A stretch of 63,690 bases of DNA, filler included, from Octopus bimaculoides (taxonomy: Eukaryota), in assembly GCF_001194135.2 (NCBI RefSeq). It is 4 parts of 3 records of this genome, joined end to end, with 100 filler letters (N's around TTAATTAATTAA, not from the genome) between each part and the next. Parts side by side here need not be neighbours in the genome. Positions count along the whole stretch, not along the records: positions 52,167 to 63,690 come from NC_069004.1; 3 more parts are not named here. One strand, written 5' to 3'. Positions 1 to 63,690 of the stretch are shown here, in pieces. Within the stretch, counting starts at the first letter, position 1. Each line of letters starts with the position of its first letter. Below the pieces are notes generated by a model. It ran no database searches. It was not told the DNA's origin and saw nothing but the letters and a program-made list of their open reading frames with translations. A program made the position numbers and the translations under genes.

Positions 1-1000
1 TTAAACTTAATTTCCATTGACATATTTGCATTTCAAAAAATTAAAATTATAATCTTTTCCATAAATCAATTTCGTAAACGTTTTATACGATGACGTCACA
101 TTTTCTATATGCGTGTACCTTAAAAGACATCAATCATGACGACACACACCTTCACTCACTCACTATCTCTCTTTCTCATTCCTTTTCTCACACGCGAACG
201 AACACATGCACACACACACACACATGTTCATTTCATATAGACGTACATACATCTTTCACTTTCTCTGTCCTTTTTGCTTTCTCTTCTTTCAATTTCTGCT
301 CTCTTCAAATAATTTTTTATGGAATGAGCAGGAGAAACACAGAAAAGACGTAATCTCTCCATAAAGCAAGGAGGATTGTAGAAAACTGAAGGCGAGAGTG
401 TGAACAGAGAAACGAGATGAGATTTTCTCAACATCTGCAAATGCATATTGCAGCATTTAATGCTGGCTTATTAAATCAATGTTTTAATGATTAGACAGAG
501 GTCCAAAGGAATAGCTCTCAGAAAAAGACTACGTATAAATTCGTTCTTCACAACTCCTGAAGATGTTTTCAGATATGATCCATCCCATTCTTATAAAAAT
601 GATAACTCTGTCCAAATTGGTGTGCTAAACACAAATTGTCGTTTCTGTATAGCTTTAAAATTTTCAAATGAAACAAATAGTATGTGCTGCTCAGGCGGTC
701 AGGTAACATTGCCAGCACTACCAGCTCCTTCTCAACCTCTTATGGATCTTCTAGAAGGCACTTCCATCCAGTCAAAGGATTTTCTGAACAATATCAGACA
801 ATACAACTCTGCATTTCAAATGACATTGTTTGTTGCATCTAAGAAGATAGATGAACATGAATTTATGCCAACGTCAAAGTTCAAGGGCAAGTCTATCACC
901 TCATTAGTTCCCTGTTATCCACAAATGAACAACCACAGTTCCTCCAAATTTGCTTTATGAGTGATGTAGGACAACAAACCCGAACGAGGTGTTAAAATTT
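1..1000 (+). mobile_element. Helitron Rep N-terminal fragment (decayed)
   Basis: ORF 487-960 has CIALKFSNETNSMCCSGGQVTLP...SKDFLNNIRQYNSAFQMT. A shifted frame continues KVQGQVYHLISSLL. Both are typical of the Helitron Rep N-terminus. Truncated near 1000. Confidence 0.8.
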
Positions 1001-1300
1001 CAGATGATGGGTCGTGTTAGACACAGCGCTGACAACTGCAAAAGAGAGTATGTACACTGACACCTTTTCGGTGCGTTCAAAAATCACATAACCCAAACCT
1101 CCAATTTTCCATGACAAGTTACAGCCTAAAATATTCCAGACACATAGCATGTTGCTTAGTCGAATTAGCCCATCCTTTACTCCACAAATGTTTTGTTGTC
1201 AATACTGTACTTTCCCAAATCAACTGTTTCAACATAACTATAAGATATAGACTATGCCGTTTTAATCTTGAGCAATGCTGGGTACCTCTGCTATTGTATA

Positions 1301-1650
1301 TATTGGGTCGGCAACTGAATTACCACGGTTTTTTTAAATTTAGATTTTTTTTAAAGGTTTAATAAAAAATAACAACTAATTAATCAATAATGTATTCACC
1401 CTTGTTGTTTACAACTTCTTCCCCACGTTCAACAAGATTTTCAATACCTCATTGGTAGAAATCATCTGATTTCAACTTGATAAATTGATCCAACCAAGCT
1501 CTCAATTCTGCATCAGTATTGAACAAAACTCCACACATAGCATTTGAAAGAGATCGAAAGAGGTGGAAATCCGTTGGTGCCAAATCAGGAGAGTATTGCG
1601 GGTGTGGCAGCACTTCCCAGCCATGCATTAAAGGCAATGGGCACATACAC
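1301..1650 (-). mobile_element. mariner transposase C-terminal fragment with one TIR
   Basis: WEVLPHPQYSPDLAPTDFHLFRSL carries the mariner YSPDLAPxD motif. A TIR-like TATTGGGTCGGCAACTGAATT starts at 1301. Confidence 0.85.
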
Positions 1651-2175
1651 AAATGTACCCCACTGACTTTGTGTTTTCATGACTTCTAGAAAAATAGATA
1701 TTTTTTAGTGAAATTTTTTTCCAAATACATTTCAGATGGTGTAGATTCTGATTACATCCGAATTTGTTGTAAAAGAAATGTTTTTTGGGGAAGTAGTGAG
1801 AGGAGTTTCAGAAAATTCACATGAATCAGCTTATTTCTTCATACGTTGCAGAAAAATGAAAAATTTTTCAGAGTATGTAGATGAAAATAGAAAAATTGGT
1901 GGAAAAGCACATACAGATATTGACATGTATCACATATTTTTTTAAAGTTTATTTCATAACAAATTCCAATATAATCAAAATCTACATCATCTGAAGCATG
2001 CTTCTAGAAAATTTCATTAAAAAGTATCCATTTTTCTGAAGAAAGAAGAAAACTGTTGGAACACATGTGTAGGTATGCTGCAGTTAACTCTGGCTGGTTA
2101 CTGTATATTAATGTGCACACATTACGAAGAGTCTCCATAGTAAACATGTCTTTTTAAAATTATAATTATATATAT

Positions 2176-2697
2176 ATCATCATCCATCATTTTGAATCTG
2201 GGTTTTGTCCCCATTAACGGGGTGGCCAGATCTACCTCAGTGCCATAGCAACCACTCTCATACCATCTTGCCCAGTTTTGGGCATCCTCCCTTCTCAAGC
2301 CAACCCTCCCAATCTCCTCCTCCTCCTCCTGTCCCCTCCACATTTTCCTTGGTCTACTTTGCTTTCACTGTCCATTTACCTCAAACTCTAACACCCTCTT
2401 CAGAACATGCTCCTCATCCCTCCTCAACACATGCCTATACCACCACACTCCATTTGCCCTTGCCAGCCGTTCCACTGATTCCTCCAAACTCAGCATCCTC
2501 ATCAAGTTCTCAGTCCTCCTCTTATCAAACAGCCTCACACCACACATTTCTCTCACCATTGCTCTCTCGGTCCCTCTCAAAATTGCCATCTCTCTCTCCC
2601 TCAAACACCTGTCTCACTCCCATACAACATTGCAGCTCTCACACAACTCCTATAAATCTTTCCTTTCATCTTCAACGAAAACCTTTTTCCATATAAC
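2176..2697 (-). mobile_element. RTE-clade LINE 3' fragment
   Basis: ERAMVREMCGVRLFD...WYRHVLRRDEEHVLKRVLEFEV is the post-RT region of RTE ORFs. It ends in a (GAT)n-like tail near 2176-2190. Confidence 0.8.
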
Positions 2698-3365
2698 AAT
2701 AGTAGTGGGGCTCTGAAAGGAGGCTCAGGGAATAGCGTCCTTGCCTTCCTGAGCTAGTTTTCCACCATATTTCTTAAAAATTGTGGTTGAGGCCTTGGTC
2801 TTGGGACCACTCATGTCTAAAAACTGAGGTCAGGGGTAAGCAAGGGCATGCTCCCCATAGAAAATCCAGCTATGGAATAGCCTCATGATAATAGCAAAGG
2901 AGAATGGGCACCAGCCAGCCCAAAGGTTTGGGTGGGCTGCACCTACCTACCTGGAAAAGGAAGGTGCAAACCCTCATCCTGGGTTGTGCAAGTATGACTT
3001 GCCTTATGATGGCTGATGGCCTGAGAAGAAGCTTGGAGTGAGGTTATGAAGTTGGAATGTGGGCAGTCTGTGTGGAAGGGGAAATGAGGTGTGTGAGGAA
3101 TTGAGGAAGAGGAGGGTGGATGTGTGCTGTGTGCAGGAGATTAAGTGGAGGAGCCAGGGTGCAAGATTTGTGGGGGTCAAGGGAAGAAGGTACAAGTTGT
3201 GGTGGTTGGGAAATAGCAGGGGGACTGGAGGTGTAGGAGTTTTGGTGAAGAAAGAAGTCTGTGAGAAGGTGCTGGAGGTCAGGACAAAGAGTGACAGAGT
3301 GATGACAGTATTGTTAGCATTTGAGGAAGAAGCGGTGAGGGTCATTTGTGGGTATGGTCCACAAA
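2698..3365 (+). mobile_element. RTE-clade LINE 5' UTR plus APE endonuclease N-terminus
   Basis: WNVGSLCGRGNEVCEELRKRRVDVCCVQEIKW...GGVGVLV...SDRVM...ICGYGPQ, which are AP-endonuclease motifs of non-LTR elements. Confidence 0.85.
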
Positions 3366-3419
3366 GTGTGCATGTATGTGTGTGTGTGAATGTACATCTG
3401 TTGAAAGAGTTGAATACTA

Positions 3420-4260
3420 TTTTGCTTTATAAGAAAAATGACAAAAGAAGATCTGAGAAACTGTCACCCTCATATGCCTCTTGTCTCAACTCTGCAATCT
3501 GTTTATAAAGGTCATACTCACCACATTGTTGAAATATCTCAACAACACCTGATGGAACAAGCAAGTTTTCAGAACTACCACACAATAGATCACATGTTTA
3601 CTTTAATGCAGCTTCTAGAAAGAGTGTCATCTTTGTTGATTATGAATAGGCCTTTGATGACAATAAGCTGAATGCTGTGCTGAAGTCTCTGGAGATGCAA
3701 GGAGCAGTGAGGTGAATTCAGGATGTACTACCAATGGAACTCTGCTATCACCACCCATAAAAGTTCCAGTCAGAAAGGTCATCAAAAAAAGAGAAATGAT
3801 CTCTCCAAAGTTCTTCACCATATTTTTAAAAAAATGATCATGAGAGACTTTCTTTGGAAAAGTGGCATCAACATCAGTGGCAAACTACTAAACTCCAACA
3901 TTGTGCTCATTGCAGAAATCTCTGATCAATTGCAGATCATATTGACAGAGCTGCATGCACAGGGTTCAACAGTAGGCTTCCAAATAATCTGTATGAAAAC
4001 AAAAAATGTATGGTCCAAAGACATTGTACAAGTCTGAATAGTGGTAGGAAGCAATGGAGTTGAGGAGGTGAAGGTATAAGTCTACTTGGAACAGAGTAAA
4101 TATATGCTGAAAAATGAATGCTGAATAAAAGTAGAAGGAAGATGAGCTCAAAGCACCATTGGATAAGACCATGTGTGCCAATCTCTTCAATAGCATGGGC
4201 TTCTCTGAAGAAGGAAGAATATAGTTGGTTATGACATAGAGGACTATGAAAAGATCCATG
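3420..4260 (+). mobile_element. highly decayed RTE-type reverse transcriptase
   Basis: Fragments EQASFQNYHTIDHMFTLMQLLE and SGINISGKLL..IVLIAEISDQLQIILTEL..STVGFQIICMKTK, with frameshifts. Confidence 0.65.
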
Positions 4261-4795
4261 ATAGGAATATCACTACAGGAACATATACGTACTATAAATA
4301 ATAATCATCATAATTTGATGTCTGTCTTTTAAGCTGGCAAAGGTAAGATAGTTCAGCAGAATCCAGGTAAAGTTGGCAAGAACACGGAAAATAATTCTTT
4401 ATACAGCTGTCTTCATCCATGTTACAAGCTTTTACCAATGCATTCTTCTCTTGCATGCTACATTTGATTTTTGATTTTTTTGCCTAATTTTTCTCTCTAC
4501 ACATATGTACTTTGTTTATATACACTGAAATTGTACATCCATTGTTGCACACTTGCTCCATTTCTTTCTACCATACATCATAATCTGAGTGAGGAGCCTT
4601 TTGTTATCAACAGTACTAATAGCTTTCTGAACTTACTCCAGCCTGTTCTTACTGTGGCAGTTAAACTTTCAGAACATCCTCATCCACTAGATAACAGAAG
4701 CTATCAGCTGCCTCAAAAGTAGCATGTGAGAAAGTCTATTTCCTGTGCACTTTTAGCACTCCTCTTTCAATGGGCATTTGTGTGTGTGTGTGTGT

Positions 4796-4839
<44 letters not shown>

Positions 4840-4849
4840 AAGAGAGAGT

Positions 4850-6000
4850 GAGTTCATATTTCCCACATCTTCAAGTGCATTTGCCATTCATTTGCAGTCC
4901 ACTATGAAAGCATGTCTGGATTTCTCGGCATGTCTTGACATGCTGCATGAGCTTTGTAAACAAAAGGCTTGTTGATATGGTGTTGTTTGTTTCCAGTCTA
5001 ATAACTTTCTAAATCATCCTGTTCTGCATCTATTTGAAGAGTTTTGAACAATTCTACAGTTATTTTTAATTTCATCCAACTCTTCCATCCTATCAAAACT
5101 GGTAAATGTATTATCACAGCATTTGACACACTCTGTTCAAACTATTTTCATACATTTAAAAATTACATTCTCCCATGCTGCTGCAACATCTTTGATGCTC
5201 TGAAGCAAGTTGTACCTTTTCCAGAAGGATCTCAAATCTATCCCCTTGTCATCTGTTGATGCCTGAGCAAATGTTGGTTGCAAATAAAAGGCTTTAACTA
5301 CTGCTATAACATCCATGCTTATTAGTTGAAGGACAGAAGTGCTATTAAGTGGCATGTGTACTACTCTTACATTTGGCTGGATGTCTTGGACATGGGCACA
5401 TGTACAGGTACATTGTCTAGAGCCGTGGTTCTGAACTTGGGTTCATATGACCCTTAGGAGTCCACATAAGATTTTGTTGTTAAAATTTATCTGCAATAAA
5501 TTGGTTATATTTCTACAAGACACAAAATAGTTTTAGCAATTTTTAAATACTTTTAATACTGTTATAAAAGTATAACAGGAGTTTTTTAAACATCAAATAG
5601 CTACGAGGGTCCACCTGAGTAAAATAGGAATTAAAGGGGTCCATAGGTAAAAAATGTTTGAGAACCACTGGCCTAGAGTTAATGAAATCTTGAACAGGAT
5701 TTCTTTTCAAAGCAGTATTTTGGTACATTTGGAATAAAACAATTTGAAAATCAGTCATCCATACTTTCTTCTTTGATGGACAGGCAATGTCCATATGGGT
5801 TTTCGAAACAATAAATTAGAACTGGTTTAGAAAAGTTTATCTTCAGCTAAATTTCCTCTTAATAACAGAGCTATTCAATCCTTAAATCTTTAAATCCAAG
5901 CATAGTTTGTGAATATGTTTTTTCAGGCATCCTCTTCCATTATAAGATGCTCTTGCCGTCACTGAAAATCTGTTCTGCTAAATATGTCCTTTCTAATTAA
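4850..6000 (-). mobile_element. Tigger/pogo-like DDE transposase remnant
   Basis: Frameshifted pieces LAEQIFSDGKSIL*WKRMPEKTY, KPVLIYCFENP, FSNCFIPNV, FKISLTLDNVPVH, PLNSTSVLQ...FWKRYNLLQSIKDVAAAWENV. Interrupted by the hAT MITE. Confidence 0.75.
5423..5670. mobile_element. hAT (Charlie-like) MITE, 248 bp
   Basis: TIRs CCGTGGTTCTGAAC and GTTTGAGAACCACTG. 8-bp TSD GTCTAGAG (5415-5422) / GCCTAGAG (5671-5678), 7/8 identical, fitting the NTCTAGAN target preference. Confidence 0.9.
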
Positions 6001-6044
6001 TTTATCCAAAAGTTTTAATAAACTTTATGACCACTAAAACATTG

Positions 6045-6410
6045 GCACTGGGTTCAGTTCCACTGCATGATACCTTTTACTATAGCTGAGCAAAGCCTTG
6101 TGAGTGGATTTGGTAGATGGAAACTGAAAGAAGTCCATCATATACATGTGTGTGTGTGTATGTATGTATGTGTGTGTGTATGTATGTGTGTGTGTGTGTG
6201 TGTGTTTGTTCCCCATCACTGCTTGACATCCACTGTTGGTGTGTTTATGTCCACATAACTTAGTGGTTCAGAAGAAGAAAGTGATAGAATAGATACCAGG
6301 CTTAGAAAAAAAAGTACTGGGGTCGATTTGTTCAACTAAACTTCTTTAAGGTGGTACCTCAGCATGACTGCAGTCTAATTACTGAAACAAGTAAAAGAGT
6401 AAAAGAATCT
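6045..6410 (+). mobile_element. tRNA-derived SINE, family A
   Basis: B-box-like GGGTTCAGTTCC, body GTGAGTGGATTTGGTAGATGGAAACTGAAAGAAG, internal (TG)n tract, tail ACTGAAACAAGTAAAAGAG. Homologous copies recur across the window. Confidence 0.8.
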
Positions 6411-7389
6411 ATCAATCTGTCTATCTATATATATCTTATCCTATAGCTTTAAAATTGAAGTGGTAGGTTGGGCTATTATTTAATAAAATGACAAGTGAGC
6501 AAGAGCACTAGTGTGAGGGAAACATGGTGGAATAGAGAGTGTGACTGATATCAGGGAAGGGGAGGTCAGAGTTGTGTAAGCAACACATATGGAGTGGCAG
6601 TGGGATAGTAACTTTAATCTTGCTTTCTGTCTCTCACTCTCTCTCTGTCTCAGTCTGTCTGTCTGTCTCTCTCTCTCTCTAACACACACACATACACTCA
6701 CTCACAAATCTATAGAGAAATATTTGACAATGTCTAAACTGAAATTATCCTGAAATAACCAAAGTATTCCTTTTTTCCATTTATGAACAGATGATAAAGA
6801 AGTTACTGTCTGCTAAATACTTCGAGTCAAATCACTTTTTTGTTTTTCAAGACAACGCTTCAAGTCAACATTGAAGGTGAAGTATCTTATTAATTTCGTT
6901 TTTATTATTTACAAAATTATAATCACTCATTCATCTATCATAAAGTTAGAAAGACAGATTTCTAAAGGGAAATTGCTATCATTTAGTATCTTATTGCATT
7001 TGGTGTTGTAATTTTCTGTCATGTTCTGTTCACAAAACCATCTAAAGTTTAAACTGAAGGTGAAGTCACTTACTGAATTTATTGAAAAAATATTCAACAA
7101 TTACATTAATTTATTAATTCACCCCTTTAATAAAGTCATTGCAAAAAATGAGGAAATGTGAGAGGAGGACAAGAGAACAAGAAGGTGACAAAGATAGGGA
7201 AATAAGATTGCAGAAAAAGAAGGAAAATTATAGGAATAATAAAGTACAAGAAAATATAAAGGCCAAAGAAATATGATTGCAAAAAAGGAGAGAAAAAGGT
7301 AGAATAAATAGAAAACAAGAGAATGAAAATGACTGAAAAATATGACTAAAGAGGAGAAAGCTTTCCAGAGAAAATCAGCAGAAAAAGTG

Positions 7390-10300
7390 CAGATGATTTC
7401 AATGGCATTTAATTATGATCCTAATCGTAAATATGCATCTGAAAAAATTGTTTCCCTGGGCTCTATGTACAAAACATGTGAAAAGTGAGGTGCTAGGAAG
7501 TGAGACAAGGAATCATTAGGTATGTGTTGCTCTAAAGGTAAAATAATTGAAAACTTATAAAATATCTTCTTTTGGGTACCACCTCAGAATCAAAACATTT
7601 TCTTTAAACTTTATGACCACTAAAACATTGGCACTGGGTTCAGTTCCACTGCATGATACCTTTTACTATAGCTGAGCAAAGCCTTGTGAGTGGATTTGGT
7701 AGATGGAAACTGAAAGAAGTCCATCATATACATGTGTGTGTGTGTATGTATGTATGTGTGTGTGTATGTATGTGTGTGTGTGTGTGTGTGTGTCTGTCTG
7801 TTCCCCATCACTGCTTGACATCCACTGCTTTTCAAATGACATCATTTGGGGCAAAAATTGTTAGGGAAAGTGGATTTATGCTGACTTTTAAAGTGAAAGG
7901 ACAAATTTATCACAGAATTGGCTCTCTTAAGCCTTTACAGAAAAAAGATCCACAATTTTTACAAATAAGTGATGTTCAAAAAGAAGCACAGTATGGCAAC
8001 AAGAATTGTACAAGATTAAAACTTATTTTTAAGCTGCAAGAAATGCTTCATGAAAAGAATTCTTATGTGAGAAGCTTTCAGTATGCTTTAGAATATACTT
8101 CATGTGTATTTTCAAGTTGTCATCAATGCCAACAAAAGACCAGCTGGAGAACATGTCCATCAATTCAATGTTCCTGAGTGTAACGAAGTGGCTATTATTA
8201 TGGTTGGAGAACAACATGGTAAACAAGATATTGTTTTGAAGTATCGTGACAATAGCATCATGTTCATAAATGAAACTCATCATTCATATGATGCTTTACA
8301 ATATCCCTTGTTTTTTGTTAACGGAGAAAATGGATACTACTTTGGTATATCACAGGTTGGAGGAATCACTTCCAAAAAAACTGTATCCTGTATGGATTAT
8401 TATGTCCATCGATTGATGATTCAAAGTAATTCGTTTAATCATCTTCACTACTGCCAAGATCTTTTTCACCTGTATGTTGTTGATATGTATGCCAAAATAG
8501 AGTTGAAGGGGTTGTACTACATAAAAATGCACCAAAAAGAATTACATTCAGAATTGTACGTGCATCTCAGAGATGGCATTAACAATGATATTGCTGGGAC
8601 AGGACTTGGACAACTTTGTATTCTTCCATCCAGTTTTACAGGAAGCCTAAGATATGTGCACGAGAGAACACAGGATGCCATGACTTGTGTGCGTAATTAT
8701 GGATGTCCTGATCTTTTCATTATTTTTTCTTGTAATCCTAAATGGAACGAAATCCAAGTTGAACTTTTTCCAAGACAAATATACATCAACAGACATAACC
8801 TAATTGCAAGAGTTTTTCATCTCAAGGTTTCGAAATTGATGGACTTTATAACCAAGTCTTACATATTTCGACCAGTATGTTGCCACATGTATACCATTGA
8901 ATGACAAAAAAAAGCAGCCTACCTTACACACATATATTAACCTGGCTTTTGCAGAAAATTCAAACTGATGAGATTGATTCCATAATTTCAGCAGAAATTC
9001 CAAACCCCACAAAAGACAAAGAACTTTAAAGACATTTCAAGAGAAAGTGACACACTTGCAAATGGGGTGGTATATTTGCAGCAATGAGGCTTTTTGGAGG
9101 ATATTTGGCTTCCTTATTCATGAAACAACTCTCTGTTCATTTAGAGAATGGACAAAGAATATATTTCACTACAGAAACTGCTGCTCAACAATCCCTAGCT
9201 CCAAGAGAAACTACATTAACAGCATTTTTCAAACTTTGCCAGAAAGACTTTTTCACTAAAACCCTGTTGTACTATCAATTACCATTATATTATACGTGGA
9301 ACAACAAACAATGGAATCGCAGAAAAAGAGGCACTAAGGTTGATGGTTATCCTGATATCCGGTTTGACAATGTTCTGGGAAGAGTTTATACTGTGCATCC
9401 AACTCAGCAGGAATATTGTTATATACAGTTACTTCTCCAAGAAATTCGTGGTCCCACATCTTTTATTGACCTTCGAACTGTTGATAGTTATATTTGCACT
9501 TCTAATAGAGAAGCAGCTTTTAGATAAGGTTTGTTACAGAGGTTTCTGTGTCTTGCACAGGAGGCAATTTAAGAACACTGTTTGTCATTCTCCTTAAATA
9601 CTGTGATTAGGGGATCCAGCATCAATATGGCTAAGATACAGAAATTATCTTGTGGAAGATTACAAATACCAGATTCAATTACAATATCCTGTCACAAAAA
9701 TAGAATACAGTGATGAAATCTACAATGCTGCATTAATTGCCACTGAAGACAAAGTTGTTTCTATGAGTATAGACTTCTTTATACCAATAGTTATGAACCT
9801 GAGAGTTTAACAACATATCTATTAAATGAAACTTCCTACGACATTGAAGACCTCTCAAGATATGTCAGTGAAAATGAACCTAAATAGCTGCCTGAACAAA
9901 AAGTATTCTACAATACTATACTTGAAAGGGTTTTTGATCAAATGGGAGGGTTTTTTCTCTTGATGCATCTGCATGAACTGGCAAAACATTTGTCACTAAG
10001 CTTTTACTTACCACAGTGTGACAAGAGAAAAAAATAGCTTTGCCTGTTGCTTCTTCAGGTATTGCTGCTACTTTACTCCTGGGAGGAAGAACAGCTCACT
10101 CTACTTTCAAATTGCCCTTGAATATAGCTAGCATTGAGACACCAGTTTGTAATATTAGCAAAACATCTGGGATTGGACAAATACAAAAGGAGAGTTATCT
10201 CATTATTTAGGATGAATGTACGATGGTCAACAAAAAGTCTTTGGAAGCTCTGAATCGAAGCTTGCAAGATTTAAGAAATCTAAATTGTTAATGGGTAGGG

Positions 10301-11390
10301 TTACCACTGTACCCTCAGGAGACTTTCATCAGGCTTTGCCTGTAATTCCAAAGGGCACTAAGACAGATGAGTTAACAGTGTGCTTGAAGTCCTCCTATTT
10401 GTGGAGACATGTAATAGAAATGAGCCTAAGAACATGAGAGCTATTCTTTCAGGTGATGATTTGTCTGAAGAATTTGCTCAAAATTTATGGGAACATGGAG
10501 AAGGTAAGGTACCCTTAGATGAAAATAAGTGTTTAGCTATAACTCTAATTAGTATATCAGTTTCATCTCTCAATGAACTAATAGCAAGTGTTTTTCCAAA
10601 TTTTCAAGACCACCAACAAGTACTTACGTGAAAAGGCAAAACTTGCACCAAAAAATATCAACTGTCAACACCATAAACAATAAGTTATTGGACTGCATTT
10701 CAAGAAATACACAGATTTACAAATCTATAGATTCAATTCCAGATCCTGCAGAGGCTCAATTATCCTGTTGAATTCTTAAATTCTTTGGAACCTTCTGGGC
10801 TTCCACCACACCAACTTCTCTTAAAGGTAGGAGCCATCCTCATGCTACTATGAAACCTTGATCAGCCTCAGTTGTGTAATAGCACTAGACTGGTAGTTAA
10901 TTAATACCTCATATTATTCAGGCTACTATTTTGACTGGGTGTTTTATAGGAGAAGAGGCACTTATACCAAGAATACCTTTGATTCCATTTGACACAGAAA
11001 TACCTTTTGTATTCAAGAGGCTACAATTTCCAGAGAAACTCAGCTTTTGCTATGTCTATAAATAAATCCCAGGGACAAACATTATCTGTTGCTGGGCTAC
11101 AACTTCAAGAACATTGTTTTTCTCATGGGCAACTGTATGTAGCATGTACAAGAGTTGGAAGTCCACACAATCTTTTTACATAAGCTCCGTCTGGAAAAAC
11201 ATGTAACATTGTTTATAAGGAAGTTCTAGATTTACAATAAAATAGTAAATAAGATGAACAAATAACACAATTAAGAGGTGAAAGGATATGGGCTGAAAAT
11301 AGGAGTCTTAAAAATGAAATGTAAAAATGTATTTAGCATGGCAAAACAGTGTTGTATAGTGGTTGGCTCCAGAGTAACACCAGGTAACCC
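7390..11390 (+). mobile_element. decayed autonomous-type Helitron (Rep HUH + PIF1 helicase)
   Basis: Rep motif 1 YGCPDLFIIFSCNPKW and motif 2 TIE*QKK..LPYTHIL. Helicase motifs DASA*TGKT, VASSGIAATLLLGGRTAHSTFKLPL, DECTM, GDFHQALPV, FAMSINKSQGQTL, FSHGQLYVACTRV. Many stops and frameshifts; the motif-3 region is deleted near 9040. A degenerate end motif lies at 11369-11390. Confidence 0.92.
7605..7827 (+). repeat. near-identical local copy of 6019-6235 inserted in the Helitron ORF
   Basis: Shares the non-SINE flank TAAACTTTATGACCACTAAAACATTGGCACT and the private deletions of the 6045 SINE copy. Differs only in the TG tract. Confidence 0.9.
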
Positions 11391-11399
<9 letters not shown>

Positions 11400-11433
<34 letters not shown>

Positions 11434-13028
11434 CGTGTGTAAAAGATGGAAGTGGAAACAACACAGAAGTAAATTTAGGATTCTTTTTAATTAAAAAAAA
11501 ATAAAACGATTTTTATAAAATATTACTGGTTTTGGTGATGTTCATGATATCAAATATTAACACATAAAATTTAGGAATCAAGAATTAAAATTAGAAGTCT
11601 TAACAACATATCTATTAAATGAAACTTCCTATGACATTGTAGACCTCTCCAAATATGTTAGTGAAAAGTGAACCTAAATTGTTGCCTGAGCAAAAAATAT
11701 TCTACAATACAATACTTGAAAGAGATTTTGATCATATTTAAAAGTTTCCTTTTAGATATAATTTATTTGTACAGAGTTTGGCATAAATTTCAAGGGTTAG
11801 AAATGAATAGGTTTCTTTTCTATTATGTTCAGAGAATGGTCAGCTGTGGGGTGTGTGTGGTGGGGTGTGTGGATGCGTGTGGTGGTGTGTGGATGTGTGT
11901 GATTGTCAAACTAATTTATATGTATATTTATATAAGGTAGATGTTAGACATAAATCACTTATGAAGAACTAAAATTAAATATAAAAATATACATGCTCTA
12001 CTTTTACATATTGAATCCTTTTTCTCCTGTGTGTACCACCAAACTTCTTTGTGTGTATATAATTTTATGGTGACCAGGGTAAAAATGTGGCGAATCAACT
12101 ATTGCATGACTTTGAAATTGTGTATATGTCTGTAGACTCTAATTTAAATCCAATAGAAACTAAACTATATCAGCAAGTTTCTTAACAGCCTGGAATCACC
12201 TGTTGTTTCATATCACAGATTCACAATGAAGAGCAGATCCTCAGTTATTCTTTGTAGGAAATTAGATGTTCCATGTTGATACAATGGTACAAGTTTGGAA
12301 CATTTGGTTTTCTAATACAATTGTTTAGCAAAGTTTCAAATAAATACACCACATAACTTTTACAAGTTTTATACTTCTCCACTTTCTATGTTTTAAACAC
12401 CAGGCATTACAATTCTGCAAATAAAAAGTTTTTCAAAATTGCAATTGCTCATCACTTTTTTGTCCTACTTAATTTTTTAAAGTTATGTATGGTAACTATC
12501 TTAATGTTCCGGATTTTTTTAGAAGTATGTTTCAAACATAAGAGATCATGATTCCATGCAAAAATTAGGGCTAGTGTTGGGGGTTGGGTTTAGGATTTAA
12601 TATTAGGGTTAGTATTGTAGTTTAGATTTCGTTCCAGACACAACAGAATTGTAGTTTAGGTTTTAGGGATAAAATTAGGATTAGGATCTTGAGTTAAGTT
12701 TTAAGGTAAGAGCCGAGGGTTAGCATTTAATGTTAGGGTTTTGTGTGAGCACTTAAGATTACAATTTTGAGTTAGGGTAAGGGTTAGTTTAAGCAGAAAC
12801 TGAAAAGGGATTCAAAAGATTTTAATTTGTGTACAAATTTTTTACAGAATTGAACTTGCATGTTTGGAATATAGATATCAAACTAAAAATAAAAAGGCAT
12901 ACAAAATGTTCTTAGTCCAAAATTTCATTTTTTTTTTTGGGGGGGGGGAATATTTACTCTAAGTTAGATAAAGAGCTTTGCAATGTTACTGTTAATTCTC
13001 GGAGGACAATGCCAGGTATTTCAGCTAG
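11400..13028 (+). mobile_element. second, deleted Helitron with 3' CTAG terminus
   Basis: Helicase remnants at 11600-11734 (about 90% identical to 9807-9940) and 12180-12300 (FLNSLESP...ILCRKLDVPC*YNGTSL). Ends GGACAATGCCAGGTATTTCAGCTAG|T with CTAG at 13025-13028. Confidence 0.7.
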
Positions 13029-13526
13029 TATATATATATATAAAATAGACATTATAATTTCCCACTGATGTAAAATACAATTAAGTAAAAAGAAGTACTC
13101 AATACTGTTTGGTAGAGTGGAATAATATTTATTCAAAGTCAAATTGCTGTGGGGTTAGAGTTCTTGTTCCTAATCCTTAGGTGACCAGAATGTGGTATTT
13201 AGAGCTTTTTTATATATCAAGATCTGTTTAAGTTACACTGGAAGCAATTACCGATTCCACATATGGACATAAAACAATGAGCAAAAAGTATAAAATTTAT
13301 AAAAACTTTTTATAAAACAAATTCTGCAGATAAGGTGAGTGTTTTTATAGATAAGATTCTATAAAAAATTCAAATAAAAAATTGTGAAGGCCCTTGTTGT
13401 TTACGTATGAAGGCACAAGTGACTAGAGAGAAATTTTTTAAAGTTGCAATATTTGGGTTTTTATCTTTAGATGTGGTTTATGATTGGGGATATGAATAGT
13501 ACATGTAGTCTTTATTGTCTGCATCT

Positions 13527-13702
13527 TTAACCCTTTAACATTTAATCTGGCCATATCCAGGGCTTATAATCTGAAGAAGAATGTGATCCTGTAAACCAAA
13601 AACTAGAACTTAGAAGTTACAGGGTGGTGATTGAGTAGTATTTGCAAAGAGATTGTGAAGAGTATGGTATTAGAAAGCAGTTTTGGCTGAACACAAGGTT
13701 AA
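13527..13702. mobile_element. possible piggyBac-type MITE (TTAA-flanked)
   Basis: TTAA-CCCTTTAACATT at the left and AAGG-TTAA at the right. The right TIR is poorly conserved. Confidence 0.45.
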
Positions 13703-13759
13703 AGACAAACTCACTGCATTTTCATTGGAATATAATGTTGATGCAAATGCCAAATCATC

Positions 13760-14640
13760 TTTTTTGTTGCAAAGAAACATGAGGCAGTGATGAACTGGTT
13801 TATCTCTAATAATTGTGTGACATCTGTGGTTCGGAATTTCAAAATACTGCTGCCAAGCTAGCTAAGCAGAAGGACATCAAGAATCTTGGTGCTTGTAAAG
13901 GGTGGTTATGGCAATTTAGAAAATGCCATAAAATAGGCAATAAAATTACCCATGATGAAGGGGGTAGTATGTGAACTGAAGAAATTAACCTATTGGGAAG
14001 AGGTTAAATGACAGATACATATAAAAGACTTTTAATTTCCTAAATGTATAACAGGGATGGAATTAGATTTCATTGATGGTCACTACCTTGGAATACCCAA
14101 GCTATTAAGAATGAAGCACTCTGTTAATGGTCATAAATTAAGCAAATAATATTTGCCAGTTGCATGAATGCAGACCATGTGCACCTTTTAAAGTAAGTAG
14201 TGGTGGGAAGGTCTGTACATCGATGAGTTTTCAAAGACATAATGCACCAGCTACCAATGCATGATTTCCATTTTAAGAAACAATAGGTTAATGTTCAAAT
14301 TCTTAACAACTGGTTTTTCATTCCTAGAGTACATAAATTCGAGGAAAATGTCCTCAAACAACTTTCTACTGATGAGGTAAAGGCACTGTTAATTTGGGAC
14401 AAAGCATAAGTTCTACCATATGGTCACCAATTTGTCAGTAATGATGGAAAAAATAAGGTTCATGTTCTTGTCATCCCATGTTACTCTACAATCCAGCCAA
14501 TGGATCAAGATATAATTGTAGTCTGCAAACACTTAATTTCATGAAAATATTTGGATGAAATTCTTGGGGTGCTAGAAGAGGACAATATGAAAGAGAGCAC
14601 ACAAGGACAAAGAACACTCAAAAAGCTTTATAGAAGGCAC
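13760..14640 (+). mobile_element. Tigger/pogo-like transposase remnant
   Basis: CENP-B-type HTH piece AAKLAKQKDIKNLGACKGWLWQFRKCHKI, then SLPWNTQA, KALLIWDKA and QPMDQDII (the QPMDQG motif). Confidence 0.75.
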
Positions 14641-15409
14641 TGAAGATAACCTTTCACACCAATGTTTGGAAAAACATCTGAATGATGTTGAGGTATAAAA
14701 TGATTCTGAGGGATTCGAGGCAAGTGATTTTCATCATAAACTTCTGAGGGAAAGCAAATCAAACAGATTTCTGTCCAGAACTTGTGTAGAAAACACAGAA
14801 GATCCTGGATATTAGGAAAGAGAAATAGTAGGGAACATTCTTGTAAGTGACAGTAGAGATAGTGAGGATAAGGGAAACAACAAACTATTGCTCAAAGAAC
14901 TCAAACTCTGTTACATGCATATCTCTTGATAATGTCCTTTTGCATATTGACTTGTCAACAGAAAGTGATATTCTGTAATATATCAACACTTTAGAGGCTT
15001 AAGGAAACTCATTATCTGGAAACAGTATCAGCAAAGTAAACAACTGAAGCCGGACTCTTCTTTAAGCCAATTTCTTCCCATTCTGCTGCAGCGGTTATAT
15101 CTGCCAATGATATTAATGACTTGCTTGCTGCTGATTTAATCCCCTTTCATTTATCTCAGACTTCTCCAAGTCAAAAACAAGGACTAATTGAGTATTATAG
15201 TTCCACTAACTCATAATGACAAGTTATCACTTCTAAATCAACCTGATATGATAGAAATTACCTGGATCACATCAGGCTCAACTGTCTTCTACCACAGGTA
15301 AATTAAATTAATTTATATAATCATATATAAATTCAATAAAATTAATTCATATAACTCTTCAACTTTTGAATACTGTAATTTTAAATAATTTTATATAATA
15401 TAAATCTAT

Positions 15410-15622
15410 ACTCTTTTAATTGTTTCAGTCATTTGACTGTAGCCATGCTGGACCACCGCCTTTAGTCGAGCAAATCGACCCTAGGACTTATTCTTTGGAA
15501 GATTAGTACTTATTCTATTGGTCCTTTTTGCCAAACTGCTAAGTTACAGGGGCGTAAACATACCAGCATTGGTTGTCAAGCGATGTTGGGGGACAAACAC
15601 AGACACACAAACATATACACAC

Positions 15623-15664
<42 letters not shown>

Positions 15665-15822
15665 GACAGGTTTCTTTCAGGTTTCGTCTATCAAATCCAC
15701 TCACAAGGTTTTGGTCAGCCCGAGGCTATAGTAGAAGACACTTGCCCAATATGCCACGCAGTGGGACTGAACCTGGAACCATGTGGTTGGTAAGCAAGCT
15801 ACTTACAGCCACTCCTACGCCT
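15410..15822 (-). mobile_element. tRNA-derived SINE, family A (near full length)
   Basis: The minus strand shows head GGTTCCAGGTTCAGTCCC, conserved body, internal (TA)n tract and the same tail as the 6045 copy. Confidence 0.85.
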
Positions 15823-17169
15823 ATATACGATGTTTAAAGTATTTTCGAAATTTTATTGCTGTCTATTGTGTTCAGCATATTTTTAATGCCTTCTCAGGAA
15901 ATTTTCAGACTGTGCATCCACGTCTGAAATTTCTCCCCATTTCACTGTCTTAATCATTGTTTTTAACATAGGCATAAAGTCAGGAAATTGAGGTGAGAGT
16001 TTAGTTCAAAAGGATGAAAAGTAAAGTTGATCCTGGCAACTGTTGAACCCAGAACATAAAGAGCTGGAAGAAATATCTTAAGGTGTTTTGTCCAATACAC
16101 TAATGATTCTCACCCTTCATGACTGCTTCAATAATTGAAATATCTTAATGGAATTTTGCAGACATACATTATTGGGTGGTGTGTGGATTACCACTGCGCT
16201 GATTAAATTATTTCTTTTTCAGAAAGCAAATAATGCCACATATTTTTGACCATTCAAAAACTTTCTACGCAACATTAAAAGAAAGTTCTGATTAATATTA
16301 TTCATTATCAACTTGAATTTAGAAGGCATGATGAAAAAAATTTCTGAGTTTTTGTGCTATAATACAGATCAGAAGTATTCTGGATAGGTGCTCCCAAAGA
16401 ATAGATTTGGAAAATGTCAAGTGCACTAAAAATCATAATTACTTTGGATGTGTATGTTTTAAGCATTGTAGATTGTGATTCTCCAAAAGGAAAATTAAGG
16501 CTGGTGATAGTGGCAGGGAATTTTTGTACTTCCTAATTTTTCAGTTTTGAATTTCTTCTGAAAATTTTTCCAGATTTATGTTTTAAACATTTATGACTAT
16601 GATTCTTCAAAAATATACAGAGCTTAAATTTTAAAAAGGTTTCAAAAGTCAAAACTGAAAAATTATGATGGAGTAGGGAATGACCCTAATTTTTTTTATT
16701 CATAATCTGTTATGCTGAAATTGCATGCATTGAAAGAAATTACAGCTTTGGCACATAAGATAATTTCTAACTCAATTCTTTAGGAACATCCCTGGATGGT
16801 ATTGTTGCTGAGCAATTTTCCCAATAGGATGTCTTTATTTCAATTTTGTTTTTGTTCCATGTCAGACTATATCTTCTCCGACTGGTAGGCCTCTTGATCC
16901 GGACAGATTTCTGCATTATTTGAGGCAATTTATAATGTATTGATAAACTAATTTTTTTTCCCCATTTGGTGCATAAATGTAAAGATTTTTCTTAGCTTGC
17001 TGCTGATGCTTTGTAAGGGTCTTTTAACTCTGTTGCCCTAATGAAATTCCTTACACATACACACACTTGATGATACACATATACTGAGAGTGAGAAACAG
17101 TGTGGTAAATGTAGAGAGGGGGGAAAGTTTTCAGTGAGAAAAATGTAAATGAAAGAAATAGAGGATAAG

Positions 17170-17900
17170 TTTATCCCTGTGGTGACAACTGGAGATGACA
17201 TCACAGAGTTGGTTGTAAAATTCATCCTTTTCCTGCTCAGTGCTGGCCATGGTTGGGGCATAGCACGAGTGTTGTGATTAAGTTCCAATGTTAGTGTCAT
17301 GATGCAATCAGAAATACCTTTGGACAGAGAAAGAAGGGATCTAGCTATTTCTGTTTTGATGGTAAAACCAACACCAAAGTGGCATGGTTTGTCTTCATTT
17401 CTTCCACACCAGAAAAATATGTATCCACCTTTATTTTCTTCTAACTGTGATGATCCTGCAAGATGAGTTTCACTGAGTGCAGCTATGTCAATTTTGTATT
17501 TCTTTAATTCAAGGCAACCAGTGCTGTTTTTCATTCTGGTGCCGAGTGACTGTCTTGAAAGTGCGCACATTCCCAAAACCAAGGTTAATATTCTTAGATT
17601 TCTTAAAGTTTCGACTGCGTTACTTAACAACCAGACAGCTGCCGCAGGCTGCCAAGTTTAAGGTGAGTAAGCAACGTTTGGGGCTCCTTTTCTTGCCCCT
17701 CCCCCTGTTGGGGAAAGCAGTGTTGTGTCTAAATAGACCTACCTTGTCACAACTGGAGCACAGTTACTCACAAGTTCTGTGCTGCAATGGTCATCATCCA
17801 ATGGTCGCCAACTGTGTAGAGATCCAGCAAGAGACTTCCAGTAATATCTTTACCTGTCCCTGCTGCTATCACTCTCTCGCCAGGACTTTTTGATTTTTGC
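17170..17900 (-). mobile_element. RTE/BovB-like LINE 5' fragment (endonuclease)
   Basis: GNVRTF, IDIAALSETHLAGSSQLEE..GGYIFFWCG, GVGFTIK, ISDCIMTL and YAPTMAS..EKDEFYN, with frameshifts. Confidence 0.8.
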
Positions 17901-18282
17901 AAGTTAAAGCTGTGCTGTATTGAATGAATAAATGTAAGTTGTCAGAAAACCCACACATACGATTTGATTTGAGTGTTGAAGGCTTGTGTAGAATCAGCCA
18001 CACGTTTTGGAAGTGATGATAGCAAGAATATGGTACACATATGTACCACAAAACCAAGAACACACTTCAGAGGTTTCCATTTAGACAAGTTGCTATAAAC
18101 AAGTTAGAAAGCCTAGTGTACCCTATGAGTCAGAGTTTGCTGATAGTACAGCCCTGTTAGGGAGACACTCAGCAACCAAAGACCTGGTTTTATATCAGAG
18201 TTTTCCTCTCCTAGATGGGATGCCTTCCACAGTTAAGGAGCCCCATCTACCCTCTAATACATGGAATTAAATACATCGAATT

Positions 18283-18338
<56 letters not shown>

Positions 18339-18475
18339 NNNNNNNNNNNNNNNNNNNNNNNNNNNNNNNNNNNNNNNNNNNNNNNNNNNNNNNNNNNNNN
18401 NNNNNNNNNNNNNNNNNNNNNNNNNNNNNNNNNNNNNNNNNNNNNNNNNNNNNNNNNNNNNNNNNNNNNNNNTAT

Positions 18476-18517
<42 letters not shown>

Positions 18518-18699
18518 GCACACACATATAGTTGTATGGCTGTTGACTGCTCATGAGTTCCTCCGCCCTTTATGACGTTTTATTTTTCGTTCTGCAGGAT
18601 GTCCAACAATCACCCTCCTCACCAAGCAAGCTTGGTGGAGTTACCAGTTTAGTCACTAATGACCTTACCATGTAACAGGTTGTACTGGGTTACATATAC

Positions 18700-21600
18700 A
18701 TAACATATATCTGATGGGGTAGGTGGTGTGGGCATACTTCTTGAAGAGAAATGGGTTAAGATCATAGAGGTAGCCAGAGTGTGCGATAGAGTACTTAAGC
18801 TCAGGCTAGTTTTGCAGAATAGCACAGTGATGATTATCTCTGCTTATGCCCCACCAAGCGGGTCCACCAAATGAACAAAAGGACTGCTTTTATGACATCC
18901 TTCTGCAGGCTACCACAAAGACGAATGACAATGATCACATCTTTGTGGCTGGTGATTTCAATTGACGTGTTGGGCAGCAGCCAGGTATCTTCCGTGGTGT
19001 ACATGGGGGCCACAGAATTGGTTCATGAAACGAAGAGGGAACAAGGCTACTGGAGTTCTGTGATAAAAATAACCTATCGATTTGCAACACTAACTTCAGG
19101 AAGCCAGACAGCCACCTGATAACCTATCGATTGGGTGACCATGCCAGCCAGATTGATTACATTCTCATCATGACAGTGAGATAAAATGGTTGTTCATAAA
19201 TGTAAAGACCTCTGGTGAAGAATGTACCCCCCATCATAGACACCAAGAAGACCAATTTGGAAAAGAAGGAACTGAAAGCTTAAGGATCCTCTGTATGGTC
19301 AGAGATTTAGGCCATTAGAGCAAAGAAACAAACCTGGAAGGACTAGCCAGAAAGGAAGCTAGGAGGCAGGTATATTTAGTCAGGGAAATAGCAGAAAAAA
19401 AGAAGTTTGCCAATGTTCTGAAACATGGGGACCAGAGACTTGAAGTGTTTCAGATTGCAAGACAGTGAGAGAAAATCGTGATGTCATAGGAGAGAAATGT
19501 GTCCGTATGGATGATGGTTTGCTTGCATTTAACAATTCTGCAAAGAAAGAGGCTTGGAAATGTCATTATGAAAAGCTGTTAAATGTGGAAAATGAATGGG
19601 ACAAGGAGTCTGTCAAACATTGACCCAACTAAGAGACCAGCTCTCTAGATCAAACGTAGCTTGGTAGATAAAGCAATTAAGGATATGAAGACAGGTTAAA
19701 CCCTCAGCCCACCAGGAAAAACTGCTGAGGTGCTTAAAATATGTGGCAGAGTAGGATATAGCCTAGTCACCCATATAGTTAATAAGGTTGTCCATGAGGG
19801 AGTCATACCCAACGATTGGTGTAGCAGCATTATAGTCAACTGCTACAAAGCAAAGGTGATGCCTTAGACAGAAATAATAACAGAGGTATCAAATTGTTGG
19901 ACTAGGTGATGCAAATCACAGCTCAATTAATTAGGGAAAAAGTTACTGTAGATGAGATGCAGTTTGGGTTTGTGCCAGGCAGGAGCATGACCAATGCTAT
20001 ATTCTTGGTTAGGCAAATGCAGGAGAAATATCTAACCAAAAATAAACCCCAGTACCTAGTTTTTGTCAACATGGAGAAAGCTTTTGACAGAGTCCCCTGT
20101 TCCCTTATCTGGTGCAGAAGCTAGGGATATATGAGTGGCTTGTGAGAGCTGTACAAGCCATGTACAGAGATGCTGTCAGTAAGGTGAAGATTAGCAATGA
20201 ATATAGCAATGAATTCAGGGTACAAGAAGGGGTTCACTAAGGATTAGTCCTCAGCCTCCTTCTTGTTCATCATAGTCCTCCAGGCAATAACAGAGGAATT
20301 TAAGATGGGAGCTGCTCTATGCTATGCTGATGACCTTACTCTTATAGCCGAGTCACTACTGGAACTAGAGAAGAAATTTCAGCTGTGGAAACAAGGCCTA
20401 GAATCAAAGGGCTTTACAGTTAATCTAACAAAAACCAAAGTCTTTGTAAGTAGGAGAGCAGACAAATCACAAATCCCTTCAGGTAGATGGCCCTGCTCAA
20501 TCTGTAGAAAAGGCATAGGTAGAAACTCCATAAGATGTACCAGGTGTAAGCTATGGACACATAAGGGGTGCAGGAATATCAGAGGAAGGTTAACAAGGAA
20601 ATTAGTTTTTGTGTGTGGAAGGTGCACAGGTAGACTAAAAACGTACAGAAAATAGACTTCATCAAATGCCAGTGGGGAAAGGTAGAAGTAGTTGATAGCT
20701 TCCATTATCTAAGTGACCAAATTGGTAGTGGAGGTGGATGCGCCGAGGGCATAGCTCCTAGAATAAGAATAGACTGGGCAAAGTTCAGAGAGCTCCTACC
20801 TCTGTTGGTAACAAAGTGTCTCACTCTCAGAGTGAAAGGCAGATTGTATGACGCCTGTGTGCGAACAGCCACGCTACATGGCAGTGAAACATGGACTGTG
20901 ACTGCTGAGGACATGTGTAGGCTTGAAAGAAATGAAGCTAGTATGCTTTGCTTGATGTGCAATATCAGTGTGCATGTACGACAGAGTATAAGTGTCTTGA
21001 GAGAAAAATTGGGTGTATGAAGCATCAGATGTAGTGTGCAAGAGAGACGACTGCACTGGTATGGTCATGTAATGCATATGGATGTGGACAGCTGTGTGAA
21101 GTGCCAATCTCTAACAGTGGAGGGAAACCCAGGAAGACATGGGACAAGGTAGTGAAGCGTGATCTTCAAACATTGGACCTCACAAAGGCAATGACTAGTG
21201 ACCGAGACCTTTGGTGATATACTGTGCTTGAGAAGATACATCAAGCTGAGTGAAGCCATTGTTGTGGTCATGTCATGTAACTGATACCTGTGCTGGTGGC
21301 ATGTAAAAAGCACCCTTTGAGCATTAGGCCTCATGGAGGCAATGTGGCCGATGTTGGTATTGTGTAGGTAGCACCCATGCTGGTGGCACATAAAAAGCAC
21401 CTTTCGAGCGTTGGGCCTCACAGAGGCAATGACAAATGACCAAGACTTTTAACAATATGCTGTGCTTGAGAAGAAGACCCATCGAGCCAAGGGAAATCAT
21501 AGTCATGGCAGATACTGGTGCCATGCAGCTGGCATCCATGCCAAAAGCATGCAAAAGCACCCATTACTCTCTCAGAGTAGTTGGCATTAGGAAGGGCATC

Positions 21601-21723
21601 CAGTCATAGAAACCATACCACATCAGACTGGAGTCTGGTGCAGCCCTTCAGCTTACCAGACTGGTCAAACCGTCCAACTCATGCCAGCATGGACAATGGA
21701 TGTTAAATGATGATGATGATGAT
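18700..21723 (+). mobile_element. near full-length decayed RTE-clade LINE
   Basis: EN motif GVGGVGILL..CDRVL..ISAYAP. RT motifs QFGFVPGRSMTNAIFLVRQMQEKY..MEKAFDRVP and YADDL. Cys-rich insert WPCSICRKG..CTRCKLWTHKGC..FVCGRC, then LYDACVRTATLHGSETW. 3' UTR with internal subrepeats and a (GAT)n tail at about 21709-21723. Confidence 0.9.
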
Positions 21724-21915
21724 TTATGTATTCATATATATGACAGGTTTCTTTCAGTTTCCACTATCAGATTCACTCAAGAGGCTTTCATCAGCCCAGC
21801 TACAGCAGAGGATACTTGCCCATATCCCACACAGTGGGATTGAACTCAAAACCACATGGTTGAAAAGCAAATATCTTCACCATACAGCCATAACTTGTAG
21901 AATTACCATCCACTT

Positions 21916-21921
21916 TTTATT
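21916..21921 (-). promoter_or_regulatory. candidate ERCC8 polyadenylation signal AATAAA
   Basis: TTTATT on the plus strand about 215 nt downstream of the ERCC8 stop. Supported by position only. Confidence 0.3.
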
Positions 21922-22135
21922 TAAAATATTCAATGATATAAATATAAATATAAATTTGTCAGTGATATCAAAAATGTTACTTCATAAGAAAATGAAATTT
22001 TGTCCATAGATTTATAAATTTTGACCTTCATCACTCATTCATGATTCTTCTTTAAATCTTACCTGATTTACAATATATTTATAAACACTTTACAGTTATA
22101 GACAAACACTTCTTTATGTATTTGCCTGAAGTCAT

Positions 22136-22641
22136 TTAATCTTCATCACTACTCCATGTATCAGCTGTTGGCAGAGCTGTTTTCTGATTAAAACTTTGAG
22201 TTCTATCTTGTGGTCTCTTTTGGCAGCTAATTGTTCTTAGATGTTCTTCATAGGCATCACCAGTGTTTGGAACCCATATAAGGATATTACGGTCATTTCC
22301 TCCAGAATACAATTCCTGGTAGTTACGCTGAAATTTACAACAGTTCACTTGGTTGTAATGTCCACGCAATACATCAATTTTAGATCCTGAGAAAATATTA
22401 TAAATGTTAATGTCACTACCTTCAGGGATAAAAATAACATCAGGCGAACCATTGTGAGAAACAGATATTTTGACACAGCGTCGGCTCATATTGTTAATTT
22501 TGCCATAGTTTACCAAAGTGTTTCTTCCTGAAGCTGTACTCCACAACCGAATACACTGGTCAGTACCCAGAGTTACCAAAAGAAGACCGTCTGTTGTAAA
22601 TTGTAGTCCATTAACATGGCCATCATGAGCAAATACATGTG
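22136..22641 (-). CDS. ERCC8: ERCC8/CSA last coding exon
   Basis: Acceptor TTTTTCCCTTTCAG, phase 1. Translates AHDGHVNGLQFTTDGLLLVTLGTDQCIRLW...LRGHYNQVNCC..QELYSGGNDRNILIWVP...DTWSSDED*, resembling CSA WD repeats and its acidic WSSSDE-type C-terminus. Confidence 0.93.
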
Positions 22642-23039
22642 CTGAAAGGGAAAAATATTGCTTGGTATGATTATAGAATTGTTAGATATACTGATTTTTT
22701 TATTGTTACACACAAGAGCAATTTTTACAGGAGAAGAGATATTGTCAGTTAAACTGACTCTAGTATAATGTCAGTACTTATTTTAAGCTCAAAGGAAAGC
22801 TCTCATGCATTTGAACTAAAATGAAAAAGGATTTAAGAGTAGAAGCAGTGAAAGTTACTATCTAATGCTCTTGAACATCTTCAAGGATTGAATTTTTTTA
22901 CTCTATGCTACAGCTCAGCAGTGTCTTGCTAAATAAATAACACTGATATATGGACATAGTCATTGGTAATAATTCAAAGTTAAATATAGTCGTGTAAGAA
23001 GTGGGTAATCTTTGATATATATACAATTCTTAACAGAGG

Positions 23040-23259
23040 TATGAGGTGGTACTGAAAAGTTCCTGGCCTTGTGTAAAAGAAAATATAGGAGGATCAGTTA
23101 ATTATGATTTTATTCAACATATTCTCTTCTCAGATTCACACACTTATTGCAGCGGTCTTTCAGCTTTTCTAAGCGTTGTAAAAAAACTCAGAAGGTTGGG
23201 CCTCCAACAAGACCTTTCATGATACCCTTAAAGCCACAAACTTTTCAGCACCCCTCGTA
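23040..23259. mobile_element. mariner-type MITE (TA-flanked)
   Basis: Ends TATGAGGTGGTACTGAAAAGTT and AACTTTTCAGCACCCCTCGTA are inverted repeats. A second copy is at 59885-60105. Confidence 0.8.
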
Positions 23260-23379
23260 AGTCTGCAGTAAATATTGATTCTGAAATAATTGAAGGCTTT
23301 TCTAGTGGAATTTTACTACTTTAAGCTAGAGAATGTACCATAGTTTAGATATTCTTTTCTACTCTAGGCACAATGTGCC

Positions 23380-23565
23380 CGAAATTTTGGGGAAGTGGGG
23401 CCAGTCGATTAGATTGGCCCTGTACGCAACTGGTACTTAACTTATCGACACCGAAAGAATGAAAGGCAAAGTCAACCTTGACGGAATTTGAACTCAGAAT
23501 GTAAAGACAGACGAAATACCGCTAAGCATTTTGCCTGGCATGCTAATGTTTCTGCCAGCTCGCCA
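23380..23565 (-). mobile_element. tRNA-derived SINE, family B
   Basis: Minus strand GGCGAGCTGGCAGAAACATTAGC..GAGTTCAAATTCC..TTTGCCTTTCATTCTTTCGG. Relatives at 25660-25895, 41580-41660, 46045-46210, 57420-57560 and 57765-57990. Confidence 0.8.
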
Positions 23566-23864
23566 TAGATTAGATATTAAATCAATAAATTAATATAATT
23601 AATGATTAGTAACAAAGTCAAAATGAATCCCATAGCTTTATAATTAATTCTTCATTATTTATGTTAATTTTCCTTAGGAGATATTTAAAACATATTTTGG
23701 GAGCAAATTTAACCATACAGAACTTTTTAAAATTTGGACATTAGCTTACTGTGTAAAAAATATTTATAGCTAAGTGCACTTCATCATTAAGTACCTTTGC
23801 CAAGAGACACAATACATTATGTAGTACTGTGACAGCCATGAAAATGTGAAAAAAATTGTCTTAC

Positions 23865-23965
23865 TGTCTTTTGAATTAGAAAGTCCTTCACCATTAAATT
23901 GATCCATCTTCATTAAAGAGCCTTTTGCTCGTCGAATATCCCACAGAAGTACCTGGCCATCAGTG
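23865..23965 (-). CDS. ERCC8: ERCC8 internal exon (101 nt)
   Basis: TTTTTAG acceptor and GTAAGA donor, phases 2/1. Translates (S)TDGQVLLWDIRRAKGSLMKMDQFNGEG, matching CSA [24 protein letters not shown]. Confidence 0.92.
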
Positions 23966-24459
23966 CTAAAAAGAATTATTCAGAGACAAAGCTTCAATTA
24001 GAATTCAGTCAATAAACCATCCTGTCAATAAATACATGCATGCGGAAAAGTGTATGTATAGATAACTCTTAAATATTTCAAGACGGAATGATTATAAAAT
24101 CCATTGTCTACAATTAGACTAATTAGACTGAATTAAAAAGTTCTTCAGAAAATTTTGCTCATTTGAAACACTCTACTAATATACAGGTATTTTTAGGGCA
24201 TGACAACCAAATCCATTTCAAACAATTGTTATTGGGAAAATGTGGAATATAGATGAGTGCTTCAATGCTTAATTATACAAGAGTAAAGTTAATTTTGACA
24301 TAAAAGTTATTTGTTTCTTACAATTGTCTACAAAGGTCTTTTTTACAAGTCATAAGAAACAATAGAGCTACAGTAAAATTAGTATAAGGCAAAATTACTT
24401 TGGATATAAGTTGCAATATAGGTTTGTACAAAAATATAGAACAAGAGAAACTACAAGAG

Positions 24460-25050
24460 AAGTCCTAAGCTAAGATCAAACATTTCTATTTTGCATTCAC
24501 AAACTTGGAGAAAGGTTTTGATATAGTGGGTGCTGAGAAAGATATGATAAATAAATGGTTCAAGGGAACATTATAAGTTATGTTGTACAAGAATGCTGTA
24601 AGCAAAGTTTGGATTGGCAATAAATTCAATGAAGAATTTAATCTACATGGATATATTCAGTAGGGTTCTGTATGTAGCTTTTATCCACAGTAAGAGATAA
24701 GGAATGGATGACTTTAGAAATATTTGAAGGAAATTAATCTGATTCTCATTGCAGAATATAGAAAAGTGTTCCCAGCTTGGAAGAATAGTCTAGAATCAAA
24801 AGTCTAAAGTGTCAACATGACAAATACTAGTTAGTAACATAGGGAAAGAGATGCTATTGTGGAAGTGATTTTATATTATATGTGAAAAAAGGGTTAGTAG
24901 ATACTCAGTACTGAGAACTAAGTTCAAACAAATTGGTATACAAAAGATGCAGTGGGATCTCTAATGGATCGATAGGGAACCAAAATTTCATGGATTACTC
25001 AACTGGCTTGCTAGAAATTGTTGATAGTTTCTGCTACCTAAGAACAAAAT
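24460..25050 (+). mobile_element. decayed RTE RT fragment related to 18700-21723
   Basis: FAFTNLEKGFD, LYKNAVSKV.IGNKFNEEF and Q*GSV, collinear with the larger copy. Confidence 0.6.
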
Positions 25051-25059
25051 TATTATTAA

Positions 25060-26020
25060 AATTAGTTGGAGTGACCATTTTCTGAGCAGTTTTAATCCAG
25101 GTGTAGCAGAGCTGTTGAGGCTTGGTTAATGTTTTTAAGGATATCAATATAGATTTGATTTATGCCTATTGTGATTAGGACATCCAGGAAGGCTTTCTGC
25201 TCTTTTGAATTAAAGGCCTTTTCATAGTCTCAGAAGCTTTTGCTATGGTCTTGTTGGTATTCATTTGATTTTTCTTTTATATGGTTTATTGATTGAAGAT
25301 GATCTGTTATGGAGAATTTCTTTTTGAAACTTGCCTGTACTTTTGGTTGATTTTCATCAAAATCTCTTTCCATTCTATTCTGTATGACTCTAATGAATAT
25401 CATGTACAATTGGGATAATATACTGTTGATTAATAGTTTTTGATGTCTTTCCTATCTCTCCTTTTTATGTAGCAGTATGATCGTAGCTTCATTCCATAAA
25501 CCAGGGATTTCTTTTTGCTGCTTGGATCAGTTTTGTCATTCAACAGTTTTGTCATTATCTCTATTACTGGTCTCCCACTTACTTTTATTCAAACAGTTGT
25601 GATCTTTACTGGGACTTTGTTGCTTTCAGTTTTCTTCAATGCATTTACTGTTTCCTCTACAAGGCACGAACTGGCAGAAACATTAGCACGCCAGGCGAAA
25701 TGCTTAGCGATATTTCGTCTGCTGTTACGTTCCAAGTTCAAATTCTGCCGAGGTTGACTTTGCCTTTCATCCTTTCGGGGTCGATAAATTAAGTATCAGT
25801 TATGCACTGGAGTCGATGTAATCAACTTACTCCCTTTGTCTGTCCTTGTTTGTCCCCTCTCTGTTTAGCCCCTTGTGGACAATAAAGAAATAAGAATAGG
25901 TGATAGTTCTTCTTGATTGATTTATATTTCATTTGCCATCTAATAGTTTACTGTCAAACTTTGTAGCTGTTGATAAATATCTGAACATATCTTTAATATA
26001 TCACTTCTATCTGGCATTAA
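25060..26020 (-). mobile_element. decayed RTE RT fragment interrupted by a SINE B (25660-25895)
   Basis: Frameshifted RMERDFDENQPKVQASF, DHLQSINHIKEKSNEYQ and YEKAF. Confidence 0.6.
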
Positions 26021-26435
26021 ATCTCCATTTCTTTTTCTATCTTTGTACTTTCCCTTTTTCTATTTTTTTAGGCCTTTTCTACTCTGCAGAATCTTTACTA
26101 CCATTTCGTTTTTCTTTCTTTTTCTCCATTTCTCAGTCTCTAATTGTCTATCTCCTCCTCCTCCTTTTGTTCCTTTAACAATTCCAATTTATTGGACAGT
26201 TCAATTTGAATATCTATTTGTCTTTCCTGAAGTATTTTGTATGTTATATTTTTTTCCCCTTTTTGAGATAAGGAAATAACCGGTGTTTATAATATCAATT
26301 GCTACAGATTTTTAAAAAATTAAAATGAAGAAAACAAAAAATAAACATTCAGAGGATATATATAATTAGCCATAATTCAATCATTATTTTCTTCAAGAAA
26401 ATAACTCATAAAAAAAAATACTTGTTTATATTCAC

Positions 26436-26653
26436 CTGCCAGATGCTAAAATGAACTCGTCTTTGGGAGACCACTGCACACACTGCACTGGCTTATGATG
26501 ACCTCTTAAACTATGAGTTGCTGAGCCTGATTTCATATCAATCAGCTTTAGTGAGCTTCCTGTATAGCCAACAGCAATGAGAGAATGTTGTTGAGCTACT
26601 GATGATAAGTGATGACAATAGATGATTCCTTTAAACTCATAATGGTCAGCAAC
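26436..26653 (-). CDS. ERCC8: ERCC8 internal exon (218 nt)
   Basis: CTACAG acceptor and GTGAAT donor, phases 0/2. Translates VADHYEFKGIIYCHHLSSVAQQHSLIAVG..KLIDMKSGSATHSLRGH..VQWSPKDEFILASG. Missed by the ORF track. Confidence 0.93.
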
Positions 26654-26684
26654 CTGTAGTAGGAAGAAGAAAATGCTAGTTAAT

Positions 26685-26912
26685 TTAACCCTTTAGCATT
26701 CCAATTACTCTGTCAAATATAATGCTTATTTATTCACATTAAAAAAAATCAATTATGTATTATCTTGTAGCTTAGAGATTTCAAAGATGTAATTATTTAT
26801 TTTTAGAATGACATTGCAAAGTGGGTGTGAGATGCTCGATCTGGCCAGTTTGAGCATAAAACTGGTAGAATATTTGGGCCAGGTATGACCAGTTTAAATG
26901 GTAAAAGGTTAA
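26685..26912. mobile_element. piggyBac-type MITE with TTAA TSD
   Basis: TTAA (26685-88), CCCTTTAGCATT ... AATGGTAAAAGG, TTAA (26909-12). TIRs match 10/12. Confidence 0.8.
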
Positions 26913-28736
26913 GTAAATAGATGTTTAGAAACCCAATAGTGAAATTTTTCATCCATTGATTTACATGAATTCAAAACCCACCTTAATATGTTTTGGACAG
27001 AATACAGTTTTTCTTGCTTCAGATTGCCATTTAAAACAGAATAAATAGGTTTATTACTACTTTTAAGTGTTGTCAGAAGATTCAAGTTATTTTTACTGTT
27101 TAATTTGAGGAAAAGGTTGATATTTATTTTAAACTTTAGCAGGTTGATAACTTGTAAGAAAGGATTGCAAATGAAATGGATCTGATGAAATCAAATTCAA
27201 GTAGTTAGATAAATTGAAGTATGGGCTTTACACAGCCTGCAAATTCTTTCACCTCCAAGACAAAAGTCATACTTTTTGGTCAAAAGAACTTCAATCAGCT
27301 TTGCAGAATTCTTCTACCAATCATTCTCTACAGTTGTCTCCATAAGCAGTCCTCTTACAGAGAAAGCATCTACATCTGTATCCAACTTCACATCTTATAA
27401 GTTTGGCAAAACTCCATCAAAACTTTTGTTCTCCATTTCACCACATATGCACACTTGTCAAATACAAAAACACATCCAGGTAATGAAGGAGCTTACATGG
27501 TTGCTTCACCTGTTAGGCATGGTATTTACACCTATCCCAAATTACATCTTGTTTTAGAAAAGAAACACATACTGGATAATAAGGCCCCAAGTATCATGTG
27601 CCAAGGAAAGGGACAAGTGGTTTCAGCTGGAACACCTTTAATAATAGGTCTGCTTAATCACAGTTAACAAAGGTGGGGGGAGGAGTAGCTACCTCCAGTT
27701 ACTCTAAGTCCGTAAGTCTGCTAGTCCTGACAATATCTTTTCCAACACTCTTGAAAGAGTATATCCCAAAACTAGTCCCTATTCTCATTAAACTCTTTGT
27801 TTTCTTTCTCTCAGGAATTTATCCTGATCTTTGGAAACAGTACAATGTGCCCCCATCTCTTAGAAGAGAAATCTCTCTGACCCTGCCAACTGGTCTGTTA
27901 CTTCTTTCATTTCCAATATCTCATAAGACATGAAATCAACTGTTAGCAATCATCTTCTACTGGATTCCTTTCCCTCCTCAGAAATCACCAGTATGGCTTC
28001 TGCTAGACCTATATGAATAACTTAGCCTAATCTGGGTCCCAAAGACAAGCCCTCCTCTCAGAGTCACAAACAGATTTCAATCTCAGGCATCTGCTGACTC
28101 TGTACAAAGCTCAATTGAGACCCACAGTAGAATGTTGCTCCCACATCGTGAATAACGTACTTGCTACACACAAAACACTCCATGCAGGAAAGGCATTCAA
28201 CTGATTGGCAAGGACTATTCCTTCCATCATACATCAACCTATAGCATACAGAAGCACTATATCCTCATTCTGTCTATATCTCAGAATGAAGAAGTGGCAA
28301 ACCACTCCACCCAAAATTACTCATCTCTATTCCTCTAATATCCCATTCAGTACTTTCCAGGCCCCATCTTAGGTTGCCCATTAACTTTTTTCTCCATTCC
28401 TTTTCCTTAGGATATCAACCTTACAGAATTTACTTTTCACCAATATTTCCCCCCATAAATGTTGTATTGCAGCTGTTCTGCCTGAATATCAGCTGTATCA
28501 ATCTAACCAATTTTAGAGGGTATAAAAAGTAATGGGTTCTATCCTTTGAGTGAAGACTATAAAAACAGAAAGCTTTTTGCCACAAATACAATGAAATGCC
28601 TAATATCTCACAAGAAACCCAATTTTCCTTAATAAGAGAATAACATTTTCCTTCAAAACCACAGATCTAACTTTCATTCACTAATGTAGAATGTCAATGT
28701 TACTTTATAAATTTCATAGCATAATGTAATACTCAC

Positions 28737-28962
28737 AACAAGATTATTAGTATCCCAAATCTTTAATAATCTGTCTGTGCCACTGGTAATGAACATCCCT
28801 GTATCAAGTGGATACCACTGGACAGTTTCAATACTGCAGCGATGCCTGTCATTGTTTGACAGACCTACACTGGCAACAATATTGCATGAATATTTCACAT
28901 CTTTTGTGCCATTGTACAGATCATAAACAAAGATCATTCCATTTGAGCCACCAGACAAAAGG
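28737..28962 (-). CDS. ERCC8: ERCC8 internal exon (226 nt)
   Basis: TTTTCAG acceptor and GTGAGT donor, phases 2/0. Translates LLSGGSNGMIFVYDL..HRCSIETVQWYPLDTGMFITSGTDRLLKIWDTNNL. Confidence 0.93.
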
Positions 28963-29349
28963 CTGAAAATAAAAATGTTTTAGATTTTTATTGTAAAATA
29001 TATTTCTAAAAATTCACACCTTCAGTTCTTAGATATTAGTACTAATAAATGCACATAACAGTACTCATGCTCTGTTTTTCTTTTCACCCCAATTTTTTTC
29101 CTGTTTGCTTATGAGTTCATTGCAGTTTCTATTTCAACAATGTCTCTAAAGTTGTTGCATTGAAATCAATACTTACGTGTCTGTGTTTATGTGAGTGTGT
29201 TTATGTCTTTATGTACACATATCTGTTTATACAGGATGCAATGAATATATTGTTAAATTATGCAAAAATGAAAATGACACTGACATCTCATTTTAACAGA
29301 TATATTTACCATAATTACATAAAAATATCTTTAAATATTAAAGAGTAAA

Positions 29350-29620
29350 TTTATTCAATAAAATCACAATTGGCTTCAACTACGGCCTCCAGATGACTCT
29401 GGAATCTCCTGCAACTCTTCTGAACAGTCTCCTTGTTTAAGTTGGTGAATGCTGCCATAATCCTTGCCTTCAGTTCATCTTTGGTGTTACAAGGAGTTTT
29501 GCTGGTCTCTTGCTTAACTTTACTCCACATACAATAATCAAGGGGGCTGCAGTCTGGGGAATTAAGCGACCAGATGTTAGGGGTGATGTGGTCACAGAAA
29601 TTGTCTGACAGCCTGACTGG
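29350..29620 (-). mobile_element. Tc1/mariner-superfamily transposase C-terminal fragment
   Basis: NFCDHITPNIWSLNSPDCSPLDYCMWSKVKQETSKTPCNTKDELKARI..CRRFQSHLEAVVEAN (WPPNSPDLNPLD-type motif). Confidence 0.8.
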
Positions 29621-29879
29621 GGCTTATTAGCTATATATATATTGCTATGTTGATTATTGATACAAGTATCGTATCTAAATTATTTACATCAATGTTGCTG
29701 GTTGTATTATTAGATATGCAATTGATATTGTTTGAGCTAGCAAGATTTATCTCATCAACTAATGTTAACAGTTGAAGTATTAATATGTTCATTAACATGT
29801 GCATGATTATTGGTTGTGTTGGTGTTATTAATAGTTTGGTAGTTATTTGTATTGTTATCAATAATAAGACAATTTCTAT

Positions 29880-30258
29880 TTTCAAGGGTCCTAGCTAGTT
29901 TAATGTTTTTTTCTATTTAACTTATTGATAATAGATCCTATATTGGGGAGAGTGGAGTATGAGATACGGATTGTGTGTTGAGAGAAGATTTTATAATATC
30001 TATGGTTATGGTCGAAATTTTTTTGTAAGATATCCATAAACTTCTTATAGATGTTCGTAGATACTGCATAGTTGTAAGGGATGTTAAGCTATATGGAATT
30101 TTTTCTTTTAGATTTGTAATATGAAGGGGGTTTGTGGTTATCATAAGTATTTCGGGTTATATTATTGTTTCTATTATCATTGGTAGTTATCTTATTATGA
30201 TCTATTTTGTTATGTAAAATAATTTTCCTATTTTTATTTTTATGGTCCTTATTATAAT
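29880..30258 (-). mobile_element. Penelope-like element RT-to-EN linker fragment
   Basis: VSTNIYKKFMDILQKNFDHNHRYYKIFSQHTIRISYSTLPNIGSII resembles the PLE motif VxTNIGxxFLxLI..F...H...IF....VKxSYSxxPN. Confidence 0.65.
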
Positions 30259-30358
30259 NNNNNNNNNNNNNNNNNNNNNNNNNNNNNNNNNNNNNNNNNN
30301 NNTTAATTAATTAANNNNNNNNNNNNNNNNNNNNNNNNNNNNNNNNNNNNNNNNNNNN
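30259..30358. other. artificial scaffold join: 44 N + TTAATTAATTAA + 44 N (also at 35075-35174 and 52067-52166)
   Basis: Identical 100-bp structure at three sites. The 12-mer is palindromic and has stops in all six frames. Confidence 0.95.
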
Positions 30359-30476
30359 ATCATTGAGCAATTTTGAGAGCGGTATTAGGGCTAGACAGAA
30401 GAGGAGTGGTGATAGTGAGTCACCCTGGAAAATGCCACGAAATTCTTACATCTCCAGCATTTAGAAATTCATTGTC

Positions 30477-30478
<2 letters not shown>
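30359..30478 (-). mobile_element. R4/Dong-like LINE RT fragment
   Basis: GIFQGDSLSPLLFCLALIPLSKLLN. Confidence 0.8.
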
Positions 30479-30546
<68 letters not shown>

Positions 30547-31112
30547 GAGTGAGAGAGCCGTGCATGCAATCAAAGTTACACTAGGATAAAATATAGAAGC
30601 CCAGTATATCCAACATGACTACTCGTTCGATAAGGGGACACGAGGCACAGGCATCACAACCATATGTGCGCGACATGATGCTCTCGTATCAAGATAAACA
30701 GTGCATAATCATGCATGTGTGGCCCAGTTAGAATTTTTTCTTCAGGTTGAGTAGCCCATCACGCTCTATAGGTCCCTGAATAAGTGTTGTTTAAGGATGT
30801 TGAACGAAACACCAACGTTTCCAGAGGTGAGTTACTAAAACCCCAAAGAATTCCTCTCAACACATGGTGATGATGCTCCCCCTCTACTTCTCCTCGTGAT
30901 CAGAATTGCACATATCGTCAGCCATGAAGAGACATGCTCAAATGGTTAAGGTCAATCAACTGACAAGCAAATCTGTGGCATTGAGTAGAATATTTGTTGT
31001 AGCCCATTTTTTGTAACAAAACATGTACATGATAACATTTCCAATCAGTAAAATCAGAAGCTATGAGAGACACTGCTTGGTACTGCATCCGAGCGTTTGT
31101 TTAGTTATCCAC

Positions 31113-31159
<47 letters not shown>

Positions 31160-31342
31160 GTTATTATTATTTACTTTTAATCTGCATGTTTGTTACAATC
31201 ACTTTCCGAGACAGACTCAGTGTCTTAGGGTGTGTGAAGGGTAAGAGACGTTTCAGTATGACTGAACGCTTGGTGGCGGCAAGTGGCAGAGGCAGGGGCA
31301 GGGGCAGTAGCAAAATACCTTCATGTAATACAGCACAGACAT

Positions 31343-31995
31343 TTAAATGGGTAGGGTTTTTCTAAAGATATGGGCCGTACTTATCAGCACAATCTTTAGG
31401 AATTCTCTAAGACATCGTTCTACTGGAATATTATCTAGATGTTTCTGACATCTCTTTTTCATCATACCGAGGGCACCTACAATAATAGGAACAGTTCTCG
31501 CTTTAAGATGCCACATCTTTTGTATTTCAATTTCCAGGTCCTTTAATTTATTCAATTTGTCAAATTCCTTTACAGACATATTTCTATGAGTGGGAACACT
31601 TACATCTATTGGTCTACAAGAATTTTCTTCCCTGTCTTTAATAAGTATGTCAGGTCGATTAGCCTGTTAGTGTTGACTGGAAAATCCCAGAAGATATTTA
31701 CATTTTTACCTTCAACGATTGGTTCAGGATGATGTTCATCTCAGTTAGCAGGAGTGCTAATATTCTAGTGTTTGCATATTTTCCAAATGTAAATACTATT
31801 TTACCCTATAGTAGCGATTTTTGTATTTGTTTGGTGTCAGCACAGGATATCCCGGGATGAGAATGTCTATTATTTCGTCAAATGTGCAGAATCTGCATTT
31901 TTGAAGAACGTCAGCCTGGTAGTGTGGTAAGCAAGCTTTGATCTTGTGCCGCCAATATGAAACCTTCAGTCTCTGCTTTCAGTCCTGAATTTCAC
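31343..31995 (-). mobile_element. R4/Dong-like LINE C-terminus (Zn knuckle + restriction-like endonuclease)
   Basis: GLKAETEGFILAAQDQSL, CRFC, IFWDFPV, PDILIKD, IDVSVP..N..VKEFDKLNKLKDLEIEIQKMW..VPIIVGALG..KIVLISTAHIFRKTL. Confidence 0.85.
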
Positions 31996-32023
31996 AGCCA
32001 CTGATGGGTTGTTGCTTGGTCTA

Positions 32024-32024
<1 letters not shown>

Positions 32025-32063
<39 letters not shown>

Positions 32064-32142
32064 GTTATTGTTATTATTATTATTATCATTATTATTATTA
32101 TTATCATCATCATTATTATTATTATCATCATCATTATTATCA

Positions 32143-32197
<55 letters not shown>
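32025..32197. repeat. (ATT)n/(ATC)n microsatellite
   Basis: Direct reading. Similar tracts at 30478-30546, 31105-31170, 46845-46888, 51543-51605 and 58200-58266. Confidence 0.95.
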
Positions 32198-32199
<2 letters not shown>

Positions 32200-32460
32200 T
32201 TGCTGCGGAGTACATCGGACGTGTTTTCGAACGTTTTAAGTATATTCTTTTGAAAACATTTGTTTTACACCCGTTTGGTGCTGATTTTCCGGTTTACATT
32301 TTGTTCCAAATTGTTAATAGAAACACCAGGAACCTGTCATTGGGTTTCAATGTTTGTTTGGCCTCTTGAGGAGGCTACATTCGCACCCTCTCAATAAGTT
32401 CGGAGGGCGTTTAATCATATATAATTCAACAAGATGGCGGAGCCCGTTTTGTAAGAGTTG
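32198..32460. promoter_or_regulatory. candidate promoter / first exon (YY1-type CAAGATGGCGG; ATG at 32434; TT|GTAAGA donor)
   Basis: Unique CpG-containing island between microsatellites. The AAGATGGCGG motif overlaps ATG GCG GAG CCC GTT TT, followed by GTAAGA. Confidence 0.35.
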
Positions 32461-32479
32461 AGTAAAAAATAACTATACC

Positions 32480-32480
32480 T

Positions 32481-32533
<53 letters not shown>
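32480..32533 (+). repeat. (CAG)n tract
   Basis: Uninterrupted CAG run, read directly. Confidence 0.95.
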
Positions 32534-32535
<2 letters not shown>

Positions 32536-33149
32536 GGCATTGATACTAGCAGCAGAGACAATGCTACGGATTTTAGCGGAAAAAATAATGCTACAGTTGA
32601 AAGCAGAGTGGAAGGAAATAGTGGCAACAGTAGTAGTGAGAGCAGCAAGAGTGGAAGTGGCTACAACTTCACCACCACCAACAACAACAACAACAACAGC
32701 AGCAGCAGCAATAACAAAAGCAACAGCAAGAACAAAAGGTCTGCTAATGTAGCAAACACAGAGAATATATACAAAAGAAATTAAAAAAGGAAAATACGCA
32801 CAATTTACATAGTTTTAATATAATTTTTGATATATCGACCGGTTTTCCTTTCGCTATTCATAATATTTAGGTTTACTTATTTGAATATGTATTTTCTTAA
32901 TAAATGTTTGTCCATGTTGTGTGTGATGATATTTACGAGTGAATGACTTCACAAGTAGAAAAATGAGGGGAGGTAATTGGTTATCGTTATTATTGCTATT
33001 GCTGTGGGCAAGGGAGATAACTATTCAAATTTCGGTAAGGGGATGGGAATATATATATATATATATATACACAAAGCAAGTTTCGAAAAACTTGTTTAGT
33101 GAGGGGAGTTATGCAAAGTGATGTAATCGTGAATTGAAATATGTAAAAA

Positions 33150-33430
33150 GATAAAAGTTGGTTATGCGTGCATATTAAGACGTGTTCTGTATTTTTCGAT
33201 GAAAAAAGTTTATTTAAACATTTTTATGGAGAAATTGTGTCTTGGCACTTGTAGAAGGGGAAGACTGAAATTTGGTTTGATGTTATCTGCACATTTTTCG
33301 ATATGTTCACTGAGAGGAATTTGCCTGTATTGCGGGCAACGGATTTGCTCTTTATGTGGAATGGTCTCCGACTCAAGGTCATGCTTGTCTATCCAATATA
33401 GTTGTGTCCACAAACCGATCTGGTCATTAC
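33150..33430 (-). mobile_element. Penelope-like GIY-YIG endonuclease C-terminal fragment
   Basis: HKEQIRCPQYRQIPLSEHIEKCADNIKPNF resembles the PLE motif R..EH..I.......++H...C. Confidence 0.6.
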
Positions 33431-33794
33431 ATAAATTAGGTTCTCAGAGACACAAGTGAAACTAGTTATCCACCCTCACTTATAGACGTGGGAATTAAAC
33501 GTGCCAAAAAATTAGACATAAAAACACTAAGAACAACAAAACATAACACCACACCTCATCTCAAAATACTACTGTTTATATCAACACACAACCCCAGAAA
33601 CAGTGAGGCATTCAACACTATTGTGCAAAATCTCCCTTTACTAACTAGAGATCCCAAAATGAACGACATCCTGAAAACGCACAAATTCATCAAATGCAAA
33701 AAGCAACACAAATCTCTAAAGAGACTGCTAACAAATACGAAGCTATACAACCACGAAACCAACGGTTAAAAAGTGCAGACGCCCAAACTGTGGA
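33431..33794 (+). mobile_element. Penelope-like RT thumb/linker fragment
   Basis: GIKRAKKLDIKTLR..FISTHNPRN..IVQNLPLLTRDPKMNDILK..KQHKSLKRLLT (xxNPxx..L..D..+.....xxxNLRxxL-type motif). Confidence 0.7.
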
Positions 33795-34799
33795 NNNNNN
33801 NNNNNNNNNNNNNNNNNNNNNNNNNNNNNNNNNNNNNNNNNNNNNNNNNNNNNNNNNNNNNNNNNNNNNNNNNNNNNNNNNNNNNNNNNNNNNNNNNNNN
33901 NNNNNNNNNNNNNNNNNNNNNNNNNNNNNNNNNNNNNNNNNNNNNNNNNNNNNNNNNNNNNNNNNNNNNNNNNNNNNNNNNNNNNNNNNNNNNNNNNNNN
34001 NNNNNNNNNNNNNNNNNNNNNNNNNNNNNNNNNNNNNNNNNNNNNNNNNNNNNNNNNNNNNNNNNNNNNNNNNNNNNNNNNNNNNNNNNNNNNNNNNNNN
34101 NNNNNNNNNNNNNNNTATATATATATATATTCCCCTCCCCTTACATATATAACATTCTATTCACTTACACTTAGCGACATATGTTTAAATCCGTAACGTG
34201 TAAGCGTACACATATATATGTATGTTCAAATACATGTTCACTTGCATATACATACAGTTCATTTCTATCTCTTCAGCAAGACAAACATATAAACCAACGA
34301 GGGATTCGAGAAAAGAGAAAGAGAGAGCGAGCGAGAGAGAACGAGAGCGAGAGAGAGAGAAAGAGAGAGGTGGGAAGAGAGATAAAGAAAGAGCGAAGGA
34401 CAAAAACCATAAAATAATTTAATATCTGAGATACTAATCAGTTTCGTTTAAAATATTTCAATGATTTCTTAGTTAATTTATATATCTGGAACTGGTGTGT
34501 ATGCTAAGTCATATGTGTCCGTGGTTATTAGGCAATAAGGAGTTAAAGCGAATCCCCTCGTTTATTCTGCTCTTGGATATACACTCAGTAAATTATTCAA
34601 GTGTATATAATACCAAAAGAGAATCGGGGAAAATTATGTTTAATACTTGAGTGGATGATGGATATACACACTTTTACAAGGAGTTATAAGCATTGGTTTA
34701 CAGTTACGCTATATCATTCGAAATAGCAATTTTCCCATACATACATACATACATCCACACATACATACATGCATGCATGCATACATACATACACATATA

Positions 34800-34990
34800 T
34801 GTACTGGGGCACTGGAATATGTAACACATTGCCTAAGTATACCTAAATACCTATCTTGAGAAATTAGGCTTCTCAAAACCAGAAAGGAGAAAGCTGATTC
34901 GAAGACAACAGATCCAATCCTTCACTGGAACTATAAAAATATGTAAAAATTTCAAGGTTATTATTTAAGTGTATATGAGCGTGTCTAGAG
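34800..34990 (+). mobile_element. 3' end of a REL-endonuclease LINE
   Basis: LNTYLEKLGFSKPERRKLIRRQQIQSFTGTIKICKNF, a typical C-terminal helix of these elements. Confidence 0.55.
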
Positions 34991-35453
34991 ATGTAACTAT
35001 ATACATGAGGATACATACATAAGGCAAAACATAAATCTGCACATATTCACACACACACACACACACACACACACNNNNNNNNNNNNNNNNNNNNNNNNNN
35101 NNNNNNNNNNNNNNNNNNTTAATTAATTAANNNNNNNNNNNNNNNNNNNNNNNNNNNNNNNNNNNNNNNNNNNNAGTGGGGGAAGGGGTGAGTGGGGGAA
35201 GGGTGGAGGGGGAGGAACTTTCTATCAAAACAATGAACAAGAATATACACACATATACACATACTTGTACAGATGTACATTATATAACAGATTACATATT
35301 CATTCACACACACACAAATCATATAACATACATACGCACACACATACACACACTGACATACAATCACATAGCATAAACTGCATACAAGAAAGTGGATATG
35401 CACAAACACACGCATTTCATTACCAACATACATATACATATATATACATATAT

Positions 35454-35492
<39 letters not shown>

Positions 35493-38400
35493 TATATACA
35501 TACGTATATGTACATACATCTATACGTATATATATATATATATATATATATATATNNNNNNNNNNNNNNNNNNNNNNNNNNNNNNNNNNNNNNNNNNNNN
35601 NNNNNNNNNNNNNNNNNNNNNNNNNNNNNNNNNNNNNNNNNNNNNNNNNNNNNNNNNNNNNNNNNNNNNNNNNNNNNNNNNNNNNNNNNNNNNNNNNNNN
35701 NNNNNNNNNNNNNNNNNNNNNNNNNNNNNNNNNNNNNNNNNNNNNNNNNNNNNNNNNNNNNNNNNNNNNNNNNNNNNNNNNNNNNNNNNNNNNNNNNNNN
35801 NNNNNNNNNNNNNNNNNNNNNNNNNNNNNNNNNNNNNNNNNNNNNNNNNNNNNNNNNNNNNNNNNNNNNNNNNNNNNNNNNNNNNNNNNNNNNNNNNNNN
35901 NNNNNNNNNNNNNNNNNNNNNNNNNNNNNNNNNNNNNNNNNNNNNNNNNNNNNNNNNNNNNNNNNNNNNNNNNNNNNNNNNNNNNNNNNNNNNNNNNNNN
36001 NNNNNNNNNNNNNNNNNNNNNNNNNNNNNNNNNNNNNNNNNNNNNNNNNNNNNNNNNNNNNNNNNNNNNNNNNNNNNNNNNNNNNNNNNNNNNNNNNNNN
36101 NNNNNNNNNNNNNNNNNNNNNNNNNNNNNNNNNNNNNNNNNNNNNNNNNNNNNNNNNNNNNNNNNNNNNNNNNNNNNNNNNNNNNATTATTAATCTTTTA
36201 GTTTGTTTGTCAAAGCTCTTTCGTCATACATCCTGTAACCTTATCAGCAAATAGATAAACATATATGCATACATATCTGTATCTATGCGTGTATGTATGT
36301 ATGTGTGTATGTTATGCATGTATGTATGCATGTATGTATGTGTGTATGTATGTGTGTACGTATGTATGTATGTATGTATGTATGTATGTCTGTATGTACG
36401 TTTGTAGGTATGTATGTATGTATGTATTTATGCATGTATGTATGTATGCATGTATGTATGCATGTATGTATGTATGTGTGTATGTATGTATGTATGTATG
36501 TATGTATGTATGTATGTATGTATGTATAAATGTTTCTCTCTGTTGCTCTACTGATTCTAGCAATCCACCATTCTTGGAGAGAAAAATTATAGATACAGGA
36601 TTATATTTTTGAAATAAAACGAATTTGTTGTTGTTATTGATGTTGTTTTTGTTGTTGATGTTGTTGTCGTTGTTGTTGATGTTGTTGTTGTTGCGACCCA
36701 GCGAAAAACATTGAGGAGTTGCTTGGATTAGAACCACACAGATTGTGTAAAGAAAATCTTTGTGTTTAGAGTACGTATATGAGTACATGTGTGTGCGGTT
36801 GTGAGTACGGGTGTATATGTGTGTGTCTGTGTGTCTGTGTGTCTGTATGTGTGTGTGTGAGTATGTGAGTATATGTGTGGCTGTGTGTGTAAGTACGTAT
36901 ATGCGTGTGTGTAAATGTGTATGTGGTTGTGCGTGTGTGAGTACATTGTGTGTAGGTTACTGCGTATGTGTGTTTGTGTGTGTGTGTGTATATGTGTGGT
37001 TGTGTGTACGAGTACGTGTATGTGTGTGAAGGGGAGTGTCTGTATGTGTGTGTATGTGGTTGCATGTTTGTGTGTCTGTGAGAACGCGAGCGTGTGTGGT
37101 TGTATGTACACGTATTTACGAAAGTGTAAGTACGTGTGTGTGAGATAGAGAGAGAGAGAGAGACAGAGAGAGAGGGAGAGAGAGAGACAGAGACAGAGAG
37201 AGAGAGAGAGAGAAAGAGAAAGAGAGAATGTAGAAGTACATTTTAGTGTGCGTGGAGGTGTGTCTGTGTATGTATAAGAACGTTTGTATGAGAATGTACG
37301 CTTGTAAGTATGCGTGTGTGTGTGTGTGGGAGAGAGAGAGAGAGAGAGAGAGGTCATGTCTGCGCGTGTACGAGTGTTGTACGTGGATGCATGTGTGTAT
37401 CTTTGTTCGTGTGTCCGTCTACGTGTGAGTGAGTGATTGCTGTATGTGTTTCGCATGTTTATATTTTATGAATATACATGCGTGTGTGTGTGTGCGTGAG
37501 CATGTGAGTGCATGTATGTGCATATGCATATATCTGTACGTATTGTATGCATATTTGTGCATATTTGAACATAGAAAATATTCATATATATATGTGTGTG
37601 AGCATAAAAATATGTGTGGGTATCATATGTGTATATATAGACAGAGAAAGGGCCCTNNNNNNNNNNNNNNNNNNNNNNNNNNNNNNNNNNNNNNNNNNNN
37701 NNNNNNNNNNNNNNNNNNNNNNNNNNNNNNNNNNNNNNNNNNNNNNNNNNNNNNNNNNNNNNNNNNNNNNNNNNNNNNNNNNNNNNNNNNNNNNNNNNNN
37801 NNNNNNNNNNNNNNNNNNNNNNNNNNNNNNNNNNNNNNNNNNNNNNNNNNNNNNNNNNNNNNNNNNNNNNNNNNNNNNNNNNNNNNNNNNNNNNNNNNNN
37901 NNNNNNNNNNNNNNNNNNNNNNNNNNNNNNNNNNNNNNNNNNNNNNNNNNNNNNNNNNNNNNNNNNNNNNNNNNNNNNNNNNNNNNNNNNNNNNNNNNNN
38001 NNNNNNNNNNNNNNNNNNNNNNNNNNNNNNNNNNNNNNNNNNNNNNNNNNNNNNNNNNNNNNNCAGCCTGAAGAAGACAATACATATGCATACGCACGCA
38101 CTCGCACAAATACACACACACACACATACACATACACACGCACACATTGATAGCTGACATGCGTACCAGTTCGAGAAAGAGAAACAAACACGCGTGCGTA
38201 TACGTACGTATATGTGTGCGTACATACATCTACACCTACCTACCTACATACATACATACATACATACATACATACATACATGTACCTACGTATGTATGTG
38301 TATATGTATGTATGTATTATAGTGTTTATGTTCTGTACTATTGTCTTGTACGATTGTGCTTACAGTTTGTAGTAACATATTATGGTGATAGAAGATCTCG

Positions 38401-38838
38401 TGCTCTGCTGAATGAATTGAATGGCAGTACAAGCTGTGGTGCTGAGTGGTGTATGGTGTGGTGTATGCTGTAGTTCGGTGCAGTTTGGTGCAGTGGGGGT
38501 AAGATGCGATGTGCCTTGTGTTGTGGTATGGGACATATTCGTTTATATATGTAAATATATACAGGCATACATACACACAACAGTTGGTGATCATGTTTGA
38601 AATAACTGTTAAGTGTTCGATGGGAAACAAAAATCTGCCCACGACCACCACCACTCTAACCTGCCGTCTCAATCTATACTCCCACCCACTCTCCCACTCA
38701 CTCACTCACGCACACCAGTCATTACGAAAGGGAAACCATGGACCAATCAACAGAGCCTCTGTTCCATGTTGCTAGAAATAACAGTCACATCTTCCATTAA
38801 AGCATACCCTAACGGTTTTAGTAAAACAAATAATGATG

Positions 38839-38891
<53 letters not shown>

Positions 38892-52292: not shown

Positions 52293-53762
52293 ACCGTGGT
52301 TCTCCACCAACAACTCATGCACCTACCTGGAAGTTCTGGAGAAGGTTGTCCTCTAGAAGGAACGCAAATGATAAGAAAGGCGGAGATAGGGGGGAATACG
52401 GCGGCAGTCTTCTCGTGAGCCACTCCGATGGACGCGGAAGACGTGAATGTATTCTCAAAGAAACTATACGTCTCTCTAATGGCGTATCCAACGAAGAAGA
52501 CGACCATCTCGAAGACCTCCCCGACGTTCTCGATAACAACGCTCTGCGACGGTCGCAGTCATTGAAGCCCCCACCAAAGCCTCCCAGACTGTTCTTGATG
52601 CGTTCGACTTCGATTACGAATCATAGAAACTCGATAACGCCGTCTTCGTCGCGGAATTCGTTTCTCATGTCCCCGAGCACGAATTCCAAGGAGGAAGCAA
52701 TTATCAAATTTCCTATTAACATTGAAAACGGGCGCTTTTTGAACAACTCTCCGTACAACGGAACCGTTTCTTCCCCCAAAAACCCCGAAGCTGTGGGTCA
52801 AATGACTCCAGATTTAACGACCAAATCCATTCGCAGAGAAAAACGTATCAAATATTCGGCAAACGGCAATCCGATGCGTATCAAAATGGACTTGCCTGCC
52901 ACAGGCCAACTGCAAAATGCCCGTGAAAAGATCACCCGGCATGGCATTATATTACATTGCCTTACTGATTTATTATGTCAGCGGTTGAGACCGGCGGACC
53001 TTATCGAAAAAATGTACAAGGAACATGTGATAACCACAGGCGACCTACAAGCATTCAACGGTCATCCAGACCAGAGATTGGTCTGTGAGAGCTTAGTGAA
53101 CAACGTATCTCGAGGAGACAGCCAACAGTATGAGTCTTTCTGTAACGTCCTTCGCAATACGGACGGTTATAGAGATATTTCCGATATTCTAGACGCTATG
53201 ACTCGGATATCGTTTATGATTTCCGATATTCCGAGTTCAGATCAAGAAGATAATGTCCTCGCTGATGAAACAACGATGAAGTTTGACGTAGGTTTCTATG
53301 ACGATTCGATCCGTCAACTGAAGCCTGTCGTCGAACTTGAACGTATCAAAGACGTCAATGGTAAATGGGGGTTGCACAACTCCAACTCTTGTTCGTCACA
53401 GATATCGTCTAGTTTTCTATCGAAGGATCAACAAAATAACACAACGGACATTAACGGCAATGGAAAAACTAATTTAGTTCCAATGATGACGGTCAGTATT
53501 CTTGGACACAACCTACAAGGTAAACGTGCCATGGTTCTGGCAGAAGTTCTTCACAGATACAACTGTATTCTTGAACTGTGCCTCGGCAAGACACAGTTGA
53601 CAGGTTCGGACATTGGTTTGTTGTCCATACCTTTGCAAAAAAATAACAGTTTAACTGTTTTGGATGTACGACTTAACAATATTGGAAACGAGGGAGCTAC
53701 AATGGTTGGTAACGCCCTGGAACAGAACTCCACTCTCAGACAGCTAAATCTATCGTCAACAG
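52293..53762 (+). CDS. large coding exon: disordered region + CARD-like death fold + RI-type LRRs (gene continues beyond this exon)
   Basis: (CT)n-TTGCAG acceptor at 52292 and G|GTAACT donor at 53763, 1470 nt open, phase 1-1. CARD-like segment at about 52925-53200 (LRPADLIEKMYKEHVIT..LVNNVSRGDSQQYESFCNVLRNTDGYRDISDIL). Three 28-aa LRRs from 53483 plus the start of a fourth. Confidence 0.85.
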
Positions 53763-54164
53763 GTAACTTTCAGTTTAATTTTCAATCTTTTATTTATTTC
53801 CGTCTCCCTCTGATATTTTTGTGTTTTTAACAAAGCCAGTCTGTAAGAGATGTTGTCTCGGGACAAATACTGTAGTAACTGGCCTATCGACAGTGTATAT
53901 ACATTAAGTATGATACATAGATGGCTATTTCAATTAAACACTGCCTCTAATGAGAGTACCAGGTTTTTATCTATTTACTTTACTGTTCGCCTGTGTCCTT
54001 TGTTTTCAGTGTCTTAATGGTTTGACTTAAAAAAGAACCCCTGTTGATACCCAAGTGACTCTAATATAGTTAAAGACTACCATCGAGGGGCAATTCATGT
54101 CATTTCATGAAATTTGGTAGAAATCATTTCAAAGAACTCATCTTTGTAAACGTGACGTTGCTAT

Positions 54165-54505
54165 TAATACTCTTTACTCATTTACTTGTTTCAGTCATTT
54201 GACTGCGGTAAATCGACCCCAGGACTTATTCTTTGTAAGCCTAGTACTTATTCTATCGGTCTTTTGCCGAACCGCTAAGTTACGGGGGACATAAACACAC
54301 CAGCATCGGTTGTCAAGCGATGTTGGGGGGACTAACACAAACACACATATATATATCTATACATATATACGACGGGCTTCTTTCAGTTTCCGTCTACCAA
54401 ATCCACTCACAAGGCTTTGGTCGGCCCGAGGCTATAGTAGAAGACACTTGCCCAAGGTGCCACGCAGTGGGACTGAACCCGGAACCATGTGGTTGGTAAG
54501 CAAGC
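54165..54505 (-). mobile_element. tRNA-derived SINE, family A (CpG-intact copy)
   Basis: Same head, body and tail as 15410-15822; truncated by the N gap. Confidence 0.85.
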
Positions 54506-56406
54506 NNNNNNNNNNNNNNNNNNNNNNNNNNNNNNNNNNNNNNNNNNNNNNNNNNNNNNNNNNNNNNNNNNNNNNNNNNNNNNNNNNNNNNNNNNNNNNN
54601 NNNNNNNNNNNNNNNNNNNNNNNNNNNNNNNNNNNNNNNNNNNNNNNNNNNNNNNNNNNNNNNNNNNNNNNNNNNNNNNNNNNNNNNNNNNNNNNNNNNN
54701 NNNNNNNNNNNNNNNNNNNNNNNNNNNNNNNNNNNNNNNNNNNNNNNNNNNNNNNNNNNNNNNNNNNNNNNNNNNNNNNNNNNNNNNNNNNNNNNNNNNN
54801 NNNNNNNNNNNNNNNNNNNNNNNNNNNNNNNNNNNNNNNNNNNNNNNNNNNNNNNNNNNNNNNNNNNNNNNNNNNNNNNNNNNNNNNNNNNNNNNNNNNN
54901 NNNNNNNNNNNNNNNNNNNNNNNNNNNNNNNNNNNNNNNNNNNNNNNNNNNNNNNNNNNNNNNNNNNNNNNNNNNNNNNNNNNNNNNNNNNNNNNNNNNN
55001 NNNNAAAAAAAAGGGTACCAGTTGGGAACTGGGGATCAATGTAATCGATTTACCTCCTCCTCCGAAAGGAAAGAAGGAATGTTTACGACTGTCTTCGGTC
55101 CACCACTACCCACGAGACATTTGAGACAAATGCTGCCGGAAAACCTCACACAGCAGCCTGGATTCAAAGATCACGCTTCCGTTGTGGTCTGTCAACACCT
55201 AATTATCGTTTTGTTACCAAGTCTTGCCTCCGCCACTCGGACCCAATGAACGGCTTTCGTGATGTCGTTCTAAAAAGGAAACAGGTGCCTCAGCTCTGAC
55301 AATGCAAAGTTTGTTTCGTGTAGAAGAAATGGCGAGACGTCGTCCTCTTTTACCGTTCTCATGTCAGTTGAAATAGATTTTCTCATCGCTTCTTCTCGTC
55401 TGCTAACTTTGCTCGCCTTCTAATCCTTAGTAAGTTTGCTGTGTTTACGATATTCGGATGTGTGTTTTGGTGTTTGTCTGGATTTGATGAGTAGATAGCC
55501 GTAATGTGTGGGTTATCTGCTGTGTCATGAGTCTATCCTCATATATCCACCTACATAACATACATACATACATGCATCCCATATACATACACACACATAC
55601 ATACGTTCATACATACATGCATGCAGACATACGTGCATATATACATTCATACATACACATCTTTATGTATAAATACATTCATACATATACATTTATATAT
55701 AAACACAATCATACAATAGACACACACCATATACATACGTTCATACGTACATGCATACATGCGTGCATATATACATTCATACATACACATCTATACGTAT
55801 AAATACATTCATACATACACATTTATATATAAACACATGCATACAATACACACACACACGTACACACACATACACACACACATATAGAGTGTTTGGAGTG
55901 GTGTTCAGATATTGTACACGGTGTCCACAAGGTCTGGGTACATGGAGTAAATAAAATCATAACATAAACAATTAATCATAACATAAACAATATAAGAAAT
56001 ATTAATTTCTTAAAGTATGTGTTAATCCCCGTGCACACAGACTTTGTGGACACCCTGTGTATTGAGAAAAGGGAGGCAGTCGGAATTTTGGATAATTCTT
56101 CATTAGCTCTTTCGTTGGTTTTTCGAACTCGTCGAGACAAAATTAAAGTCAAAATGATTTTAATTTTGTCTTGATGAGTTCAATAAACGAACGAAAGCGC
56201 TAATAATGGATTATCCCAAATTCTGACTGCCCCCTTTTTCTCACACACAAGATACAGGAAACTTATATATATACACCATTCTGCTTAAATAATGGAACTG
56301 CAAATACAATATCCTTACGTATCTCAATTCAATTTTCATTCCTTCACTTTCCTCTGTATTTCATATCTTCTCTACAATAATTATTACTTAAACATTATCT
56401 CGCACC

Positions 56407-56454
56407 GTCTCTGATGAAGAGATATATAAAATACCCTGGAAACAGCTGTAAGAC
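56407..56454 (+). ncRNA. minimal type-I hammerhead ribozyme motif, Penelope-like terminus
   Basis: GTCT-CTGATGA-(imperfect stem II)-GAAA-CAGCTG-TA-AGAC: intact CUGAUGA and GAAA, palindromic stem III, GUA site, 4-bp stem I. Confidence 0.65.
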
Positions 56455-56514
56455 TTTCTCTTTATAAATGTTCTGAAAACTATTCACAGCCTTGGATTCT
56501 TTTATCTCATTCTG

Positions 56515-56589
<75 letters not shown>

Positions 56590-58211
56590 AACCCATTTTT
56601 ACTTTATATCCGTCAGTTTATATTTTCATATATGCCATTCTATCTCACTGTCTGTCTGTTTGTCTCCCTATTTATGTTTCTATCAATGTGCCTCTCTGTC
56701 CATTTGTCAAGTCATATCTCTCTTCCTTGCGGTACTGTGATATCATTCTCTGTGCATGCGTGTGTGTGTGTGTGTGTGCGTGTGTTTATCTAAATGACTT
56801 GTCTTTTTATCCATCCCTATATCTGTCTCACACCCTTTCACTACCATCATCTCCACCTCCACCACCACCATCATCGTCCCATCGTTATCTTAAACAACAA
56901 TCTACACCTCCTCCTCTACCCGATCCTACCCGTAGTTTAATTCGTTCACGTCATGAGGGCCAGAGGCTAACAGCCAAACGGCCGCCATTATATCTCTGTA
57001 TTAAACACAAAAGTTCTCTATTATCGTCTGACAGTCATGTTGTGAGCTCAGCCTATACAATGAGTCAGGAAGACATAAGATCCCTTCTTTTTTACAAATT
57101 AGAGGCTGTGAACCTTTAAATAAATTAAGGGGAAATGAAATCTGAAGATCACCTTTATTTCTTTTTCTTTTTACTTGGAAAAAGAAAAACAAACAAGATG
57201 GTGTCTATTTTCTTTATTGTGACAAATTTATTTTAACATGGTGTATATAGACTTGACGTTTAATTAGTTACCAGGGGTTTCGTGCGATATTCTTCAGAAC
57301 CACCGGGTACACTTCCGGGTTTCTGAGGTATGAATCGCGTTCCCTTTGGGTAGGGGGTGTAGAATTGTGGAGAAATTCTTATTTTAAGAATGATAGAAAT
57401 TATAATTATTGATTTCAGATTTTGGCACCAGGCCAGTAATTTTAGGGGAGGAGTAAGTCGATTACATCTCAAAGCCAGTGCTCAGCTGGTACTTAATTGA
57501 TCGACCCTCGAAAGGATGAAAGGCAAAGACGACCTCGGTGGAATTTGAACACGCCGGTAGGCTGCAATTTGACGCCGAATGTTAAAACACTTGAAAGTCA
57601 TAAGTGGGATAACTCAATCCAAATCCCATTCAGGCGCGATGGTCATCGATGTTTCGCCATGTTTGTGGCTTATCAACATCACATACCTGAACCGAATTGG
57701 AGGCTAACGATTCTACCAACTCGCCGCCTTATAAATTATTATTATTAGCAATATTTATTCTGGCTCTTTACGTTCTGAGTTCAACTTTGCCTTTTATCCT
57801 TTCGGAATCTATAACATAAAGTACCACTTAAGTACCGGGTTCAGTATAATTGGCTAACCCCTTCCACCTAAAATTGCTGACCTCGTGTTAATATGTGAGC
57901 GACCTGGTAGAATCGTTAGCGTTAGCGCGTGGGACAAAATACTTTGTGGCATTTCTTCAGACTCTTTACGTTCCGAACTCAAGTTTGGCTTTCATCTTTT
58001 GGAAGTCGAACAGGGTTACCTCTATCTCACTCTTTCTCTTCCTCTGTGTGTGTGTGTGTGTGTGTATGTATTTATGTATGTATGTTTAAAGCCGGCTATT
58101 TTCACACATCAACTTTCTCAAAGTCTACCCTGGCGACTTTCAGATGACTAGGTCCCTAGAAATGCAACTATTTATTTTCCCAGTCACCAAACACGCAAGC
58201 AATTATTATTA

Positions 58212-58267
<56 letters not shown>

Positions 58268-58466
58268 GTTGTTGTTGTCGTTGCTGTTGTTACTGATGTG
58301 GTTGTTCTTGTTCTAGTCTTAAGTTTTCCTCAACATTCAGACAGCGCTCCATTATCGTTTTCGTGTCAACATTTTGATAATCGCCGTCAGTGAATGACTC
58401 AGTCAAACAGACACGAGGTTTATTATGTAATAAATACAACACCTAAACCCCCACCACACACACACA

Positions 58467-58515
<49 letters not shown>

Positions 58516-59884
58516 CTTTGTGCGTCAAAGAGAAGGACTGTCCTATATATATATGTGCCATCTTTTCTCTCTCTCTAACTCTCATTCTGTCGTCTGTAGT
58601 CTGTCGTCTGTCGTCTGTCGTCTGACACTGCCAAATTCAAAATCCTTTTTCAAATCTGTTTCTTAACTTGAGATATCCTTTACGTTTATTTTTCCTTCTT
58701 CTTCTTCTTTCTTCTTTTCCTTATTCCCTTATCGTTTCCCTTCCATTTTTGTTCCCTTTTCTTTTCGTTTCTTCGCTCCTTGTTTTTTTTTTTTTTACTT
58801 CTAACCTCCTCCTCCCCCTCCCAATTCCTACGTCTTCTCTTCTTTCCAACACAAACCTGACACCGTAAATTCAATAAATTTAGAACACAATTGTCCTCAT
58901 GCAGATCGCTCCCGTTAAATATCCCCCGTTTATCCAAAACCACCTCCATTAACATGGTAATGACAATCTGTCTGGTGTAGACATAAAACCCAGCCATTGT
59001 TGCTTTCACCANNNNNNNNNNNNNNNNNNNNNNNNNNNNNNNNNNNNNNNNNNNNNNNNNNNNNNNNNNNNNNNNNNNNNNNNNNNNNNNNNNNNNNNNN
59101 NNNNNNNNNNNNNNNNNNNNNNNNNNNNNNNNNNNNNNNNNNNNNNNNNNNNNNNNNNNNNNNNNNNNNNNNNNNNNNNNNNNNNNNNNNNNNNNNNNNN
59201 NNNNNNNNNNNNNNNNNNNNNNNNNNNNNNNNNNNNNNNNNNNNNNNNNNNNNNNNNNNNNNNNNNNNNNNNNNNNNNNNNNNNNNNNNNNNNNNNNNNN
59301 NNNNNNNNNNNNNNNNNNNNNNNNNNNNNNNNNNNNNNNNNNNNNNNNNNNNNNNNNNNNNNNNNNNNNNNNNNNNNNNNNNNNNNNNNNNNNNNNNNNN
59401 NNNNNNNNNNNNNNNNNNNNNNNNNNNNNNNNNNNNNNNNNNNNNNNNNNNNNNNNNNNNNNNNNNNNNNNNNNNNNNNNNNNNNNNNNNNNNNNNNNNN
59501 NNNNNNNNNNNNNNNNNNNNNNNNNNNNNNNNNNNNNNNNNNNNNNNNNNNNNNNNNNNNNNNNNNNNNNNNNNNNNNNNNNNNNNNNNNNNNNNNNNNN
59601 NNNNNNNNNNNNNNTAAAGAGACACGGGGATGAAACCAGGCAACTAAACAGAGATACAGACAGCCAGACAGATATCCAAACAAACAGATAGAGAGACATC
59701 GTTTTATATGCGGTTTATATTAGTGTGTGTGTGTGTGTGTTTGTGTAGTTTATTTGGGCTGATCCATAGATATAGGTCACTAGACGAGTCTAAATAAACT
59801 ATTGCACTCCGTTTTTGTATTAGATATGTCTGCCTTTCGTTATTACCAAACGATGTATGTGCGTATGTGTGTGCGTGTGTGTGT

Positions 59885-60105
59885 GCGATGGAGTGCTGAA
59901 ATGATCCAGGCTTTGAGTAAAAGAAAATACAGGAGGATCAGTTAATCATGATTTTAGACAACATAATCCCTTTCCAGAGTCACACACTTATTTCGGCGTT
60001 CTTTCAGTTTTTCTAAGCTCTGTAAAAGAACTCGGATGGTTAGGCCTCCAGCCAGGCCTTTCGTGCCACCATTAAAGCCAGGAATTTTTCCTCACCCCAC
60101 TCGTA
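59885..60105. mobile_element. mariner-type MITE, second copy of 23040-23259
   Basis: Collinear internal sequence (GTAAAAGAAAATACAGGAGGATCAGTTAAT..CACACACTTATT) and an ACTCGTA end. Confidence 0.8.
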
Positions 60106-60199
60106 TGTATGTACGTACGTATGTATGTATGTATGTATGTATGTATGTATGTATGTATGTACGTATGTACGTACGTACATATGTATGTATGTATGTATA

Positions 60200-60540
60200 T
60201 ATATTGTTGTTGGCACTCCGTCGCTTACGACGTCGAGGGTTCCAGTTGATCCGATCAACGGAACAGCCTGCTCGTGAAATTAACGTGAAAGTGGCTGAGC
60301 ACTCCACAGGCACGCGTAACCTTAACGTAGTTCTCGGGGATATTCAGCGTGACACAGTGTGACAAGGCTGACCCTTTGAATTACAGGCACAACAGAAACA
60401 GGAAGTAAGAGTGAGAGAAAGTTGTGGTGGAAGAGTACAACAGGGTTCGCCACCATCCCCTACCGGAGCCTCGTGGAGCTTTAGGTGTTTTCGCTCAATA
60501 AACACTCAAAACGCCCGGTCTGGGAATCGAAACCGCGGTC

Positions 60541-60545
<5 letters not shown>
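60200..60545 (-). mobile_element. tRNA-derived SINE, family C
   Basis: Minus-strand B-box GGTTTCGATTCC and 3' domain CTGTGGAGTGCTCAGCCAC..GAGCAGGCTGTTCCGTTGATCGGATCAACTGGAA. Partial copy at 63035-63215. Confidence 0.75.
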
Positions 60546-60580
<35 letters not shown>

Positions 60581-61585
60581 CTGTATTGAAGACAAAAGTT
60601 CTCTATTAGCATCTGACAGTTGTAAGCTCAGCTAAACTTGTATCGTGTACCTCTCAACCATCTATGTCAAGCGATAGATTTATAGCAAGTTCCATAGTTA
60701 AGTGTTTCAATAATTAAAAAGATTATAACAGTTTAAGAGCTGACTCGCTTGAGTCGTCGTAAACTTGTCCTTCAGAAATTCAGCTGGACTTGCAAACACT
60801 ACTTTGTCATGCTAGATTTGGGATTTGAAAAATTAACGACTTAATTACGATATCAAATGGAAGTTTTGGAACTGAGTGAACTAAGTGAAAAGATATGACC
60901 AATTTTCAAAATTCTACAATTTTTGCAGCACTAAACATTTTTCGTTCCACTTTTGGATATCCTGAAAAGAAATTCCAAACTCATATATATTTTTGATTAT
61001 TCTCTGAGGAATTCTAAAGGACACATCGTTAACTGATTGCTCAATTATATTACATACGCTTCAAAAGCTACTTGCAACACCCGTATACATTTCTATAAAT
61101 CTTAAATATATTTTGTACACAATTACACCAAAATAATACACCACAATCATCTTATACATCTCTGTGATTCTTCATATCGTTTCGTTCTCCTTCTCTACTT
61201 CACTCTCAAACAAACCGCCCTTCCATACTTTCGCTCACAAACTTGCCCACCACTGTGAAAGCAATCCGAATTTCTTTCTCTTCACTTTTTCTCTTTTTTT
61301 CACCCAATCGTCATTTTTCTCTCTATTTCTTTTTCTCCAATTTCTTTCTCTCGTTCATTTCTTCTATTCCGTCGTCCCGCAATATACCCCTATATCGTCC
61401 CGTTTCTTAAAAATCCTTTCACCAACTTCCAACCCAATCGTACATCCACTTCTAAATATTTTGTGATTTCCCAAGATACATTTTTGTAACGTTTTAAGGC
61501 GCTGTATCACTTTAACAGCCTGACCTACAGAAAAGCGGAAAACTGAAGTTATATTAGAGAAGCTTTATCTTCGATTAAACTTTAC

Positions 61586-61646
<61 letters not shown>

Positions 61647-63690
61647 TGTAAAGTCCATACACACACATATTTACATTTGGCTTCTGTACAGTTTCTGTCT
61701 TTAAAATTTCACTGAAAGTGTACTGGTCACCACTATCTTGTGAGTGGTATGTAGAAAACACTTGCCGAAGGTGCCTCGCTATGATTCTGAACCTTATATG
61801 TGTGTGCATATGTGTATACATGCATGTGTGTGCATGTATGTATGTATATATACACACACACCATTAAATTAAATTGAAAATGATTCGTTACAGATACCGA
61901 TATATTTCGTTTGTGAGAGTTAATCAAATGAATGTCATATTCCTTTCAGAATTTATAAACTCAGTCAACAGAACTACATTCTGCGTTCGTTTCATAAGAC
62001 TCCTACAGAGCGAAACATATGGCCATCGGTGATGAATCATTCTTTTTACTTTAAAGTAATATATGATATTATTCTTGACAGCTAACCCTGTATAGAGTAC
62101 CTTATTTCAGAGTGATTTCAAGCTGATAACCTGCTTTTGAAATATTGATGTATATGTGTGTGTATACGTCTGCGTATGTATATATGTGTAAGGGGAAGGG
62201 TATCTGTGTGTGTATGCATGCACTTGTGTATATACAAAATATAAGTGCCTGTGAAGCACAGCTATTATGTTTTGTTTTATTAAGAACATATTTTAAGGAT
62301 TTTTCATATTTCTTTAATAAACCTTTGTGTTTTGTTCGAGTCAATAAACTTTCACTTCCATCCGCGTTTCAACCCTAAACCTTTTTTATTCCCCATAAAA
62401 ATCACTCCAGTGAGATTTTTTTTATATATATTGCTATTTTTATAGTCTTTAACTATGATGGCAACGTTGTTGTGGTTGTTATTATTGGTTGTCAGCGGAG
62501 TTTCAATTTTAAAACACGGAGCTTTTATCCTTTATTTTATTTGTTTTTTGGGGCGTTTTTTTTTTCCTTGCAACAATCCGGAAATAACTCTGCTCTGATG
62601 TCTGCCGTTTAGTTTGTTTAATAAAGAAATAAGAGAATTCTCCAATAAAAAATAACAAAGGAAACTATAATCTAATCACTTTTACAATAATACAGACACA
62701 CACGGCTGCTGTATAAGTCGTTAAATCAATCACCTTTTAACGTGGCACTCATAAATGAAACGTTGTTATAACACTCGGCGCCATTCTGTTTCGTTATGTA
62801 AAATAACATAACCGAGGATGGTCTTTTAGAGTCAAAATGTCTGCAACTTGAACCACCATACATACACCACTCCAACTTTCCAGGAACTGATTATCCGGAA
62901 CCTCTTATAATCCGTGTTAGTTTACAAGCAGGAACATCAAATTCCCGCGACCGCTAGACGTGTTTACTTGGCGGCTCTGTACAATATTGATAAACTTGTT
63001 TGAAAAGAAAAGAAAAAAGAAAGAAAGAAAAAACTGGTACTCCGTCGGTTATGACGACGAGTATTCCAGCTGATCCGAGATCAACGGAACAGCCTACTCG
63101 TGAAATTATTGCACAAGTAGCTGAGCACTCCACAGACACGCGTACTCTTGGCGATGTTCTCTGGGAGATTCAGCGTGACACAGAACGTGATGAGGTTGAC
63201 CCTTTGAAATACAGGTTCTATTCATTTTTGCCAGCCATATGCATGTGTGTGTGTGCATGTGTATGTGTGTATGTATGTGTATACATAAATATATGTGTAT
63301 GTATTTCTAGCAATACTGATGCTGACCAGTGGCCCCTGTCACTTTAGTGACGTATTTATTTCTGGCTTTAGGTTGTTAAATTGCGAATTAGTCACCCATA
63401 TTATATATAATATATTAAGCCTTCATTCCTCTTCTCGAGGCTCTTCCTCTTTTCTTTTATTTTCCTTTTATGTATTTTTCTTCATTCTGATGAAGCTCCA
63501 TGCTCCAGCTCAGATGTGTTACAAAATATGACGAATATTATTCTCAGAATTTTCATTGGCGACATTGTAGGACATTGGAAGCAGAAACGGCTGTTAGATA
63601 TGATAAGAGTTTTGTATTAAAAAGTAATAATCGATGTTAGTCAGTTGTTGTTGATCAAGATTTCTCCATTTTCTGCTTAATTGATATATA

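What the first reader, a model, noticed from the sequence alone, without database searches (positions are those of the whole stretch)
52293..53762. CARD-like domain linked to RI-type LRRs with no NACHT between them: candidate non-canonical immune/death-fold sensor
Seen: one exon encodes about 210 aa of Ser/Pro/Arg-rich sequence, a ~92-aa CARD-like fold, a ~94-aa linker and three exact 28-aa LRRs (MMTVSILG..., ILELCLGK..., LTVLDVRL...). Established: NLRs place a several-hundred-residue NACHT/NB-ARC module between the death fold and the LRRs. Here both are on the same exon, with no room for it and no Walker A. Inference: this could be a NACHT-less sensor/adaptor or decoy, or the front of a larger protein such as LRR-Roc-COR. 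The synonymous-position CpG content and intact 490-codon frame in a decayed neighbourhood argue it is functional.
Basis: partly seen in the sequence, partly recalled or inferred. Interest (0 to 1): 0.7.

Follow-up and report, generated by a model that had tools for sequence, protein, structure and literature searches.

The report
CARD–LRR protein lacking a NACHT domain
This octopus exon encodes most of a conserved but unstudied protein of molluscs, annelids and brachiopods that joins a caspase-recruitment domain directly to leucine-rich repeats, without the ATPase module that links the two in NOD-like immune receptors.

Summary
Window 52293-53762 (+) is one 1470-nt coding exon of Octopus bimaculoides LOC106881169 (100% identical to its RefSeq proteins). 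It encodes a 210-aa disordered region, a CARD, a conserved beta-hairpin with a Ser-rich loop, and three exact 28-aa ribonuclease-inhibitor-type LRRs plus the start of a fourth.

- **CARD:** Pfam scores 25.5 bits against a cutoff of 23.9. The AlphaFold2 model has pLDDT 92, and its best structural match is the Apaf-1 CARD (TM 0.84).
- **No NACHT:** Full-length orthologues are 710-850 aa and add only eight more LRRs and a conserved C-terminal cap. None of 79 family sequences has a genuine Walker A motif. The LRR-Roc-COR idea is therefore rejected.
- **Distribution:** The family is low-copy and found in molluscs, annelids and a brachiopod. All members are annotated "uncharacterized".
- **Selection:** dN/dS against another octopus is 0.059. 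The concave LRR face is nearly invariant, which fits a conserved partner better than a fast-evolving pathogen ligand.
- **Other features:** One alternative first exon carries a myristoylation-type start (MGxxxSC). The disordered region carries an invariant PPKPPR motif and RRxS sites.

Best reading: a membrane-tethered, phospho-regulated CARD adaptor. The function is inferred, not shown.

The parts
52293..53762 (+). Large coding exon of O. bimaculoides LOC106881169. It has 1470 nt: 2 nt completing a split codon, 489 whole codons, and 1 nt starting a Gly codon.
   Evidence: Splice sites read. The translation is 100% identical to XP_052832430-32 and XP_014786946.2. The O. vulgaris model uses the same junctions. 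dN/dS is 0.059 with no indels against another octopus.
52278..52292 (+). 3' splice site: polypyrimidine tract ttctctctctctctt followed by gcag.
   Evidence: Sequence. The reading frame is closed upstream, with stops at the codons just before 52278.
52295..52924 (+). N-terminal region of 210 aa, predicted intrinsically disordered (S/R/N/P-rich), yet under very strong purifying selection.
   Evidence: pLDDT is below 50 for residues 1-213 of the full-length model. Composition. dN/dS is 0.031.
52328..52360 (+). Conserved basic-hydrophobic motif WKFWRRLSSRR. It contains an RRxS basophilic-kinase consensus and is a candidate membrane-binding or phospho-switch element.
   Evidence: W15 and W18 are invariant and F17 nearly invariant in 33 orthologues. 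The proposed role is inference.
52547..52615 (+). Conserved motif RRSQSLKPPPKPPRLFLMRSTSI. It holds an invariant PPKPPR (PxxPxR, class II SH3-ligand consensus) flanked by RRxS and Ser clusters.
   Evidence: P96, K98, P99, P100 and R101 are invariant in 33 molluscan sequences. The motif is also present in annelid and brachiopod members. SH3 or kinase binding is inference.
52925..53245 (+). CARD: a six-helix death-fold bundle. Helices lie at 52937-52984, 52991-53020, 53036-53056, 53072-53113, 53120-53155 and 53171-53224. The family signature AF(R/N)GHPD(R/Q)RLVCES is at 53051-53092.
   Evidence: Pfam CARD 25.5 bits, E 1.3e-5. AlphaFold2 pLDDT 92. Foldseek best hit Apaf-1 CARD, TM 0.84, rmsd 1.8 A, and the top 44 hits are all CARDs. 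Helix coordinates.
53276..53341 (+). Conserved beta-hairpin (MKFDVGFYDDSIRQLKPVVELE) between the CARD and the LRRs. It is probably the N-terminal cap of the LRR solenoid.
   Evidence: Strands E330-339 and E344-347 have block-mean pLDDT of about 93 and 80 in the full-length model. The segment is conserved from molluscs to annelids and a brachiopod as 'FDIxYY...'. The capping role is inferred, because model coordinates could not be inspected.
53342..53482 (+). Disordered loop with invariant serines (KRxSRLSxxS in most molluscs, SSQISSS here at 53393-53413). Candidate phosphorylation loop.
   Evidence: pLDDT is below 50 for residues 351-394. S371 and S374 are invariant.
53483..53566 (+). LRR 1 (28 aa, MMTVSILGHNLQGKRAMVLAEVLHRYNC).
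   Evidence: Beta-strand E398-406 in the model.
53567..53650 (+). LRR 2 (28 aa, ILELCLGKTQLTGSDIGLLSIPLQKNNS).
   Evidence: E430, L431, G434, K435 and T436 are invariant.
53651..53734 (+). LRR 3 (28 aa, LTVLDVRLNNIGNEGATMVGNALEQNST). This is the Pfam LRR_6 hit.
   Evidence: LRR_6, 26.6 bits against a cutoff of 23.4..
53735..53762 (+). First 9 to 10 residues of LRR 4 (LRQLNLSSTG). The repeat continues in the next exon, which is not in this piece.
53763..53830 (+). 5' splice site GTAACT and the intron read-through frame (22 codons plus a TAA stop codon at 53828-53830). All O. bimaculoides RefSeq isoforms and the partial O. sinensis model use this frame as their C-terminus.
   Evidence: P0083, P0085, P0087 and P0090 end ...SSTGNFQFNFQSFIYFRLPLIFLCF. 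The O. vulgaris models instead splice on to eight more LRRs. An ATTAAA lies at 53933. Whether the read-through is a real short isoform is unresolved.

Best explanation
The exon is the main coding exon of a conserved lophotrochozoan gene, Octopus bimaculoides LOC106881169. Its product is a NACHT-free CARD-LRR protein of about 730-815 aa.

**Shown: the domain order.**
1. An alternative first exon. One conserved version starts MG(G/S)T(L/F)SC, which fits the myristoylation consensus. The other starts M(S/T)xC(S/F)..NVxR...
2. About 200 aa of disordered sequence carrying invariant short motifs: WKFWRRLSxRR, RRSxSLKPPPKPPR and KIKIVTPDL.
3. An Apaf-1/NOD1-like CARD.
4. A beta-hairpin, then a Ser-rich loop.
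5. Eleven perfectly periodic 28-aa ribonuclease-inhibitor-type LRRs.
6. A C-terminal ...KLKLLLWGN cap.

**Inferred: the mechanism.**
- The protein sits on a membrane through N-terminal lipidation and the basic-hydrophobic motif.
- It is regulated by basophilic kinases or SH3 proteins acting on the disordered region.
- It binds a conserved ligand or partner on the nearly invariant concave face of the LRR horseshoe.
- It uses its CARD for homotypic recruitment of a CARD-bearing effector such as a caspase, an Apaf-1/NLR-type protein or another adaptor.
- With no NTPase, any oligomerisation must come from partner-driven clustering on the membrane or from CARD-CARD assembly, not from a nucleotide switch.
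- The low copy number and strong conservation suggest a signalling adaptor with a fixed partner, not a fast-evolving pathogen receptor.
For: - **Identity of the gene.** The exon translation is 100% identical to O. bimaculoides LOC106881169 isoforms and 98% identical to O. vulgaris P0001.
- **CARD.** Pfam 25.5 bits for the window and up to 42.1 bits in orthologues. No other death-fold family is hit. The model has pLDDT 92 and matches Apaf-1 CARD at TM 0.84.
- **Whole-protein architecture.** The model gives a disordered region 1-213, CARD 214-314, hairpin 330-347, loop 351-394 and LRRs 400-707. The LRRs resemble ribonuclease inhibitor (E 6e-49) and NLRP14/5/3.
- **No NTPase.** None of 79 family sequences has a Walker A motif, apart from one chance match inside an LRR.
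- **Distribution.** An exhaustive profile search of 1.84 billion representatives with the N-terminus-to-linker profile gives only 35 hits. The full architecture appears in molluscs, annelids (Owenia, Paralvinella) and the brachiopod Lingula.
- **Selection.** dN/dS is 0.059 over 489 codons with no indels, against 15% divergence with indels in the flanking intron.
- **Conserved concave face.** Repeat positions 5, 7, 8 and 9 have 0.2-0.5 bits of entropy. The helix face has about 2 bits.
- **Lipidation-type starts.** Twelve members, including O. bimaculoides isoform X2, fit the myristoylation consensus.
- **Transcripts.** Uninterrupted 810-aa ORFs occur in 3.4-4 kb contigs from 22 sequencing runs of a decapodiform cephalopod.
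Against: - No functional data exist for any family member, and no literature was found.
- Lipidation, phosphorylation, SH3 binding and CARD-CARD recruitment are inferred from sequence motifs only.
- The partner CARD protein and the LRR ligand are unknown.
- The downstream LRR exons are not in this piece.
- All RefSeq models for this species end by reading through the donor site. The product in O. bimaculoides could therefore be a shorter protein with only 3.4 LRRs.
- Model coordinates and predicted aligned errors were not available, so the CARD-to-LRR packing could not be examined.
Confidence: 0.55

Rival explanations
1. It is a genuine innate-immune pattern-recognition receptor. The LRRs bind a microbial or danger ligand directly, and the CARD then nucleates a caspase or NF-kB signalling assembly. 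In effect it would be an NLR without the NOD.
For: Both end domains are those of NOD1/NOD2-type NLRs. The CARD is closest to Apaf-1 and NOD1 and the LRRs to NLRP14/5/3, NOD2 and RI. Molluscs have very few canonical NLRs (PMC3879445; PMC9334734). Exon CpG observed/expected is 1.21; by general knowledge this is typical of unmethylated, inducible invertebrate genes.
Against: The family has one or two copies per species with clear orthology across three phyla. dN/dS is 0.059. The putative ligand-binding concave face is almost invariant across molluscs. No expression or challenge data were available.
Confidence: 0.2
2. It is a decoy or negative regulator. The CARD would cap or sequester a CARD effector, as vertebrate CARD-only proteins do, or the LRR would sequester a partner. 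No downstream assembly would be triggered.
For: There is no oligomerisation engine. It has a single CARD. The read-through isoform annotated in O. bimaculoides would be a still smaller protein with a CARD and three LRRs.
Against: Nothing separates this from an activating adaptor on sequence grounds. Strong conservation of every module, including the lipidation exon and the disordered-region motifs, fits a multi-partner scaffold at least as well.
Confidence: 0.12
3. It is the front of a larger multidomain protein such as LRR-Roc-COR, or a truncated or decaying NLR whose NACHT exon lies elsewhere.
For: Only one exon of the gene lies in the piece. Automated names such as 'NLRC3', 'NLRP2-like' and 'NLRP5' are attached to some orthologues.
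Against: Full-length orthologues and spliced mRNA contigs end about 240 aa after this exon, with a conserved tail, a stop codon and 3' UTR. No NACHT, Roc or COR Pfam hit was found, and no Walker A. The CARD and the LRRs are contiguous on this exon. Selection is strongly purifying.
Confidence: 0.02
4. In O. bimaculoides the main product is the short read-through form: disordered region, CARD, 3.4 LRRs and a 22-aa tail ending at 53830. It would arise by intron retention or intronic polyadenylation.
For: All four RefSeq isoforms of LOC106881169 and the partial O. sinensis model end this way. An ATTAAA lies about 100 nt past the stop.
Against: The read-through tail is not conserved; it diverges and runs longer in the other octopus contig. 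The donor CAG|GTAACT is a good match to consensus. O. vulgaris, Argonauta and decapodiform transcripts all splice on to eight more LRRs. Assembly gaps at 54506-55004 and 59012-59614 may have prevented the annotation pipeline from reaching the downstream exons.
Confidence: 0.1

Closest known systems
NOD1/NOD2 and other NLRC-type NOD-like receptors (CARD-NACHT-LRR)
   Same: An N-terminal CARD and a C-terminal array of 28-aa ribonuclease-inhibitor-type LRRs. NOD1 CARD and NOD2/NLRP LRRs are among the best structural matches.
   Different: There is no NACHT/NOD module, winged-helix or helical domains, and no Walker A. About 85 residues (a beta-hairpin and a loop) separate the CARD from the LRRs, not about 400. 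A long, lipid-anchored disordered N-terminus precedes the CARD.
Apaf-1 CARD
   Same: Best structural match to the predicted CARD: TM 0.84, rmsd 1.8 A over 89 columns. It is also among the top sequence-profile hits in the PDB, after two designed proteins and RIG-I.
   Different: Only 19-20% identical. Apaf-1 couples its CARD to NB-ARC and WD40 domains. The signature loop AFRGHPDRRLVCES is specific to this family.
Ribonuclease inhibitor and the NLRP14/NLRP5 LRR domains
   Same: The same LRR class. phmmer gives E 6e-49 to RI, and Foldseek gives E 1e-20 to NLRP14.
   Different: RI is an LRR-only protein with alternating 28/29-aa repeats. Here there are 11 repeats of exactly 28 aa, with a hairpin cap and a ...LLWGN C-terminal cap.
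PIDD1 (LRR-ZU5-ZU5-UPA-death domain)
   Same: From general knowledge, a death-fold protein that combines LRRs with a death-fold domain and has no NTPase. It signals by death-fold assembly in the PIDDosome (PMC11874512).
   Different: The domain order is reversed. PIDD1 has a death domain rather than a CARD, typical rather than RI-type LRRs, and ZU5/UPA autoprocessing domains. No ZU5 or UPA hit was found here.
Membrane-anchored CARD adaptors (MAVS, CARD19/BinCARD)
   Same: From general knowledge, a single CARD tethered to a membrane. MAVS also has a proline-rich region next to its CARD. BinCARD appears among the structural hits.
   Different: Those proteins use C-terminal transmembrane anchors and have no LRRs. 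Here the anchor would be N-terminal lipidation, which is inferred.
CARD-only proteins (CARD16/17/18) and other death-fold decoys
   Same: A CARD without an enzymatic or oligomerising module.
   Different: Decoys are small, young, lineage-specific duplicates. This is a roughly 750-aa multidomain protein conserved across three phyla.

Membership tests
NOD-like receptors (NLR / STAND NTPases) | Central NACHT or NB-ARC NTPase domain with Walker A and Walker B motifs | tested here: not met
   No NACHT or NB-ARC Pfam hit in the exon or in four full-length orthologues. No genuine Walker A motif in 79 family sequences. The full-length model accounts for every ordered residue as CARD, hairpin or LRR.
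NOD-like receptors (NLR / STAND NTPases) | C-terminal RI-type LRR array | tested here: met
   Pfam LRR_6 at 72-79 bits in full-length orthologues. Eleven 28-aa repeats. NLRP and NOD2 LRRs are among the best matches.
NOD-like receptors (NLR / STAND NTPases) | N-terminal death-fold effector domain | tested here: met
   CARD present.
CARD (Pfam PF00619, death-fold superfamily) | Sequence match above Pfam's gathering score | tested here: met
   The window segment 52925-53245 scores 25.5 bits against a cutoff of 23.9. The whole-exon scan gives 22.5 bits. 15 of 26 molluscan members and 9 of 13 in the mixed-phylum set (7 annelid/brachiopod, 6 mollusc) match CARD at E <= 0.01, the best at 42.1 bits. 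No Death, DED or PYD hits.
CARD (Pfam PF00619, death-fold superfamily) | Six-helix antiparallel bundle superposable on solved CARDs | tested here: met
   The AlphaFold2 model has pLDDT 92 and six helices. The top 44 Foldseek hits are CARDs. Apaf-1 gives TM 0.84 and rmsd 1.8 A. This is a prediction, not an experimental structure.
CARD (Pfam PF00619, death-fold superfamily) | Homotypic CARD-CARD binding or filament formation | not testable with these tools
   Needs pull-down, yeast two-hybrid or electron microscopy with candidate CARD partners.
Ribonuclease-inhibitor-type LRR (Pfam LRR_6) | 28-29-aa repeats with an LxxLxLxxN/CxL strand and an alpha-helical convex side | tested here: met
   Three exact 28-aa repeats in the exon and 11 in the protein, with alternating strand and helix in the model. 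RI matches at E 6e-49.
ROCO proteins (LRR-Roc-COR) | Roc GTPase and COR domains C-terminal to the LRRs | tested here: not met
   Orthologues end 20-30 aa after the last LRR with a conserved tail and a stop codon. No Roc or COR hit and no P-loop.
PIDD1-like LRR and death-fold proteins | ZU5-UPA autoprocessing module and a C-terminal death domain | tested here: not met
   No ZU5, UPA or Death Pfam hits. The death-fold domain is a CARD and lies N-terminal to the LRRs.
N-myristoylated proteins | Met-Gly start fitting G-{EDRKHPFYW}-x(2)-[STAGCN]-{P} | tested here: met
   Twelve family members, including isoform X2 of this same gene (P0085, MGSAFSC...), fit the pattern. That first exon lies outside the piece. 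Actual lipidation cannot be tested here.

The most novel reading that the evidence does not exclude
The family is a previously unrecognised class of lophotrochozoan receptor. It would couple LRR-based ligand recognition at a membrane directly to CARD-driven assembly of a caspase or NF-kB signalling platform, with no STAND NTPase. Lipid-anchored clustering would replace the nucleotide switch of NLRs.
Probability: 0.2. Interest if true: 0.75.

Novelty: new variant of a known kind. Interest (0 to 1): 0.5.

Why it matters
NOD-like receptors are defined by the NTPase that sits between the effector domain and the LRR sensor, and activation models depend on that switch. This family joins the same two end modules directly and has kept that arrangement across molluscs, annelids and brachiopods.

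If it signals, LRR-to-death-fold coupling can work without a nucleotide switch. That would offer a candidate explanation for how animals with few canonical NLRs, such as many molluscs, wire CARD pathways.

If it is not immune, it would be a death-fold adaptor with a conserved endogenous partner, which is also unstudied.

Separately, the O. bimaculoides gene models appear truncated at this exon and may need correction.

Tried and rejected
- **Downstream exons.** I searched the piece for the remaining exons with tblastn. None lies within the roughly 10 kb downstream, which is repeat-rich intron with two assembly gaps.
- **O. vulgaris locus.** Looking up the P0001 locus found no record.
- **dN/dS against a cuttlefish-type transcript.** It was saturated (pS 0.88, pN 0.20), so I used a closer octopus contig instead.
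- **PDB sequence search with the CARD profile.** It gave only non-significant E-values (0.04-0.5), although every hit was a CARD or a CARD-based design. Structure comparison settled the question.
- **PF27087.** I suspected it might be a family-specific domain. It is the generic LRR_TMOD-LMOD family, also found in RanGAP-like, fungal and NLRP3 proteins.
- **Third homologue search.** A CARD-to-LRR1 profile returned only fragments and no new phyla.
- **Pfam CBM_10 hit.** E 0.11 over 15 residues; treated as noise.
- **The single 'Walker A' match.** AGLEIGKT in P0035 lies inside the LRR 'IGKTQL' motif, so it is not a P-loop.
- **tRNA and Rfam scans of the piece.** Nothing found.
- **Literature.** Searches for a CARD-LRR protein without NACHT in molluscs found nothing relevant.
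Full report
**1. The observation**

The piece (52167-63690) has the look of a cephalopod genome. It contains TA/CA microsatellites, SINE-like repeats and two assembly gaps.

One long open frame lies on the + strand. Reading the DNA shows a strong 3' splice site (ttctctctctctcttgcag|AC at 52292/52293) and a 5' splice site (ACAG|GTAACT at 53762/53763). It has 1470 nt, frame 52295+3n, and 489 whole codons plus a split codon at each end. By chance, 490 open codons have a probability of about 6e-11.

**2. Identity of the gene**

The translation is 100% identical over all 489 residues to the RefSeq isoforms of Octopus bimaculoides LOC106881169. It is also identical to UniProt A0A0L8FTZ9, named 'CARD domain-containing protein'. 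It is 98% identical to O. vulgaris models of 730-815 aa.

The O. vulgaris model P0001 uses the same two junctions (MTH|RGSPP and LNLSSTG|MDGAG). Only this exon of the gene lies in the piece. Residues 494-730 of P0001 have no match in the roughly 10 kb downstream.

**3. Domains in the exon**

- **Disordered region.** Residues 1-210 are S/R/N/P-rich and predicted disordered.
- **CARD.**
  - The 107-aa segment 52925-53245 scores 25.5 bits (E 1.3e-5) against Pfam CARD, above the 23.9 cutoff. The whole-exon scan gives 22.5 bits.
  - Orthologues reach 26-42 bits, and no other death-fold family is hit.
  - An AlphaFold2 model built from 26 family sequences has pLDDT 92 and six helices.
  - Its 44 best PDB matches are all CARDs, led by Apaf-1 CARD (TM 0.84, rmsd 1.8 A), then NOD1, RAIDD, ARC, CARD9 and others.
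- **The 94-aa 'linker'.** It consists of a conserved, confidently predicted beta-hairpin (53276-53341) followed by a disordered loop with invariant serines.
- **LRRs.** Three exact 28-aa repeats start at 53483, 53567 and 53651, and the first 9 to 10 residues of a fourth start at 53735.
- **Walker A.** None is present.

**4. The whole protein**

[11 protein letters not shown] full-length orthologues align end to end. The full-length model has these parts:

| Residues (P0001) | Element |
|---|---|
| 1-213 | disordered |
| 214-314 | CARD |
| 330-347 | beta-hairpin |
| 351-394 | disordered loop |
| 400-707 | eleven repeats of exactly 28 aa |
| after 707 | cap strand and the tail ...KLKLLLWGN |

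The LRRs are of the ribonuclease-inhibitor class. phmmer gives E 6e-49 to RI, and Foldseek gives E 1e-20 to NLRP14, followed by NLRP5/3, NOD2 and LRRC34.

There is no room for a NACHT, Roc or COR domain. No Pfam hit to any of them was found. No genuine Walker A motif occurs in 79 family sequences.

Spliced mRNA-like contigs of 3.4-4 kb, each with an uninterrupted 810-aa ORF, a stop codon and UTRs, come from 22 sequencing runs of a decapodiform cephalopod. The 'front of a larger LRR-Roc-COR protein' alternative is therefore rejected. The NACHT-less architecture is real.

**5. Distribution**

The first search found orthologues at 29-39% identity in cephalopods, bivalves, gastropods and a chiton. 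Each is 'uncharacterized' or carries an automatic NLR-like name.

I then searched 1.84 billion representative proteins exhaustively with a profile of the N-terminus-to-linker part, leaving out the LRRs. Only 35 proteins scored E <= 1e-3. Besides molluscs, the same full architecture appears in:
- the annelids Owenia fusiformis and Paralvinella palmiformis;
- the brachiopod Lingula anatina, where the model is a head-to-tail fusion of two copies;
- several unnamed contigs.

That architecture includes the PPPKPPR motif, the CARD, the 'FDIxYY' hairpin, the LRRs and the LLWGN tail. The remaining weak hits are unrelated CARD proteins from an echinoderm, a sponge and others.

No deuterostome, ecdysozoan or cnidarian member was seen. 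There is a caveat: the profile was built from molluscs only, and the annelid and brachiopod members scored only 1e-5 to 1e-8. More distant members could have been missed. Species have one or two copies.

**6. Selection**

A genomic contig from another octopus (L005) aligns colinearly across both splice sites.

| Region | Divergence or dN/dS |
|---|---|
| Exon, nucleotide divergence | 5.9%, no indels |
| Downstream intron flank | 15.4%, with indels |
| Exon dN / dS | 0.0147 / 0.2505 = 0.059 |
| Disordered region dN/dS | 0.031 |
| CARD dN/dS | 0.147 |
| Linker dN/dS | 0.049 |
| LRR dN/dS | 0.083 |

CpG observed/expected is 1.21 in the exon and 0.86 in the intron.

**7. Clues to mechanism**

(a) *Alternative N-termini.* Two alternative N-termini are conserved from octopus to bivalves and gastropods.
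- One is MG(G/S)T(L/F)SC... It fits the N-myristoylation consensus and has a nearby Cys. Twelve members carry it, including isoform X2 of this gene.
- The other is M(S/T)xC(S/F)..NVxR.., also with a Cys near the start.
- Both suggest lipid anchoring. This is inference.

(b) *Invariant islands in the disordered region*:
- WKFWRRLSxRR is basic-hydrophobic and contains RRxS.
- RRSxSLKPPPKPPRLFLFRSSS contains PxxPxR, the class II SH3-ligand consensus, flanked by RRxS.
- KIKIVTPDL lies just before the CARD.
- KRxSRLS lies in the loop after the hairpin.
- Together these look like docking and phosphorylation sites. This is inference.

(c) *CARD surface motif.* The CARD carries a family-specific, nearly invariant motif, AFRGHPDRRLVCES. 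In the model it runs from the end of helix 3 through the H3-H4 loop into the start of helix 4.

(d) *Concave face of the LRRs.* Within the LRRs, the solvent-exposed positions of the beta-strand face (repeat positions 5, 7, 8 and 9) have 0.2-0.5 bits of entropy across 33 molluscan sequences. The helical outer face has about 2 bits. The concave face is thus the most conserved surface, which points to a conserved binding partner.

**8. Interpretation**

I read the protein as a membrane-tethered, phospho-regulated adaptor. It would bind a conserved partner on the LRR concave face. Through the CARD it would recruit a CARD-bearing effector.

With no NTPase, assembly would have to be driven by partner-induced clustering or by CARD-CARD polymerisation. 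The architecture is shown. Every step of the mechanism is inferred.

The rivals differ as follows:
- **Direct pathogen sensor.** The domain kinship with NLRs and the scarcity of canonical NLRs in molluscs favour this (PMC3879445; PMC9334734). The low copy number, strong purifying selection and invariant concave face count against it.
- **Decoy or inhibitor.** This cannot be excluded from sequence.
- **Short read-through product.** All O. bimaculoides RefSeq isoforms, and the partial O. sinensis model, read through the donor into the intron and stop at 53828-53830. Three things make an annotation artefact more likely than a real short isoform, but this is unresolved:
  - the read-through tail is not conserved;
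  - the donor is a good match to consensus;
  - assembly gaps lie downstream.

**9. Comparison with known systems**

The protein works most like an NLRC-type receptor with the NOD removed. It is not an NLR, because the defining NTPase was tested for and is absent.

PIDD1 is the best-known LRR-plus-death-fold protein without an NTPase (PMC11874512). It differs in having the reverse domain order, a death domain and a ZU5-UPA module.

MAVS and BinCARD are membrane-anchored single-CARD adaptors, but they have no LRRs. CARD-only decoys are small and evolutionarily young.

I found no paper describing this family or a CARD-LRR architecture without NACHT. The gene exists in databases only as 'uncharacterized', as 'CARD domain-containing protein', or under misleading NLRC3/NLRP-like names.

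**10. Verdict**

It is a new variant of a known kind: a death-fold-plus-LRR signalling protein without the NOD. It is conserved across Lophotrochozoa and uncharacterised.

Interest is moderate at 0.5. It would be higher if the protein proves to be an NTPase-independent receptor.

Noticed in passing
window 53763-53830, and proteins P0083, P0085, P0087, P0090 and P0086: Every RefSeq isoform of O. bimaculoides LOC106881169, and the partial O. sinensis model, ends by reading through the donor site into the intron (22 extra residues, stop at 53828-53830). The O. vulgaris, Argonauta and cuttlefish/squid-type sequences instead continue with eight more LRRs. The O. bimaculoides models are probably truncated, or else this is a real short isoform.
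   Followed up: partly
window 54506-55004 and 59012-59614: Two runs of N (499 and 603 bases) lie inside the intron downstream of the exon. These are assembly gaps and may explain why the gene models stop at this exon.
   Followed up: no
window 60253-60357 and 63079-63183: Two copies of a 105-nt dispersed repeat, 85% identical and in the same orientation. They are presumably an octopus interspersed element. Another SINE-like element at about 54330-54505 is cut off by the gap.
   Followed up: no
window 56063-56243: A near-perfect palindrome: 89-nt arms, 84% complementary, 3 nt apart. It resembles a miniature inverted-repeat element or a foldback.
   Followed up: no
proteins P0005, P0019, P0023, P0011, P0028, P0041, P0003, P0087 (first coding exon, outside the window): A second alternative N-terminus, M(S/T)xC(S/F)xxxNV(K/E)RxLFGGSxYNCRRHE, is conserved from octopus to bivalves and gastropods alongside the MGxxxSC start. 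This suggests two ancient alternative promoters or first exons, both with a Cys near the N-terminus.
   Followed up: partly
protein P0068 (Lingula anatina XP_013395180.1, 1539 aa): The brachiopod model is a head-to-tail fusion of two nearly identical copies of the whole CARD-LRR protein. It is either a tandem gene duplication merged by the annotation or a true two-unit protein.
   Followed up: no
proteins P0073, P0109-P0112 and P0064 (annelid branch), between the CARD and the hairpin: Annelid members carry an extra Cys-rich insert (such as C..C.C or CxxC patterns) between the CARD and the beta-hairpin. Molluscs lack it. It could be a small metal-binding element.
   Followed up: no
loci L007 (8744 nt) and L009 (8895 nt): In two contigs labelled as metagenome assemblies, the whole 709-aa and 740-aa coding sequences are uninterrupted and lie 4.7-5.4 kb from the 5' end of the contig. 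These are either long-UTR transcripts or intron-poor gene copies. In octopus the gene is split by introns longer than 10 kb.
   Followed up: no
protein P0066 (1213 aa, ENA contig): A weak hit of the profile search contains eight tandem, nearly identical CARD-like repeats. This is an unusual poly-CARD protein of unknown origin.
   Followed up: no
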